A DNA stretch of 64,000 nt, from NCBI GenBank assembly GCA_045616565.1, contig JAZLHB010000144.1:18216-82215 (forward strand). The letters are read 5' to 3'. Of the stretch, positions 1 to 64,000 are shown one piece after another. Source of the DNA: Akkermansia sp. Lineage in GTDB: Bacteria > Verrucomicrobiota > Verrucomicrobiia > Verrucomicrobiales > Akkermansiaceae. Both the position numbers and the translations under genes were made by a program. How positions within the stretch are numbered: the stretch's first letter is position 1; every line of letters starts with the position of its first letter. Under the pieces are notes generated by a model. That model was not told where the DNA came from, ran no database searches, and worked only from the letters and a program-made list of their open reading frames with translations.

Positions 1-787
1 TGCCTTGGGAAAGGTATTCCTTGGGCAGGCCTATGCGCTTGCCCTTGATGCTGTGCCCCAACTGCGCGGAGAAATCCTCCGCAGTCCGCGTGGAGCTGGT
101 GGAGTCCTTGGCATCATGCCCGCAAAGGGCGGTCAGCAGCAGTGCGGCATCCTCCACGTTTTGGGTGATGGGGCCGATCTGGTCAAGCGATGATGCAAAG
201 GCCACCAGCCCGTAGCGGGAGATGCGGCCGTAGGTGGGTTTCATGCCCACAATGCCGCAGTGGGAGGCCGGCTGGCGGATGGAGCCGCCCGTGTCCGACC
301 CCAGCGCGGCAATGGCGATACCGCCGGCCACGGCGGCTGCGGAGCCGCTGGAGGAGCCGCCGGGCACGCGCTCCGTATCCACGGGGTTGCGCGTGGGGCC
401 GAATGCGGAATTCTCACCGGCGGAGCCCATGGCGAATTCATCCATGTTTGTGCGGCCGAAGGGGATGGCGCCCGCAGCGCGCAGGCGGCTCACGGCCGTG
501 GCGTCATACGGCGAAACAAAGTTTTCCAGCATGCGGGAGGCGCAGCGCGTGGGTTCTCCCTGAATGCAGATGTTGTCCTTCACGGCAATGGGGATGCCGC
601 CCAGGGGCTTGGAGAGGTCCGCCTGCGCTGCCTGTGCAAGCGCGGCCTCCCTGTTCCAGGAAAGGTAGGCGTTGAGCGCGGGGTTCTCTTTCTCCATGGC
701 GGCGGCGAGCCTCTCCACAAGCTCTGCGGGGCTCACGGCGCCTTGCGCCATCTGGCGCTTCCAGTGTGATATGCTTCCAAACAACAT
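1..787 (-). CDS. gatA: Glu/Asp-tRNA amidotransferase subunit A, N-terminal ~262 aa (3' end runs off window)
   Basis: Absent from ORF track because it leaves the window. My reverse translation from ATG at 787 reads [27 protein letters not shown]...[26 protein letters not shown]...[14 protein letters not shown]...[31 protein letters not shown] (amidase signature). Lies 20 nt downstream of gatC. Confidence 0.9.
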
Positions 788-806
788 GGCTTTCGGCGGG
801 TGCGGG

Positions 807-1106
807 TTAATGTGCGGATTCCACCACCTTGGGCACGCGGAACTGCCCGTCCTGCGCCTGCGGTGCATTCTGCACGGCAGCGGCGTTGCTCAAACTCTCC
901 CCCGGCTCGTCCCGCCGCAGGGCATCGTACACCGGGAGCGGGTGGTACATGGGTTCCACGCCCTCCACATCCCACTTGTTCAGCTGCTGCACATAGCCGA
1001 GCACCTGGTTGAGGTCGCGCGTGAAACGCGTCTCCTCCTCCGGCGTGAGCTCAATTTTGGCGAGCCCCGCTATGTACGCTACATCAATCAGGTTTTCCGT
1101 TTCCAT
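807..1106 (-). CDS. gatC: Glu/Asp-tRNA amidotransferase subunit C
   Basis: Inner ATG at 1106 of ORF 807..1280 gives [52 protein letters not shown], typical GatC. Directly upstream of gatA. Confidence 0.9.
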
Positions 1107-1125
1107 GGTATTGCTTGATGCCGCA

Positions 1126-1431
1126 TCAGCCCTGCGCCAGCACATAGACGATGAGGCGGTAGATACCATAGATGGATGCCACCAAAATGGCAAGCAAAAA
1201 CAGGCTTTCCGCAGGATTGCTGCGCGTTGCCCTTCCCGTGACCACGCGCGTGCGGCGCTGCCGCCGCGCCTCCACCACATCCTCCGGCGGGGGCAGCGTG
1301 TCTGCGGAATGCAGGCGGTATTCCGCGCTGCGGTATGCGGTGTCTCGCCAGAGCTCGCGGCTCTCCTGGCGCAAGCGCTCGCGGTATCCGCGGCTCGCCT
1401 TGAGCCGCTCTATGGCAGTTCCTTTTTTCAT
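1126..1431 (-). CDS. small membrane protein, unknown function
   Basis: 101-aa ORF with basic N-terminal part and a C-terminal hydrophobic helix (LFLLAILVASIYGIYRLIVYVLA). 4-nt overlap with the upstream ORF suggests an operon. Confidence 0.5.
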   Translation of the reverse strand: MKKGTAIERLKASRGYRERLRQESRELWRDTAYRSAEYRLHSADTLPPPEDVVEARRQRRTRVVTGRATRSNPAESLFLLAILVASIYGIYRLIVYVLAQG

Positions 1432-2048
1432 GGCGCAGTAACGTACAGGTAAATCAACCAGGTGACCAGCAGAAGCAGGAATAGCGGCAGGTGGAAGGCC
1501 AGCCCGCGCAGCAGTTCATCGCGCGCGGCGGTCCAGTTGAACCCCTGCTTTTCCTCTACTCCCGGCTTGTGCCGGAAGATGTCTGTGTGAAGGTACTTGT
1601 GCCCGTCCACATACACCTCGTTGAAATCGTTTTCGGCATTCTCCAGCTTGGGCAGCGCCTCCTGCAGGCGTTCGCGCAGGCCTTCGTTGCTCCAGTTTGC
1701 CGGCTGCAGGGCGGAAAGTATCTGCAGGTGCTTCTTGAGGCATTCGCATGCCTGCTCCACCTCCTGCTGCTCCCGGTCCATGGATTCCAGCTCCTTTTCA
1801 AACCGCCGCACCGCGTTGTGGATTTTCAGGCCAATCTCATTCAGCCCTTCCGTGAACAGGGCCTTTTGCTCGTTGTTCTGCATGAGCTGACGCCTCTGCT
1901 GCTCCAGTTGCACCTTGCGGCTCTCGTAGAATTCCATCTGCTGGCGCGCCCTCTCCATCTCCTCCAGCGCGCGCTCCGGAGAGTGCATCTCCCCGTCCGC
2001 TGTCTTTGGATTCAGCTCCATCTGGCGGTATGGCGGCTCTTGTCTCAT
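1428..2048 (-). CDS. coiled-coil protein with C-terminal transmembrane anchor, unknown function
   Basis: 206-aa ORF. Long heptad-like E/Q/L/R-rich region, then LAFHLPLFLLLLVTWLIYLYV. Confidence 0.55.
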   Translation of the reverse strand: MRQEPPYRQMELNPKTADGEMHSPERALEEMERARQQMEFYESRKVQLEQQRRQLMQNNEQKALFTEGLNEIGLKIHNAVRRFEKELESMDREQQEVEQACECLKKHLQILSALQPANWSNEGLRERLQEALPKLENAENDFNEVYVDGHKYLHTDIFRHKPGVEEKQGFNWTAARDELLRGLAFHLPLFLLLLVTWLIYLYVTAP

Positions 2049-2201
2049 GCCTGTTTAACGCTTTCCCTTTGCGGTTGTTTAGGGAAAGTTAATCATATAA
2101 GGCTGAAATGTCAATGAATTTATCTAACTTTTCTTAAAAAATGCACTCATGTCCCCAAAAAGAGGCGGAGACAACCGGGAAAAGGCTGCCTCCGCCGGGA
2201 G

Positions 2202-2272
2202 TACGGGTGGCGGGAATCGAACCCGCGTTACATGCTTGGGAAGCACGTGTCCTGCCACTGAACGACACCCGC
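2202..2272 (-). tRNA. tRNA-Gly (anticodon CCC)
   Basis: Hand-folded. GCGGGTG acceptor pairs with CACCCGT, anticodon arm CGTGC-TTCCCAA-GCATG, T arm GCGGG-TTCGATT-CCCGC. No encoded CCA. Confidence 0.85.
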
Positions 2273-2288
2273 GGCAAGTGCTGAACAC

Positions 2289-2317
2289 AATATACGGAGG
2301 GAGCGGGAAATAGTCAA
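2289..2317 (-). promoter_or_regulatory. promoter of tRNA-Gly(CCC): TTGACT-N17-TATATT
   Basis: Minus strand reads TTGACTatttcccgctccctccgTATATT, ending about 17 nt before the tRNA 5' end. Confidence 0.6.
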
Positions 2318-2352
2318 GAAAAATATTTTTGAGGCATATTGAAGAAATTTGC

Positions 2353-2382
2353 TTGCCAAAATGCATGAAGTGATGCTAACAT
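2353..2382 (+). promoter_or_regulatory. promoter of tRNA-Gly(UCC): TTGCCA-N18-TAACAT with TG extension
   Basis: TTGCCAaaatgcatgaagtgatgcTAACAT, ending 13 nt before the tRNA 5' end. Confidence 0.5.
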
Positions 2383-2395
2383 GCGCCCGACAAGC

Positions 2396-2466
2396 GCGGG
2401 CATAGCTTAATGGTAAAGCTCCAGCCTTCCAAGCTGATTATGCGGGTTCGATTCCCGCTGCCCGCT
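2396..2466 (+). tRNA. tRNA-Gly (anticodon UCC)
   Basis: Hand-folded. GCGGGCA acceptor pairs with TGCCCGC, anticodon loop CTTCCAA, T arm GCGGG-TTCGATT-CCCGC. Confidence 0.85.
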
Positions 2467-2494
2467 TCCCTTCCACCACAAATCGTAAACAACC

Positions 2495-3028
2495 ATGAAG
2501 ACAAATACCATCTTGATGACGGCTCTTGCTGCCGCAATTGTGGGCATGCCGACCGTTTCTGCCCAGGTGCAGACCGATGCTGTTGTGCAAACCGCCTACA
2601 AGACCGCCCAAGTAACTCCCGCAAATGCCGCAGAGGTTTTCAAGAACGCCATGAGCCAGCGCGCAAGCTGGTCCAAAGCCGATGTGTACAGTGTGTACAA
2701 CGCCGTGCTGATGGGTGCCAACCTCAAGGGCTCCTTTACCAAGGACTGGGAGAGCTACACCAAGGGAATCAACCAGCAGGACCCGGGAGTGAAGCTTATC
2801 GTTGCGCTCAAAGAAGTGTGCGACAAGATGCCCGCCGACACCTTCAACGCTGTGGTGAGCCAGCTGTCGAACGATGCGAACGGTGTGAACAATCTGGCGG
2901 AACACGCTTCCCTCAATCAGCAGGGCGTGAATACCAACGGCCCCGTCGGTATCTGCAACACCCCCAAGCGCGATCCGCGCCCGCACCCGACCCCGGTGAC
3001 CCCGGAGCCGATTTCCCCGCAGAACTAA
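2495..3028 (+). CDS. secreted protein, unknown function
   Basis: Signal peptide MKTNTILMTALAAAIVGMPTVSAQ and a Pro-rich C-terminus. First gene of the co-oriented EPS-export block. Confidence 0.6.
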   Translation: MKTNTILMTALAAAIVGMPTVSAQVQTDAVVQTAYKTAQVTPANAAEVFKNAMSQRASWSKADVYSVYNAVLMGANLKGSFTKDWESYTKGINQQDPGVKLIVALKEVCDKMPADTFNAVVSQLSNDANGVNNLAEHASLNQQGVNTNGPVGICNTPKRDPRPHPTPVTPEPISPQN

Positions 3029-3064
3029 GCCCGGCCCCGGGAAGTCACCCAACGTGCGGCAACC

Positions 3065-4282
3065 ATGAGGTCGATTTTTCTTAAAAGCCTTTGCCTGCTC
3101 GCCTTTGCAGCAGGCGAAGGCTTGGCTCTTTCCCTTTACGACACGGCTCCTGCCATCGGTTTGCCGGAGTCTCAGGCTCTCAAGTACACATTGTCGGCCA
3201 ATGTGGGTTATGACGACAACATCAACTCATCATCGGATACCAAGACCAAGTCGGAACATGTGGGTGCATCGTTGGGCGCGTCGTATTCGGATTTCGAATC
3301 GACCACAAAGAAGCATTTCAGCGCCAACTTGGGAGCCACCTACTATTTCAAGCAGGCATACAGCACGAATAAACAGTGGTTCTCCAACAACAGCATCAGC
3401 GCAGGTTTGACCCACAACTTCAGCGACCGCTGCACATACAGCCTGAACGCTTCCCTGCGCTACCAGCCGGAGCCCGACTACTCCAACGGCATTTCTGCCT
3501 CCCGCGCTCAGGGAGACTGCATCAACTGGTCGTTGAGCAATGCCGTCACCAGATCCATCGATTCCCGCTGGAGTTGGACCTTGAATGCATCGACCAGTGG
3601 CAACTACTATGCGGAAAAGGAGTATGAGTACGATGACCGTCAGTATATCAACACCGGCGCTAGCCTGAATGTTCGCACTTCTGAGCTTGTATCGTACAGT
3701 TTGAACTGCTCTTATCGCTGGGACTTCAAGAAGAGCCGCTACGGACACAATTCCAACAACCTGTACCTTACCGTGAGCACCAATCGCTCACTCACGCCTT
3801 ATTCCAGCATGAACATGAGCCTTGGCGTGCAGGAAAAATTCATTAGCGGCAAGCGCATTTGGACTCCCTCCCTCCGCGCCGGGTACAACCGCAAGGTGGT
3901 AGAGGGCCTGAGCATAAACTTCTATGCATCGCTGGACAACGAAAACGTGAACACGTACCGGGGGATGGTCGGCAGCTACTTGTCCAATCCCGCTTGGCGC
4001 GTGGGCTTTAACGCTTCGTACACATGGACGCCGGATGTTTCCCTCTCATTCGGTTGTTCCTACTACACTAGCAATTACAGCAGAGGCGAAGGCGGCATGA
4101 GCAGTTACAGAACCTCCACCGTCACGCCCAATGTAGGAATTAGTTTCCGCATGACGGACAAGATCCGCGGCAATCTTCACTATACCTACACCCTGAGCGA
4201 TTCCTCTTATGGCTACTACGCTTCCAGGGGGCGGAGATACAATAGGAACAACATAGTCTTCAGCACATCATACTCCTTCTAG
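3065..4282 (+). CDS. outer-membrane beta-barrel protein (EPS-locus associated type)
   Basis: Signal peptide, alternating amphipathic beta-strand pattern rich in Y/S/N/G, C-terminal ...VFSTSYSF (terminal aromatic). Sits next to Wzc-like and Wza-like genes. Confidence 0.65.
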   Translation: MRSIFLKSLCLLAFAAGEGLALSLYDTAPAIGLPESQALKYTLSANVGYDDNINSSSDTKTKSEHVGASLGASYSDFESTTKKHFSANLGATYYFKQAYSTNKQWFSNNSISAGLTHNFSDRCTYSLNASLRYQPEPDYSNGISASRAQGDCINWSLSNAVTRSIDSRWSWTLNASTSGNYYAEKEYEYDDRQYINTGASLNVRTSELVSYSLNCSYRWDFKKSRYGHNSNNLYLTVSTNRSLTPYSSMNMSLGVQEKFISGKRIWTPSLRAGYNRKVVEGLSINFYASLDNENVNTYRGMVGSYLSNPAWRVGFNASYTWTPDVSLSFGCSYYTSNYSRGEGGMSSYRTSTVTPNVGISFRMTDKIRGNLHYTYTLSDSSYGYYASRGRRYNRNNIVFSTSYSF

Positions 4283-4339
4283 TAAAGCGAGGCGCGCGAC
4301 TCTCCCGCAAGCTCCTCAACCCATGATGATATAATCGAT

Positions 4340-6583
4340 ATGACATCCAATACAGCCCAGCAGCAACAAGGCGGCGAGGCCATGCTGCACGCACAGGATT
4401 ACCTGCAAGTCCTTAAATCCCGCTGGAAGGAAGCGTTGCTTGTTTTCCTTCTGGTTTTTGTCAGCTGTGCCGTTATCACCAAGATGACCACGCCGAGCTA
4501 TACCAGCGCGATGACGGCGGAGGTGATGCCCCCGCGCGAAATTATCAACGTGGCCAACAACGGCATGAACCCCATCAATGCGGTGATGAGTGAAACCGGA
4601 TCGTACATGCAGACGCAGTTCGAGATTATGGTTTCCCAGCAGAACCTGATTGCCATTGCCAACAAATTGGACCTGCCGAACGAATGGAAGACCGATGAAG
4701 TTTCCGCAGCAGGCATGCTTTCCGGCATGATTAGAATCATGCCGCGCAAGAACACCAACCTTGTGGATATCTCTGTGAGCAATTCCGATCCGCGTGTTGC
4801 CCAACAGATATGCCAGGCTGTGGTGGATTGCTACAAGGAGCTGCGCGAGGAAAAGGAGAACGCCGTTATCAACGAGGCTATCAACAAGCGCTATGAGGTG
4901 CTTCGTTCCCGCCAAGACGAACTGGAGCGCAAGGCTGATGTCGTGCGCCAGTTCATCCGTACAGGGCGCTATATCGCCAATATATGGAATGAAGACGGGC
5001 GCGGCACTCCTCAATCTACAGGCGGAGAGGAGCAGGCGCTTCAGAAGCTCAGCGAGCAAAGGTTGGCGCTCGAATCCGAGATTGCAAACATGATGGTTCA
5101 CATTGACAAGCTGCAGAACCTGAAAGATGAGGAGCTGCTCAGCTATGTCACCCGCACAGGGTTGCTGACTGCGGAGTCATACTGCTCAGCCAAAGTCCGT
5201 GAGCTCAACTCCCAATTCAACAAGGAGAATGACGAGCGCGACAAAATGCTACTGATGGGTTATGGCGAGCGGCACCCGGTGCTGGTGCGCTTGCAGGAGC
5301 AGCACAACAGCACCCGCGAACAACTGTACGCGGAATTGCTCGGTATGCGTGATGCGATGGTGGACCAGCTTGATGTCAAGAAGGCGGAAAGCGCCAATTT
5401 GACCCAGCGCTACGAGGAAGCCAAGAAACAGCTCAAGGACAAAACCTTGGAAGACCAGAAGGTCAAGGCTGCACTTCAGGAGTACGCTGCTGAGAAAGCG
5501 CGTTTCGACAAGTTGGAGAACGACTATATTGCGGATAAGATGCGCATGCTCGCCCCCCGCACCTGCATGGAGGTATACAGCCGCCCCGGCGTGGCCAGCG
5601 TACCCACCAGCCCCAACTACAGGCTCAACCTCATCGTAGGCGCGGTCATCGGCGGTATTCTGGGTATCATCGTTGCATTTGTCTTTGATTACTTCGACAC
5701 TTCCATCAAGACGCTCGAAGACGCTGAGCGTGGCTTGGGGCTTCCCGTGCTGGGCGTGATTCCGCAAGACGCCGGTTTGCTGATTCTGCAGGGCAACTCC
5801 AGCCCGGACGCTGAAGCGTACCGAATCCTGCGCACAAATATCGAGCTTAAGAAATCCCTCTACAAGGCAACAACCTTTGCCATGGTGTCCTCCAACGCCG
5901 GCGAGGGTAAGACGACCACGCTGAGCAATCTGGCGTATGTGTTCGCTCAAGCGGGTTACAGCACGCTGATGGTGGATGCCGACTTGCGCCGTCCCCGTTT
6001 GGCCCGCTATGCAGAATTGAAGAGTGACGTGGGCCTTTCCAACTATCTGGCAGGAACCAAGGAACTCAAGGAGGTGATTTTCCAGACGAGTGTTCCAAAC
6101 CTCTACCTGATGCCCAGTGGCCCCATACCCGCAGACCCCAGCGGAATGATTGGCTCTTTCCGCATGGAGCAGCTTATTGCGGAAGTTTCCAAGCGCTTCG
6201 ATGTGGTACTGTTCGACTCGCCGCCTGTTCTGGGTGTGAGTGATGCCTCTCTGCTGGTGAGCAAGGCGGATGCCACTTTGCTGGTGCTGCAGCCCCGCAA
6301 GATGCCGCTCAAGGCCTTGCTGCGCACCAAATCGCTTATCCAGAACGCCGGCGGCCAGCTCATGGGCCTTATCATGAACAACGTGGACATCAGCGGTGAT
6401 ACGCAGTACCAGTATTACACCACCTATTACTCATACTACAGTAACGACCGCAAGCGCAAGGAGCCCGTCACTCCAGGTTTGGTGGCGGCCCGCCGTGCAG
6501 AAAAGGATGGTGATACGGAAAAATTTGTCTCATCCCCGGCGGATAACAGCACCTCTTCGGAGGATTCCGGTGATATCTATTAA
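4340..6583 (+). CDS. polysaccharide chain-length determinant / BY-type tyrosine autokinase (Wzc/EpsG-like)
   Basis: N-terminal TM, long coiled-coil periplasmic region, second TM. Walker A SSNAGEGKTTT, A' LMVDADLRRP, Walker B VVLFDSPPV. C-terminal Tyr cluster DTQYQYYTTYYSYYS. Confidence 0.85.
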   Translation: MTSNTAQQQQGGEAMLHAQDYLQVLKSRWKEALLVFLLVFVSCAVITKMTTPSYTSAMTAEVMPPREIINVANNGMNPINAVMSETGSYMQTQFEIMVSQQNLIAIANKLDLPNEWKTDEVSAAGMLSGMIRIMPRKNTNLVDISVSNSDPRVAQQICQAVVDCYKELREEKENAVINEAINKRYEVLRSRQDELERKADVVRQFIRTGRYIANIWNEDGRGTPQSTGGEEQALQKLSEQRLALESEIANMMVHIDKLQNLKDEELLSYVTRTGLLTAESYCSAKVRELNSQFNKENDERDKMLLMGYGERHPVLVRLQEQHNSTREQLYAELLGMRDAMVDQLDVKKAESANLTQRYEEAKKQLKDKTLEDQKVKAALQEYAAEKARFDKLENDYIADKMRMLAPRTCMEVYSRPGVASVPTSPNYRLNLIVGAVIGGILGIIVAFVFDYFDTSIKTLEDAERGLGLPVLGVIPQDAGLLILQGNSSPDAEAYRILRTNIELKKSLYKATTFAMVSSNAGEGKTTTLSNLAYVFAQAGYSTLMVDADLRRPRLARYAELKSDVGLSNYLAGTKELKEVIFQTSVPNLYLMPSGPIPADPSGMIGSFRMEQLIAEVSKRFDVVLFDSPPVLGVSDASLLVSKADATLLVLQPRKMPLKALLRTKSLIQNAGGQLMGLIMNNVDISGDTQYQYYTTYYSYYSNDRKRKEPVTPGLVAARRAEKDGDTEKFVSSPADNSTSSEDSGDIY

Positions 6584-6595
6584 CGCTCTAGAACC

Positions 6596-7213
6596 ATGAA
6601 AAGATTTAGTACATTGATTGTGGGCCTTGTTGTTTCCCTGCTTTTTGCCACGCATGCCTGTGCGCAGAATGCGGCCTCGGAACCGCGCGCCGTCAAGGGT
6701 GGTGCAGTGAACATTGTTTTCAAAAACATCCCGAGCGAGGATGCCAATAATGTCAATGGCAAGTATACCGTGAACCGCGGCGACGGAACCATTCAGCTGC
6801 CCTATCTTTCCGGGCGTACTTCGGTGGTCGGTAAAACTGCAAGGGATATCGAGGGAATTGTCCGCACTCAGTATATTTCTCAAAAAATATACAAGGACCC
6901 GATTGTTCAAGTCACTTTGGGCTCCACGGACCAAGCGGAACTTGACCGCCGCTATGTTCAGGTGACAGGTTATGTGGGCGCCAAGAAGAATCTTCCCTAC
7001 CGGGAGGGCATGACCCTGATAGAGGTCTTGCTGGACTGCGGCGACTTGTCGGATTTCGGCTCCCGCTACATCCAGATTACCCGCAAGGGAGTGACGCGCA
7101 AGTACGACTACTTCAGCGCCAAGGACCGCAGCATTGAGATATATCCCGGTGATATCATCTTTGTGCCGCGGCGCTCGATGTTTGAATCGCGCCCGAGCAC
7201 GGTCGGTCCCTAG
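6596..7213 (+). CDS. polysaccharide export protein (Wza/EpsA-like, Poly_export + SLBB)
   Basis: Signal peptide. Reads as the Poly_export/SLBB pattern (GDGTIQLPYLSGRTSVVGKT...IEGIV, YPGDIIFVPRR). 12 nt after the kinase gene. Confidence 0.7.
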   Translation: MKRFSTLIVGLVVSLLFATHACAQNAASEPRAVKGGAVNIVFKNIPSEDANNVNGKYTVNRGDGTIQLPYLSGRTSVVGKTARDIEGIVRTQYISQKIYKDPIVQVTLGSTDQAELDRRYVQVTGYVGAKKNLPYREGMTLIEVLLDCGDLSDFGSRYIQITRKGVTRKYDYFSAKDRSIEIYPGDIIFVPRRSMFESRPSTVGP

Positions 7214-7230
7214 TTGTGCCATTCTTTTCC

Positions 7231-7268
7231 CAGGCTCCGGTCTTTTACAGGCCGGAGCCTGTTTTGTA
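7231..7268 (+). terminator. rho-independent terminator after EPS export genes
   Basis: CAGGCTCCGG-(11 nt)-CCGGAGCCTG followed by TTTTGTAT. Confidence 0.6.
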
Positions 7269-7280
7269 TACCAACCTTCT

Positions 7281-8060
7281 ATGCAGCACAAGGAAAACAG
7301 CGAACAGGCAACATTGCTTGTAGACAATTCCAACTCGCGAACCAAGTTTGCCTTGGCCGTGCGGGCGGGTGGAGAAGAGTTCAAGGTTCGCACCATGGCA
7401 ACGGAGGAGCTTGCTCCTGCCGCGGTTCAGCACCTCTTGCATGATTGGAAGTATGGACACGTTTGCTTGAGCTCCGTAGTGCCGGCAGCGTGCGAGGTGC
7501 TGCTGAACTCCTTTGCCGGGAAACAGGTGTTCAGAGTGAGTACCGCGCTTGCTCCTGCGGTTTTTTCCGAGTACAGGGGAGCAACCACTTTGGGGGAGGA
7601 TCGAATCGCCAATGTGCTGGCTGTCGCAGAAATGGCTTCCCGTCCCGTGGTGGCGGTGGATATGGGTACTGCTGTCACTTTCGATGTGGTGTGCCCCGGC
7701 CCCCAATTTATGGGGGGGATCATAGCCCCGGGCTTGCAGATGATGGCGGATGCCCTGCATGGCGGCACTTCCCTGCTTCCGGCGTTGAAAATGGTCGGCG
7801 TGCCTGTCAGACGCATCGGGGGGAATACGGAAGATGCCATGCAGGCCGGTGTGTGGCTGGCTTTTTGCGGTATGGTAAGGGAAACGTTGCAGTCTCTGGC
7901 GCAGGAGCTGGGTGCGCGCCCGTACGTCGTGGCCACAGGCGGCAATGCAGCAGCTGCCCTTTCCCTTATTCCGGAGCTGGATGCCGTGGACGAGCACCTT
8001 ACGCTGCGCGGCATTGCCAAGGCGGCAGCCCTTTCCCACCAGTTTTTTTCAAAACATTGA
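7281..8060 (+). CDS. coaX: type III pantothenate kinase
   Basis: Inner ATG 7281 (MQHKENSEQATLLVDNSNSRTKFAL). Motifs DRIANVLAV, VDMGTAVTFDVV, GGIIAPG. Confidence 0.8.
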   Translation: MQHKENSEQATLLVDNSNSRTKFALAVRAGGEEFKVRTMATEELAPAAVQHLLHDWKYGHVCLSSVVPAACEVLLNSFAGKQVFRVSTALAPAVFSEYRGATTLGEDRIANVLAVAEMASRPVVAVDMGTAVTFDVVCPGPQFMGGIIAPGLQMMADALHGGTSLLPALKMVGVPVRRIGGNTEDAMQAGVWLAFCGMVRETLQSLAQELGARPYVVATGGNAAAALSLIPELDAVDEHLTLRGIAKAAALSHQFFSKH

Positions 8061-8069
8061 GAATTTTTG

Positions 8070-8098
8070 TTGCATGCCGCGCGCGATGCGCGTACAAT
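8070..8098 (+). promoter_or_regulatory. acpP promoter TTGCAT-N17-TACAAT
   Basis: Read directly. About 28 nt upstream of the acpP ATG. Confidence 0.55.
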
Positions 8099-8126
8099 AA
8101 GGCTACATTAACTGTCACTTCTACAT

Positions 8127-8366
8127 ATGTCAGACAACATTGAATCTCAAGTTAAGGAAATTATCGCCACCCAGCTGAGCGTTGAACCGGAGAAAGTCAC
8201 CTCTGAAGCCAAGTTCATTGAGGATTTGGGGGCGGATTCCCTGGATATCGTTGAACTCGTCATGGCCTTTGAGGACAAGTTCTCCGTTGAAGTGCCGGAT
8301 GAGGACACGGAGAAGCTCAAGTCCGTCAAGGACGTTGTAGACTACATTGAGCAGCACAAGGCTTAA
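8127..8366 (+). CDS. acpP: acyl carrier protein
   Basis: 79 aa, [19 protein letters not shown] with the phosphopantetheine Ser in DSLD. Confidence 0.95.
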
Positions 8367-8404
8367 CCGGCCCGGCAGGTCCCTTTCTCGGGCGGTTCCT
8401 CCTT

Positions 8405-8426
8405 GCGGTGGGACCGCTCTTTTTCT
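8405..8426 (+). terminator. possible terminator after acpP
   Basis: GCGGT-GGG-ACCGC then TCTTTTTCT. Short stem. Confidence 0.4.
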
Positions 8427-8443
8427 GAACAGGCAGAATCACC

Positions 8444-8968
8444 ATGAACGGTATGGATATGTCATACGCCATGAGCAACACCCAGGTGTTGTATGTGCCT
8501 GACCGCCGCATAGACACTTTCGGAGAAACCCGCTTCAACTACCGCTTGGTATCCGAGCCCATGGATGAGGTGGGAGTCACGCGCGTGCGTGCCGGATGGG
8601 TGGAGGCGCGCCGGCCGCGCATTGTGCGCCCGGCAGACATGGCTGCTGCCGAGATGGAGGGTTTTACCCCGGATGCCGCGCGTTTCTTTGATTGGTTGCG
8701 GGAAAACGCCGGCCGTTCCCTGGCGCTTTTCAAGTACGGTTTCATGTTCAGCCGTTCGGAAGTGACCTCGGAAATGGTGCATGAAGACCTGCGCACGGTG
8801 TCCGACCGCGTGGTGCGGGAAGCCTTGGAATCCGGGGACAGCTACCGCGCTGTTATCCGGGGCGTGGATGACGCGTGGGAGGTTTCCCTGTTGCGCTTTA
8901 TGTTGGAAATGATAGAACAATCCCATGAAATCAACACTTTCGATTTTCGCCGCCGCGGTCTTATTTAG
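8444..8968 (+). CDS. conserved-looking cytoplasmic protein, unknown function
   Basis: 174-aa ORF with protein-like composition. No motif recognised. Confidence 0.5.
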   Translation: MNGMDMSYAMSNTQVLYVPDRRIDTFGETRFNYRLVSEPMDEVGVTRVRAGWVEARRPRIVRPADMAAAEMEGFTPDAARFFDWLRENAGRSLALFKYGFMFSRSEVTSEMVHEDLRTVSDRVVREALESGDSYRAVIRGVDDAWEVSLLRFMLEMIEQSHEINTFDFRRRGLI

Positions 8969-9716
8969 CACACTGTGCACAGTATGTGCCGCAGAGCGGT
9001 ATTCCCTGTGGCCGCGCCGTCCGGCAGAGCTTGAGCAGGCGCGCCGCCTGCTCAAGGAACACAAGGCGGAGGAAGCTGTGCAGCTGTTGCAACCCCTCAT
9101 GGCAAAGGAGGGCATTGCGGGGCGGGAAGCCCGGCAAATTGCGGGGGCTGCAAACGTGCCTCTCTACCTTTCCCGCAGGCATCCCTCTGCTGCCGTGTAC
9201 ACCGTGCGCCGTGGGGATCATCTGGCCAAGGTGGCTTCTTCGCTGCGCTGCCCGTACGAACTCATGATGCTGCTCAACGGCTTGGTTGACCCCTCCGCTA
9301 TTCATGTGGGCCAAAAATTGGTCTATGTGCCCATGCGCCAACAGGTGGAAATCAATCTGCCCCGCAGGGAAATTTCCGTCTGGGACGGCTCGGTGCTCGT
9401 GGCGTCGTACAATATTGGGACGGTTACAGGAATTTCCGGTGCAGCGCCTGAAGAAGACACCAAGGTAACCCGTAGGGAGGGATATGTGGATGGAGGCAAG
9501 GTACCGGCGCATTCCCCGCTTATGGTATCCGCCAACCGCACCCTGGAACTCGGCAATGAAATAGCCCTGTTGCCGGTAGGAAAAAGCGCAGGCAAGGCCC
9601 TCCTTATGCAGCAAGCGGATTTAAACGAGCTTGCCTTGCTGGTGATTGAAGGCACTCCCGTGCACATCACGTACACGGCCGCAGATATACCGGAGGCGGT
9701 GCAGCCGCGTACATAA
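8925..9716 (+). CDS. secreted LysM domain protein with YkuD (L,D-transpeptidase)-like C-terminal domain lacking the catalytic Cys
   Basis: Signal peptide MKSTLSIFAAAVLFSTLCTVCAA. LysM: YTVRRGDHLAKVASSLRCPYELMMLLNGLVDPSAIHVGQKLVYVP. The C-terminal domain follows the YkuD pattern but has LLMQQADLNELALLVIEGTPVHI where SHGCIRM...GTPV is expected. Confidence 0.6.
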   Translation: MKSTLSIFAAAVLFSTLCTVCAAERYSLWPRRPAELEQARRLLKEHKAEEAVQLLQPLMAKEGIAGREARQIAGAANVPLYLSRRHPSAAVYTVRRGDHLAKVASSLRCPYELMMLLNGLVDPSAIHVGQKLVYVPMRQQVEINLPRREISVWDGSVLVASYNIGTVTGISGAAPEEDTKVTRREGYVDGGKVPAHSPLMVSANRTLELGNEIALLPVGKSAGKALLMQQADLNELALLVIEGTPVHITYTAADIPEAVQPRT

Positions 9717-9791
9717 CCGCGTCACGCTGCATAAAAAAGCTTTCCATGCATCCAACTGTTTGCTACAATGCCGCGCGAACGGGAGTTTGAT

Positions 9792-11636
9792 ATGAAAGAC
9801 AAGGTAAAGGATAATGCGGTGCGCAGAATGACAGGGGCCCAGGCTTTGGTGCATTGCTTGGTGCGCGAGGGCGTGGATGTGGTGTTTGCCTATCCCGGCG
9901 GTGCCAGTCTCCCCATGCAGCAGGCCCTGAGCCATGAACCCGCCATCCGCACGATTTTACCCCGCCATGAGCAGGGGGGGGCCTTTGCTGCAGAGGGCTA
10001 TGGCCGCATTACCGGGAAAGTGGGCGTCTGTATGTCCACCTCTGGTCCTGGAGCCACCAATATGGTGACTCCCATCGCAGACGCATGCATGGATTCCATA
10101 CCCATGGTGGCCATTACCGCGCAGGTGGGGTGCAGTATGATTGGAACATCCGCCTTTCAGGAAACGGATGTCTTCGGCATGACCGCTCCCCTGGTGAAAC
10201 ACAGCTACTTGATCACGCGGGTGGAGGATATCCCCCGTATTGTCAAGGAGGCTTTCTTTTTGGCGAGGACGGGCCGCCCCGGCCCGGTGTTGATTGATGT
10301 CCCGAAAAATGTGCAGGAGGCTCTCTTTGAGCCGGATTTTGACGTGCCCATGGATCTGCCGGGATATTGCCCGGAAATACCGCTTCCCACCAAAGCTCTC
10401 GATGAGGCCCTGCCAATCATATTGAAAGCTCAGAGGCCTGCCATCTATGCCGGTGGCGGCGTAGTGATAGCCGATGCAGCGAATGAACTGCGCGAATTCG
10501 CCGAGCGCACTCAGATTCCCGTGGCCAACACGCTTACCGCAATCGGAGCCATGCCTGCTTCCCATCCGCTGGCTTTGCACATGCTGGGTATGCATGGTTC
10601 CGTGTGTGCCAACAACACTGTGAACGAGGCGGATGTGGTCCTGGCCATCGGCGCGCGCTTTGACGACCGTGTAACCGGGGCTGTGAACGGTTTCTGCAAG
10701 CATGCGAAAATCATCCATGTGGATTTCGATGCCGTGGAACTCGGTAAGAACAAGCGTGTGGACAAGGAGATACGCGCAGATGCCAAGCAGGCGCTGCAGT
10801 ATTGGAACAGCAAACTGGAGGAACAGGGAATCCATGTTCGCCCCTATGCGCTTGAGAACAGGCCCGCTTGGTTCGGCATGATTGATACTTGGAAGCAACA
10901 GTACCCGATGGCATACGAGCGCCGCGAGCATGAGATAGTGCCTCCCCAAGTGATAGAAGAATTGTACAGCCAGCTCAAGGATGAGGATGCCATCATCTGC
11001 ACCGGGGTGGGGCAGCACCAGATGTTTACCGCCCAGTTCTATAAATTTGAGCAGCCGCGCCGTCTCTCTACATCCGGAGGGCTCGGTTCCATGGGATACG
11101 GCTTGCCGGCTGCCATGGGCGCTCATGTAGCCTGCCCGGAAAAACAAGTTGTCAACATAGACGGTGACGGTTCGTTCCTCATGAATGTTCAAGAGCTGGC
11201 CACCATCCATACAGAGCACATGCCCATCAAGAGCATCATCTTGGATAACCAGCATCTTGGAATGGTGGTACAGTGGGAGGATTTGAAGTACGCCTCCAAC
11301 CGCGCCAACACATTTTTGGCGGATCCGTCCAAAGAGTACGATCCCACGCACAAGCAGGAAGGGCTGCTCTACCCCAATTTCCCCGTACTGTGTGCCGGCT
11401 TCGGGGTAAAGTGCGAGCGTGTGACGGAACCGGAGGAGCTTCCCGCCGCCATACGCCGTATGCTGGATGCCAAGGAAGCGTATGTGCTGGATGTGATGGT
11501 GCCGCATGATGTGCATGTGTTGCCGCTTATTCCCGGCGGCATGACATACCGAGATGTGGTGCTGGAACGCGTGGCCGGCGACGGCAAGGGACGCCCTCTT
11601 TCGGATTTGGGAAAGGAAATCCCATCAGCCCTGTAG
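9792..11636 (+). CDS. ilvB: acetolactate synthase large subunit (biosynthetic type)
   Basis: TPP-enzyme pattern: GAQALVHCLVREGVDVVFAYPGGASLP, HEQGGAFAAEGY, GLGSMGYGLPAAMGA, NIDGDGSFLMN. The track ORF starts at 9768, but that ATG overlaps a TACAAT -10 box, so ATG 9792 (MKDKVKD) is preferred. Confidence 0.9.
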   Translation: MKDKVKDNAVRRMTGAQALVHCLVREGVDVVFAYPGGASLPMQQALSHEPAIRTILPRHEQGGAFAAEGYGRITGKVGVCMSTSGPGATNMVTPIADACMDSIPMVAITAQVGCSMIGTSAFQETDVFGMTAPLVKHSYLITRVEDIPRIVKEAFFLARTGRPGPVLIDVPKNVQEALFEPDFDVPMDLPGYCPEIPLPTKALDEALPIILKAQRPAIYAGGGVVIADAANELREFAERTQIPVANTLTAIGAMPASHPLALHMLGMHGSVCANNTVNEADVVLAIGARFDDRVTGAVNGFCKHAKIIHVDFDAVELGKNKRVDKEIRADAKQALQYWNSKLEEQGIHVRPYALENRPAWFGMIDTWKQQYPMAYERREHEIVPPQVIEELYSQLKDEDAIICTGVGQHQMFTAQFYKFEQPRRLSTSGGLGSMGYGLPAAMGAHVACPEKQVVNIDGDGSFLMNVQELATIHTEHMPIKSIILDNQHLGMVVQWEDLKYASNRANTFLADPSKEYDPTHKQEGLLYPNFPVLCAGFGVKCERVTEPEELPAAIRRMLDAKEAYVLDVMVPHDVHVLPLIPGGMTYRDVVLERVAGDGKGRPLSDLGKEIPSAL

Positions 11637-11665
11637 GCTGAACAATACAGCAAGAAGCTTTAAGA

Positions 11666-13237
11666 ATGAATGCCGCAGCCATCAGGAATGCCGTTGTAGC
11701 CATTGTTCTGGTGCTATTGTGTATTCTCATCGGCTCATATGCGGCGGAGGATAAAAAGATACCCGTATTTATCATTGCGGGTATTGTGGGCTTTGTTTTC
11801 ATGCTCATTCTGGGCAAGAAAACATGGGCTCTCCTCTATTTGCTGCCGCCGCTGGTTTCTTTCCTTCCTCTTGGTATATTGTCAAAGCTTCCAGCGGGCT
11901 TTTTGATTGCTGGGTTTGTATTGGCATACTGGAGCCTGATGTGGGTGATGGGCTACGTTCGTTTCAAATGGCGCGCACTCCCCGCCATGGACTCCATCAC
12001 GCTTGTCCTTTTCCTCTATTACGTGCTTACATTCTACTGGCATCCTGTGTCTATTAACGCCTTGGGTATCGAGGTCGATTATGTGGGAGGTAAGGAGTAT
12101 GTGTGGTGCTTTTTGATGGCCATTTATTATGTAACACTCAGCTGCGTCCCCTGCACATACGATGAATTATATAACGTCCTGCGTAAAACCATGTGGATTG
12201 TGGTGGGCGCCACAGTCTTTTCGGCCGTGTCCGGGATGTTCGGCCTTGTTTCGGCCGGTGGCCTGGCGGGCGCGGGAGCGGAAATGGGAAACACGCGTTT
12301 CTCCCTGTTTTCCGAGCTTGGCGTGGCGATGTTTCTCATTTTTTACAGCAAGAAAACGTTTCATGAAATATTGGCATCGCCCAAATATATCGTTATCCTC
12401 CTACTGTGTTGCGCTTCCGTGGTGATTTCCGGCTGGCGAGAGAAATTGGTAATGTTTGGGGCCATAGGGCTTGCTTTAAGCTACATTAAGAGAGAAATAT
12501 TCTACGTCCTCTTTTTTGGTGCGGCCTCTTATGGATGCCTGCTGTATTTGAGCCAGGAGAAAGTGGTGGAGGAGCATTTCCCGTTTGGTATGCAGAGAAC
12601 CCTGTCCATTTTCCCTGGTGTGAAAATCAGGGAAGATGTGCGGTATGAAACGGAACACTCTTCTGAGTGGCGCAAGGTTATGTGGCGTTGGGCCCTTGAC
12701 CCACGCACAGGATACATCCAAGATTATGTGTGGGGGGATGGTTTCGGCCAGGCTGTATCGGATTTGAACCGATACAACGTGTCGCTGATGCGCGGCAGCG
12801 CCCGGTTTGGTGACCAAGAGGATTTTGCCAGCACGGGAACCTGGCACAACGGCCCTATCATGGCGGTTCACCGCACGGGCATGGTGGGATTGGGCATGAT
12901 TACAATAGTGTTCCTGTATGGTTCATTTCTTATTGTGAGAGTGTGCCGCGCCTACAGGGGGACACCCATGTTTACGCTGTCAGTCCTCTTCCTTTGCAAG
13001 TTTTATGGAGATATTGCGCACTTTTACATCTCCGCCGGAACAATTCACCATTTCTTTGACGATTTTGTGTATCTGGGTTTGGCAAAGGTGCTGTATTGCG
13101 TGGGACGAGAGGAAGGCATCATCGTCCCGGTGTTCTCCAAGAATCGTTACAATCCCATGCTGATAGCGGAGCTGCAGCGCCACGAGCTGGTGACTCGCGG
13201 TGTGGAAGAGGGCTTGGGCGCGCGGGCCCGCCGCTGA
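11666..13237 (+). CDS. polytopic membrane protein, possibly O-antigen polymerase/ligase-like
   Basis: 523 aa, at least 10 hydrophobic helices and a large hydrophilic loop near residue 330-400. Family assignment is only architecture-based. Confidence 0.35.
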   Translation: MNAAAIRNAVVAIVLVLLCILIGSYAAEDKKIPVFIIAGIVGFVFMLILGKKTWALLYLLPPLVSFLPLGILSKLPAGFLIAGFVLAYWSLMWVMGYVRFKWRALPAMDSITLVLFLYYVLTFYWHPVSINALGIEVDYVGGKEYVWCFLMAIYYVTLSCVPCTYDELYNVLRKTMWIVVGATVFSAVSGMFGLVSAGGLAGAGAEMGNTRFSLFSELGVAMFLIFYSKKTFHEILASPKYIVILLLCCASVVISGWREKLVMFGAIGLALSYIKREIFYVLFFGAASYGCLLYLSQEKVVEEHFPFGMQRTLSIFPGVKIREDVRYETEHSSEWRKVMWRWALDPRTGYIQDYVWGDGFGQAVSDLNRYNVSLMRGSARFGDQEDFASTGTWHNGPIMAVHRTGMVGLGMITIVFLYGSFLIVRVCRAYRGTPMFTLSVLFLCKFYGDIAHFYISAGTIHHFFDDFVYLGLAKVLYCVGREEGIIVPVFSKNRYNPMLIAELQRHELVTRGVEEGLGARARR

Positions 13238-13277
13238 GGGCTTTTCCCCGTTGTCATCTCCCGTCGGCAAAAAGAAC

Positions 13278-13308
13278 ACCCGCAGATTTTCATCTGCGGG
13301 TTTCCTTT
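13278..13308. terminator. bidirectional terminator between the membrane-protein gene and rpsO
   Basis: ACCCGCAGAT-TTTC-ATCTGCGGGT, flanked by an A-run on the left and a T-rich run on the right. Confidence 0.65.
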
Positions 13309-13351
13309 GAATAATTGCGATTCTGTTGTGGCTTCTAACGCCACCCTGTGC

Positions 13352-13603
13352 TTAGTGGCGCAGGGAAAGGCGGGTGAGAAGGTCCTTGTACAGCTCCGGC
13401 TTGGTGCGCTTGGCGTAATCCAGCAGCTTGCGGCGCTTGGCCACCATCATCAGCAGGCCGCGGCGGGAAGCGTGGTCGTGCTTGTGCTCCGCCAGGTGCT
13501 GGGTGAGGTGGGCAATGCGCTTGGTAAGCACTGCCACCTGGAAGCCGGTGGAACCGGAATCCTTCTCATTGACCTTGAAGTCATTTACATTGATTTCGCT
13601 CAT
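13352..13603 (-). CDS. rpsO: 30S ribosomal protein S15
   Basis: Inner ATG 13603: MSEINVNDFKVNEKDSGSTGFQVAVLTKRIAHLTQHLAEHKHDHASRRGLLMMVAKRRKLLDY. Confidence 0.95.
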   Translation of the reverse strand: MSEINVNDFKVNEKDSGSTGFQVAVLTKRIAHLTQHLAEHKHDHASRRGLLMMVAKRRKLLDYAKRTKPELYKDLLTRLSLRH

Positions 13604-13667
13604 AATGTTGTATCTCTTGTTAGTGGTTGATTTCGTGGCTGCGGCAATCGACCGACAAGGTGGGGGG

Positions 13668-13695
13668 ATGATAGCACCAAATCCCGGGGATGCAA
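13668..13695 (-). promoter_or_regulatory. rpsO promoter TTGCAT-N16-TATCAT (TG-extended)
   Basis: Minus strand reads TTGCATccccgggatttggtgcTATCAT. Leaves a leader of about 58 nt. Confidence 0.5.
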
Positions 13696-13756
13696 GCCAA
13701 ATCTCCCAAAAATTGGAAATAATGGCGGAAAGCGGCATGAAAGCCAGCCTTTTTCA

Positions 13757-13786
13757 TTGACCGCCGCGCGGTTGATGCGCTATACT
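13757..13786 (+). promoter_or_regulatory. promoter of NfeD-flotillin operon TTGACC-N18-TATACT
   Basis: Read directly. About 25 nt upstream of ATG 13812. Confidence 0.5.
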
Positions 13787-13811
13787 GGCTTCAAGCTGAA
13801 GATTACGCCCC

Positions 13812-14420
13812 ATGGAAACCCTCGTAAACATCATAGACGCTATCACCGCGCTGCTGAAGGCGGGTGAGCTCATGCCGGATTTCTCCACTCCCCGCGGCAT
13901 TTTCTGCGCCATTGCGTGGGTGTCCACCCTGTTGGCGCTGGGGTTGTTCATCATTTCCCTCTTTGCAGATGCAGATGCCGGTGCGGATGTGGGCTCGGAT
14001 GCGGATGTGGGCAACGGGGACACCGGCTTCTTCTCCGTGCGTGCGCTTGTCGGCTTCCTGCTGGGATTCGGCTGGGGCGGCTTTGTGAGCATCCAGGGCA
14101 ACAGCAGCATCCTGACGGCGGTGCTGGTTGGCTTGGGCGTGGGCGCGGTCATGTTCGTGATAGTGGCGGGCATGATGAAGCTCATCTACAGCTTGAAATC
14201 GGACGGCACGCTGAAGCATGATTCCCTGGTGGGGCTCACGGGCACGGTGTATGTGACCGTGCCTCCGCACGGTGAGCCGGGCGGCCAGGTGCAGATAGCG
14301 CACCCCAGCCAGCTGCTCACCATAGCCGCCGTGCAGGAGGGGGACACCCCGCTGCCGGCACAAACGCGCGTGGAGGTGGTGAAAGCCACCAGCTACCTTG
14401 TCACCGTGCGTCCCCTGTAA
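13812..14420 (+). CDS. NfeD/YqiJ-like membrane protein
   Basis: Multiple TM helices, an acidic DADAGADVGSDADVG loop and a C-terminal OB-like soluble domain. Immediately upstream of a flotillin gene, the usual NfeD arrangement. Confidence 0.6.
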   Translation: METLVNIIDAITALLKAGELMPDFSTPRGIFCAIAWVSTLLALGLFIISLFADADAGADVGSDADVGNGDTGFFSVRALVGFLLGFGWGGFVSIQGNSSILTAVLVGLGVGAVMFVIVAGMMKLIYSLKSDGTLKHDSLVGLTGTVYVTVPPHGEPGGQVQIAHPSQLLTIAAVQEGDTPLPAQTRVEVVKATSYLVTVRPL

Positions 14421-14444
14421 CCTTCTTCCAACCCTGAAAACAAT

Positions 14445-15959
14445 ATGACAACAACCATCCCCCATATCCTCGCGGCCTCCGGCGGCAATGCCTCCCAGGT
14501 GGTCGCCATCGTTATCCTGGTCATCTTCCTGCTGGGCACCATTGCGTGGCTGTTCAGCCGGTACAAGAAGTGCCCGTCGGACAAGATTCTCATCGTCTAC
14601 GGCAACGTGGGCGCGGGGCGTTCCGCCAAGTGTATCCACGGCGGCGCCACGTTCATTGTTCCCATGTTCCAGAGCTACGCGCTCATGGATTTGAACCCCA
14701 TCAACATAGATGTGCCGCTGAAGGGGGCGCTCTCCAGCCAGAACATCCGTGTGGATGTGCCCTCATCGTTCATCGTGGGCATCAGCACGCAGCCGGAAAT
14801 CATGCAGAACGCCGCCAGCCGCCTGCTCGGCCGCACGCGTGAGGACATCCGCGACCTCGCCTCTGAAATCATCATGGGCCAGATGCGCGTGGTGATTGCC
14901 TCCCTCACCATTGAGGAAATCAACGCGGACCGCGAGAAGCTCATCAAGGGCATCACAGGCGGCGTGGACGTGGAGCTCCACAAGGTGGGCCTCTACCTCA
15001 TCAACGCCAACATCACGGATATCCGTGACGCCTCCGGATACATTGCCGCCCTGGGCCAGGAGGCCGCCGCGCGCGCCATCAACGATGCCATGATCAAGGT
15101 GGCGGAAGAAACCCGCCGCGGTGAAATCGGCAAGGCGGAGGCCCTGCGCGAGCAGACCGTGCAGGTGGCCATGGCAAACGCCGCCGCCGTGGAGGGCAAC
15201 AACGAGGCCCAGATGAAGGTGGCGGATTCCAACGCCAAGCTCAAGGTGCGCCAGGCAGAGGCCCAGCGCGTGGCCGTGGTGGCAGAGCGTGAGCAGGCCG
15301 CCCAGGCAGAGGCCGCCGGGTACATTGCCAACCGGGAGGCGGAAATGAAGCGTGCAGAGCTTGAGCGCGCCACCCGCACCGCAGATGAAATCGTGAAGGC
15401 GGAAATCGAGAAGCGCAAGATGGAGATTGCCGCAGAAGCCGCCGCCGCCGTCCGCGTGAAGGAGGAGCAGGGCAAGGCGGATGCACTCGTCATTGCCAAG
15501 GAGGCGGAGGGTACCGCCGCCACGCGCCTTGCCAAGGGCCAGGCGGATGCCCTCCTGCTGCAGAAGAACGCAGAGAGCCAGGGCTTGGAGATGGTGGGCC
15601 GCGGCCAGGCAAGCGCCATTCAGGCCGCGCTGGAAGCCAAGGCCAAGGGCTTCAAGCTCATCGTGGATGCCGCCGGGGATGCCAAGGCAGCCTCCGGCCT
15701 GCTTGTCACGGAGCAGCTGCCCAAGATTGTGGAAACCCAGGCTTCCGCCGTGCGCAACCTTTCCTTCGACAAGGTGGTGGTCATGGGCGGCTCGGATTCC
15801 AAGTCCGGCACGGTGGGCAGCTTTGTGCAGAACCTGGTCACCGGCACCCTGCCGCTGCATGAGCTCGCCCAGAGCGTGGGCGTGGAGCTCCCGGAATACC
15901 TGGGCAAGCCCAAGGCGGAAAATGCGCCGGCCCCTAAGCAGGAGGCCAAGCCGGAATAA
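14445..15959 (+). CDS. flotillin family (SPFH/band 7) protein
   Basis: N-terminal TM, SPFH domain, then a long A/E/K/Q-rich repeat region (EAQRVAVVAEREQAAQAEAAGY...). Confidence 0.85.
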   Translation: MTTTIPHILAASGGNASQVVAIVILVIFLLGTIAWLFSRYKKCPSDKILIVYGNVGAGRSAKCIHGGATFIVPMFQSYALMDLNPINIDVPLKGALSSQNIRVDVPSSFIVGISTQPEIMQNAASRLLGRTREDIRDLASEIIMGQMRVVIASLTIEEINADREKLIKGITGGVDVELHKVGLYLINANITDIRDASGYIAALGQEAAARAINDAMIKVAEETRRGEIGKAEALREQTVQVAMANAAAVEGNNEAQMKVADSNAKLKVRQAEAQRVAVVAEREQAAQAEAAGYIANREAEMKRAELERATRTADEIVKAEIEKRKMEIAAEAAAAVRVKEEQGKADALVIAKEAEGTAATRLAKGQADALLLQKNAESQGLEMVGRGQASAIQAALEAKAKGFKLIVDAAGDAKAASGLLVTEQLPKIVETQASAVRNLSFDKVVVMGGSDSKSGTVGSFVQNLVTGTLPLHELAQSVGVELPEYLGKPKAENAPAPKQEAKPE

Positions 15960-15984
15960 GCGGTTTGAAACCCCGTGCAACTTC

Positions 15985-16024
15985 CAAGGCCAATCCGGTG
16001 AACCGGATTGGCCTTGACTTTTCT
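15985..16024 (+). terminator. strong rho-independent terminator after flotillin
   Basis: Perfect 14-bp stem CAAGGCCAATCCGG-TGAA-CCGGATTGGCCTTG then ACTTTTCT. Confidence 0.8.
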
Positions 16025-16042
16025 GCTCCTCCGCGCTAGTGT
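16014..16042 (+). promoter_or_regulatory. promoter TTGACT-N17-TAGTGT, 7 nt before ATG 16050 (leaderless type)
   Basis: Read directly. The -35 overlaps the 3' arm of the terminator. Confidence 0.45.
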
Positions 16043-16049
16043 CTCGCCC

Positions 16050-16796
16050 ATGGCAGATTTGGAGCGCGTGGAGATATTCGGCATCCCGTATGTGGCGGCA
16101 AGCCTGGGGCAGGCCTGCGCCGCCTGGGCGGATGCCGCCGTGCACACGGACCGCCCGCTCCTTTCCGCTCATTCGGATGTGCATGTGCTCACCCGCATCC
16201 TGGGGGATGGGGAATACGGCGCCGGCGTGCGCGGGTTTGATTTCATCTGCCCGGACGGCATGCCCATCGTCTGGCTCATGCGCCGCAAGGGCGCGGATGC
16301 CCACCGCCTGTACGGCCCGGATGTGATGGAGATGATGTGGGACAAGGGGCGTGCCGCCCACCTGCGGCATTTCCTGCTCGGCGGCACAGAGGAGGCCGTT
16401 TCCCTGCTCAAGGAGCGCCTGGGCGCGCGTTTCCCCGGCGTGGAGGTGGCGGGGCACTTCTGCCCGCCCATGGGCGAGTGGCCGGAAGGTACGGATGCAC
16501 AGATCTTTGAGGCAATCCGCAGCAGCGGCGCCAACTGCGTGTGGGTGGGTCTGGGCTGCCCCAAGCAGGAGCGCTGGCTCTTTGCCAACCGCCCCCAGCT
16601 GCCGCCCGCCATGTATTTCGGCGTGGGGGCCGCCTTCAATTTCCATGCCGGCCTGGTGAAGCAGGCCCCCGCCTGGGTGCGTTCCCACGGCCTGGAATGG
16701 CTCTACCGCATCTGCCGTGAACCACGCCGCCTCTTCATGCGCTATTGCATCCACAACTCCAAATTCCTTTGGTACTGCCTCACCAGAAAGGTGTGA
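16050..16796 (+). CDS. WecB/TagA/CpsF family glycosyltransferase
   Basis: FGIPY...DFICPDGMPIVWL...GGTEEAV...VWVGLGCPKQERW...GVGAAFNFHAG...AP.W....GLEWLYR, the family pattern. Confidence 0.85.
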   Translation: MADLERVEIFGIPYVAASLGQACAAWADAAVHTDRPLLSAHSDVHVLTRILGDGEYGAGVRGFDFICPDGMPIVWLMRRKGADAHRLYGPDVMEMMWDKGRAAHLRHFLLGGTEEAVSLLKERLGARFPGVEVAGHFCPPMGEWPEGTDAQIFEAIRSSGANCVWVGLGCPKQERWLFANRPQLPPAMYFGVGAAFNFHAGLVKQAPAWVRSHGLEWLYRICREPRRLFMRYCIHNSKFLWYCLTRKV

Positions 16797-16861
16797 TGGG
16801 CAGCGGGCGTTCATGATGATTTCTTGGCACGAAAAAAACTGAGATCCGCGCAAAATTGTGC

Positions 16862-16890
16862 TTGACTATCTTTTGAGTGGATTGTAACCT
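16862..16890 (+). promoter_or_regulatory. candidate promoter TTGACT-N17-TAACCT for autotransporter 16951
   Basis: Read directly. Confidence 0.4.
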
Positions 16891-16950
16891 CTCCACAGAC
16901 GTGCCTTCAACGTCGCCCTAATCAAGTCTTCTATTAACAAAAACAATACC

Positions 16951-19788
16951 ATGAAAGCGAGATTACCTAAAATGCTCCTTGCCGCCCTCCTGGCGGCTGT
17001 TTCCACAGCGTATGCCGCTGACCAGTACTATGATGGTACTTGGACAACGGATGATGTCGATATATTCGCCAACGGCGATCCCGCCAGCACCGTCAACATC
17101 GGCTACGGCGACACGACCCAAGCCTACAATGCAGACATCACGTTGAACGGCGCAAATTGCACAGGCGGCAAGCGCTTCACCACGCCCAACGCGCTGTTCA
17201 TCGGCGGCCCCGGCTGGCCTCACAAGCTTTCTGAGGGCTATAAAGCTTCCCGTGGCACCCTTACTTTGGACAACGGTGCTGTGCTGGAGGTGGGTGTCCT
17301 CAATCCCGGGGTTCGCTCCGCCACCCATATCACCATGGGGTCCTGCAAGGACGCGTACTCAACTCTCAGGGTTCAGGGTGGCAGCCGGATTTCTACAGGT
17401 AGCATGGAAGTCTCCAATGGCGGGGGCAATGCCTTTGTTTATGTGGGTTCCAAGGATGGCTCCGGCAGCGGATACATCGGGTTGACCGGCGATTTGATGG
17501 TCGGCGTGGGGCAGATTGCAGGAGCCGACGGTCGTGGCGACATCCAGATTTATGACGGCAGCAGAGTGAATGTGGCCGGGGTTACCTCCATTGGTTACGC
17601 AACCGCCAACACCCCGGGCGGTGCGGGCAAGGTGCAGATTTGCAACGGCGGCACGCTCAGCACCGGGGCCCTGGAAATGGGCATCGGCCTGAAAGGCGAT
17701 GACTATGCATCCGAGGGTACGATGGTGGTGGCCGGCACGCTCCATGTTACCGATAACAAGAACGCCATCCTCATCGGTATCGATGGCGGTGTGGGATTGA
17801 TGTATGTGGAGCAGGGTGGTACGGCCAACCTGAACACGGCGGATATCTATCTGGGTTCCACCATTAACGAGGGCGATGGAACTTGGGGCAGAATCGATGT
17901 CTTTGGCGGCGGTTCCATCAACCACGGCGGCACCATCTATGTGGGCGATATCGATCCTGATTACGGCACGGGCTCTTTGAAGATTATGGAGGGAGCCACG
18001 GCCAAGCTGCACAACGTTGAGGTTTCCACCGGTTCCGAGATTTATGTGGACGGCGACGTGAGCGTGAACGAGACTCCTTGGGGCAAGGTGAATGCCCCGG
18101 GCATCCACCTGTACCACAATTCATCCGTCGGCGGCGCGCCCAAGGGTGAGAAGCTCACCCTCGTTTCCATCAAGGAGATTGGCGATCCCACGGCAGACAT
18201 CCACATGCTCGGTGAAGGCCTGACCCTGACCAAGGGTACCACGTTCGAGGCATGCTGCGACACGCACATGAAGGTGAACGGGGATGCCTTCCTCAAGTTC
18301 GGCGAGGGCGTGATGCACCTGACGGACGGCGTACTCTTCATCGACAGCGAGGAGGGTGATGCCGGTGCTATCACCACCACCGCAGGCACGGGCAACGTAA
18401 GCATCGCGGGCAACACCGTCCTTGAGAACAAGCTCTCCCAGCTGATTCGCAGGGATGAAACCTCCCGCCTGGGCATCATCGATGCCGCGGACCTCATCAA
18501 CTACGGCGGCACGTACACGGACTTTACGTCCGGCGGCCACAAGCTCAAGTTGATTGACAACAGCGCGTACGAAATTCGCTTCACGGAAGCGGGCGTGACA
18601 GTTATCAACGATGAGTACGGCCAGGACGAATTCCAGGGTTTCTATGTCGTGAAGACGGGCAACCCCGCTGAGGACGGCTACTACCAACTGGACCGCAACG
18701 AGAAGACGGTGTACAACGTCATCGACCAGCTCGACCGCGAGGGTGCCCAGATTCCGGAGGACCTGAAGAATGCAATCAATGCGGTGCTCAACATCGACGG
18801 CAAGAAGAACCTGCAGGAGCTGCGCCAGGCGCTGGACTTCCTGGGCACGGTGAACTACTCCGTGATGATGCACAACCAGATTGACGGCAACACCTCTCAC
18901 CAGCGCATGCTGCGCAACCGCAGCATGGTTGGCCGCAACCTGCGCCACCGCAAGGGCTGCACGGATGTGTACGCCGCCGCGTTCTTCGACACCCAGCGCA
19001 ACAACTACGGCTTCCACACCGGTCAGGGCTATCACCGCACGGAATGGGGCGGCCTGGTGGGCGCGGATACCTGCATCAACCAGTACCTGCGCCTGGGCGC
19101 AGACGTGGCCTACGGCCGCGCCCGCATCCATCCCACCCAGAACTGGGCCATGCACCAGAACTCCCTGTACTGGGATGTGTACGCCCAGCTCCGCAAGGGC
19201 AACTGGCGCAGCATCACCGCCCTGGGTATGGGTATCCACAGCTTCGACCTGAAGCGCGGCCTGGGCAGCATCTCCGCCAAGGCAAACAACGTGAAGGGCT
19301 ACTCGCTGAACATCACGGAGGAGGTTTCCTACGATTGGAAGGTGAACGACAAGACCACCATCCAGCCCTTTGCCGCGCTTGACCTGAACTGGAACACCAT
19401 CAAGTCCTTCACGGATGGCGATGTGGGCTCCATGAACATGCACGTGAAGCGCCAGCGCGCGCTTGCCGCAGACCTGACGGTTGGCGGCCGCTACATCCGC
19501 GACTTTGCGCTGCTGCGCAACGTGCCGGATGCCACTTGGTATGCCCAGCTCGGCGTGACAGTGAGCCTGGGCCAGAGGGATTGCGACATGGAGTGCAACT
19601 TTGTGGGCGCCCCGAACACACCGTTCACCATCTACGCCGCCAAGCGCGACCGCGTGGGTCTGAACCTTGGCACCGGCATCACCATTCCGGTGACAGAGCG
19701 CTGCGCCATCTTCGCCAACGGCGAGGCTATCCTGCGTGGCGACTCCCACAACATCAACGCCCAGATTGGCGTGCAGGTGGCATTCTAA
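16951..19788 (+). CDS. autotransporter (signal peptide, beta-helical passenger, C-terminal beta-barrel)
   Basis: MKARLPKMLLAALLAAVSTAYA signal. G/N/T-rich passenger repeats. C-terminal about 280 aa of alternating strands ending AQIGVQVAF. Confidence 0.85.
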   Translation: MKARLPKMLLAALLAAVSTAYAADQYYDGTWTTDDVDIFANGDPASTVNIGYGDTTQAYNADITLNGANCTGGKRFTTPNALFIGGPGWPHKLSEGYKASRGTLTLDNGAVLEVGVLNPGVRSATHITMGSCKDAYSTLRVQGGSRISTGSMEVSNGGGNAFVYVGSKDGSGSGYIGLTGDLMVGVGQIAGADGRGDIQIYDGSRVNVAGVTSIGYATANTPGGAGKVQICNGGTLSTGALEMGIGLKGDDYASEGTMVVAGTLHVTDNKNAILIGIDGGVGLMYVEQGGTANLNTADIYLGSTINEGDGTWGRIDVFGGGSINHGGTIYVGDIDPDYGTGSLKIMEGATAKLHNVEVSTGSEIYVDGDVSVNETPWGKVNAPGIHLYHNSSVGGAPKGEKLTLVSIKEIGDPTADIHMLGEGLTLTKGTTFEACCDTHMKVNGDAFLKFGEGVMHLTDGVLFIDSEEGDAGAITTTAGTGNVSIAGNTVLENKLSQLIRRDETSRLGIIDAADLINYGGTYTDFTSGGHKLKLIDNSAYEIRFTEAGVTVINDEYGQDEFQGFYVVKTGNPAEDGYYQLDRNEKTVYNVIDQLDREGAQIPEDLKNAINAVLNIDGKKNLQELRQALDFLGTVNYSVMMHNQIDGNTSHQRMLRNRSMVGRNLRHRKGCTDVYAAAFFDTQRNNYGFHTGQGYHRTEWGGLVGADTCINQYLRLGADVAYGRARIHPTQNWAMHQNSLYWDVYAQLRKGNWRSITALGMGIHSFDLKRGLGSISAKANNVKGYSLNITEEVSYDWKVNDKTTIQPFAALDLNWNTIKSFTDGDVGSMNMHVKRQRALAADLTVGGRYIRDFALLRNVPDATWYAQLGVTVSLGQRDCDMECNFVGAPNTPFTIYAAKRDRVGLNLGTGITIPVTERCAIFANGEAILRGDSHNINAQIGVQVAF

Positions 19789-19810
19789 GCCGCGCTGCAA
19801 ACCAGCCTTC

Positions 19811-19840
19811 AAGCGCCGCATCCTCTTGGGTGCGGCGCTT
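19811..19840 (+). terminator. hairpin after autotransporter gene
   Basis: AAGCGCCGCA-(10 nt)-TGCGGCGCTT. Weak T tract. Confidence 0.4.
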
Positions 19841-19855
19841 CGCTGTATTCACAAA

Positions 19856-19884
19856 TTGCAATGTGCCGTATCTTGTGATAAAAT
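19856..19884 (+). promoter_or_regulatory. hemL promoter TTGCAA-N17-TAAAAT (TG-extended), 6 nt before ATG
   Basis: Read directly. Implies a leaderless hemL mRNA. Confidence 0.55.
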
Positions 19885-19890
19885 GCGCGC

Positions 19891-21174
19891 ATGCCGATAT
19901 CGGAAGAATTGTTTGAGCGAGCAGGGCGGGTGATACCCGGTGGCGTGAATTCACCCGTTCGCGCGTTCCGCCGCTTGGGGCGCGCACCGTTTTTTGTGAC
20001 ACGCGCGCAGGGGGCCCACCTGTGGGATGAGGACGGGCGGGAGTACATCGACTACGTGGGCACCTGGGGCCCCGCCATTCTGGGGCATGCCCCGGCATGT
20101 GTGCTGGAGGCTGTGCAGCGCATGGTGCCCAACGGGCTTGGCTACGGCATCCCCACGCGCGTGGAGGTGGAAATGGCGGAGCACCTTTGCCGCCGCGTGC
20201 CCGGCATGCAGATGGTGCGCATGACCAACAGCGGAACAGAGGCCACCATGAGCGCCGTGCGCTTGGCGCGCGGCTTCACCGGGCGCCCCTATATCATCAA
20301 GTTTGCGGGCTGCTACCACGGCCATGCAGACAGCCTGCTGGTGTCCGCCGGCAGCGGCGCGCTCACAGGCGGGCAGCCGGACAGCGCGGGCGTTCCGCCG
20401 GAGTTTGCCGCGCTCACCCTGGTGCTGCCGTACAACAAACCTGCCGCCGTGGAGGAGGCCTTCAAGCGGTACGCAGGCAAGATAGCCGGTGTGATTGTGG
20501 AGCCGTATCCCGGCAATGCCGGCTTCTATCTGCCCAAGCCCGGGTATCTGGAATTCCTGCGCGACATCACCGCGCGCGAGGGAGCCCTCTTGATTTTCGA
20601 CGAGGTGATGACGGGCTTCCGCATCTCCACCGCCGGTGTGGCGGGCAAGACGGGAATCACCGCAGACATCACCACCCTCGGCAAGGTCATTGGCGGCGGG
20701 CTGCCCGTGGGCGCCTTCGGCGGGCGCCGCGACATCATGGAATGCGTGGCCCCGCTCGGCCCCGTCTACCAGGCCGGCACGCTCAGCGGCAACCCCGTGG
20801 CCATGGCGGCCGGGCTTGCCCAGCTCACCTACCTGCAGGAGCATGACTGCTACGCGCGGCTGGAAGCGCTCGGCGCGCGCCTGGAGGAGGGCGTGCGCGC
20901 CGCCTTGCATGATCTGCACCTGCCGCTCACCTTCAAGCGCAGCGGCTCCATGTACTGCCTTTTCTTCACCACGCAGGACGTGGTGGACTTGGAGACCGCC
21001 TCCAGCGGCAGCTTCGACATGTTCAAGCGCTACTTCCTCTCCATGCTGGAGCAGGGGGTGTATGTGGCACCCTCGCCCTACGAAACCGGTTTCATCTCCA
21101 CCGCCCACACGGAGGACGACATCGACCGCACCACCGCCGCCATGCGCCGCGCCCTGGCTACTCTTGCCAAATAG
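19891..21174 (+). CDS. hemL: glutamate-1-semialdehyde 2,1-aminomutase
   Basis: RAGRVIPGGVNSPVRAF, GTWGPAILGH, class-III aminotransferase pattern with FDEVMTGFR and the PLP-Lys region TLGKVIGGG. Confidence 0.95.
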   Translation: MPISEELFERAGRVIPGGVNSPVRAFRRLGRAPFFVTRAQGAHLWDEDGREYIDYVGTWGPAILGHAPACVLEAVQRMVPNGLGYGIPTRVEVEMAEHLCRRVPGMQMVRMTNSGTEATMSAVRLARGFTGRPYIIKFAGCYHGHADSLLVSAGSGALTGGQPDSAGVPPEFAALTLVLPYNKPAAVEEAFKRYAGKIAGVIVEPYPGNAGFYLPKPGYLEFLRDITAREGALLIFDEVMTGFRISTAGVAGKTGITADITTLGKVIGGGLPVGAFGGRRDIMECVAPLGPVYQAGTLSGNPVAMAAGLAQLTYLQEHDCYARLEALGARLEEGVRAALHDLHLPLTFKRSGSMYCLFFTTQDVVDLETASSGSFDMFKRYFLSMLEQGVYVAPSPYETGFISTAHTEDDIDRTTAAMRRALATLAK

Positions 21175-21183
21175 AAGCGTCTT

Positions 21184-21779
21184 CACATGTGTCCCAATGA
21201 TTTTTTGGAACCTATGAATTCATGTGGTGGGGTGGATGGTACGCGAAGCGAATCTTGGAAGTTTTCGTAATGAGCAACGGGATAGTGGAGCCACCCCGCC
21301 ATTCGGCGGGGTTCCCCGACGGAGACATTTGGACCCACGCACCCACGGGTTGACACCCGTGGCTACTGGCCCCTTCGGGTGCGCTCCACCATTCGGCGGA
21401 GCTTTATTTAGCACGCCTGTCGGCGCGGAGCGATACCTGCTTCATCTGGCATACTGCCAGATGAAGCCCTGTGATTCGCGCGAATCGCGCATATTGAAAA
21501 ACTCCGCCGAAAGGCGGAGTGCGCCGGAGGCACGGTAGCCACGGGTGTCAACCCGTGGGTAACCAACGGCGGCATGTCTCGGCACGGGAACCCCGCCTCG
21601 TCACGCCGAAGCGCAGCGGCGGCGGACGGATGGCGGGGTGGCTCCACTATCCCGTTGCACCTCTCTGGCTGCCTTTACTGATAAAATCTAAAGAGGGTGG
21701 CTTCAATTTCGGGCGCTTTTCCTAACGGTTGCCCATCAGCTCGTTGCGAAATGTGAATCCATTTATTGGGACACATGTG
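21184..21779. mobile_element. 596-bp non-coding nested-palindromic MITE-like element with 15-bp terminal inverted repeats and a 9-bp target-site duplication
   Basis: Termini are CACATGTGTCCCAAT ... ATTGGGACACATGTG. Flanked by identical AAGCGTCTT at 21175-21183 and 21780-21788. Internal long inverted repeats (GCAACGGGATAGTGGAGCCACCCCGCC and its complement; CCACGGGTTGACACCCGTGG and its partner) and a central perfect hairpin CTTCATCTGGCA-TAC-TGCCAGATGAAG. Confidence 0.8.
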
Positions 21780-21807
21780 AAGCGTCTTTTAATAATTTTG
21801 AAAAATA

Positions 21808-21836
21808 TTGACAAGCGGTGACAAGTGTGCATAATG
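21808..21836 (+). promoter_or_regulatory. near-consensus promoter TTGACA-N17-ATAATG (TG-extended; or N16-CATAAT)
   Basis: Read directly. No ORF or start codon at the predicted transcription start. Confidence 0.6.
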
Positions 21837-21842
21837 AAAAGC

Positions 21843-21964
21843 GAAGGCGGGAATAGTAACGCCCCAAGTCCCCCGGTAGCTATATAAGCAGGTATCCAAT
21901 CCTGCACCGGAGGCACGGGTCCCGGCCTTTAACGAAGGCAAGGTGATGTACCTTGCCTTTTCTC
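21843..21964 (+). ncRNA. candidate ~120-nt small RNA of unknown class (promoter plus terminator unit)
   Basis: Between the promoter above and the terminator AAGGCAAGGT-GATGT-ACCTTGCCTT-TTCTC (21935-21964). Internal helices GGCG/CGCC, CCCCCGGU/ACCGGAGG enclosing GCAGG-UAUCCAAU-CCUGC. Confidence 0.4.
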
Positions 21965-22057
21965 ATCCAAGCATATGACCGGCATAACACTCACTCGCTC
22001 CGCTCGCGTTGACAAGCGCGCGAATTTTTAAATTGCAAATCGTCAATCGTAAATCCC

Positions 22058-22498
22058 ATGGATTTCCGCATCATAGCCGCCGCCAAGCCTAGCATCGCGT
22101 ATGCGCGTGATGGCGTGCGCTTCTTTGAGGAGCGCCTGCGGCCGCTGGGCAAGGTGGAGCTGCGCTATGTGAAGGACGGCACGGCGGAGGACGTCTCCGC
22201 GCGTCTGCTGGAGGCCTCGCAGGGCTGCCTGCGCATCGCCATGGATGAGCGGGGCGAGAACTGGACCACCCGCGAATTCGAGAAGCGCGTGCGCACTTGG
22301 CAGCTGCACGCCGTGAAGCATGTGGCCTTCCTCATCGGCGCGGCAGACGGCCACACGCAGGCCCTGCGGGATGCATGCGACCATGTGCTCTCCCTGGGGC
22401 GCCACACCATGCAGCACGAGCTTGCGCTCGTGGTGCTGCTGGAGCAAGTCTACCGCATCCACACCCTGCTGGCGGGCAGCCCGTACCACCGAGACTAA
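22058..22498 (+). CDS. rlmH: 23S rRNA (pseudouridine1915-N3)-methyltransferase
   Basis: 146 aa SPOUT pattern: ...[17 protein letters not shown]...FLIGAADGH...[23 protein letters not shown]. Confidence 0.85.
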
Positions 22499-22511
22499 CC
22501 AAATTTTCACC

Positions 22512-24572
22512 ATGTCCGTTTCCCCCCTGTTGAAATCATGTTTGCTTCCGCTCTGTGCCGTAGCTGCCGCAGAGGAGTTGATGCCGCCGCCCTATGTGTG
22601 CCAGCGCGCCACGGAGCCTATCACCATCGATGGCAAGGCAGACGAGCCCGCGTGGCAGAAAGCGCGCCCGCTCTCGCCCCTGCGTGACATAGAGGGCCCT
22701 GCCGTGCAGGATGGCTCATGCATCCGCATGCTCTGGGACGACCGCTACCTGTACATCCACGCGGACATGCCGGAGCAAAACCTCTGGGCCACGCAAAAGG
22801 AGCACGACAGCATCATCTTCCACGACCCCGACTTCGAGGTGTTCATCGATCCGCTCTGTGAGAACAACCACTACATCGAGCTGGAAATCAACCAGCTCGG
22901 CACCGTGTGGGAGCTCCTCGTTGCGCGCACCTACCGCCACGCCAACCCCGTCATCCTGCATGATTGGGACATGCCCGGGCTGAAGCGCGCCGTGCACCTG
23001 CGCGGCACGCTCAACAACCCGCACGACACGGACAGCGGCTGGAGCGTGGAGCTGGCCATCCCGTGGCGCAGCATCACCTCGCACGGCTCCCTGCCGCGCG
23101 CGGATGAGCCGCCGCAGCCCGGCACCGCCATGCGCTTCAACTTCTCGCGCGTGAACTGGCAGGTGCAGAAGGATGAAAGCTCACCCACCGGGTACGCCAA
23201 GAGCCTGGGGGCGGACGGCACTCCCCTGCCGGAGAGCAACCACGTATGGGCACCCACCGGCGTGGTGAACATCCACCGCCCGGAGCACTGGGGCCGCGTG
23301 GTCTTCTCCGCGCAGCCGGCGGGTACTTGGGAATCCGTTCAGCCCGATCCCGAGGACGCTGCCCGCCTGGCGCTCTACGCCTGCGCGGAAGCGCAGGAGA
23401 GCCACCGTGCAGAACACGGCGCGTACGACACCGCCCATGTGGCGCCGCCGGGCCTGCAGGCGGTGGTACAGCCGCATTTCTTCTCCGTGTCCGCCACCTG
23501 CGCCCGCTCGGGGCGTGAGCTGCGCCTGAATTCAGACGGCACCTTCAATGCGCAGGCAGTGGCGGATCCCATGCCGGAAATTTTCCTCTGGGTGCACGGG
23601 GACCACACGGAAGACACCGCCGCGTGGAATGAAAAGTTTGCAAGCTACCGCACCGCAGGCGTGGATACCGTCATCATCGGCGGTTCTCCGGAGCAGGTGG
23701 CCGCGCTCGCCCCGCTCGCACGCCGCGCGGGGTTGCGCACCATCGCCTGGGTGTGGGCGCTCAACCGCCCGCAGGACGCAGATTTGCTCAAGCAACACCC
23801 GGAATGCTACGCCGTGAGCCGCGACGGCAAGTCGTGCGCGGTGGAGAAGGACCGCCCGTATGTGGGCTACTACCAGTTCCTCTGCCCCAACAACACCGCC
23901 GTGCGGGAGCACCTGCTTGCTGTGGTGGACAGTTTCGCCACCATTCCCGGAGTGGACGGTATCCAGCTGGACTACATGCGCTTGCCGGATGTCATCCTGC
24001 CGCGCGGGCTGTGGGAGAAGTACGGGCTTGTGATGGACCATGAGATGGCCCCGTACGACTTCTGCTACTGCGATACCTGCCGCCGCCTGTTCCGCGAGCG
24101 CTACGGGCGGGATGTGCATGAGGATGCGGAGCACGATGCGGAGTGGCGGGAGTTCCGCCTGCAGAGCGTGGCGGATATGGCAGCCGCCCTGTGCGAGCGC
24201 GCGCGGGCGCACGGCAAGGGCGCGGCGTGTGCCGTGTTCCCCACGCCGCAGCTGGCATCCAGGCTGGTGCGCCAGGATTGGAGCCGCTTCCCGCTGGACC
24301 TTGCCCTGCCCATGGATTACTTCTCCTTCTACAAGGAACCCGCATCCTGGGTGAACGATATGGCCGCCGCCGCCATGCAGCAGACCCAGGGGCGCTTCCC
24401 CGTGGCCCCGGGGCTCCATCTGCCGGACTATGATGCGCAAAGCCTGCCCAAGGCGCTCCAAGAGCTGCGCACGCTCCGCGTGCCGGGCATCTCGCTTTTC
24501 AGCAGTGAGGAGTTCACCCCGGACAAGCAAAAGGCCCTCCGTGAGTGGAAAGCTGCCCCTACGGCCCCTTGA
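22512..24572 (+). CDS. secreted CBM9-like carbohydrate-binding domain fused to a GHL10-type putative glycoside hydrolase domain
   Basis: Inner ATG 22512 gives the signal peptide MSVSPLLKSCLLPLCAVAAA. ITIDGKADEPAWQKA...MLWDDRYLYIHADM...DPDFEVFIDP...YIELEINQLGTVWEL (CBM9 pattern). Later GVDGIQLDYMRLPD (TIM-barrel GHL10-like). Confidence 0.6.
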   Translation: MSVSPLLKSCLLPLCAVAAAEELMPPPYVCQRATEPITIDGKADEPAWQKARPLSPLRDIEGPAVQDGSCIRMLWDDRYLYIHADMPEQNLWATQKEHDSIIFHDPDFEVFIDPLCENNHYIELEINQLGTVWELLVARTYRHANPVILHDWDMPGLKRAVHLRGTLNNPHDTDSGWSVELAIPWRSITSHGSLPRADEPPQPGTAMRFNFSRVNWQVQKDESSPTGYAKSLGADGTPLPESNHVWAPTGVVNIHRPEHWGRVVFSAQPAGTWESVQPDPEDAARLALYACAEAQESHRAEHGAYDTAHVAPPGLQAVVQPHFFSVSATCARSGRELRLNSDGTFNAQAVADPMPEIFLWVHGDHTEDTAAWNEKFASYRTAGVDTVIIGGSPEQVAALAPLARRAGLRTIAWVWALNRPQDADLLKQHPECYAVSRDGKSCAVEKDRPYVGYYQFLCPNNTAVREHLLAVVDSFATIPGVDGIQLDYMRLPDVILPRGLWEKYGLVMDHEMAPYDFCYCDTCRRLFRERYGRDVHEDAEHDAEWREFRLQSVADMAAALCERARAHGKGAACAVFPTPQLASRLVRQDWSRFPLDLALPMDYFSFYKEPASWVNDMAAAAMQQTQGRFPVAPGLHLPDYDAQSLPKALQELRTLRVPGISLFSSEEFTPDKQKALREWKAAPTAP

Positions 24573-24618
24573 TGCGGAGACTTTTTCGCCTATATTTTAG
24601 AACTTTTCTAAATTCGTC

Positions 24619-24647
24619 TTGACTCGCGTTGAATCCTGGTGTAGATT
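24619..24647 (+). promoter_or_regulatory. promoter TTGACT-N17-TAGATT
   Basis: Read directly, about 47 nt upstream of ATG 24695. Confidence 0.5.
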
Positions 24648-24694
24648 GCTCTTGGCGGCGCGCCACACGCGCCCATAGAAAGAAAAATACGAAA

Positions 24695-25261
24695 ATGAGA
24701 AGCATAACGACATTCGATATCCAGTACGCGCACCGGTTCTACCGTTTCCAGGGAGAGGCCCAGTACCTGCACGGCCACACGGGCGTGCTCACCCTTGAGG
24801 TGGAAGACAGCGTTGAACCCGGCGTGAACATGGTGTTCCCCTGCAACGAGATCCAGAAAACGGCCTGGGACGTGCTCAAGAACTTCGACCATGCGCTCAT
24901 TCTGCGCGAGGACGACCCGCTGCTGCCCGCCATCCTGGGCGTGTACGAGAAGCAGGGCATCAAAAACGGCCACCGCAACAATGTGATGAAGGGAGAGGCA
25001 TTTGAGACCGAGCTCTGCAAGGCCTACCCGGACTGCCGCCTGGTGGTGACCAAGGAGACCATGACCGTGGAGGGCATGATCAAGATGGTCTACGAGCTGC
25101 TGAAAGACAAGCTCAACATCGCCAAGATCACCTTCACCAGCGGCGTGAACGCCGCCTCACAGGAGTTCAAGCCGGAAGGCACCCGCGAGCGCTGCCCGCT
25201 CTGCGGCATTGCGCTGGATGAAAACGGCGCCTGCCCCAAGTGCGGATACAAAAAGAAGTAA
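24695..25261 (+). CDS. 6-pyruvoyl-tetrahydropterin synthase / QueD family protein with C-terminal zinc-ribbon
   Basis: FDIQYAHRF...LHGHTGVLTLEV (PTPS His motif). Tail has CPLCG...CPKCG. Confidence 0.65.
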   Translation: MRSITTFDIQYAHRFYRFQGEAQYLHGHTGVLTLEVEDSVEPGVNMVFPCNEIQKTAWDVLKNFDHALILREDDPLLPAILGVYEKQGIKNGHRNNVMKGEAFETELCKAYPDCRLVVTKETMTVEGMIKMVYELLKDKLNIAKITFTSGVNAASQEFKPEGTRERCPLCGIALDENGACPKCGYKKK

Positions 25262-25288
25262 CAAAGCCATTTCAACATACACAACCGC

Positions 25289-25323
25289 AAGGCCCGCCCC
25301 GTGTTTTCACGGGACGGGCCTTT
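25289..25323. terminator. bidirectional terminator between convergent genes
   Basis: AAGGCCCGCCCCGTG-TTTT-CACGGGACGGGCCTT (one mismatch) followed by T. Confidence 0.6.
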
Positions 25324-25396
25324 CAGCAGGAGCGCTAACTCACTCCTAATCTTAATCCTAATTGGCGCCGAAGGCGGCTTTGCCCCAAAAGGAGAA

Positions 25397-26278
25397 TCAC
25401 TCCTCCACCTCCATGTCCTCCTCCGGCTGCATGTTGCGGGTGGGGCGGCTCCTTCGGCCGGGGTACATGCCGGGATCCTCCTCTTCCTCTCCGTCCATGT
25501 CCTGCCCGGGCCTATTCCTGTCACCGGGGTACCCCCTGCGGTTGGGGTTCATGTCTCCGCGCTGGGGCATACCGCGCTGGGGCCCCATACCGCCGGCGGG
25601 GTTCGTGGCATCCTCCTCTTCCTCCTCGTCCGGTTCCTCTTCCGGGGCGGGCTGGCCTGCAGCCAGGGCCTCCACAAGCTTCTTTGAGTACTCCAGCTCC
25701 TTGGTGACGGCCTTCTCCGGCTTCTCCAAGAGCTTTTCAGAGTATTCCTTGAGGCGCGCGGCGTAGTCCTTGGCGGGTTTGGTGCTCATGTAGGGCAGGG
25801 GAATCATGGCCTCCTTGTCCGGCGTGTAGAGGTAGCCGAACGGCTTGGCGCGGCAGCCGAATTGCGGCAGCGGCTCGTTGGAGATGTAGCCGATGTAGGC
25901 ACCTTTGGCGTTCTTGACGGGACCGCTGTTGATGACCTCCTTTTCAAATGCCTGGCAGATGGCGCAGGTGGGCGGGTCGGAGTACACGCACCACACGGGC
26001 AGGTTGTGCTTCTTGGCCTCCGCGAAAGCCTTGGCCTCGTCGCGGAACCACTTGGGCTTCACCTTGGAGCGCGCCTTTTTCTCCTTTTGGAATTTGTCCA
26101 TGGCGGCCTGCGCCTCCTTCAGTCGCTTGCGTGCGGCTGTCAGTTCCGGGTTGGCGGCTTCCGCCACTTCTTCCGTGGCTGCCTTCTTCTTCTTCTTGGC
26201 TCCATCCGCCGCCAGGCAGGGCGATATGGTGAGCGCCAAGCAGCCGAGGAGGATGTAGGTGATGTTTTTCCAGTTCAT
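25397..26278 (-). CDS. secreted thioredoxin-fold protein with disordered acidic/Pro-Gly-Arg tail
   Basis: Signal peptide. AKKHNLPVWCVYSDPPTCAICQAFEKEV (CxxC in a thioredoxin-like context). C-terminal EEEPDEEEEED...GEEEEDPG low complexity. Confidence 0.55.
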   Translation of the reverse strand: MNWKNITYILLGCLALTISPCLAADGAKKKKKAATEEVAEAANPELTAARKRLKEAQAAMDKFQKEKKARSKVKPKWFRDEAKAFAEAKKHNLPVWCVYSDPPTCAICQAFEKEVINSGPVKNAKGAYIGYISNEPLPQFGCRAKPFGYLYTPDKEAMIPLPYMSTKPAKDYAARLKEYSEKLLEKPEKAVTKELEYSKKLVEALAAGQPAPEEEPDEEEEEDATNPAGGMGPQRGMPQRGDMNPNRRGYPGDRNRPGQDMDGEEEEDPGMYPGRRSRPTRNMQPEEDMEVEE

Positions 26279-26383
26279 GGTGCTATTATGGAGCAGCGCG
26301 GCGAAAAGTCAACACAAGGATGCGGGAATTTGCAGATTGTTGATTTTCCATGCGCCCTTGCGTTCCCTTAAGAGTGAATTGGC

Positions 26384-26411
26384 TTGCCTTTTGGGCGGCG
26401 GATGATAGTTT
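26384..26411 (+). promoter_or_regulatory. promoter TTGCCT-N16-TAGTTT (TG-extended), 7 nt before ATG 26419
   Basis: Read directly. Confidence 0.4.
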
Positions 26412-26418
26412 GATAGCA

Positions 26419-28989
26419 ATGAAAAGGACATACTTGGCGAAATGGGCGTGGGTGTGCGTGGCCGCATGCCTGGGCGGGGCTTTGGCTGCCGAGCAGCAGC
26501 AGGGCGGCTCCTCCAAGAACCGCCAGAAGCTCAGCAAGGAGGAGGACAAGGTGGACAGCAGCTTCCAAAGCAACCGCACCGCCGCCGAGCGCGGCCAGTA
26601 TGTGGAGGCCCCGGATACCGGCAGCGAGGACACCTCCAGCGACACTTACAAGATTTTCCGGGCCGTCGTGAACCATGATGCCGATGCCCTGGCGGACCTG
26701 TTCGAGGATGCGGAGAACGAGACCGCTTCCACCACGCGCGAAGATGCCGGGCAGGCGGAGGAGGCGGGCGCCAAGAAACGCAGCATCAACCCGGACACCT
26801 GTTTCGGCAACCTGACCAAGGAGGCGCAGGACTCGCTCAACCTGGACCAGCGGGAATTCCTGGTGCGCGCGCATTTCGGCAAGCTGGGCAGCCTCACGCC
26901 GCTGGCGCTCGCCGCCTACTACGGTGACGAGAAGATGGTGGACACCCTGCTGGACAAGGGCAAGGCCGCTGCCGGCAAGACCGTGCTGGAAAGGCAGACC
27001 CCGCTCATGCTCGCCGCCTTCGGCCACAACAAAAAGGTGGTGGACCGCCTGCTCAAGGCCGACGACGGGGATGCGGAGGACCGCGTGACGGAGCAGGACG
27101 CCTACGGCATGACCGTGATGCACTATGCCATCATTGCCCGTGACCGCGATATCCTCAACCTCCTGGTGGGCAGCCTGCCGCCCCATTTGGGCGGCGACAA
27201 GGGCGATGCCCCCGTGAACACCGCCAACATGATGGGCTACACCCCGCTGCACTATGCCGCCCAGCTTGGCGACGAGGTCATGTTCAACCAGCTGCTGGAC
27301 AAGGGGGCGGACTACACCATCGAGGCGAAGGACGGGGAGACCGCGCTCATGGCCATGTGCGCATGCGGGCACACCCGTTTGGTCAAGGATTTCCTGCTGC
27401 GCCTGCACCGCGACTACAAGCGCCTGGAGGTCATCAACGCCCAGGACAAGCGCGGCAACACCGCCGTGCTCCACGCCATCCGCAACAACCGGGAGGACGT
27501 GGCCAAGGCGCTCATCCTGGAGGGCGCGGACCTGCGGCTCAAGAACGAGGCGGACCAGACCGCGCTCATGTTTGCCGCCGCCGTGGGCAACACAGAGCTC
27601 ATTCTGGAGTGCGTGAAGGTGGGCATCAACGCCAACGAGGAGGATGACCGCGGCCGCACCGCCCTCATCCTCGCCACCATTGGCGGCCACACCAAGGCCA
27701 TCATCGAGCTCGCCCACGTGAATGCAGACGCCAACCACTACGATGAGAACGGCCTCACCGCCTACCTCTACGCCAAGAGCATGAACAACGCGGCGGTCAT
27801 GTCCACTCTTGCCGGTATAGGTGCGGACCCCGAGGCCGAGCGCGGAGAGATGCAGCCGGAACGCGGCTGGGGCGGCGCCAACCCCGCGCTCATGGACGCC
27901 ATTGACAAGCTCAAGGTGGGCCGCGTGCGCACCCTGCTGCGCTCCAAGAGGGATGCGCAGGCTGCCGATTTTGCGGGCAACACGCCGCTCATGGTGCTGT
28001 GCTCCCCGCTGGACCCGGAAAACCGCAAGGACGTGGAGGACAAGCCGCACAAGATGGCGCAGATCCTGGATATGCTGCTGCAGAAGGGAGCGGACCCCAA
28101 CGCGGTGAACGCCAACGGACAGACCGCGCTCATGCGCGCCGCCGCAGACCTGGCCAAGAACGACCTCTCCAGCGGCATGGTGTATGAAATCATGAAAAAG
28201 GGTGCATACCTGAACGACCGCCACGGTTTCACCCATGCCAATGCCCTCTGCTACTGCGGGTACGAGTCCATGGATGCCAAAGACAAGCAGGAGGAGCGCT
28301 GGGGCTGGCGCCTCCTTGCCGCCGGCGCCCGCGTGCGCGATATCCAGACCACCGGCATTGACGCCCTCTACGCCTCCTGCGATTCCGATTCCCGCAAGAA
28401 GCAGAAGGACGAGGAGGCGCAGAAAAAGCAGAAAGAGGAGGAAAACTCCACCCCCGGCCAGCTCATGAAGGAGGGCCGGGAGCTGGTGGATTCCACCGTC
28501 AACGGCATTACCGACATGTTCCCCTCCGATCTCACCCAGTCTGAAGACGACAAGCAGGAGGACGGGGGAGGCAACGATGCGCCCGCACAGACCGAGCGGA
28601 CCGCGCAGAACGGCAAATCCGCCCAAGAGGCCGGGAAGAACGACAACAAGCAGACCGAGGACCTGCAGGATTACGTGTTCCCCGGCATGTGCCGCATGCT
28701 GGGTGCAGACCCCCGCCAGCACGTGGAGAAGGCGGGTTCCCCCAACTGCACGGATGCCCTGCGCAACCGCATTGCCGTGAATTCCATGCGCTGGTTTGTG
28801 CGCCTCCTTTCCTACCGCCCGCCCAATTCATCCCAAGAAAACATGACCGGGGGGCTCCCCAACAACGGCAACCGTGCCAACAGGGGCGGCAACAGGGGTA
28901 ACCGCGGCGCCAACCGCGCCAACCGCAGCAACGGCGGCGGCAACCGCGGTGCGGGCGGCGGTGCGGGCGGCGGGCGCGGAAGACGCTAG
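26419..28989 (+). CDS. secreted ankyrin-repeat protein with C-terminal RGG/NRG-rich tail
   Basis: Inner ATG 26419 gives the signal peptide MKRTYLAKWAWVCVAACLGGALAA. At least 10 ANK-like units (TPLMLAA..GH..VV..LL..GAD, GYTPLHYAAQLGD, NTAVLHAIRNNREDVAKALILEGAD, RTALILATIGGHTKAI). Tail NRANRGGNRGNRGANRANRSNGGGNRGAGGGAGGGRGRR. Confidence 0.85.
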   Translation: MKRTYLAKWAWVCVAACLGGALAAEQQQGGSSKNRQKLSKEEDKVDSSFQSNRTAAERGQYVEAPDTGSEDTSSDTYKIFRAVVNHDADALADLFEDAENETASTTREDAGQAEEAGAKKRSINPDTCFGNLTKEAQDSLNLDQREFLVRAHFGKLGSLTPLALAAYYGDEKMVDTLLDKGKAAAGKTVLERQTPLMLAAFGHNKKVVDRLLKADDGDAEDRVTEQDAYGMTVMHYAIIARDRDILNLLVGSLPPHLGGDKGDAPVNTANMMGYTPLHYAAQLGDEVMFNQLLDKGADYTIEAKDGETALMAMCACGHTRLVKDFLLRLHRDYKRLEVINAQDKRGNTAVLHAIRNNREDVAKALILEGADLRLKNEADQTALMFAAAVGNTELILECVKVGINANEEDDRGRTALILATIGGHTKAIIELAHVNADANHYDENGLTAYLYAKSMNNAAVMSTLAGIGADPEAERGEMQPERGWGGANPALMDAIDKLKVGRVRTLLRSKRDAQAADFAGNTPLMVLCSPLDPENRKDVEDKPHKMAQILDMLLQKGADPNAVNANGQTALMRAAADLAKNDLSSGMVYEIMKKGAYLNDRHGFTHANALCYCGYESMDAKDKQEERWGWRLLAAGARVRDIQTTGIDALYASCDSDSRKKQKDEEAQKKQKEEENSTPGQLMKEGRELVDSTVNGITDMFPSDLTQSEDDKQEDGGGNDAPAQTERTAQNGKSAQEAGKNDNKQTEDLQDYVFPGMCRMLGADPRQHVEKAGSPNCTDALRNRIAVNSMRWFVRLLSYRPPNSSQENMTGGLPNNGNRANRGGNRGNRGANRANRSNGGGNRGAGGGAGGGRGRR

Positions 28990-29005
28990 TGTCCACAAAT
29001 GCGGC

Positions 29006-29034
29006 TTGATTTCCCGCGTGCGCGCTGGTATAAT
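29006..29034 (+). promoter_or_regulatory. promoter TTGATT-N17-TATAAT (TG-extended), 12 nt before ATG 29047
   Basis: Read directly. Argues against the upstream ATG 28999 as the start. Confidence 0.6.
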
Positions 29035-29046
29035 GCGCGCGCAGGT

Positions 29047-31647
29047 ATGGAGCAGTTGGATGAATACCAGAAGAGCCGCCGGGCCGCCGCAGAACGCCGG
29101 CGTTCATCGAACACGGACAAGATGGCGCGCAAGAGTGCACGGCGGCGCAAGGGTTGCTGCCTGTGGCGCTTCCTGATTGTCTGCCTCATTCTCGGCATCA
29201 TCGGCGCGGGCGTGGGCTGGCTCGCCTTTGACGTGGTGACCGCCAAGTACAGCAAGTACGCGGACGAATTCAACCTGGAGGACATCAACAACCTCGACCA
29301 CCCCTGCATCATCTATGACCGAAACGGGGAGGAGATTGGCCGCATCTACGATGAGAACCGCAGCTATGTGACCATCGACAAGATTTCCAAGTCCATGATA
29401 GACGCCTTGATCGCCCAGGAGGACAAGACCTTCTGGGAACACCACGGGTACGACCTCATGGGCATTGCGCGTGCAGCCGTGGAGACCGCGCGCAACAGGG
29501 GTGAGGCCAACCAGGGCGCCTCCACCATCACCCAGCAGCTGGCGCGCAACGCGTACGACCTGGAGGCCCGCGTGGCCGCCATGGGCGGCAGCCGTTACGA
29601 GCGCAAGATTGTGGAAATCTTCCTGGCCCGCCGTATCGAGGACAAGTACGACAAGAAGCAGATTCTGGAGTTCTACATGAACCGCGTGTATTTCGGCCGC
29701 GGGTACTACGGCATCCGCTCCGCATCGCTTGGGTACTACGGCAAGGAGCCGGCCGACCTCACCGTGCGGGAGGCCGCCAGTATCGCCGCCCTCATCAAGA
29801 ATCCGGAAAACTACAACCCCATCCGCAACCCGGAGCTCAACCAGAAGTGGCGCAACGACGTGCTGGACCGCATGGTGCGCGCAGGCTACATCACGAACGA
29901 GGAGGCGGACCGCGTGAAGCCCCAGCCGCTCGGCCTCAATCCCAAGCCCCTGCGCCGCAATGTCTCCCACCTCCACGCTATCATCCAGCAGAAGGCTATC
30001 GACATCTTCCGCGACCCCGTGCGCGGCGAGGAAATCCTCAAATCGCGCGGTATCAAGATCTACACCACCATCGACCGCCGCATGCAGGAGGCCGCAGAGA
30101 AGGCCGTTGCGGACCAGCTCGCCGCCATTGAGAAGCATGAGGGGTACAATCACGTCACCTTCTCCCGGACGGAGGACCCCCGCTTCAAGCAGCACCGCTA
30201 CATTGACGCCGCCGTGTACGCCGTGGACAATGTGACCGGCGCCACCCTCGCCTATGTGGGCGGCCGCAGTTTCGACCGCGACAACTTCGATATCATTGAT
30301 GCCGGGCGCCGCCCGCTCGGCACGGCCATGCTGCCCTTCCTCTACCTCTGCGCGTTTGAGAACGGCTACACGCCGTGCTCCCGCCTGGTGGATGATGCCA
30401 TGGACAACCGCCTGGCGGGCATCGGCGGCTCGGAGGGCGTGCTGGGCGAGTGGGGTATGGAGGTGTCCAAGGGGCGCTACCTGGATTCCGTGACCACGCG
30501 CCAGGCGCTGGAGTGGTCCAAGATTGCCGCATCCGCCCGCCTGGGCATTGCGCTGGGGGCCGACCCGGAGCGCGGTGCCAAGTGCTTCGCGGATACGCTG
30601 GAGCACGTGGGTATCACGGCCCCTCCCCGCATTGCTGACAGCACGGAGGCCAAGCCCCAGTTCTACCCGCGCGCCTTCCTTGGCGCGGAACCCGCCTCGC
30701 TCAAGGAGGTCACACTCGCCTACACCGTTTTTCCGAATGCGGGCCGCCGCCCCATCGCCCCCTACATTGTCTCCAAGATTACGGACAGCAGCGGCAAGAT
30801 TCTCTGGGAGGACCCGCTGGCGGTTTCCCACCGCATGCACAGCGGGAGCACGCCCTGCAATGCGTACCGCCTGCACTCCATCATGCGTGAATCCATGGAG
30901 AAGGGATCCGCCCAGCGTGTGCGCCCCTACCTGCCGGAGAACTTCAACGGCGCCATCAAGACCGGAACCAACTACGATTTCTCCGACAACGCCCTCTTCG
31001 CCTACACCTCATCCTTCACCTGCGGTATCTGGGTGGGCTACCTGAACGACCACCAGGCCATCTACCCGGAAGCCTTCTCGTCGGACACCTGCGGCCCCAT
31101 CCTGGGGCGCGTGCTGGCCGCCTCTGCGGAGAGCGGCATGGCGGACGAGCCCATCCGCATGCCGGAGGATACCGAGGAGGTGGAAATCTGCCGCATGTCC
31201 GGCCAGCTGGCCACCAATTTCTGCTTTGAATCCGTGATGCAGGACGGCAAGGCCACCTATGTGCGCCCCACCTACCAGGAGTATTTCCCCAAGGGAGACA
31301 TGACCCTGGGCGTGTGCCCCGTGCATGGCGACGGCAGCCCCTCCCTCTCGGATTTCCTGGATATGAGCGTGGGGCAGGTGAACTCCACGCGCGTGCTGCC
31401 GGTGCTGCCCGTGCTGCCCAAGGGCGCCGTGCTCAGCGGCAAGGACCCCTACAACAGCGATGTGGAGCTCAAGCCCAGGTACGCCAGTGCATCCGACCTG
31501 CCGGACACCGATGCCGCCGCCGAGGAGGTGGAGGAAGTGGAGGATGCCGAAGGCGATGCCTCTGCCGCGCCCAAGGTGGACACCACCATTGAGCTTCCCG
31601 CGCCGCGCTCCCTGCGCAACCTTCCCCTTGTTCCCCTTGAAATCTAG
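29047..31647 (+). CDS. class A penicillin-binding protein (GT51 glycosyltransferase plus transpeptidase-like domain with degenerate SxxK/SxN)
   Basis: N-terminal TM. GT51 motifs EDKTFWEHHGYD, GASTITQQLARN, RKIVEIFLARRIE. In the TP region, GTAMLPFLY replaces GSxxKPFxY and SKI replaces SxN, while KTGT is retained. Confidence 0.8.
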   Translation: MEQLDEYQKSRRAAAERRRSSNTDKMARKSARRRKGCCLWRFLIVCLILGIIGAGVGWLAFDVVTAKYSKYADEFNLEDINNLDHPCIIYDRNGEEIGRIYDENRSYVTIDKISKSMIDALIAQEDKTFWEHHGYDLMGIARAAVETARNRGEANQGASTITQQLARNAYDLEARVAAMGGSRYERKIVEIFLARRIEDKYDKKQILEFYMNRVYFGRGYYGIRSASLGYYGKEPADLTVREAASIAALIKNPENYNPIRNPELNQKWRNDVLDRMVRAGYITNEEADRVKPQPLGLNPKPLRRNVSHLHAIIQQKAIDIFRDPVRGEEILKSRGIKIYTTIDRRMQEAAEKAVADQLAAIEKHEGYNHVTFSRTEDPRFKQHRYIDAAVYAVDNVTGATLAYVGGRSFDRDNFDIIDAGRRPLGTAMLPFLYLCAFENGYTPCSRLVDDAMDNRLAGIGGSEGVLGEWGMEVSKGRYLDSVTTRQALEWSKIAASARLGIALGADPERGAKCFADTLEHVGITAPPRIADSTEAKPQFYPRAFLGAEPASLKEVTLAYTVFPNAGRRPIAPYIVSKITDSSGKILWEDPLAVSHRMHSGSTPCNAYRLHSIMRESMEKGSAQRVRPYLPENFNGAIKTGTNYDFSDNALFAYTSSFTCGIWVGYLNDHQAIYPEAFSSDTCGPILGRVLAASAESGMADEPIRMPEDTEEVEICRMSGQLATNFCFESVMQDGKATYVRPTYQEYFPKGDMTLGVCPVHGDGSPSLSDFLDMSVGQVNSTRVLPVLPVLPKGAVLSGKDPYNSDVELKPRYASASDLPDTDAAAEEVEEVEDAEGDASAAPKVDTTIELPAPRSLRNLPLVPLEI

Positions 31648-31662
31648 TTCAGCCCATTCATC

Positions 31663-33078
31663 ATGACCTCCACCACCAAATACTCGCAGGCTGCCGCCAC
31701 CCAGAACAAGGCCTTCCGCATCAACATGGATGACAAGGTCTACGGCTCCTTCGCGGAAATCGGCGCCGGCCAGGAAACCGCAAACTGGTTCTTCCGCGCC
31801 TCCGGTGCCGCAGGTACCGTGGCCAAGACCATCTCCGCCTACGACATGACCGTGAGCGACACCCTCTACGGGCCCGTCAACCGCTACGTTTCCGAGGAGC
31901 GCCTGCACCAGATGCTCGACTACGAGTACAAGCAGCTGGAAAACCGCTTGGGTGAGAAACGCGGCAAGGACACCTGCTTCTTTGCCTACGCCAACACCTG
32001 CAAGTGCAAGGCGTACCGCGACAACGGCGACTGGTCCGCCTGGATTGGCGTGCGCTTCCAGCTGAAGCCGGGCGCAGAGCCGAGCGACTTTGTGATGCAT
32101 GTGCGCCTGCTGGTGCCGGACCACGATGTGCAGATGCGCGTGCTGGGCATCCTGGGCGTCAACCTGCTGCATTCCCTCTTCTACAGCCGCAAGCACATGG
32201 ACCGCTTTGTGGAAGGCATCAGCGACAACCTGGACCGCGCGTTCTATGAAATCGACTTCATGCGCTTCTCCGGGCACGGGTTCGGCATGTTCGACAACCG
32301 CATCCTTGCGCTGCAGCTGGTGCGCAGCGGCCTGGCGGAAGCCACCATCCTCTGCCCGGACGGCTCCGTGGCCCAGCCGGCGGATTTGCTCTACAAGCGC
32401 CCCATTGTGCTGATGCGCGGCAGCTTCATGCCCATCTGCAACATCCACATGGAGATGATGGAGAGCGTGCACAGGAAGTTCCTGGAGGCCCTGCCGCAGG
32501 AGCAGCACGGCCGCGTGGTGGACATTTGCGAAATCTCCCTCTCCAACCTGCTGCGCGGGGAGGACGTGGACCTGGTGGCTTTCCTGGACCGCGCGGATGC
32601 CCTGGCCGCGCTCGGCAAGACCGTGATGGTCACCAACATCACCCACTTCCACCGCCTTTCCACCATGCTCAAGCAGTACACCCGGGAACCCGTGGCCATT
32701 GCCCTTTCCATCGGCCTGCTCAACGAGCTTTTCAAGGACAAGTGGGCGGACACCCCCGGCGGCATCCTCGCCAGCATGGGCCACATCTTTGTGAACAACA
32801 CCAAGTTCTACGTCACGCCCTGGGTCAACCGCTCCACCGGCGAATTCGTGACCGCCGGCTCCTACCGTGCGCCGGAGAAGTACCACTACCTCTACCGCCA
32901 CCTGCAGGCGGACGGCGATATCATTGAGGTGCCGTACTTCAACCAGAAGCTGCTTTTCAAGACACCGCGCGATATCGTGCGCATGATTCAGGAGGGCAAC
33001 GCGGAGTGGCGGGAATACGTGCCGGAGGCCGCCCACCGCATGGCCGAGCACCTGAAGGAGACCTCTGCGGATGCGTGA
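31663..33078 (+). CDS. conserved-looking protein of unknown function (471 aa)
   Basis: Good coding composition, no motif recognised. Its stop overlaps the sufS start by 8 nt (ATGCGTGA). Confidence 0.6.
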   Translation: MTSTTKYSQAAATQNKAFRINMDDKVYGSFAEIGAGQETANWFFRASGAAGTVAKTISAYDMTVSDTLYGPVNRYVSEERLHQMLDYEYKQLENRLGEKRGKDTCFFAYANTCKCKAYRDNGDWSAWIGVRFQLKPGAEPSDFVMHVRLLVPDHDVQMRVLGILGVNLLHSLFYSRKHMDRFVEGISDNLDRAFYEIDFMRFSGHGFGMFDNRILALQLVRSGLAEATILCPDGSVAQPADLLYKRPIVLMRGSFMPICNIHMEMMESVHRKFLEALPQEQHGRVVDICEISLSNLLRGEDVDLVAFLDRADALAALGKTVMVTNITHFHRLSTMLKQYTREPVAIALSIGLLNELFKDKWADTPGGILASMGHIFVNNTKFYVTPWVNRSTGEFVTAGSYRAPEKYHYLYRHLQADGDIIEVPYFNQKLLFKTPRDIVRMIQEGNAEWREYVPEAAHRMAEHLKETSADA

Positions 33079-34288
33079 TTGCCGTACAGATTTCCCCATG
33101 TTCGCCGCCGGGGCGCAGAGCCCCGCGCCGGTGTATCTGGACAATGCCGCAACCACCCAGAAGCCGCAGGCGGTGCTGGATGCCCTGCACGCGTTCTACA
33201 CCGCGCAAAACGCCAATATCCACCGCGGTACGCACCGCCTGAGCCGCTTGGCCACCGACCTGCACGAGCAGGCGCGCGCGGATGTCGCCGCCTTCCTGGG
33301 CGCATCCTCCGCAGAGGAGGTGGTGTTCACCTCCGGTTGCACGGCGGGCATCAACCTGGTGGCCATGGTGCTCGGCTTTGCAGGTATGCTGGGGGAAGGG
33401 GATGAAATCATTGTCACCACGGATTCTCACCACTCCAACATAGTGCCGTGGCAGATGCTCTGCGGGCGCACGGGAGCCGTGCTGCGCGCGGTGCCGCTCA
33501 CCGCAGGGCTCACGTTCGACACCGCCGCCTACGCCGCGCTGCTTTCCCCGCGCACCCGCGTGGTGGCCGTGCCGTACATTTCCAACGCGCTCGGCGTGGT
33601 GAATCCCGTGCAGGAAATCATTGCCGCCGCCAAGCGCAACCGCGCGGATTGCATGGTGCTGGTGGATGGCGCGCAAGCCGCCGGCCATGTGGAGGTGGAT
33701 GTTTCTGCGCTCGGCTGTGATTTCTTTGCCTTCTCCGGCCACAAGGTGTACGCTCCCACGGGCACGGGCGTGCTGTGGGGGCGCCGCGCGCTGCTGGAGC
33801 AGCTTCCCCCCTGGCAGGGCGGCGGTGAGATGATTGACGAGGTCTCCTTCGCCAAGACCACCTACAACAAGCTTCCCTTCAAGTACGAGGCCGGCACGCC
33901 CAACATAGCCGGCAACATTGCCCTGGCCGCCGCCCTCCGCTATGTGGGGCAGACCGGCGTGGCGGATATCGCCGCCCATGAGCGCGCGCTCACCGAGCGC
34001 CTGTACGACGGGCTCTCCGCCTTGGACGGCGTGCGCGTGCTGGGCCCGCGCGCAGGGCGCGGTGCGCTGGTGTCCATTGTGGTGGACGGCGTGCACCACT
34101 ACGACCTGGGCATGCTGCTGGACCAGATGGAAGTGGCGGTGCGCACGGGACACCACTGCTGCCAGCCGCTCATGCAGGCTCTGGGCACCACCGGTACGGT
34201 GCGATACTCCGTGGCCATGTACAACAACGATGCGGACGTGGACGCCGCCCTGCGGGCCACGGAACGCGCCCTCCGCATGCTCCGATAA
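33071..34288 (+). CDS. sufS: cysteine desulfurase (SufS/CsdA, class V aminotransferase)
   Basis: YLDNAATTQKP, HHSNIVPWQ, FSGHKVYAPTGTGVLWG (PLP-Lys), RTGHHCCQPLM (catalytic Cys). Confidence 0.9.
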   Translation: MRDCRTDFPMFAAGAQSPAPVYLDNAATTQKPQAVLDALHAFYTAQNANIHRGTHRLSRLATDLHEQARADVAAFLGASSAEEVVFTSGCTAGINLVAMVLGFAGMLGEGDEIIVTTDSHHSNIVPWQMLCGRTGAVLRAVPLTAGLTFDTAAYAALLSPRTRVVAVPYISNALGVVNPVQEIIAAAKRNRADCMVLVDGAQAAGHVEVDVSALGCDFFAFSGHKVYAPTGTGVLWGRRALLEQLPPWQGGGEMIDEVSFAKTTYNKLPFKYEAGTPNIAGNIALAAALRYVGQTGVADIAAHERALTERLYDGLSALDGVRVLGPRAGRGALVSIVVDGVHHYDLGMLLDQMEVAVRTGHHCCQPLMQALGTTGTVRYSVAMYNNDADVDAALRATERALRMLR

Positions 34289-34309
34289 TTCAACCATACA
34301 AATACCACC

Positions 34310-34633
34310 ATGAATGCTGCAGAAAAAGCCCTGGGCACCTTCCGCCAACCACCACACAGCTACAACTGCGCGCAGACCGTCTGCGCCGCTTTCGGCAGGG
34401 AGGACCTGCTGGAGGAAATGGCCGCATGCGGCGGCGGCAAGGCCCCGGATGGCCTGTGCGGCGCGCTGTACGGCGCCACGCGCGTGCTGCCGGAAAAGGC
34501 GGAGCAGATAATAGAAGCCTTCCGCGCGGAGAACGGTGCGGTGTGCTGCCGCGACCTCAAGGGCGCGCAGCGCGTGCCTTGCCGGCAGTGCGTGCGCTGC
34601 GCCGCCACGCTGGTGGAATCCCTGCAATCCTGA
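34310..34633 (+). CDS. C_GCAxxG_C_C family redox-type small protein
   Basis: YNCAQTVCAAFG ... DGLCGALYGA ... CC...C..C pattern. Confidence 0.7.
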   Translation: MNAAEKALGTFRQPPHSYNCAQTVCAAFGREDLLEEMAACGGGKAPDGLCGALYGATRVLPEKAEQIIEAFRAENGAVCCRDLKGAQRVPCRQCVRCAATLVESLQS

Positions 34634-34636
34634 TTT

Positions 34637-35506
34637 TTGATTCCTCCCATGTTTGAAGAATTCGTCACCGCCTGGAACAGCATCCCGGATATGGGGGCGT
34701 TCATGTACGCCAGCGGCATGGTCATTTTCAATCTTATCCTGATTGAGGGCCTGCTGTCCGTGGACAACGCGCTGGGCATTGCCGCCATGGCCGCGCAGCT
34801 GCCCAAGCACCAGCAGAAGCCCGCCCTGCGCTGGGGGCTGGTGGGCGCGTACACGTTCCGCGGCATCGCGCTTGCGCTTGTGGCCTGGCTCATGCACAAC
34901 ATGTGGGTCAAGTGGTTCGGCGCCGTCTATCTCATCTACCTGGCCTGCGAGCACGTGCAGCTGCACCCCAAGGCGGAGGGCGCGGAATCCCACCACATGC
35001 GCCAGGGCAAATCTTTCCTCATGACCATCATGAGCATCGAGCTGATGGACCTCTCCCTCTCGCTGGACAACGTGGTGGCCGCCGTGGGCATGGTGAACAA
35101 CGTCTCGGAAATCCCGGAGGCCCTGCACATCTGGGTGGTGTGCATCGGCGTGTTCATCGGCATTGCCGCGCTGCGGTTGGTGGCGGGCTGGTGCATCGGC
35201 ATCATAGAGAAGCACCCCATCCTCAACTACACGGCTTTCCTGCTGGTGGGCTTTGTGGGTGCCGTGCTCTGCGGGGAGCTTGCGCTGGAGCAGTTCGGCA
35301 TCGAGTTCCACATGGGCATCATCTTCAAGTTCAGCATGATTTGCAGCATTGTGGCGGCCACCCTGTTATACGAGCGCCTGCCGTGGCTGCGCCGCCTGCT
35401 GCGCGTGCCCGTACACTGCTTCCGCGCGTGCTGCTCCGCCTTCGTTTTCGTGGTGGAGTCCATCATCATGCCCTGGAAGCGCTTCTCCAAGAAATCTCAC
35501 TCCTAA
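34637..35506 (+). CDS. TerC family integral membrane protein
   Basis: Duplicated LSVDNALGIA and LSLDNVVAAV motifs in a protein with about 7-9 TM helices. Confidence 0.8.
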   Translation: MIPPMFEEFVTAWNSIPDMGAFMYASGMVIFNLILIEGLLSVDNALGIAAMAAQLPKHQQKPALRWGLVGAYTFRGIALALVAWLMHNMWVKWFGAVYLIYLACEHVQLHPKAEGAESHHMRQGKSFLMTIMSIELMDLSLSLDNVVAAVGMVNNVSEIPEALHIWVVCIGVFIGIAALRLVAGWCIGIIEKHPILNYTAFLLVGFVGAVLCGELALEQFGIEFHMGIIFKFSMICSIVAATLLYERLPWLRRLLRVPVHCFRACCSAFVFVVESIIMPWKRFSKKSHS

Positions 35507-35512
35507 TTCGCT

Positions 35513-43331: not shown

Positions 43332-43745
43332 TCACTCCCGAGCGCGGGCGGGAACAATCTCTACGCCGTGTTTGCGGTAGAACTCCGCCTCCCACACCTA
43401 GTCGTGCTTCGGCCACTTGTACGTGCCGACGTCACCATCCGGGCGGAAGTCCACCAGCGTGATGCGTGCCGCCGGGAACTGCCCGCGCAGCAGACGGTAG
43501 GCCATCCACCCGGTCGTGGGGTGCATCCCGGTGGCCCTGCGGTACTCCGCCAACCAAGTGTGCTCGGAGGCCACCACGTGGTCGGTCAGCAGCAGCATGT
43601 CGTCGAACGCCTCCAGCCCGCCCGCCCCGGGCAGGAACCACTCGCCCCGGCTGCGGGCGTTGCGGCGGCAAAAGGCCACCTTGCGGAGGGGCAAGCCCCG
43701 CGCCTGCGGCGCTTTGGCGTGACAAGGGAAGGCATTAGCGTGCAC
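43332..43745 (-). pseudogene. full-length copy of gene X interrupted by an in-frame TAG
   Basis: ...GEWFLPGAGGLEAFDDMLLLTDHVVASEHTWLAEYRRATGMHPTTGWMAYRLLRGQFPAARITLVDFRPDGDVGTYKWPKHD*VWEAEF.... TAG (plus cta 43398-43400) stands where both other copies have TGG. Confidence 0.65.
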
Positions 43746-43834
43746 CTGCGCAATTCCTGCCCGTCGGCGGTGTGATGCAGCGGCGGCTGCATTTTATCTT
43801 GCCGAACGCACACGTTCCCCTACCATTGTCCGCC

Positions 43835-44335
43835 ATGGACATTACCAATACCCCCCTGCCATACGTGCGCATTCACAGCAGCCTCTACCACGCCCTGCTC
43901 ACCGAAACATCCAACACGGAACGCGGAATCCTCCTGGCCCTTATCTGCTACTGCGCCATGAACCGCAACGGCGGCCGCATTCCAAACTGCCGCAAGTGGT
44001 CTCGCAATATGTGGCAACGCGCCGCCGGTATCGCCAGCAGCGACTGGACAAATAGGGTGCGCGGGCGGGACGCGGTTGGAACGCAGTTGGAGCGTAGTTG
44101 GAACATGGATAGGACGCAGATGGAGCATGCATGTCCCTTTCTTGCATGGGATGGGGATGATTTGCTGGTGCTCGCCTACCCCGCCGATGACGAGCGCAAA
44201 GCCAGCAGCCATGCGCCTTCGCGCAATCCGGCAGCCCCTCGCGCGTACGCGGGGCCGCGCGCGGGCGCGCAAGAAGAGAATAGAAGAGAAATAAAAGAGA
44301 ATAGATTAAAAAACCAATATGCACCCATGTTCTAA
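43835..44335 (+). CDS. phage-like replication/DUF1376-or-DnaD-like protein (tentative)
   Basis: MDITNTPLPYVRIHSSLYHALLTETSNTERGILLALICYCAMNRNGGRIP resembles the N-terminal winged-helix region of prophage replication organisers. Divergent from gene X. Weak call. Confidence 0.35.
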   Translation: MDITNTPLPYVRIHSSLYHALLTETSNTERGILLALICYCAMNRNGGRIPNCRKWSRNMWQRAAGIASSDWTNRVRGRDAVGTQLERSWNMDRTQMEHACPFLAWDGDDLLVLAYPADDERKASSHAPSRNPAAPRAYAGPRAGAQEENRREIKENRLKNQYAPMF

Positions 44336-44825
44336 TTTGACTCTCCAACAACTTGAGGACGCCTTCTATGCTCACGCCGCTGAACTCATCCGCCGCGGAG
44401 AGTGGGCCGACGCCTGGGTGAAGCTCGCCGCCAGGCTCGGGCCCCTTTCCGCAGAGGGGGAGGCCAGATTCCTCAAGGAGCGCGACGAGCGAATCGCCGC
44501 CTTGGCGAGGCCGGAACGCGCGCGTGTGGAATTGCCCAATCTGGATTTGAGAAACCCGGCCTTCAAGCGCGCTTTCGATAGCGTGGACGCCTGGTGCGCC
44601 CCGCCGCTCATCAAGAGAGGCACCCGCAGCGCCCACCTGCTGCTTTTGGCGGGTGGCGTGGGCAACGGCAAAAAGAGCCTGGCATCTTACGCGGCCGCCA
44701 AGCTGAAAAACGGCGGAGTCTGCGCCGCCACCGTGCCGTGGGCAAGTATTACCCGCGCCCATTCCCCACGCGCCGCAGTGCATGAGCTTGCGGGGGAAAG
44801 CGCCGTCCTATCATGGCAGGAATGA
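44319..44825 (+). pseudogene. DnaC/IstB-like helper ATPase, apparently C-terminally truncated
   Basis: Walker A-like LLLAGGVGNGKKSLASYAA at about residue 113, but the ORF stops about 45 aa later, 8 nt before the MITE-like element. The rest of the AAA+ domain is absent. Confidence 0.45.
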
Positions 44826-44833
44826 ACTACGCG

Positions 44834-45133
44834 CACATGTGTCCCAATGATTTTTGGGGACCTATGAATTCATGTGGTGGGGTGGATGGTACGCGAAGCG
44901 AATCTTGGAAGTTTTCGTAATGAGCAACGGGATAGTGGAGCCACCCCGCCTTTCGTCCCCCTCCGCTGCGCTTTGGCGGGACGAGGCGGGGTGGATGACG
45001 TCTCCGGTTGCACATCTCTTGCCGCCTTTACTGATAAAATCTAAAGAGGGGGGCTTCAATTTTGGGCGATTTTCCTAACGATTACCCATCATCTCATTGC
45101 AAAATGTGAATCCATTTATTGGGACACATGTGC
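44834..45133. mobile_element. 300-bp deletion derivative of the MITE-like element
   Basis: Same termini (CACATGTGTCCCAAT ... ATTGGGACACATGTG). The left ~115 bp and right ~110 bp are near-identical to the 21184-21779 copy, but the central palindrome is missing. No flanking direct repeat. Confidence 0.8.
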
Positions 45134-45162
45134 TTGCAGCGCGGGGGTGGTCTCATTTGTCT

Positions 45163-45189
45163 TGAAACTTGCGCGGGGAAGCGTATAAT
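45163..45189 (+). promoter_or_regulatory. lysS promoter: TATAAT with TTGAAA 15 nt upstream; 9 nt before ATG
   Basis: Read directly. The spacer is short, so the -35 assignment is uncertain. Confidence 0.4.
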
Positions 45190-45198
45190 ACGCGCGCT

Positions 45199-46686
45199 AT
45201 GAGCGAAAATGAACCTGTACAGACAGCGCCGGGCTCTTCCGAGGAAGAGCTGATTGCCGTGCGCCGCGAGAAGGTGGGCAAAATCCGCGAGCTGGGGGTG
45301 AATCCCTATGGCGGGCGGTTTGACGTGACCACGAATGCGGCGGAAATCAAGGCTCATTTCGAGGAGGGTAAACAGGTGCGCTTCCTGGGCCGCATCACCG
45401 CGCTGCGCGATATGGGAAGAACCCAGTTCTTCACCGTGGCGGATGTGCGCGGTTCCATTCAGTGCATGCTCACCAAGAAGGCCGTGAGCGAGGAGGCCTG
45501 GGCTCTCTGGAAGCTCCTGGAGCGCGGCGACTGGGTGGGTATTTCCGGCGAAACCTTTATCACCAGGACCGGCGAGCCGTCCGTGCGCGTGGATGAGTTC
45601 AAGGTGCTATCCAAGGCCCTGCGCCCCATGCCGGACAAGTTCCATGGCCTGGCGGACCAGGATTTGCGCTACCGCCGCCGCCACCTGGACCTGATGAGCA
45701 ACGCGGAGAGCGCCAAGCGCTTTGTGCAGCGTTCCCTCATTGTGCAGGAAATCCGCAATTTCCTGCAGGAGCGCGGGTTCCTGGAGGTGGAGACACCCAT
45801 GCTGCAGGATATTGCCGGCGGCGCGGCAGCCAAGCCCTTTGAATCCTACTACAACGCGCTCAAGAAGCCGGTGACGCTGCGCATTGCGCCGGAGCTGTAC
45901 CTGAAGCGCCTGATGGTGGGTGGCTTCCCGAAGGTTTTCGAGCTGAACCGCAACTTCCGCAACGAGGGTGTGGACCGCCGCCACAACCCGGAATTCACCG
46001 TGCTTGAGGTGTACGAAGCCGGCGGCGACTACGAGACCATGGCCGAGCTTATCGAGGAGATGGTGACCACCGTGGCAGAGAAGGTTTTCGGCACGCTGAA
46101 GTTTGACCAGTACGACGACGAGGGCAAGCTGCGCTGGACCATCGACCTCACCCGCCCGTGGCGCCGCGCGGACTACGCGGACCTGGTGAAGGAAGTGGCC
46201 GGGGCGGATTGGTTCAGCCTCACGCCGGAGCAGCGCCGCGCCAAGGCGGAGGGAGAGCTGGGCGTGCAGATTGGCGAGGACCTGGACGACGTGGGCGTGA
46301 CCCAGCAGGTGTATGAGAAGCTGGTGGAGGAAAAGCAGGCCAACCCGCTCTTCGTGTGCCATGTGGCGCGCGATTTGGTGCCGCTGGCCAAGGCCAACCC
46401 GGAGAATCCGGAGGTGGTGGATGTGTTTGAGCTGGTGATGAACGGCCAGGAGCTCTGCCCCGGATACTCCGAGCAGAACGACCCCATCGAGCAGCTGGAG
46501 CGTCTCAAGCACCAGGCAGGCGAGGAAACCCAGAAAATCGACTACGACTTTGTGGAGTCCCTGGAGTCCGGCATGCCCAGCGCAGGCGGCATCGGCATCG
46601 GCATAGACCGCCTGTGCATGCTCATGACCGGGGCCTGCTCCATCCGCGATATCATCCTCTTCCCGCAGCTCAAGAACCGCAACTGA
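45199..46686 (+). CDS. lysS: lysine--tRNA ligase (class II)
   Basis: Inner ATG 45199 (MSENEP...). OB-fold N-domain, RYRRRHLDLM, FLEVETPML, FELNRNFRNEG, class II motif 3 GIGIGIDRLCMLMTG. Confidence 0.95.
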   Translation: MSENEPVQTAPGSSEEELIAVRREKVGKIRELGVNPYGGRFDVTTNAAEIKAHFEEGKQVRFLGRITALRDMGRTQFFTVADVRGSIQCMLTKKAVSEEAWALWKLLERGDWVGISGETFITRTGEPSVRVDEFKVLSKALRPMPDKFHGLADQDLRYRRRHLDLMSNAESAKRFVQRSLIVQEIRNFLQERGFLEVETPMLQDIAGGAAAKPFESYYNALKKPVTLRIAPELYLKRLMVGGFPKVFELNRNFRNEGVDRRHNPEFTVLEVYEAGGDYETMAELIEEMVTTVAEKVFGTLKFDQYDDEGKLRWTIDLTRPWRRADYADLVKEVAGADWFSLTPEQRRAKAEGELGVQIGEDLDDVGVTQQVYEKLVEEKQANPLFVCHVARDLVPLAKANPENPEVVDVFELVMNGQELCPGYSEQNDPIEQLERLKHQAGEETQKIDYDFVESLESGMPSAGGIGIGIDRLCMLMTGACSIRDIILFPQLKNRN

Positions 46687-46692
46687 CCTGCC

Positions 46693-47622
46693 ATGAAAAA
46701 CGCCGCTATCCTTCTGGCCGCCCTGGCATGCGGCCTTTGCGCCGCGCAGGAGCAGCAGACCCCCGCGCCCGCGCAGCCCGCACCCCAGGCCCGGCCGGAA
46801 ATCAAGGCCGGCGCCATGTTCCGTGACGCCAAGTGCCACCAGGTGCTCACCTATGTGACCATCAACGGTGTGAAGGCGCTCATGATGCTGGATACCGGGG
46901 CTTCCCACACCGTGCTCAGCAAGAAGTTCGTGGATGCCAAGCTCCCCAACGCGCAGAAGATGGACACCAGCGGCATGCAGTTCAGCAGCGCCAGCTCCCG
47001 CCAGCGCCCGGACCTTTATGTCGTCAAGCTGGACACCGCCGCCACGGCCGGTGAGAAGACCGTCTTTGAGCAGCCCGTGCTCTGCCTGCCGCTGGATGGC
47101 GTGCAGCAGTCCATGGCCTCGCCTATCGATGGCATCCTGGGCATGGATATCCTGGGCTGGCTGCCTTTCACCTTCGACCTGCGCAACGGAGACAACTGCC
47201 ACTGGGGCCTGCCGGATGACGTGGACACCATGGTGCCCATGGAGCCCCTGCAGGTGGACCAGATGCAGCGCCCGCACATGCAGGTGGACACCGGAACCGC
47301 GGAGAAGCCGCATTCCACGGTGCTGCTGCTGGATACCGGCAGCTCTGTGACCTACATGCCGGCAGAGGCGTGGGGCGTGGGCGCATCGGATGCCAAGGCC
47401 ACCGTCGGCGTTTCCGATGTGAACGGTGGCCGTTACATGAGCATAGGGCTGGGCAAGCCCAGGGCTCTCGCCCTCGGCAAGGGGGTGGAGACGCGCCCGC
47501 TCACGCCGCAGCTCCAGCCGGGGCAGGGCGGTGTCATTGGTATCGATGCCTTCACCGGGCTGCGCTTCGTGCACAACCCGCAGCGCAAGGACCCCGCCCG
47601 CTTCTTCCTCATCTCCAAGTGA
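46693..47622 (+). CDS. secreted retropepsin-like aspartic protease with two DTG motifs in one chain
   Basis: Signal peptide. INGVKALMMLDTGASHTVLS and TVLLLDTGSSVTYMP. Confidence 0.65.
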   Translation: MKNAAILLAALACGLCAAQEQQTPAPAQPAPQARPEIKAGAMFRDAKCHQVLTYVTINGVKALMMLDTGASHTVLSKKFVDAKLPNAQKMDTSGMQFSSASSRQRPDLYVVKLDTAATAGEKTVFEQPVLCLPLDGVQQSMASPIDGILGMDILGWLPFTFDLRNGDNCHWGLPDDVDTMVPMEPLQVDQMQRPHMQVDTGTAEKPHSTVLLLDTGSSVTYMPAEAWGVGASDAKATVGVSDVNGGRYMSIGLGKPRALALGKGVETRPLTPQLQPGQGGVIGIDAFTGLRFVHNPQRKDPARFFLISK

Positions 47623-47638
47623 TTTCCCTGCGGATGCC

Positions 47639-48004
47639 ATGAAGCTCGGGCTTTCCATCATCCTGCTCATTGCGAGCAACACCTTCATGACCTTCGCCTG
47701 GTACGGCTTCCTGCGCAATCCCGGCGAAACCCCGGACGCCCCCTGGTGGAAGCTCGTGCTCATGAGCTGGGGGCTTGCCTTCCTGGAGTACTGCTTCATG
47801 GTGCCCGCCAACCACATAGGCCGCGAGTACGGCCTCTCCCTGGCGCAGCTCAAAATCATGCAGGAGGCCATCACCCTCGCCGTTTTCGTGCCCTTCATGA
47901 TTTTCTTCATGGGCGAGCACTGGAAATGGGATTACCTCTGGGCTTTCCTTTGCGTGATGGCCGCCGTTTTCTTTGTCAACCGCCAGGCCCTCATGGCCTC
48001 GTAG
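47639..48004 (+). CDS. small DMT-superfamily membrane protein (DUF486-like)
   Basis: Inner ATG 47639. 121 aa, 4 TM. NTFMTFAWYG...LAQLKIMQEAITLAVF pattern. Confidence 0.55.
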   Translation: MKLGLSIILLIASNTFMTFAWYGFLRNPGETPDAPWWKLVLMSWGLAFLEYCFMVPANHIGREYGLSLAQLKIMQEAITLAVFVPFMIFFMGEHWKWDYLWAFLCVMAAVFFVNRQALMAS

Positions 48005-48033
48005 CGCCCCTGGCGTGCGGGCGCGATATTGTC

Positions 48034-48062
48034 TTGATATGGCGTGCGGGGCAGGGTAGAAT
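48034..48062 (+). promoter_or_regulatory. promoter TTGATA-N17-TAGAAT, 9 nt before ATG 48072
   Basis: Read directly. Confidence 0.55.
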
Positions 48063-48071
48063 GTGGCGCGT

Positions 48072-48641
48072 ATGAAGAGGACACACCGGAATTGGCTTGT
48101 GGCGGCCGCCGCCCTTGCGGCGCTGGCTGCGCCGGCGGCGCACGCCCAGAGCGCAGACATGACGCGCGACCGCGGCGATGTGGTGCGCGTAACGCGGCAG
48201 CCGGACGGCACGCGCTCCGTCTACCAGCGGCAGGTGGGGTGGCACGGCATGCGCTGCTCCACGTATTCGCCGAGCGGCAAGCTGGTGGCGGTGAACGTGT
48301 ACACGGAGGGCAAGTACGGGCACCTGGTGTCCTGCATCATCTACGACCACACGAAGAAGAACATCCTCTACAAGGTGCAGTACGGGTATGACTCCCGCGC
48401 CCGCCTGGTGGAGGAGCGCATGTACGCCGCCCCGGATTTCAAGCAGAAGGATTTGGTGCAGCGCGTCATCTACCGCTACGACAGTAACGGCAACCGCTCC
48501 AAGCCGCTCATCATCTCCCTCAACAAGGGCGGCACCGGGCCCGTGAACGAAATCACCCCCACCATGCGGGATGATGTGAACCGTATCAACCGCGAGGCGC
48601 GCGGCCAGGGAGCACGCGCCCCGCAGACCCCCGCAAGGTGA
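48072..48641 (+). CDS. secreted protein, unknown function
   Basis: MKRTHRNWLVAAAALAALAAPAAHA signal. The track start 48063 (GTG) lies upstream of the predicted transcription start. Confidence 0.55.
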   Translation: MKRTHRNWLVAAAALAALAAPAAHAQSADMTRDRGDVVRVTRQPDGTRSVYQRQVGWHGMRCSTYSPSGKLVAVNVYTEGKYGHLVSCIIYDHTKKNILYKVQYGYDSRARLVEERMYAAPDFKQKDLVQRVIYRYDSNGNRSKPLIISLNKGGTGPVNEITPTMRDDVNRINREARGQGARAPQTPAR

Positions 48642-48642
48642 C

Positions 48643-48945
48643 ATGGAAAGCTATTCCTGGCAGGACCGCGACGAGGCGGGCAACAAGGTGGTGTACGAGG
48701 CGCGCTACTTCGGCGGCTGGTGGCAGCTGGTGTGCGCCCCCAAGGTGGGCCGCGCCCAGAAGGACGAGGTGGAGTTCTCCCCGGTGGAGTTCACCCCGGA
48801 GCTGTGGCAGGCCCTGCGCGACCACCTGTGGGCCAAGTACCAGCGGCGCCGCTGCTCCTGGGATTTGGTGAGCCATATTGACGACATTCTGGCCGGCAAG
48901 GCCACCAACGAGCGCCGCGACCAGCGCGGCGGCAAGAGGAAATGA
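48643..48945 (+). CDS. small protein, unknown function
   Basis: 100-aa ORF tightly packed between neighbours (4-nt overlap with mazG). Confidence 0.45.
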   Translation: MESYSWQDRDEAGNKVVYEARYFGGWWQLVCAPKVGRAQKDEVEFSPVEFTPELWQALRDHLWAKYQRRRCSWDLVSHIDDILAGKATNERRDQRGGKRK

Positions 48946-49763
48946 CCGACGCGGAAATCATCAACTGCCGCGAGCCGGAGCGCCAGCTGGAGCGTGCCGT
49001 GGCTGTCATGCGCCGCTTGCGCATGCCCGGCGGCTGCCCCTGGGATGCCGAGCAGACGCATGAATCCATCATCAGCAACATGCTGGAGGAGTGCTACGAG
49101 TGCATCGACGCCATCCGCGCCAAGGACGCCCCGCACATGCGCGAGGAGCTGGGGGATGTGCTGCTGCAGGTTCTCTTTCACGCGCAGATGGCTTCCGAGA
49201 ACCCGGAGGAAGGGTTCGGCATCAACGAGGTGGCGGGCGAGCTGGCGGAGAAGCTGGTGCGCCGCCATCCCCATGTGTTCGGTGATACGCAGGCCGCAGA
49301 TGCGGATGCCGTGCTGGGTGTGTGGGATGCCGTGAAGCGCTGCGAGCACGATATCGAGGACAAGCCCTACCTGCACGACTGCGGCAAGGGGCTGCCCTCC
49401 ATGCTGCGTGCCTACAAGCTCACCAAGAAGGTGGCCAAGGTCGGTTTCGACTGGCCGGACCACGCCGGCGTGGTGGACAAGATACGCGAGGAGACGGACG
49501 AGGTGGCGGAGACCCTGCCGCTTGCGGACGGCGACCCGCATGTGCAGGAGGAGCTGGGGGATTTGCTCTTCACCATCGTGAACCTGTGCCGCCGCCGCAA
49601 GGTGGACCCGGAGCTGGCGCTGGATGCCGCCAACCGCAAGTTCGAGCGCCGCTTCAACGCGCTGGAAGCCCTTTTGAAGGCGCAGGGGCTCTCCCTGGCG
49701 GATGCCTCAGCGCAGCAGATGGAGCAGGCTTGGCAAAGCGTGAAACGCCAGGAGAGGCCATGA
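48942..49763 (+). CDS. mazG: nucleoside triphosphate pyrophosphohydrolase MazG
   Basis: LRMPGGCPWDAEQTHESI...EECYE...EELGDVLLQV and a second EELGDLLFTIVNL repeat. Confidence 0.9.
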   Translation: MTDAEIINCREPERQLERAVAVMRRLRMPGGCPWDAEQTHESIISNMLEECYECIDAIRAKDAPHMREELGDVLLQVLFHAQMASENPEEGFGINEVAGELAEKLVRRHPHVFGDTQAADADAVLGVWDAVKRCEHDIEDKPYLHDCGKGLPSMLRAYKLTKKVAKVGFDWPDHAGVVDKIREETDEVAETLPLADGDPHVQEELGDLLFTIVNLCRRRKVDPELALDAANRKFERRFNALEALLKAQGLSLADASAQQMEQAWQSVKRQERP

Positions 49764-50719
49764 ACGCGAACCCCCTTCTCCTGCTGCCCTGCGCGCTTCT
49801 GCTGGCCGCCTGTTCCAGCGCTACCAAGGAGAGCGACTCCGAGGCGGAGGCCCGCGCCCGCCACTTCATGATGAAGCAGCAGGAGGCCGCCCAGCACCTC
49901 GGCAATCCGCTTCTCCCGAACGGCGGCGACCCCAACGCCGTCAACTACAACGTCTCCTCCGCAGAAGAGCTGGAGAAGATTGACAACGGCGCGGAGGGCG
50001 AGGTGTATTTCACGGACCCCGACAACCCGGATGCCGATATTGCGGGTATCACGGAGGCCTTTGAGAGCAAGCGCCACGGCAACGGCTGGATGGGAGACTA
50101 CATTGCCGCGCGGCGCTTTGCGCGGCAGGAGGGGCGCCCGCTGCTGATCTGGTTCCATGATTCCGTGCTGAGCCCGCGCAGCGGCGAGCTTGGCGAGCAC
50201 CTGCTGGATTCCCCCGCCTTCAACGCCTGGTGCAAGGACCGCGTGGTGCGCCTCAAGTTCGATTCCGGTATCGCCATTGACGACAAGACCCGCGACAACG
50301 CCAGGTACAGCATCGACACCATCCGCCGCTACGCCCGCCAGTACGGGCTCACCAAGCGCCCGTCCCTGGCCATTGTTTCCCCGCGCGGGGACCTGGTGAT
50401 GGGAATTGACGGCTACACCGGGTTCCTGCAGGAGACGGAGAGCCAGATTAAAGAGGGGATCCACCGCTGCGAGCTGGAGATTCAGGAGGACCGCGCCAAG
50501 CTGGAGGCCAAGGGCTACCGCGAGTGGCACGCCGCCAAGAACGATGCCAAGGTGTTCGCCAAGATTCAGCGCCTGGATGACGAGCACGGCCGCGTGTACC
50601 TCAAGAAGGACGGCGGCCGCGTTTCCCGCACCAAGATTGCCAACCTCTGCCAGGAGGACCAGGCGTTCATCGAGCAGTACCGCCAGCAGCAAAAGGACAA
50701 AAAGGGCAAAAAGCCATGA
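49760..50719 (+). CDS. lipoprotein with thioredoxin-like (non-CxxC) domain
   Basis: Inner ATG 49760 gives the lipobox LLLAACSS. RQEGRPLLIWFHDSVLSPRSGELGEHLLDSPAFNAW resembles a DUF255/thioredoxin-like fold. Confidence 0.45.
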   Translation: MNANPLLLLPCALLLAACSSATKESDSEAEARARHFMMKQQEAAQHLGNPLLPNGGDPNAVNYNVSSAEELEKIDNGAEGEVYFTDPDNPDADIAGITEAFESKRHGNGWMGDYIAARRFARQEGRPLLIWFHDSVLSPRSGELGEHLLDSPAFNAWCKDRVVRLKFDSGIAIDDKTRDNARYSIDTIRRYARQYGLTKRPSLAIVSPRGDLVMGIDGYTGFLQETESQIKEGIHRCELEIQEDRAKLEAKGYREWHAAKNDAKVFAKIQRLDDEHGRVYLKKDGGRVSRTKIANLCQEDQAFIEQYRQQQKDKKGKKP

Positions 50720-51333
50720 ACAAGTCTGATGCCACCAAGGCGCAGATGATGCGCGCCGCCATTGCCCTTTTCACCCTGCGCGGGTATGAGGGCACCGCCG
50801 TGCGCGACATCGCAAACGCCGCCGGCGTCAACATCGGCCTCATCCGCTATCATTTCGGCCACAAGGCGGATTTGTACCGGGACACCCTCGCCTACGTTTC
50901 CTCCCAGTACAACGAGGTTTGCCTGGAGGCCCTGCGCCGCGCCCGCGAGAACGGCGGCGCGGAGGAGGTCATCTGCTCCTGGCTGCTCGCCCCCATCACG
51001 GAGTGGAAGGATGATTCCGTGGCCTCCGGGGAGCAGGTGCTCTGCTTCCTCAACAAGATGGGGTATGAGGACCCCGAGCTGACGCGTGATGTGTACGAAT
51101 CCCACTTTTCCTACGCCTTGCAGGAGTGGCAGGATGCCGTGCGCGCCTTCTTCCCCGGAATCGCGCGCGGGGATTGGCTCTGGTGCCTCACCTGCCTGCG
51201 CGGCATGTATTTCAATATTGTGGCACACAATGATTTCACCCTTTGGGGGCTTCCCCGCATCCAGGGCAGGGAGGCCGCCGTGCGCCGCCTGGCCGCAGAC
51301 ATGGTGCACCTTCTCCACGCCTACACCGCGTGA
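50716..51333 (+). CDS. TetR/AcrR family transcriptional regulator
   Basis: AAIALFTLRGYEGTAVRDIANAAGVNIGLIRYHFGHKADLY (HTH). Confidence 0.85.
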   Translation: MNKSDATKAQMMRAAIALFTLRGYEGTAVRDIANAAGVNIGLIRYHFGHKADLYRDTLAYVSSQYNEVCLEALRRARENGGAEEVICSWLLAPITEWKDDSVASGEQVLCFLNKMGYEDPELTRDVYESHFSYALQEWQDAVRAFFPGIARGDWLWCLTCLRGMYFNIVAHNDFTLWGLPRIQGREAAVRRLAADMVHLLHAYTA

Positions 51334-51345
51334 CGAAAAAACGGC

Positions 51346-51374
51346 TTGCCAGAACCGCGCCCCTGGGCTAGGAT
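51346..51374 (+). promoter_or_regulatory. promoter TTGCCA-N17-TAGGAT, 8 nt before ATG 51383
   Basis: Read directly. Confidence 0.5.
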
Positions 51375-51382
51375 GGGGCCGT

Positions 51383-52117
51383 ATGAAACTGAGCCTCGCG
51401 ATATTGGCCCTTTGCGTCTTCCTGCTGCCTTCCTGCAAGCACAAGGCGTTCCTGGTTTCCACGCCCACATACCTGCAGGCGGATTCCCCCAGCGACCCGC
51501 CGGGGCTGCGTGCCTCGCGTGCCGCTGAGCGCGCCAAGCGTGTGAAGGACGGCGTCTACAAGCCCGGTGAGGAGCTGGAAGTGCAGGGCGGCAGGGTATT
51601 CGTCTTCCGCCGCAACCCGGATATCGACAAGGAGACCAGCGGCGCCATGGTGAGCGCCCAGAAGGCCAAGATTGTTGTTTGCGAAGGCATGTACTACTAC
51701 GCCGAGCTCAGCGACGGCAGCAAGGGCTATGTGCGCGAGACGGATTTGGTGAACCCCCAGCGCCTGATGCAGCGCGGCCTGCTCCCGGACCCCAACATGG
51801 GGGCCCTGCCGCCCGGGGATGCGGGCGGTGTGCTCTTCCCGGAGGAATCCGTGGTGCAGGGCCAGCCTATTGAGCTGGATGCCAACCAGAAGCTCATGAC
51901 CAATTCCGCCGGACGCACCGTGATGGTGGTCAACAAGACTTCCGAGAAGACCGATGAGTTCGAGGCCCGCAAGAAGGCCATGATGGGCGGCGGTGAACAC
52001 AAGACGCTGGACGACGTTCCCAAGCCGGAGATGGAGGCACCCGCGCCCAGCTCCACGCTGCCTGCCGCAGACGATATCCCCGATCTGCCGGAGCCCACAG
52101 CAGCCCCGGCGGAGTAA
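51383..52117 (+). CDS. lipoprotein with SH3-like domain
   Basis: Lipobox LLPSC. AKIVVCEGMYYYAELSDGSKGYVRETDL resembles a bacterial SH3. Pro-rich tail. Confidence 0.5.
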   Translation: MKLSLAILALCVFLLPSCKHKAFLVSTPTYLQADSPSDPPGLRASRAAERAKRVKDGVYKPGEELEVQGGRVFVFRRNPDIDKETSGAMVSAQKAKIVVCEGMYYYAELSDGSKGYVRETDLVNPQRLMQRGLLPDPNMGALPPGDAGGVLFPEESVVQGQPIELDANQKLMTNSAGRTVMVVNKTSEKTDEFEARKKAMMGGGEHKTLDDVPKPEMEAPAPSSTLPAADDIPDLPEPTAAPAE

Positions 52118-52126
52118 CGCCGCTGC

Positions 52127-53041
52127 ATGATGGCCGACCGCCCGTTCCCCACGCTGATAGAGGAGTTCCTGCTGTATCTGGCGGCGGAACGCGGGCTGAG
52201 CCTCAACTACCGCCTCTCCGTGCGCCGCAGCCTCACCCGCTTTGGCGATTGGTGCAAGGGGCAGGGGCTGGCGGCGGGGGAGCTCACGGAGCCCCTGCTG
52301 GCGGCCTACCACCGCTCCATGCGTGCGGACGGCCTGGCAGCCTCTTCCTGCCGTGTGGCCATGGTGCATTTGCGTATCTTTTTCCGCCACCTGGCCGCCA
52401 CCAAGGTGCTGCCTGAAAACCCGGCTGCCCTGCTGGTGGCCGGCGGCATCCGCCGCAGTATCCCGGAAACCCTCAGCGCGGACCACGTCAACCGCCTGCT
52501 GGAAAGCATCGACCCCACGGATGTACCCTTCGGCGCGCGTGACCGCGCCATGCTGGAGATGCTCTACGGCAGCGGGCTGCGCGTGAGCGAGCTGGTGGCC
52601 CTGCGCGCAGAGCAGATTGACTGGGAGGAGATGTTCCTGCGCATCACCGGCAAGGGCGGCAAAACCCGCTATGTGCCCCTGGGCCGCGTGGCTGCGGACG
52701 CCCTGCGCCGCTACCTGAACGAGGGACGCCCCAAGCTCTGCCGCGCCGGGCACCGCGCCGCCGCCCTCTTCCTCTCCAACCGCGGCTCCCAGCTCACGCG
52801 GGAGCGCATCCGCCAAATCATCAAGGCACGCGCCGCCGCCGCCGGGCTCCCGGAAAACGTGTACCCCCACATCATGCGCCACTCCTTTGCCACCCACCTG
52901 CTGGAAAACGGCGCAGACCTCCGTGTCATCCAGGACATGCTGGGGCACTCCGACCTGGCCACCACGCAAATCTACACCCATGTGGAGCAAAAGCGCCTCG
53001 TCAACCTCCACCGCAACTTCCACCCACGCGGCAAGAAGTAG
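52127..53041 (+). CDS. xerD: site-specific tyrosine recombinase XerD-like
   Basis: ARDRAMLEMLYGSGLRVSELVAL, HIMRHSFATHLLENGADLRVIQDMLGHSDLATTQIYTHV (R..HxxR..Y). Confidence 0.8.
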   Translation: MMADRPFPTLIEEFLLYLAAERGLSLNYRLSVRRSLTRFGDWCKGQGLAAGELTEPLLAAYHRSMRADGLAASSCRVAMVHLRIFFRHLAATKVLPENPAALLVAGGIRRSIPETLSADHVNRLLESIDPTDVPFGARDRAMLEMLYGSGLRVSELVALRAEQIDWEEMFLRITGKGGKTRYVPLGRVAADALRRYLNEGRPKLCRAGHRAAALFLSNRGSQLTRERIRQIIKARAAAAGLPENVYPHIMRHSFATHLLENGADLRVIQDMLGHSDLATTQIYTHVEQKRLVNLHRNFHPRGKK

Positions 53042-53099
53042 GAAGCATCCCGCCGGCCCACAAAAAAATTGCATTGGTGAAACCAATGCAATTTAGGCG

Positions 53100-53172
53100 T
53101 ACGGGGGACAGGACTTGAACCTGCGACCTCCACCATGTCAAGGTGTTGCTCTACCAACTGAGCTACCTCCGC
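53100..53172 (-). tRNA. tRNA-Val (anticodon GAC)
   Basis: Hand-folded. D arm GCTC-AGTTGGTA-GAGC, anticodon loop TTGACAT, T arm GCAGG-TTCAAGT-CCTGT. One A-C mismatch in the acceptor stem. Confidence 0.75.
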
Positions 53173-53178
53173 ATGAAC

Positions 53179-53261
53179 TGGGCAGGGATGGATTCGAACC
53201 ATCGAAAGCAAACGCTAGCAGATTTACAGTCTGCCCCCTTTGACCGCTCGGGAACCTACCC
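53179..53261 (-). tRNA. tRNA-Tyr (anticodon GUA), long variable arm
   Basis: Hand-folded. GGGTAGG pairs with CCTGCCC, anticodon arm GCAGA-CTGTAAA-TCTGC, T arm GATGG-TTCGAAT-CCATC. Confidence 0.85.
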
Positions 53262-53300
53262 ATGCTGAGATTGCAGGCTGCCGAAGCAGCGTGCGGCGGA

Positions 53301-53329
53301 AATATACCTGATATCTCACCGGCATGCAA
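53301..53329 (-). promoter_or_regulatory. tRNA-Tyr/Val operon promoter TTGCAT-N17-TATATT
   Basis: Minus strand reads TTGCATgccggtgagatatcaggTATATT, preceded by an A8 run. Confidence 0.6.
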
Positions 53330-53424
53330 GCCTTTTTTTTGAGATTGGCGTTTTTTTCTTTCCGCAGATGCATCTCCTTACCCCGCCAAGGCCCATCAAC
53401 CAGCGCATGGCAGGGGGTGACACT

Positions 53425-53500
53425 CACATGTGTCCCAATGAATTTTGCGAACCCATGAAGTTAGGGGGGGATGATGCGCTTTGCGTTCCATCCACCCGAA
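53425..53500. mobile_element. solo left end of the MITE-like element (diverged fragment)
   Basis: CACATGTGTCCCAATGA at 53425 followed by about 60 bp with patchy similarity to the left arm of the other copies. No matching right terminus nearby. Confidence 0.55.
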
Positions 53501-53553
53501 ATCCCGGAGCCCCGAATTTGATTGCCCCGCGCGGGTTTGCTCCCGCTTTAGGC

Positions 53554-53582
53554 TTGAGCGGCTGGGCGGTGTGTGCTATAAA
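53554..53582 (+). promoter_or_regulatory. lgt promoter TTGAGC-N17-TATAAA (TG-extended), 7 nt before ATG
   Basis: Read directly. Confidence 0.55.
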
Positions 53583-53589
53583 GCGCGGC

Positions 53590-54573
53590 ATGAACGCGCT
53601 TGCCACCTATATCCACAACCTGGATCCCGTGATACTGGATATTCCCGGCACGCCGCTGGCGCTGCGCTGGTACGGGCTGGCGTATGTGGCGGGCTTCATT
53701 CTGGGCTACATGGTGCTGCTGGCGCTTTCCAAGCGCCGCCTGTATGTGGTGGGGCCGGACAAGCTGGGGGATTTCATCACCTCCGTGTGTATTTTCGGCG
53801 TGCTGCTGGGCGGCCGCTTGGGTGAGTTCTTTTTCTACTGGCTGCCGGAAAACGGGCTGAGCGGCTTCTTGGACGACCCGCTGTGGGTGCTGCGCGTGTG
53901 GGAGGGCGGCATGGCCTCCCACGGCGGTATTTTGGGGGTGCTGGCGGTGGCGTGCCTGTATGCGTACCGCAACAAGCTGTCTGCGCTGGCGGTGTGCGAT
54001 GGTTTGGCGATTGTGGCCCCCATCGGCCTGTTTTTCGGCCGCGTGGCCAATTTTATCAACGGCGAGCTTTACGGCCGCATCACGGATTCCGGCATAGGCG
54101 TGAAATTCCCGCAGGAGCTTTTCGAGTTGCCTGCGGCGGAGCGCGTGGCGGCACTGGCGCAGGTGGAGCAGGCTGCCGGGGCTCCCTTGGCGCAGCTGGC
54201 GCATGAGAACGAGGGCTCGTTCGACACGCTGCTGCGCGTGTGCCGCGAGAATCCCGCCGTGCAGGATGCCCTGGCCCCTTGCCTGCACGGGCGCTACCCG
54301 TCGCAGTTGTTCGAGGCGGTGGGCGAGGGCCTGCTCATCTTCGCGGTGCTCATCACGCTGCGCCTGACGCTGAAAAACGCCCGTGCGGGGCTTTTCAGCG
54401 GCGTGTTCTGCCTGCTGTATGCCGTGGCGCGCATCACCTGCGAGTGTTTCAAGCAGCCTGATGCCGCTGTATGGAACGGCATCACGGAGGGGCAGCTGCT
54501 CTCCCTGATTGTGGTGGCCATGGGCGTGTTCTTCCTCTGCGGCGCGGCGCGCGGCAAGCGTGCGGATGCTTGA
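53590..54573 (+). CDS. lgt: prolipoprotein diacylglyceryl transferase
   Basis: Inner ATG 53590. LRWYGLAYVAGF..., VWEGGMASHGGILG, GRVANFINGELYGR. Confidence 0.9.
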   Translation: MNALATYIHNLDPVILDIPGTPLALRWYGLAYVAGFILGYMVLLALSKRRLYVVGPDKLGDFITSVCIFGVLLGGRLGEFFFYWLPENGLSGFLDDPLWVLRVWEGGMASHGGILGVLAVACLYAYRNKLSALAVCDGLAIVAPIGLFFGRVANFINGELYGRITDSGIGVKFPQELFELPAAERVAALAQVEQAAGAPLAQLAHENEGSFDTLLRVCRENPAVQDALAPCLHGRYPSQLFEAVGEGLLIFAVLITLRLTLKNARAGLFSGVFCLLYAVARITCECFKQPDAAVWNGITEGQLLSLIVVAMGVFFLCGAARGKRADA

Positions 54574-54681
54574 TGCGGTGCCGTTTTGCGGTGCCCAAAA
54601 AAGTTGTGCCGGGGGCAAGTTTCTTCTCGCCAAGCGGCGGCGTTTGGTGTATAAGGGGAGAGTACGTTGAAATTTCACATT

Positions 54682-55575
54682 ATGAAAAATCTGATTTGGC
54701 CCCTCGCTGTTGCGGCAGTGCTCGGTGCGCCGGCGGTGAATGCCGCCAGCGCCGACCACGCCCGCGTGACGCTCGATTTGAAGGCTACCGATGCCAAGGT
54801 GGAGCGTGTGGCTCCCCCTTCCGGCGGCATATTCGGCTCCAAGGAAAGAGTCAAGCCCGGCGCTGTCGAGGCCTCATCCTGGTACTTTGTGCGCATTCCG
54901 CTGAAGGTGGAGGGCAAGGGCAAGGCCTCTGAACCCATCACCTTTGTGGATGAGCTCAAGGTGCACGTGTATCTGGTGTTCATGGGCGAGAGCGCGGACG
55001 ACCTGACGATGGTGGAGCGCGAAATCACCTACACGGAGATACCCGTGAGCCCGGGGGGCGCGGACAAGACTTCCACGGGCACGCTGACGGCGGCGGCCTT
55101 CATCTCCCCCTCCAACGCGGCCAAGATTTGCGGCGCCAAGGGCAAGGTGGACCTCACCGGGCATCACCTGGGAGCCGTGGCCGTGGAGGCCTCCTTCGGC
55201 GGCTCCAACTGCCTCAACCCCAAGGAGGACCCCTCCGTCATCGTTGACAACAAGCTCAAGGGCAAGCTCACCAACGGCTGGTGGAAGAAGAAGAGCGCTC
55301 CCAACAAGAGGGGCGCGGTGATCTGCTCCATCGCGGAAACTCCGTTCGCCCCGTACTACGCAAGCCTTTCCGGGGCTCCCACCAGCCCCATGTACGGTGC
55401 GGCCGGCGTCTCCGCCTCATCTTCCTCATCCTCTTCATCCGGCACCGCAGCTGATTCTGCGGACAGCGGAGACAGCAGCGCAGAGGACAGTACCGCCGAC
55501 GATGCCGGCACGGACGACAGCACCGCTTCCACCGACAAGAAGAAGGACAAGAAAAAGAAGAAGAAGGGGGAATAA
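54682..55575 (+). CDS. secreted beta-rich protein with Ser/Asp-rich and poly-Lys tail (position of Amuc_1102 in the pilus-like cluster)
   Basis: MKNLIWPLAVAAVLGAPAVNA signal (the track start 54667 is TTG). Tail SASSSSSSSSGTAADSADSGDSSAEDS...KKKDKKKKKKGE. Confidence 0.7.
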   Translation: MKNLIWPLAVAAVLGAPAVNAASADHARVTLDLKATDAKVERVAPPSGGIFGSKERVKPGAVEASSWYFVRIPLKVEGKGKASEPITFVDELKVHVYLVFMGESADDLTMVEREITYTEIPVSPGGADKTSTGTLTAAAFISPSNAAKICGAKGKVDLTGHHLGAVAVEASFGGSNCLNPKEDPSVIVDNKLKGKLTNGWWKKKSAPNKRGAVICSIAETPFAPYYASLSGAPTSPMYGAAGVSASSSSSSSSGTAADSADSGDSSAEDSTADDAGTDDSTASTDKKKDKKKKKKGE

Positions 55576-55616
55576 CGCCCCGTATCCGCAAGACAGATTT
55601 CAACTCATAGACTGAT

Positions 55617-57491
55617 ATGGCCGAATACAAGAAAACAGTTGCCCTTGAAATAGGCTCGCAGAGTGTTGCCATGGGGGTATTCACCCCGGCAGGGCGGGGC
55701 TTTACGCTTTCCCGCTATGCCCGGCGCGACATTGTGCTCGACCCCGTGGAGGAGGGCATGCGCATGGATTATGTGAGCAACGCCATCAAGGAAATGGTGG
55801 CGGAGCTCAAGGTGAGCGGGAGCGATGTGCGCAATGTCGTTTCCGGGCAGCAGGTCTTCCTGCGCTTCATCAAGCTGCCTCCCATTGAGGGCGACCTCGC
55901 GGAGCAGGTGGGCTACGAGGCCCAGCAGCAGATTCCCTTCCCCCTGGAGCAAATCCAGTATTCCTACCAGCCGCTTTCCGACACCCCGGAGGGCGACAAG
56001 GAGGTTCTGCTGGTGGCCATCAAGAAAGAGGTGCTGGACAACCTGAACAGCGAGGTGGAGGGCAACGGGCTCAAGACCAAGGCGGTGGACTGCTCCATCA
56101 CCTCCCTCTACAACGCCTACCGCGCCAACCACCCGGAGGAGACGCAACCGGTGATGATACTCGATATCGGCGCCAAGACCACGGATATCATCTTTGCGGA
56201 CAACGGGCGCTTCTTCACGCGCTCCGTGACAGCCGCCGGCTCGTTCGTGACCAATGCGGTGTCCCGCGAGTTCAAGATCGGCTTCCGCGAGGCGGAGCGG
56301 CTCAAGGTCTCCAAGGGCGCAGTCTCCCTGGGCAACGGCCACACGGATTCCATGGAGGAGCAGGAGGCCGCGCTTGCCACCTGCATCCGCACCGCCATGA
56401 GCCGCCTCAGCTCGGAGGTGCAGCGCACCATCACCCACTACCGCTCGCAGTACAAGGGCAACCCGCCCGCCAAGGTGTACATTTGCGGCGGCGGTGCGCG
56501 CATGCCCTATGCGCAGGAGTTCCTGCAGGCTTCCCTCAACCTGCCCGTGGAGTACCTGAACACGCTGGGCATCTTGGGTGTGGGCTCCCAGGTGGATGCC
56601 AACGCCCTGCAGATGGATGCCGTGTGCCTGGGCCCGCTGGTGGGTGCAGCCGTTACCGGCGCCAAGGCGGGCGAGTACAACATCGACCTTGTTCCCACGA
56701 GCGTGGGCAAGGACCGCGCGGAGAAGGAGCAGCTGCCCAAGGTGATTATCGGCGGCGTGGTGGCCCTGCTCGGCGCTTCCATCTTTGCCTACAACGCTTC
56801 CGCTTCCGCATCCGATGCCGCCAAGGCGCTCCGCAAGGCGCTTCCCGCGGATGAGAAGGTGGAGGCCGTGAACAACCGCCTTGCCACCGTGAAGGGCAAC
56901 TACGACAAAGCCATGCGCGACGTCAGCAAGCTCGGCGAGCTCTACAGCATGCGCTCCGCCTATGCGGATGTGCTGCGCCAGCTCTCCGAGAACTGCGCCT
57001 CCGTCAAGTTCTGGGTGCAGGAGTTCTCCCCCCTCGTCAACTACGATGTGGAGAACAACACGCTTTCCGAATCCAGCGACGTGAAGGGTGTGAAGCTCAT
57101 CGACATGAACAGCAGCCGCAACGCCGCAATCAACTCCGCCATCAACAAGGCGCCGGAGGAAGCCAACCCTGCCAAGCGCAAGAAGGCTCCCGCCGTGACC
57201 GCCATCTATGTGAGCGGCTACACCATCAAGCCGGTGGACAACGACCAGACCACGGATCAGCGCCAGGCGGTGTACGACATGGTATCCGCGCACTTCACGG
57301 AGAAAACGCCGGAGTCCCTGTTCTCCTATGATTCCGCGAAGGTGCAGAAGGACCTGAACTGCTACTTCCAGTTTGTGAACGCGAAATCCGCGAAGGACAA
57401 GCTGCCGCCGTATGTGGAGAAGTTCATGATGGTGATGCCGCTGAAGAATCCCATCCCGATTCCCGAGCTCGACCCCGCCGAGAACAAATAA
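55617..57491 (+). CDS. type IV pilus assembly PilM-like actin-fold ATPase fused to a PilN-like TM/periplasmic region
   Basis: VALEIGSQSVAM..., ILDIGAKTTDIIF, ICGGGARMPY (PilM/FtsA fold). Then TM KVIIGGVVALLGASIFAY and a 220-aa C-terminal part. Confidence 0.75.
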   Translation: MAEYKKTVALEIGSQSVAMGVFTPAGRGFTLSRYARRDIVLDPVEEGMRMDYVSNAIKEMVAELKVSGSDVRNVVSGQQVFLRFIKLPPIEGDLAEQVGYEAQQQIPFPLEQIQYSYQPLSDTPEGDKEVLLVAIKKEVLDNLNSEVEGNGLKTKAVDCSITSLYNAYRANHPEETQPVMILDIGAKTTDIIFADNGRFFTRSVTAAGSFVTNAVSREFKIGFREAERLKVSKGAVSLGNGHTDSMEEQEAALATCIRTAMSRLSSEVQRTITHYRSQYKGNPPAKVYICGGGARMPYAQEFLQASLNLPVEYLNTLGILGVGSQVDANALQMDAVCLGPLVGAAVTGAKAGEYNIDLVPTSVGKDRAEKEQLPKVIIGGVVALLGASIFAYNASASASDAAKALRKALPADEKVEAVNNRLATVKGNYDKAMRDVSKLGELYSMRSAYADVLRQLSENCASVKFWVQEFSPLVNYDVENNTLSESSDVKGVKLIDMNSSRNAAINSAINKAPEEANPAKRKKAPAVTAIYVSGYTIKPVDNDQTTDQRQAVYDMVSAHFTEKTPESLFSYDSAKVQKDLNCYFQFVNAKSAKDKLPPYVEKFMMVMPLKNPIPIPELDPAENK

Positions 57492-57510
57492 CCCCAGCCA
57501 ATTTACGACA

Positions 57511-58428
57511 ATGAGTATTAGCGACAACAAACGAGTGGTGACGCTGGCATCCGTGATGGGCCTTGCCTTTGTGGGTATCACCTACTTCGGGTTCTCCAAG
57601 AACCAGGAGTACGAGGAGACACAGGCCAAGCTCACGGAAATCAGCGAGCGTTTCCAGGACTACGCCAACCAGGACACCACGCCCACCAAGCAGAACCTGG
57701 AAAACCTCACCGCCGCCTTCAAGGATGTGACCGCCGTGGGCAACGACATGCAGCAGGCCTTCAACAAGTACGCCTCCTTCTGCACCGGCCAGCCCCAGCT
57801 CACCGCACAGGAATTCCAGAAGCAGCTGCTGGAGGATATCGCCGCCGTGCGCACGCTCGCGGGCGACAAGAAGGTTGCGCTGGGCCGCCCGGCGGAGGAC
57901 TTGGGCATGACCACGCTCAAAACCGCCGCCCCCACCAAGGACCAGGTGCCTTTCCTCGCCTTCCAGCACCAGGCTGTGAAGCGCGTGGTGGAGGACATCC
58001 TCAACTCCGGCGTGGCATCCCTGGAGAAAGTGTACTGCGAAGAGCTGCCGGAGCAGGCAAGCCTGGACTTCAAAAAGCCCGCCCCGTATTTCCCGCTGCG
58101 CTTCCAGGTGGCTTTTGAGGCCAAGCGCGGCAGCCTTCCCCAGGTCATCAACAAAATCATGGAGGACAAGGAATACTTCCTCATGATCACCGGGCTTGCC
58201 GTGCAGGGCAAGGACAACCTGCCGCCCGTGGCCTCCTACACGCCGCCGCCCGCTGCCGCAGAAGTGCAGGGGGACGACCTTGCCGGCGGCAATGAAGGAG
58301 AGGCTGCGGAGGCCGCGGCCCCGCCCGCACGCACCGTGGCGGTGCAGCTCACCGGCAAGGACGATGAGACCGCCCGCGTGCACATGACCTTCCAGGTGCT
58401 CTATTTCAACAACACGAAGAAAAAGTAA
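57511..58428 (+). CDS. Amuc_1100-like / PilO-like membrane-anchored protein
   Basis: N-terminal TM, coiled coil, ferredoxin-like C-domain and a Pro/Ala-rich insert. Size, position and several segments (FPLRFQVAFEAKRGSLPQVINKIM, EYFLMITGL, VHMTFQVLYFN) match my recollection of Amuc_1100. Confidence 0.6.
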   Translation: MSISDNKRVVTLASVMGLAFVGITYFGFSKNQEYEETQAKLTEISERFQDYANQDTTPTKQNLENLTAAFKDVTAVGNDMQQAFNKYASFCTGQPQLTAQEFQKQLLEDIAAVRTLAGDKKVALGRPAEDLGMTTLKTAAPTKDQVPFLAFQHQAVKRVVEDILNSGVASLEKVYCEELPEQASLDFKKPAPYFPLRFQVAFEAKRGSLPQVINKIMEDKEYFLMITGLAVQGKDNLPPVASYTPPPAAAEVQGDDLAGGNEGEAAEAAAPPARTVAVQLTGKDDETARVHMTFQVLYFNNTKKK

Positions 58429-58448
58429 CCCCCAACCGACCGTTTACT

Positions 58449-59585
58449 ATGGAAGAACAATCCAATCCCGGAAACAAGATTCTCATTACCGGCATTCTCC
58501 TTGGCCTGGCTATGGGCGGCTGGGGCATTTACCTTTCCTCCGCCAACAAGGTGGAGGCCCCGGACACCAGCGTGGATTCCGGCAAGGTGAACAAGACACT
58601 CTCCGATGCCGCCAAGAAGATGCGCGAAGACATGCAGCAGGACCGCAAGGTGGCGGATACCGCTCCGGAAGGCGCCACCATCAACGGCAAGCCCCGCCTG
58701 GCACCGCTCTTCTTCTCCACGGAACTCTGGCAGTTTGCAGCAGACGACCAGAAGAAGAACCTGGTGGTGGATATCTACGACCCCCAGTCCAAGAGCATTC
58801 ACGGGGATGTGCCCAACCCCTGGTTTGTGGTCAACGGCATTGCAGAGGCTCTCGGCCGTGCAGACGGCTTGGCGATTGACAGCGATGGCGACGGCTTCAG
58901 CAACGGCGAGGAGTACAAGGCGCAGACCAAGCCGGCGGATCCCGCCAGCTACCCCGCCGTGCTCGCTCCCGGCTGCGCGCCCAAGATGGAGCTCGTGAAG
59001 CTCACCACCGCCCGCGCCACCATCACCACGGACAACCTCAACTCCGACCCCTCCCTCTCCCCCACCGATGCCAACATCCGCATCCTGGGCCCGGACGGCA
59101 AGACCGTGGTCAACAAGGTCACCGTCAAGGTGGGTGAGACTTTCGGCCTCTCTGCCAAGGATTCAAAGCGCTTCAAGCTCGTCGGCTATGAGAAGAAGTC
59201 CTTCCCCGGCTTTGCAGACGACATGGTGGAGGAGAACGTGATCCGCGTGCTCGACACCGAAACTGCGGGTACGGAGAAGGAATTCACCGTGCGCGCCGGT
59301 ACGCCGAACGCATCGCTCAAGGGTGATGCCGCCAAGGGACACCTCATCAGCGACACCACCGCCACGCTCCGCATCACCGCCGGCAGCGCGCTCGGCAAGC
59401 CGGAGGGCACACTGAAGGCTGAACTCAACGCGGAATTCACCATTCCCGGCGGTGCCGGCGACGGCAAGGACCTGAAAGCCACCTTCACCGGCACCAATCC
59501 CGCCGGCGGTGTGGATGTCACCCCTGCCGGCGCACAGGCCCCCATCACCGTCCCCAAGGCAAAAATCAAGAACTCAGAAGAATAA
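58449..59585 (+). CDS. membrane-anchored periplasmic protein of the pilus-like cluster (Amuc_1099 position)
   Basis: N-terminal TM. Calcium-binding-like DSDGDGFSNGEEY. Beta-rich C-terminal region. Confidence 0.55.
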   Translation: MEEQSNPGNKILITGILLGLAMGGWGIYLSSANKVEAPDTSVDSGKVNKTLSDAAKKMREDMQQDRKVADTAPEGATINGKPRLAPLFFSTELWQFAADDQKKNLVVDIYDPQSKSIHGDVPNPWFVVNGIAEALGRADGLAIDSDGDGFSNGEEYKAQTKPADPASYPAVLAPGCAPKMELVKLTTARATITTDNLNSDPSLSPTDANIRILGPDGKTVVNKVTVKVGETFGLSAKDSKRFKLVGYEKKSFPGFADDMVEENVIRVLDTETAGTEKEFTVRAGTPNASLKGDAAKGHLISDTTATLRITAGSALGKPEGTLKAELNAEFTIPGGAGDGKDLKATFTGTNPAGGVDVTPAGAQAPITVPKAKIKNSEE

Positions 59586-59672
59586 AATCCACCTTTTTGA
59601 GCAGAAAATCAAAAAAAATCGAATTGTAGACTTTACAACCCAACAAAAATCTGGCATAAATTAGACATTACC

Positions 59673-64000: not shown

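Follow-up and report, generated by a model that had tools for sequence, protein, structure and literature searches.

The closest described systems to the repeat reported here are short non-autonomous transposons with terminal inverted repeats (MITEs), among them Correia/NEMIS of Neisseria, RUP of Streptococcus, ERIC, and Nezha of cyanobacteria. These elements are small, have terminal repeats, and carry no transposase; they are distributed in multiple intergenic copies, duplicate their target, fold into long hairpins, and include size variants that share the same ends. Our family is like them in each of these respects. Correia elements duplicate the dinucleotide TA. In eukaryotes, foldback (FB) transposons have long, internally repetitive inverted arms and are unstable by inversion and deletion. 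On the basis of comparisons among copies in and outside the 64-kb stretch of DNA analyzed here (the window), we conclude that an element of 596 bp inserted beside hemL, hereafter copy A, is very probably a MITE and represents a previously undescribed family.

Boundaries and genomic setting of copy A

Copy A occupies positions 21184 to 21779 of the window and is bounded by perfect 15-bp terminal inverted repeats. The left repeat, CACATGTGTCCCAAT (21184 to 21198, plus strand), matches the reverse complement of the right end exactly, and the right repeat accordingly reads ATTGGGACACATGTG (21765 to 21779, minus strand). The outer 8 bases of the left repeat, CACATGTG, are a palindrome in themselves. 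Immediately outside the element, the 9-bp sequence AAGCGTCTT is present on both sides, at 21175 to 21183, where it adjoins the hemL stop codon, and at 21780 to 21788, where it abuts the right end. This 9-mer occurs only twice in the 64-kb window, both times abutting copy A, and in none of 45 other loci; the probability that nine fixed positions all match by chance is approximately 4 × 10−6. A 10-bp reading of the flanking repeat, GAAGCGTCTT, is also possible, since the G of the hemL TAG stop matches the final G of the right repeat.

The gene upstream, hemL (open reading frame [ORF] at 19891 to 21174), encodes HemL (PF00202; relatives are named glutamate-1-semialdehyde 2,1-aminomutase). Its stop codon, TAG (21172 to 21174), ends at 21174, and the left duplication therefore starts at the next base. 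Downstream of copy A lies rlmH (ORF at 22058 to 22498; PF02590). The sequence-only reading of this DNA had claimed perfect 15-bp inverted termini, a perfect 9-bp duplication, and insertion directly after the hemL stop codon, and all three claims were borne out at these positions.

Removal of copy A together with one repeat gave the reconstructed empty site GCCAAATAGAAGCGTCTTTTAATAATTTTGAAAAATATTGACA, in which the hemL stop codon is followed by an AT-rich spacer and then by a strong promoter-like site at 21808 to 21835 (TTGACA-16-CATAAT, 11/12 matches) that lies between copy A and rlmH in the present sequence. When the spacer at 21789 to 22057 was considered as a relic of another family copy, no significant similarity was detected. 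Within this spacer, at 21808 to 21965, the promoter-like site is followed by approximately 100 nt that fold moderately well (z = −3.3) and terminate in a 12-bp hairpin plus TTTTCT. This segment may correspond to a small RNA or to a leader; it gave no Rfam hit and was not conserved 5′ of rlmH in relatives.

We infer the insertion of copy A rather than observe it, because no empty site was recovered; nor was any record found with identical HemL and RlmH products. The closest relatives of HemL (95% amino acid identity) and RlmH (97%) do not share the hemL-rlmH junction. In the relatives L014, L015, L028, L029, and others, homology stops at the hemL stop codon or at the rlmH start codon; hemL or rlmH in these genomes is 89 to 91% identical at the DNA level, yet gene order is not conserved. 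As judged from these comparisons, the hemL-rlmH junction is a feature of this genome only. In L014, the upstream neighbor of hemL is a homologue of window positions 26771 to 28507 in inverted orientation. Frequent rearrangement in the clade is suggested by such differences, and it was possibly repeat mediated.

Family members in the window and in related genomes

The exact 15-mer CACATGTGTCCCAAT occurs five times in the window, where it delimits two complete elements and one solo end. The second complete element, copy B (44834 to 45132, plus strand), is 299 bp long and has perfect terminal repeats, both arms, and a core that consists of a single 88-bp hairpin (44924 to 45011); it has no flanking duplication. 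Copy A comprises both copy B arms plus approximately 330 bp of extra interior, with 97.5% identity to copy B over bases 1 to 122 of copy A and 88% over bases 449 to 596. A contig from a metagenome-assembled genome (MAG), L012, is orthologous to the left flank of copy B (95.8% identity over 1.8 kb). Because L012 reaches further into the core at this orthologous site, copy B probably arose by deletion. Copy B starts 8 bp past the stop codon of an ORF without a Pfam hit (44319 to 44825), in the same orientation as copy A after hemL. The placement of copies A and B hints at a preference for the 3′ ends of genes, although no judgment can rest on two cases.

The solo end, copy C (53425 to approximately 53497, plus strand), is a truncated left end located between tRNA-Tyr and lgt, and it consists of the terminal repeat and some 60 to 70 bp of diverged left arm. 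Just upstream of it, genes for tRNA-Val and tRNA-Tyr (53099 to 53262) follow a gene for a 304-aa XerC/D-type tyrosine recombinase (52127 to 53041), the only recombinase-like gene that was scanned. This gene probably encodes a housekeeping Xer enzyme unrelated to the family. An nhmmer search with four family members detected no further member in the window. We considered whether the hairpin modules are independent genome-wide repeats and rejected this, since in the window they are confined to family members.

A second, different intergenic repeat of approximately 180 bp was also observed in the window, at 40262 to 40449 and 43146 to 43324, and in L002 (703 to 923). It is bounded by inverted TTGCCAATACTGTA and TACAGTATTGGCAA and lies beside tandemly duplicated gene pairs (40452 to 41751 and 41798 to 43142). 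Either a further small mobile element or the duplication of a regulatory region with paired operator sites could explain it.

To survey the family more broadly, one genome per GTDB species was scanned with the pattern CACATGTGTCCCAATRAWTK, which returned 13 loci. Matches in Eubacteriales, Paenibacillus, and Saccharibacteria extended over 19 to 21 nt only, approximately the chance expectation. Homologous arms and cores were found in this species-representative scan only in the Akkermansia/Verrucomicrobiales MAGs JAZLFB01, JAZUGI01, and CALCWC01, with four family-bearing contigs in each of the first two. A scan of JGI metagenomes added two more contigs, both from co-assembly R28. No family member was detected among IMG/VR viral contigs, PLSDB plasmids, or phage records. 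Copies from different species-representative MAGs are approximately 90 to 92% identical (gaps counted), and their flanks are unrelated. The count of copies that the sequence-only reading had proposed thus yielded three members in the 64-kb window plus copies with unrelated flanks in related MAGs. As far as sampled, the family is confined to a clade of high-GC Akkermansia-like gut bacteria.

Family copies range from 94 to 1009 bp; their flanks are non-homologous, and they are spread over at least five Akkermansia-like MAGs and metagenome contigs. Complete units measure 299 bp (copy B), 517 bp (L002), 593 bp (L013b), 596 bp (copy A), 697 bp (L007 and L024, which are 98% identical over approximately 8 kb), and 1009 bp (L025). 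The termini of copies A and B recur in L007, L024, and L025. Only L007/L024 and L025/L046 are confirmed by two assemblies, and copies in MAGs may be partly misassembled. In many cases the match is no more than a few hundred bases from the end of its contig, as expected because repeats break assemblies.

Several more divergent forms were observed. Two Akkermansia MAGs, JAFWYD01 and JAZOTV01, contain only terminal-repeat pairs of approximately 30 bp. Such pairs, palindromes of the two terminal repeats alone (for example, CACATGTGTCCCAATGATTTGGCACACGTGG), lie in intergenic DNA at L010 (approximately 2133 to 2164) and L011 (164 to 194); they may be deletion derivatives pared down to the extreme or palindromic binding sites for a protein. 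The copy in L008 (2705 to 3355) has an extra insert of approximately 330 bp between two CACCCCGC...GCGGGGTG hairpins, with an 84-aa ORF without a Pfam match, and the contig end falls inside this element. Diverged, weak core-like hairpin segments that lack recognizable terminal repeats were seen in L014 (4398 to 4565) and L028 (1516 to 1679). The segment in L014, the closest relative, lies approximately 110 bp 3′ of hemL, and both available contigs also end there.

Arms, invertible core, and folding

Family members are built of a 15-bp terminal repeat, a left arm of approximately 90 bp, a GC-rich hairpin core, a right arm of approximately 120 bp, and the opposite terminal repeat. The left arm of copy A (21184 to 21273, 90 bp, plus strand, 43% GC) is 97.5% identical to copy B and 98% identical to L002, and the right arm (21659 to 21779, 121 bp, plus strand, 46% GC) shares 88% identity with its counterpart in copy B. 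Between them lies the nested-palindromic core (21274 to 21658, 65% GC), bounded by GCAACGGGATAG... and ...CTATCCCGTTGC; the genome as a whole has 61% GC. The right arm alignment is gap free in 9 of the 10 copies compared. The two arms cannot be aligned convincingly with each other beyond 15 to 17 bp, and an extended terminal repeat was therefore rejected as a description of the ends.

The core of copy A is organized as concentric inverted repeats of 32 nt (97% identity), 26 nt (100%), and 24 nt (83%). The sequence-only reading had described a 27-bp repeat pair in this interior; the pair is present, but its length is really 32 nt at 97% identity (21274 to 21305 and 21627 to 21658). The other internal features it had listed were all located: a perfect central hairpin of 13 bp (arms at 21439 to 21451 and 21455 to 21467), CCACGGG-N6-CCCGTGG hairpins in mirrored positions (21343 to 21362 and 21539 to 21558), and the CTCCGCC-GAAA-GGCGGAG hairpin, CTCCGCCGAAAGGCGGAG (21502 to 21519). 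Core hairpins across the family reuse the stems CACCCCGCC/GGCGGGGTG and CCCACGGG-TTGACA-CCCGTGG.

Consistent with the claim that the whole element could form one long imperfect hairpin, copy A folds in this way whichever strand is taken and under RNA as well as DNA parameters. The predicted RNA fold has a free energy of −348.6 kcal/mol, compared to −225.6 ± 7.0 kcal/mol for shuffled sequences (z = −17.7); the opposite strand reaches −335.0 kcal/mol (z = −17.5), and DNA parameters give z = −14.5. Because copy A begins 9 nt past the hemL stop codon with no terminator between, hemL transcripts probably enter a hairpin of approximately 200 base pairs. This hairpin could act as a pause, termination, or RNase III site, which would be a side effect of the insertion and not a selected function.

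Such stability raises the question of a structured-RNA gene or gene family, with the hairpins as its helices and the terminal repeats as the stem that closes it. Apart from the extreme z score, this explanation draws on the many hairpins capped by GNRA- or UUCG-like loops (GGAA, GAAA, and TTCG) and on stems maintained through two-sided changes (CCCAGGCC-GGAA-GGCCTGGG versus CCCAGTGC-GGGA-GCGCTGGG). However, the two strands fold about equally, and ten copies showed no consistent G-U excess in either orientation. The core and an inner segment of it are inverted among copies and the loops occur in both senses, so that there is no fixed 5′-to-3′ RNA. Searches of the region, of six family loci, and of the whole window against Rfam 15 gave only generic hits below threshold (long hairpins of plant microRNA precursors and Acido-Lenti-1, far below gathering scores), no conserved promoter or terminator was seen, and the core is almost wholly missing from copy B. 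The 9-bp duplications would also be unexpected for an RNA gene. We therefore consider an RNA gene highly improbable.

Coding content was likewise scarce, in agreement with the absence of a credible interior ORF noted from the sequence alone: the interior ORFs of copy A, at most 104 aa long, match no Pfam family and are not common to other copies, and the left-arm ORFs are disrupted elsewhere in the family. A possible coding remnant in the right arm, VAPLWLPLLIKSKEGGFNFGRFS*, appeared to be conserved in eight copies. We counted the minimum number of substitutions at each codon position across copies and obtained 9, 15, and 9 for the first, second, and third positions; there was no third-position bias, and the remnant was rejected. 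Right-arm conservation is at the DNA level and is not coding.

The orientation of the core relative to the arms varies among copies. The core has inverted ends, GCAACSGGA... and ...TCCSGTTGC, and the core end GGATAGYGGAGCC lies next to the left arm in copies A and B, L002, and L013b but next to the right arm in L003, L007, L008, and L024. When L007 was aligned with L013b, the arms matched in the minus orientation, the outer core segments in the plus orientation, and an inner segment of approximately 75 to 110 bp again in the minus orientation. Nested inversions of this kind are, by such comparison, what is expected of a long DNA quasi-palindrome recombining between its own arms. Copy A has the "left-type" core end on both sides, with mirrored segments 97 to 100% identical, and looks like a recently palindromized variant. 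After insertion, internal inverted repeats would thus drive inversions, deletions, and correction towards perfect palindromes.

These two orientations could instead have arisen by independent insertions of a palindromic GCAAC...GTTGC core into an arms-only MITE. Such a composite origin would account for a core with its own inverted ends in both orientations relative to the arms, for its different base composition (65% GC versus 43 to 46% in the arms), and for the core-like hairpins without recognizable terminal repeats 3′ of hemL in L014, the closest relative, and in L028. Yet no copy has a duplication at its core-arm junctions, and core motifs in the window were found inside family members only. 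The inverted repeat moreover continues past GCAAC into both arms, as (A/G)GAGACNT joined to GCAAC, the pattern expected of a single long quasi-palindrome inverting through recombination of its own arms. No arms-only element of natural length was seen, and the short forms look like deletions (L012 versus copy B). A composite origin is therefore unlikely, and we treat arms and core as parts of a single MITE.

Transposition, meaning of the family, and comparison with known systems

A second datable insertion was provided by a 1009-bp unit in L025 (7622 to 8630), which has a right-arm-type start and the end ...TTTGGGACACATGTG. It is flanked by a perfect 9-bp duplication, GGGACTGGC (7613 to 7621 and 8631 to 8639), and the junction is also present in a second sample, L046. 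With the unit and a single repeat taken out, the sequence again forms a perfect hairpin with an 11-bp GC stem, CCCCCCCCGGG-ACTGG-CCCGGGGGGGG, and the duplication is centered on its loop. The target of copy A is also symmetric, being the center of a small palindrome, TAGAAG-CGT-CTTTTA, that overlaps the hemL stop codon. Two independent, perfect duplications of the same length on symmetric targets are the mark of a transposase whose staggered cuts lie 9 bp apart. No duplication flanks three of the five complete units examined for it (copy B, L007/L024, and L013b). Most simply, these copies would be old or would be products of recombination between copies; such recombination fits the lost gene order around hemL and rlmH in relatives that are 9 to 11% diverged there.

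The L025 unit encloses AT-rich DNA with a 237-aa ORF whose product has a hydrophobic N-terminal stretch ending in ...LTSC and no Pfam hit; four homologues only were present among 5.8 billion proteins. These homologues belong to the same locus (L046) or to contigs without terminal repeats. An inner mini-element of 94 bp also lies inside the unit. The passenger DNA may have been either mobilized by the ends or inserted later.

Taken together, the family has terminal repeats, a constant 9-bp duplication in two units, sizes from 94 to 1009 bp, no transposase ORF, and dispersed copies. The MITE-like character proposed from the sequence alone was strengthened by these data, since a second element and a solo end in the window carry the termini of copy A, copies occur elsewhere, and L025 supplies a second 9-bp duplication. 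We propose that a transposase encoded elsewhere in the genome would bind the terminal repeats and arms, that the element would be joined to target DNA cut with a 9-bp stagger, and that gap repair would generate the duplication. The responsible enzyme would most likely be a DDE transposase of a family making 9-bp duplications. The termini of our family begin with CA; CA ends and target duplications near 9 bp also characterize the IS4-like and ISAs1-like families, which would be compatible as possible parents.

No transposase was found within the element or near any copy, and none with these ends was found in the window, as the sequence-only reading had stated. Its further suggestion, to look for an autonomous insertion sequence (IS) with the same termini, was followed by exact-end pattern scans and BLAST. 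No transposase-bearing element with these ends was found in the window, the fetched loci, one genome per GTDB species, JGI metagenomes, IMG/VR, PLSDB, or phage records. The missing partner proves little, because MAGs rarely assemble IS copies. The ORFs that neighbor solo ends in L008, L010, L011, and L025 either lack a Pfam match or are ordinary genes. The sequence-only reading had not recognized the element as a described repeat family; no Rfam family corresponds to it, and the literature searched contained no paper with the terminal sequence or describing MITEs in Akkermansia or Verrucomicrobia.

Movement by another chemistry was also weighed, in which the element would be a REP/REPIN-like or IS200/IS605-derived palindrome that a Y1 HUH transposase (RAYT/TnpA) mobilizes in the form of single-stranded hairpin DNA. 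The family is palindromic at every scale, the terminus-only palindromes of approximately 30 bp at L010 and L011 resemble a REP unit, duplications are missing from most complete copies, and both datable insertions lie in hairpin loops. Two independent perfect 9-bp duplications, however, are not a product of HUH single-strand transposition. The termini lack a GTAG or CGTC tag, the arms are distinct, conserved, AT rich, and approximately 90 and 120 bp long, unlike short REP units, which are palindromes of 20 to 40 bp, and no RAYT or TnpA gene was seen in any locus. Elements derived from IS200/IS605 and carriers of omega RNA have subterminal hairpins, insert 3′ of a short target motif, and have neither terminal repeats nor duplication, and copy A has both. 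This route of movement thus has very little probability in our judgment.

A further reading concerns function rather than movement. The hairpin core might be a selected module, either invertible or cruciform forming at the DNA level or a terminator or RNase target in the transcript, so that the element would be a mobile 3′-end/terminator cassette spread by a transposase that targets hairpin loops at gene ends. This reading is allowed because the core is conserved across species, stems keep paired changes, and both datable targets are hairpins, and also because copies A and B lie 9 and 8 bp past gene or ORF ends and the partner transposase was not found. We hold it to be doubtful and retain the MITE without a selected function for its core.

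These results document a mobile repeat family, apparently not described before, from uncultured Akkermansia-like gut bacteria of high GC content. Its copies interrupt short-read assemblies, and the family may contribute to rearrangements in the clade, in which gene order around copy A differs even between close relatives. Its terminal sequence, CACATGTGTCCCAAT, combined with the 9-bp duplication offers a precise handle for finding the transposase in long-read genomes, and the arms together with CACATGTGTCCCAAW could serve as a handle for finding the family itself. Current knowledge of transposition is unchanged by these elements. Their mildly unusual traits are a nested invertible core between unlike arms, insertion into hairpin centers, and a relative that encloses passenger DNA.

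Compared to known systems, the family is like REP/REPIN sequences in its extragenic palindromes, doublet or hairpin organization, and very short palindromic forms, but it differs in having no GTAG/CGTC tag, a larger size, distinct arms, and 9-bp duplications. The resemblance to FB transposons is an analogy only, as these belong to another domain of life, have no sequence relation to our family, and are much larger. The subgroups of the IS4 family and ISAs1 are alike in the 9-bp duplication and CA ends but differ from our family, which has no transposase gene. IS10 also uses a symmetric 9-bp target, although neither target seen here fits the IS10 consensus, NGCTNAGCN. Mobile insertion cassettes (MICs) resemble the L025 unit (7622 to 8630), which has IS-type ends, a duplication, and a 237-aa passenger ORF but no transposase; they are unlike the window copies, which have no ORF, and the L025 passenger may have entered an element that was already inserted. 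Relative to the MITEs named at the outset, the family is unrelated in sequence, no parent IS was identified for it, and its duplication is 9 bp; it differs from them further in its unusually long, GC-rich nested quasi-palindrome, which inverts relative to two non-homologous arms.
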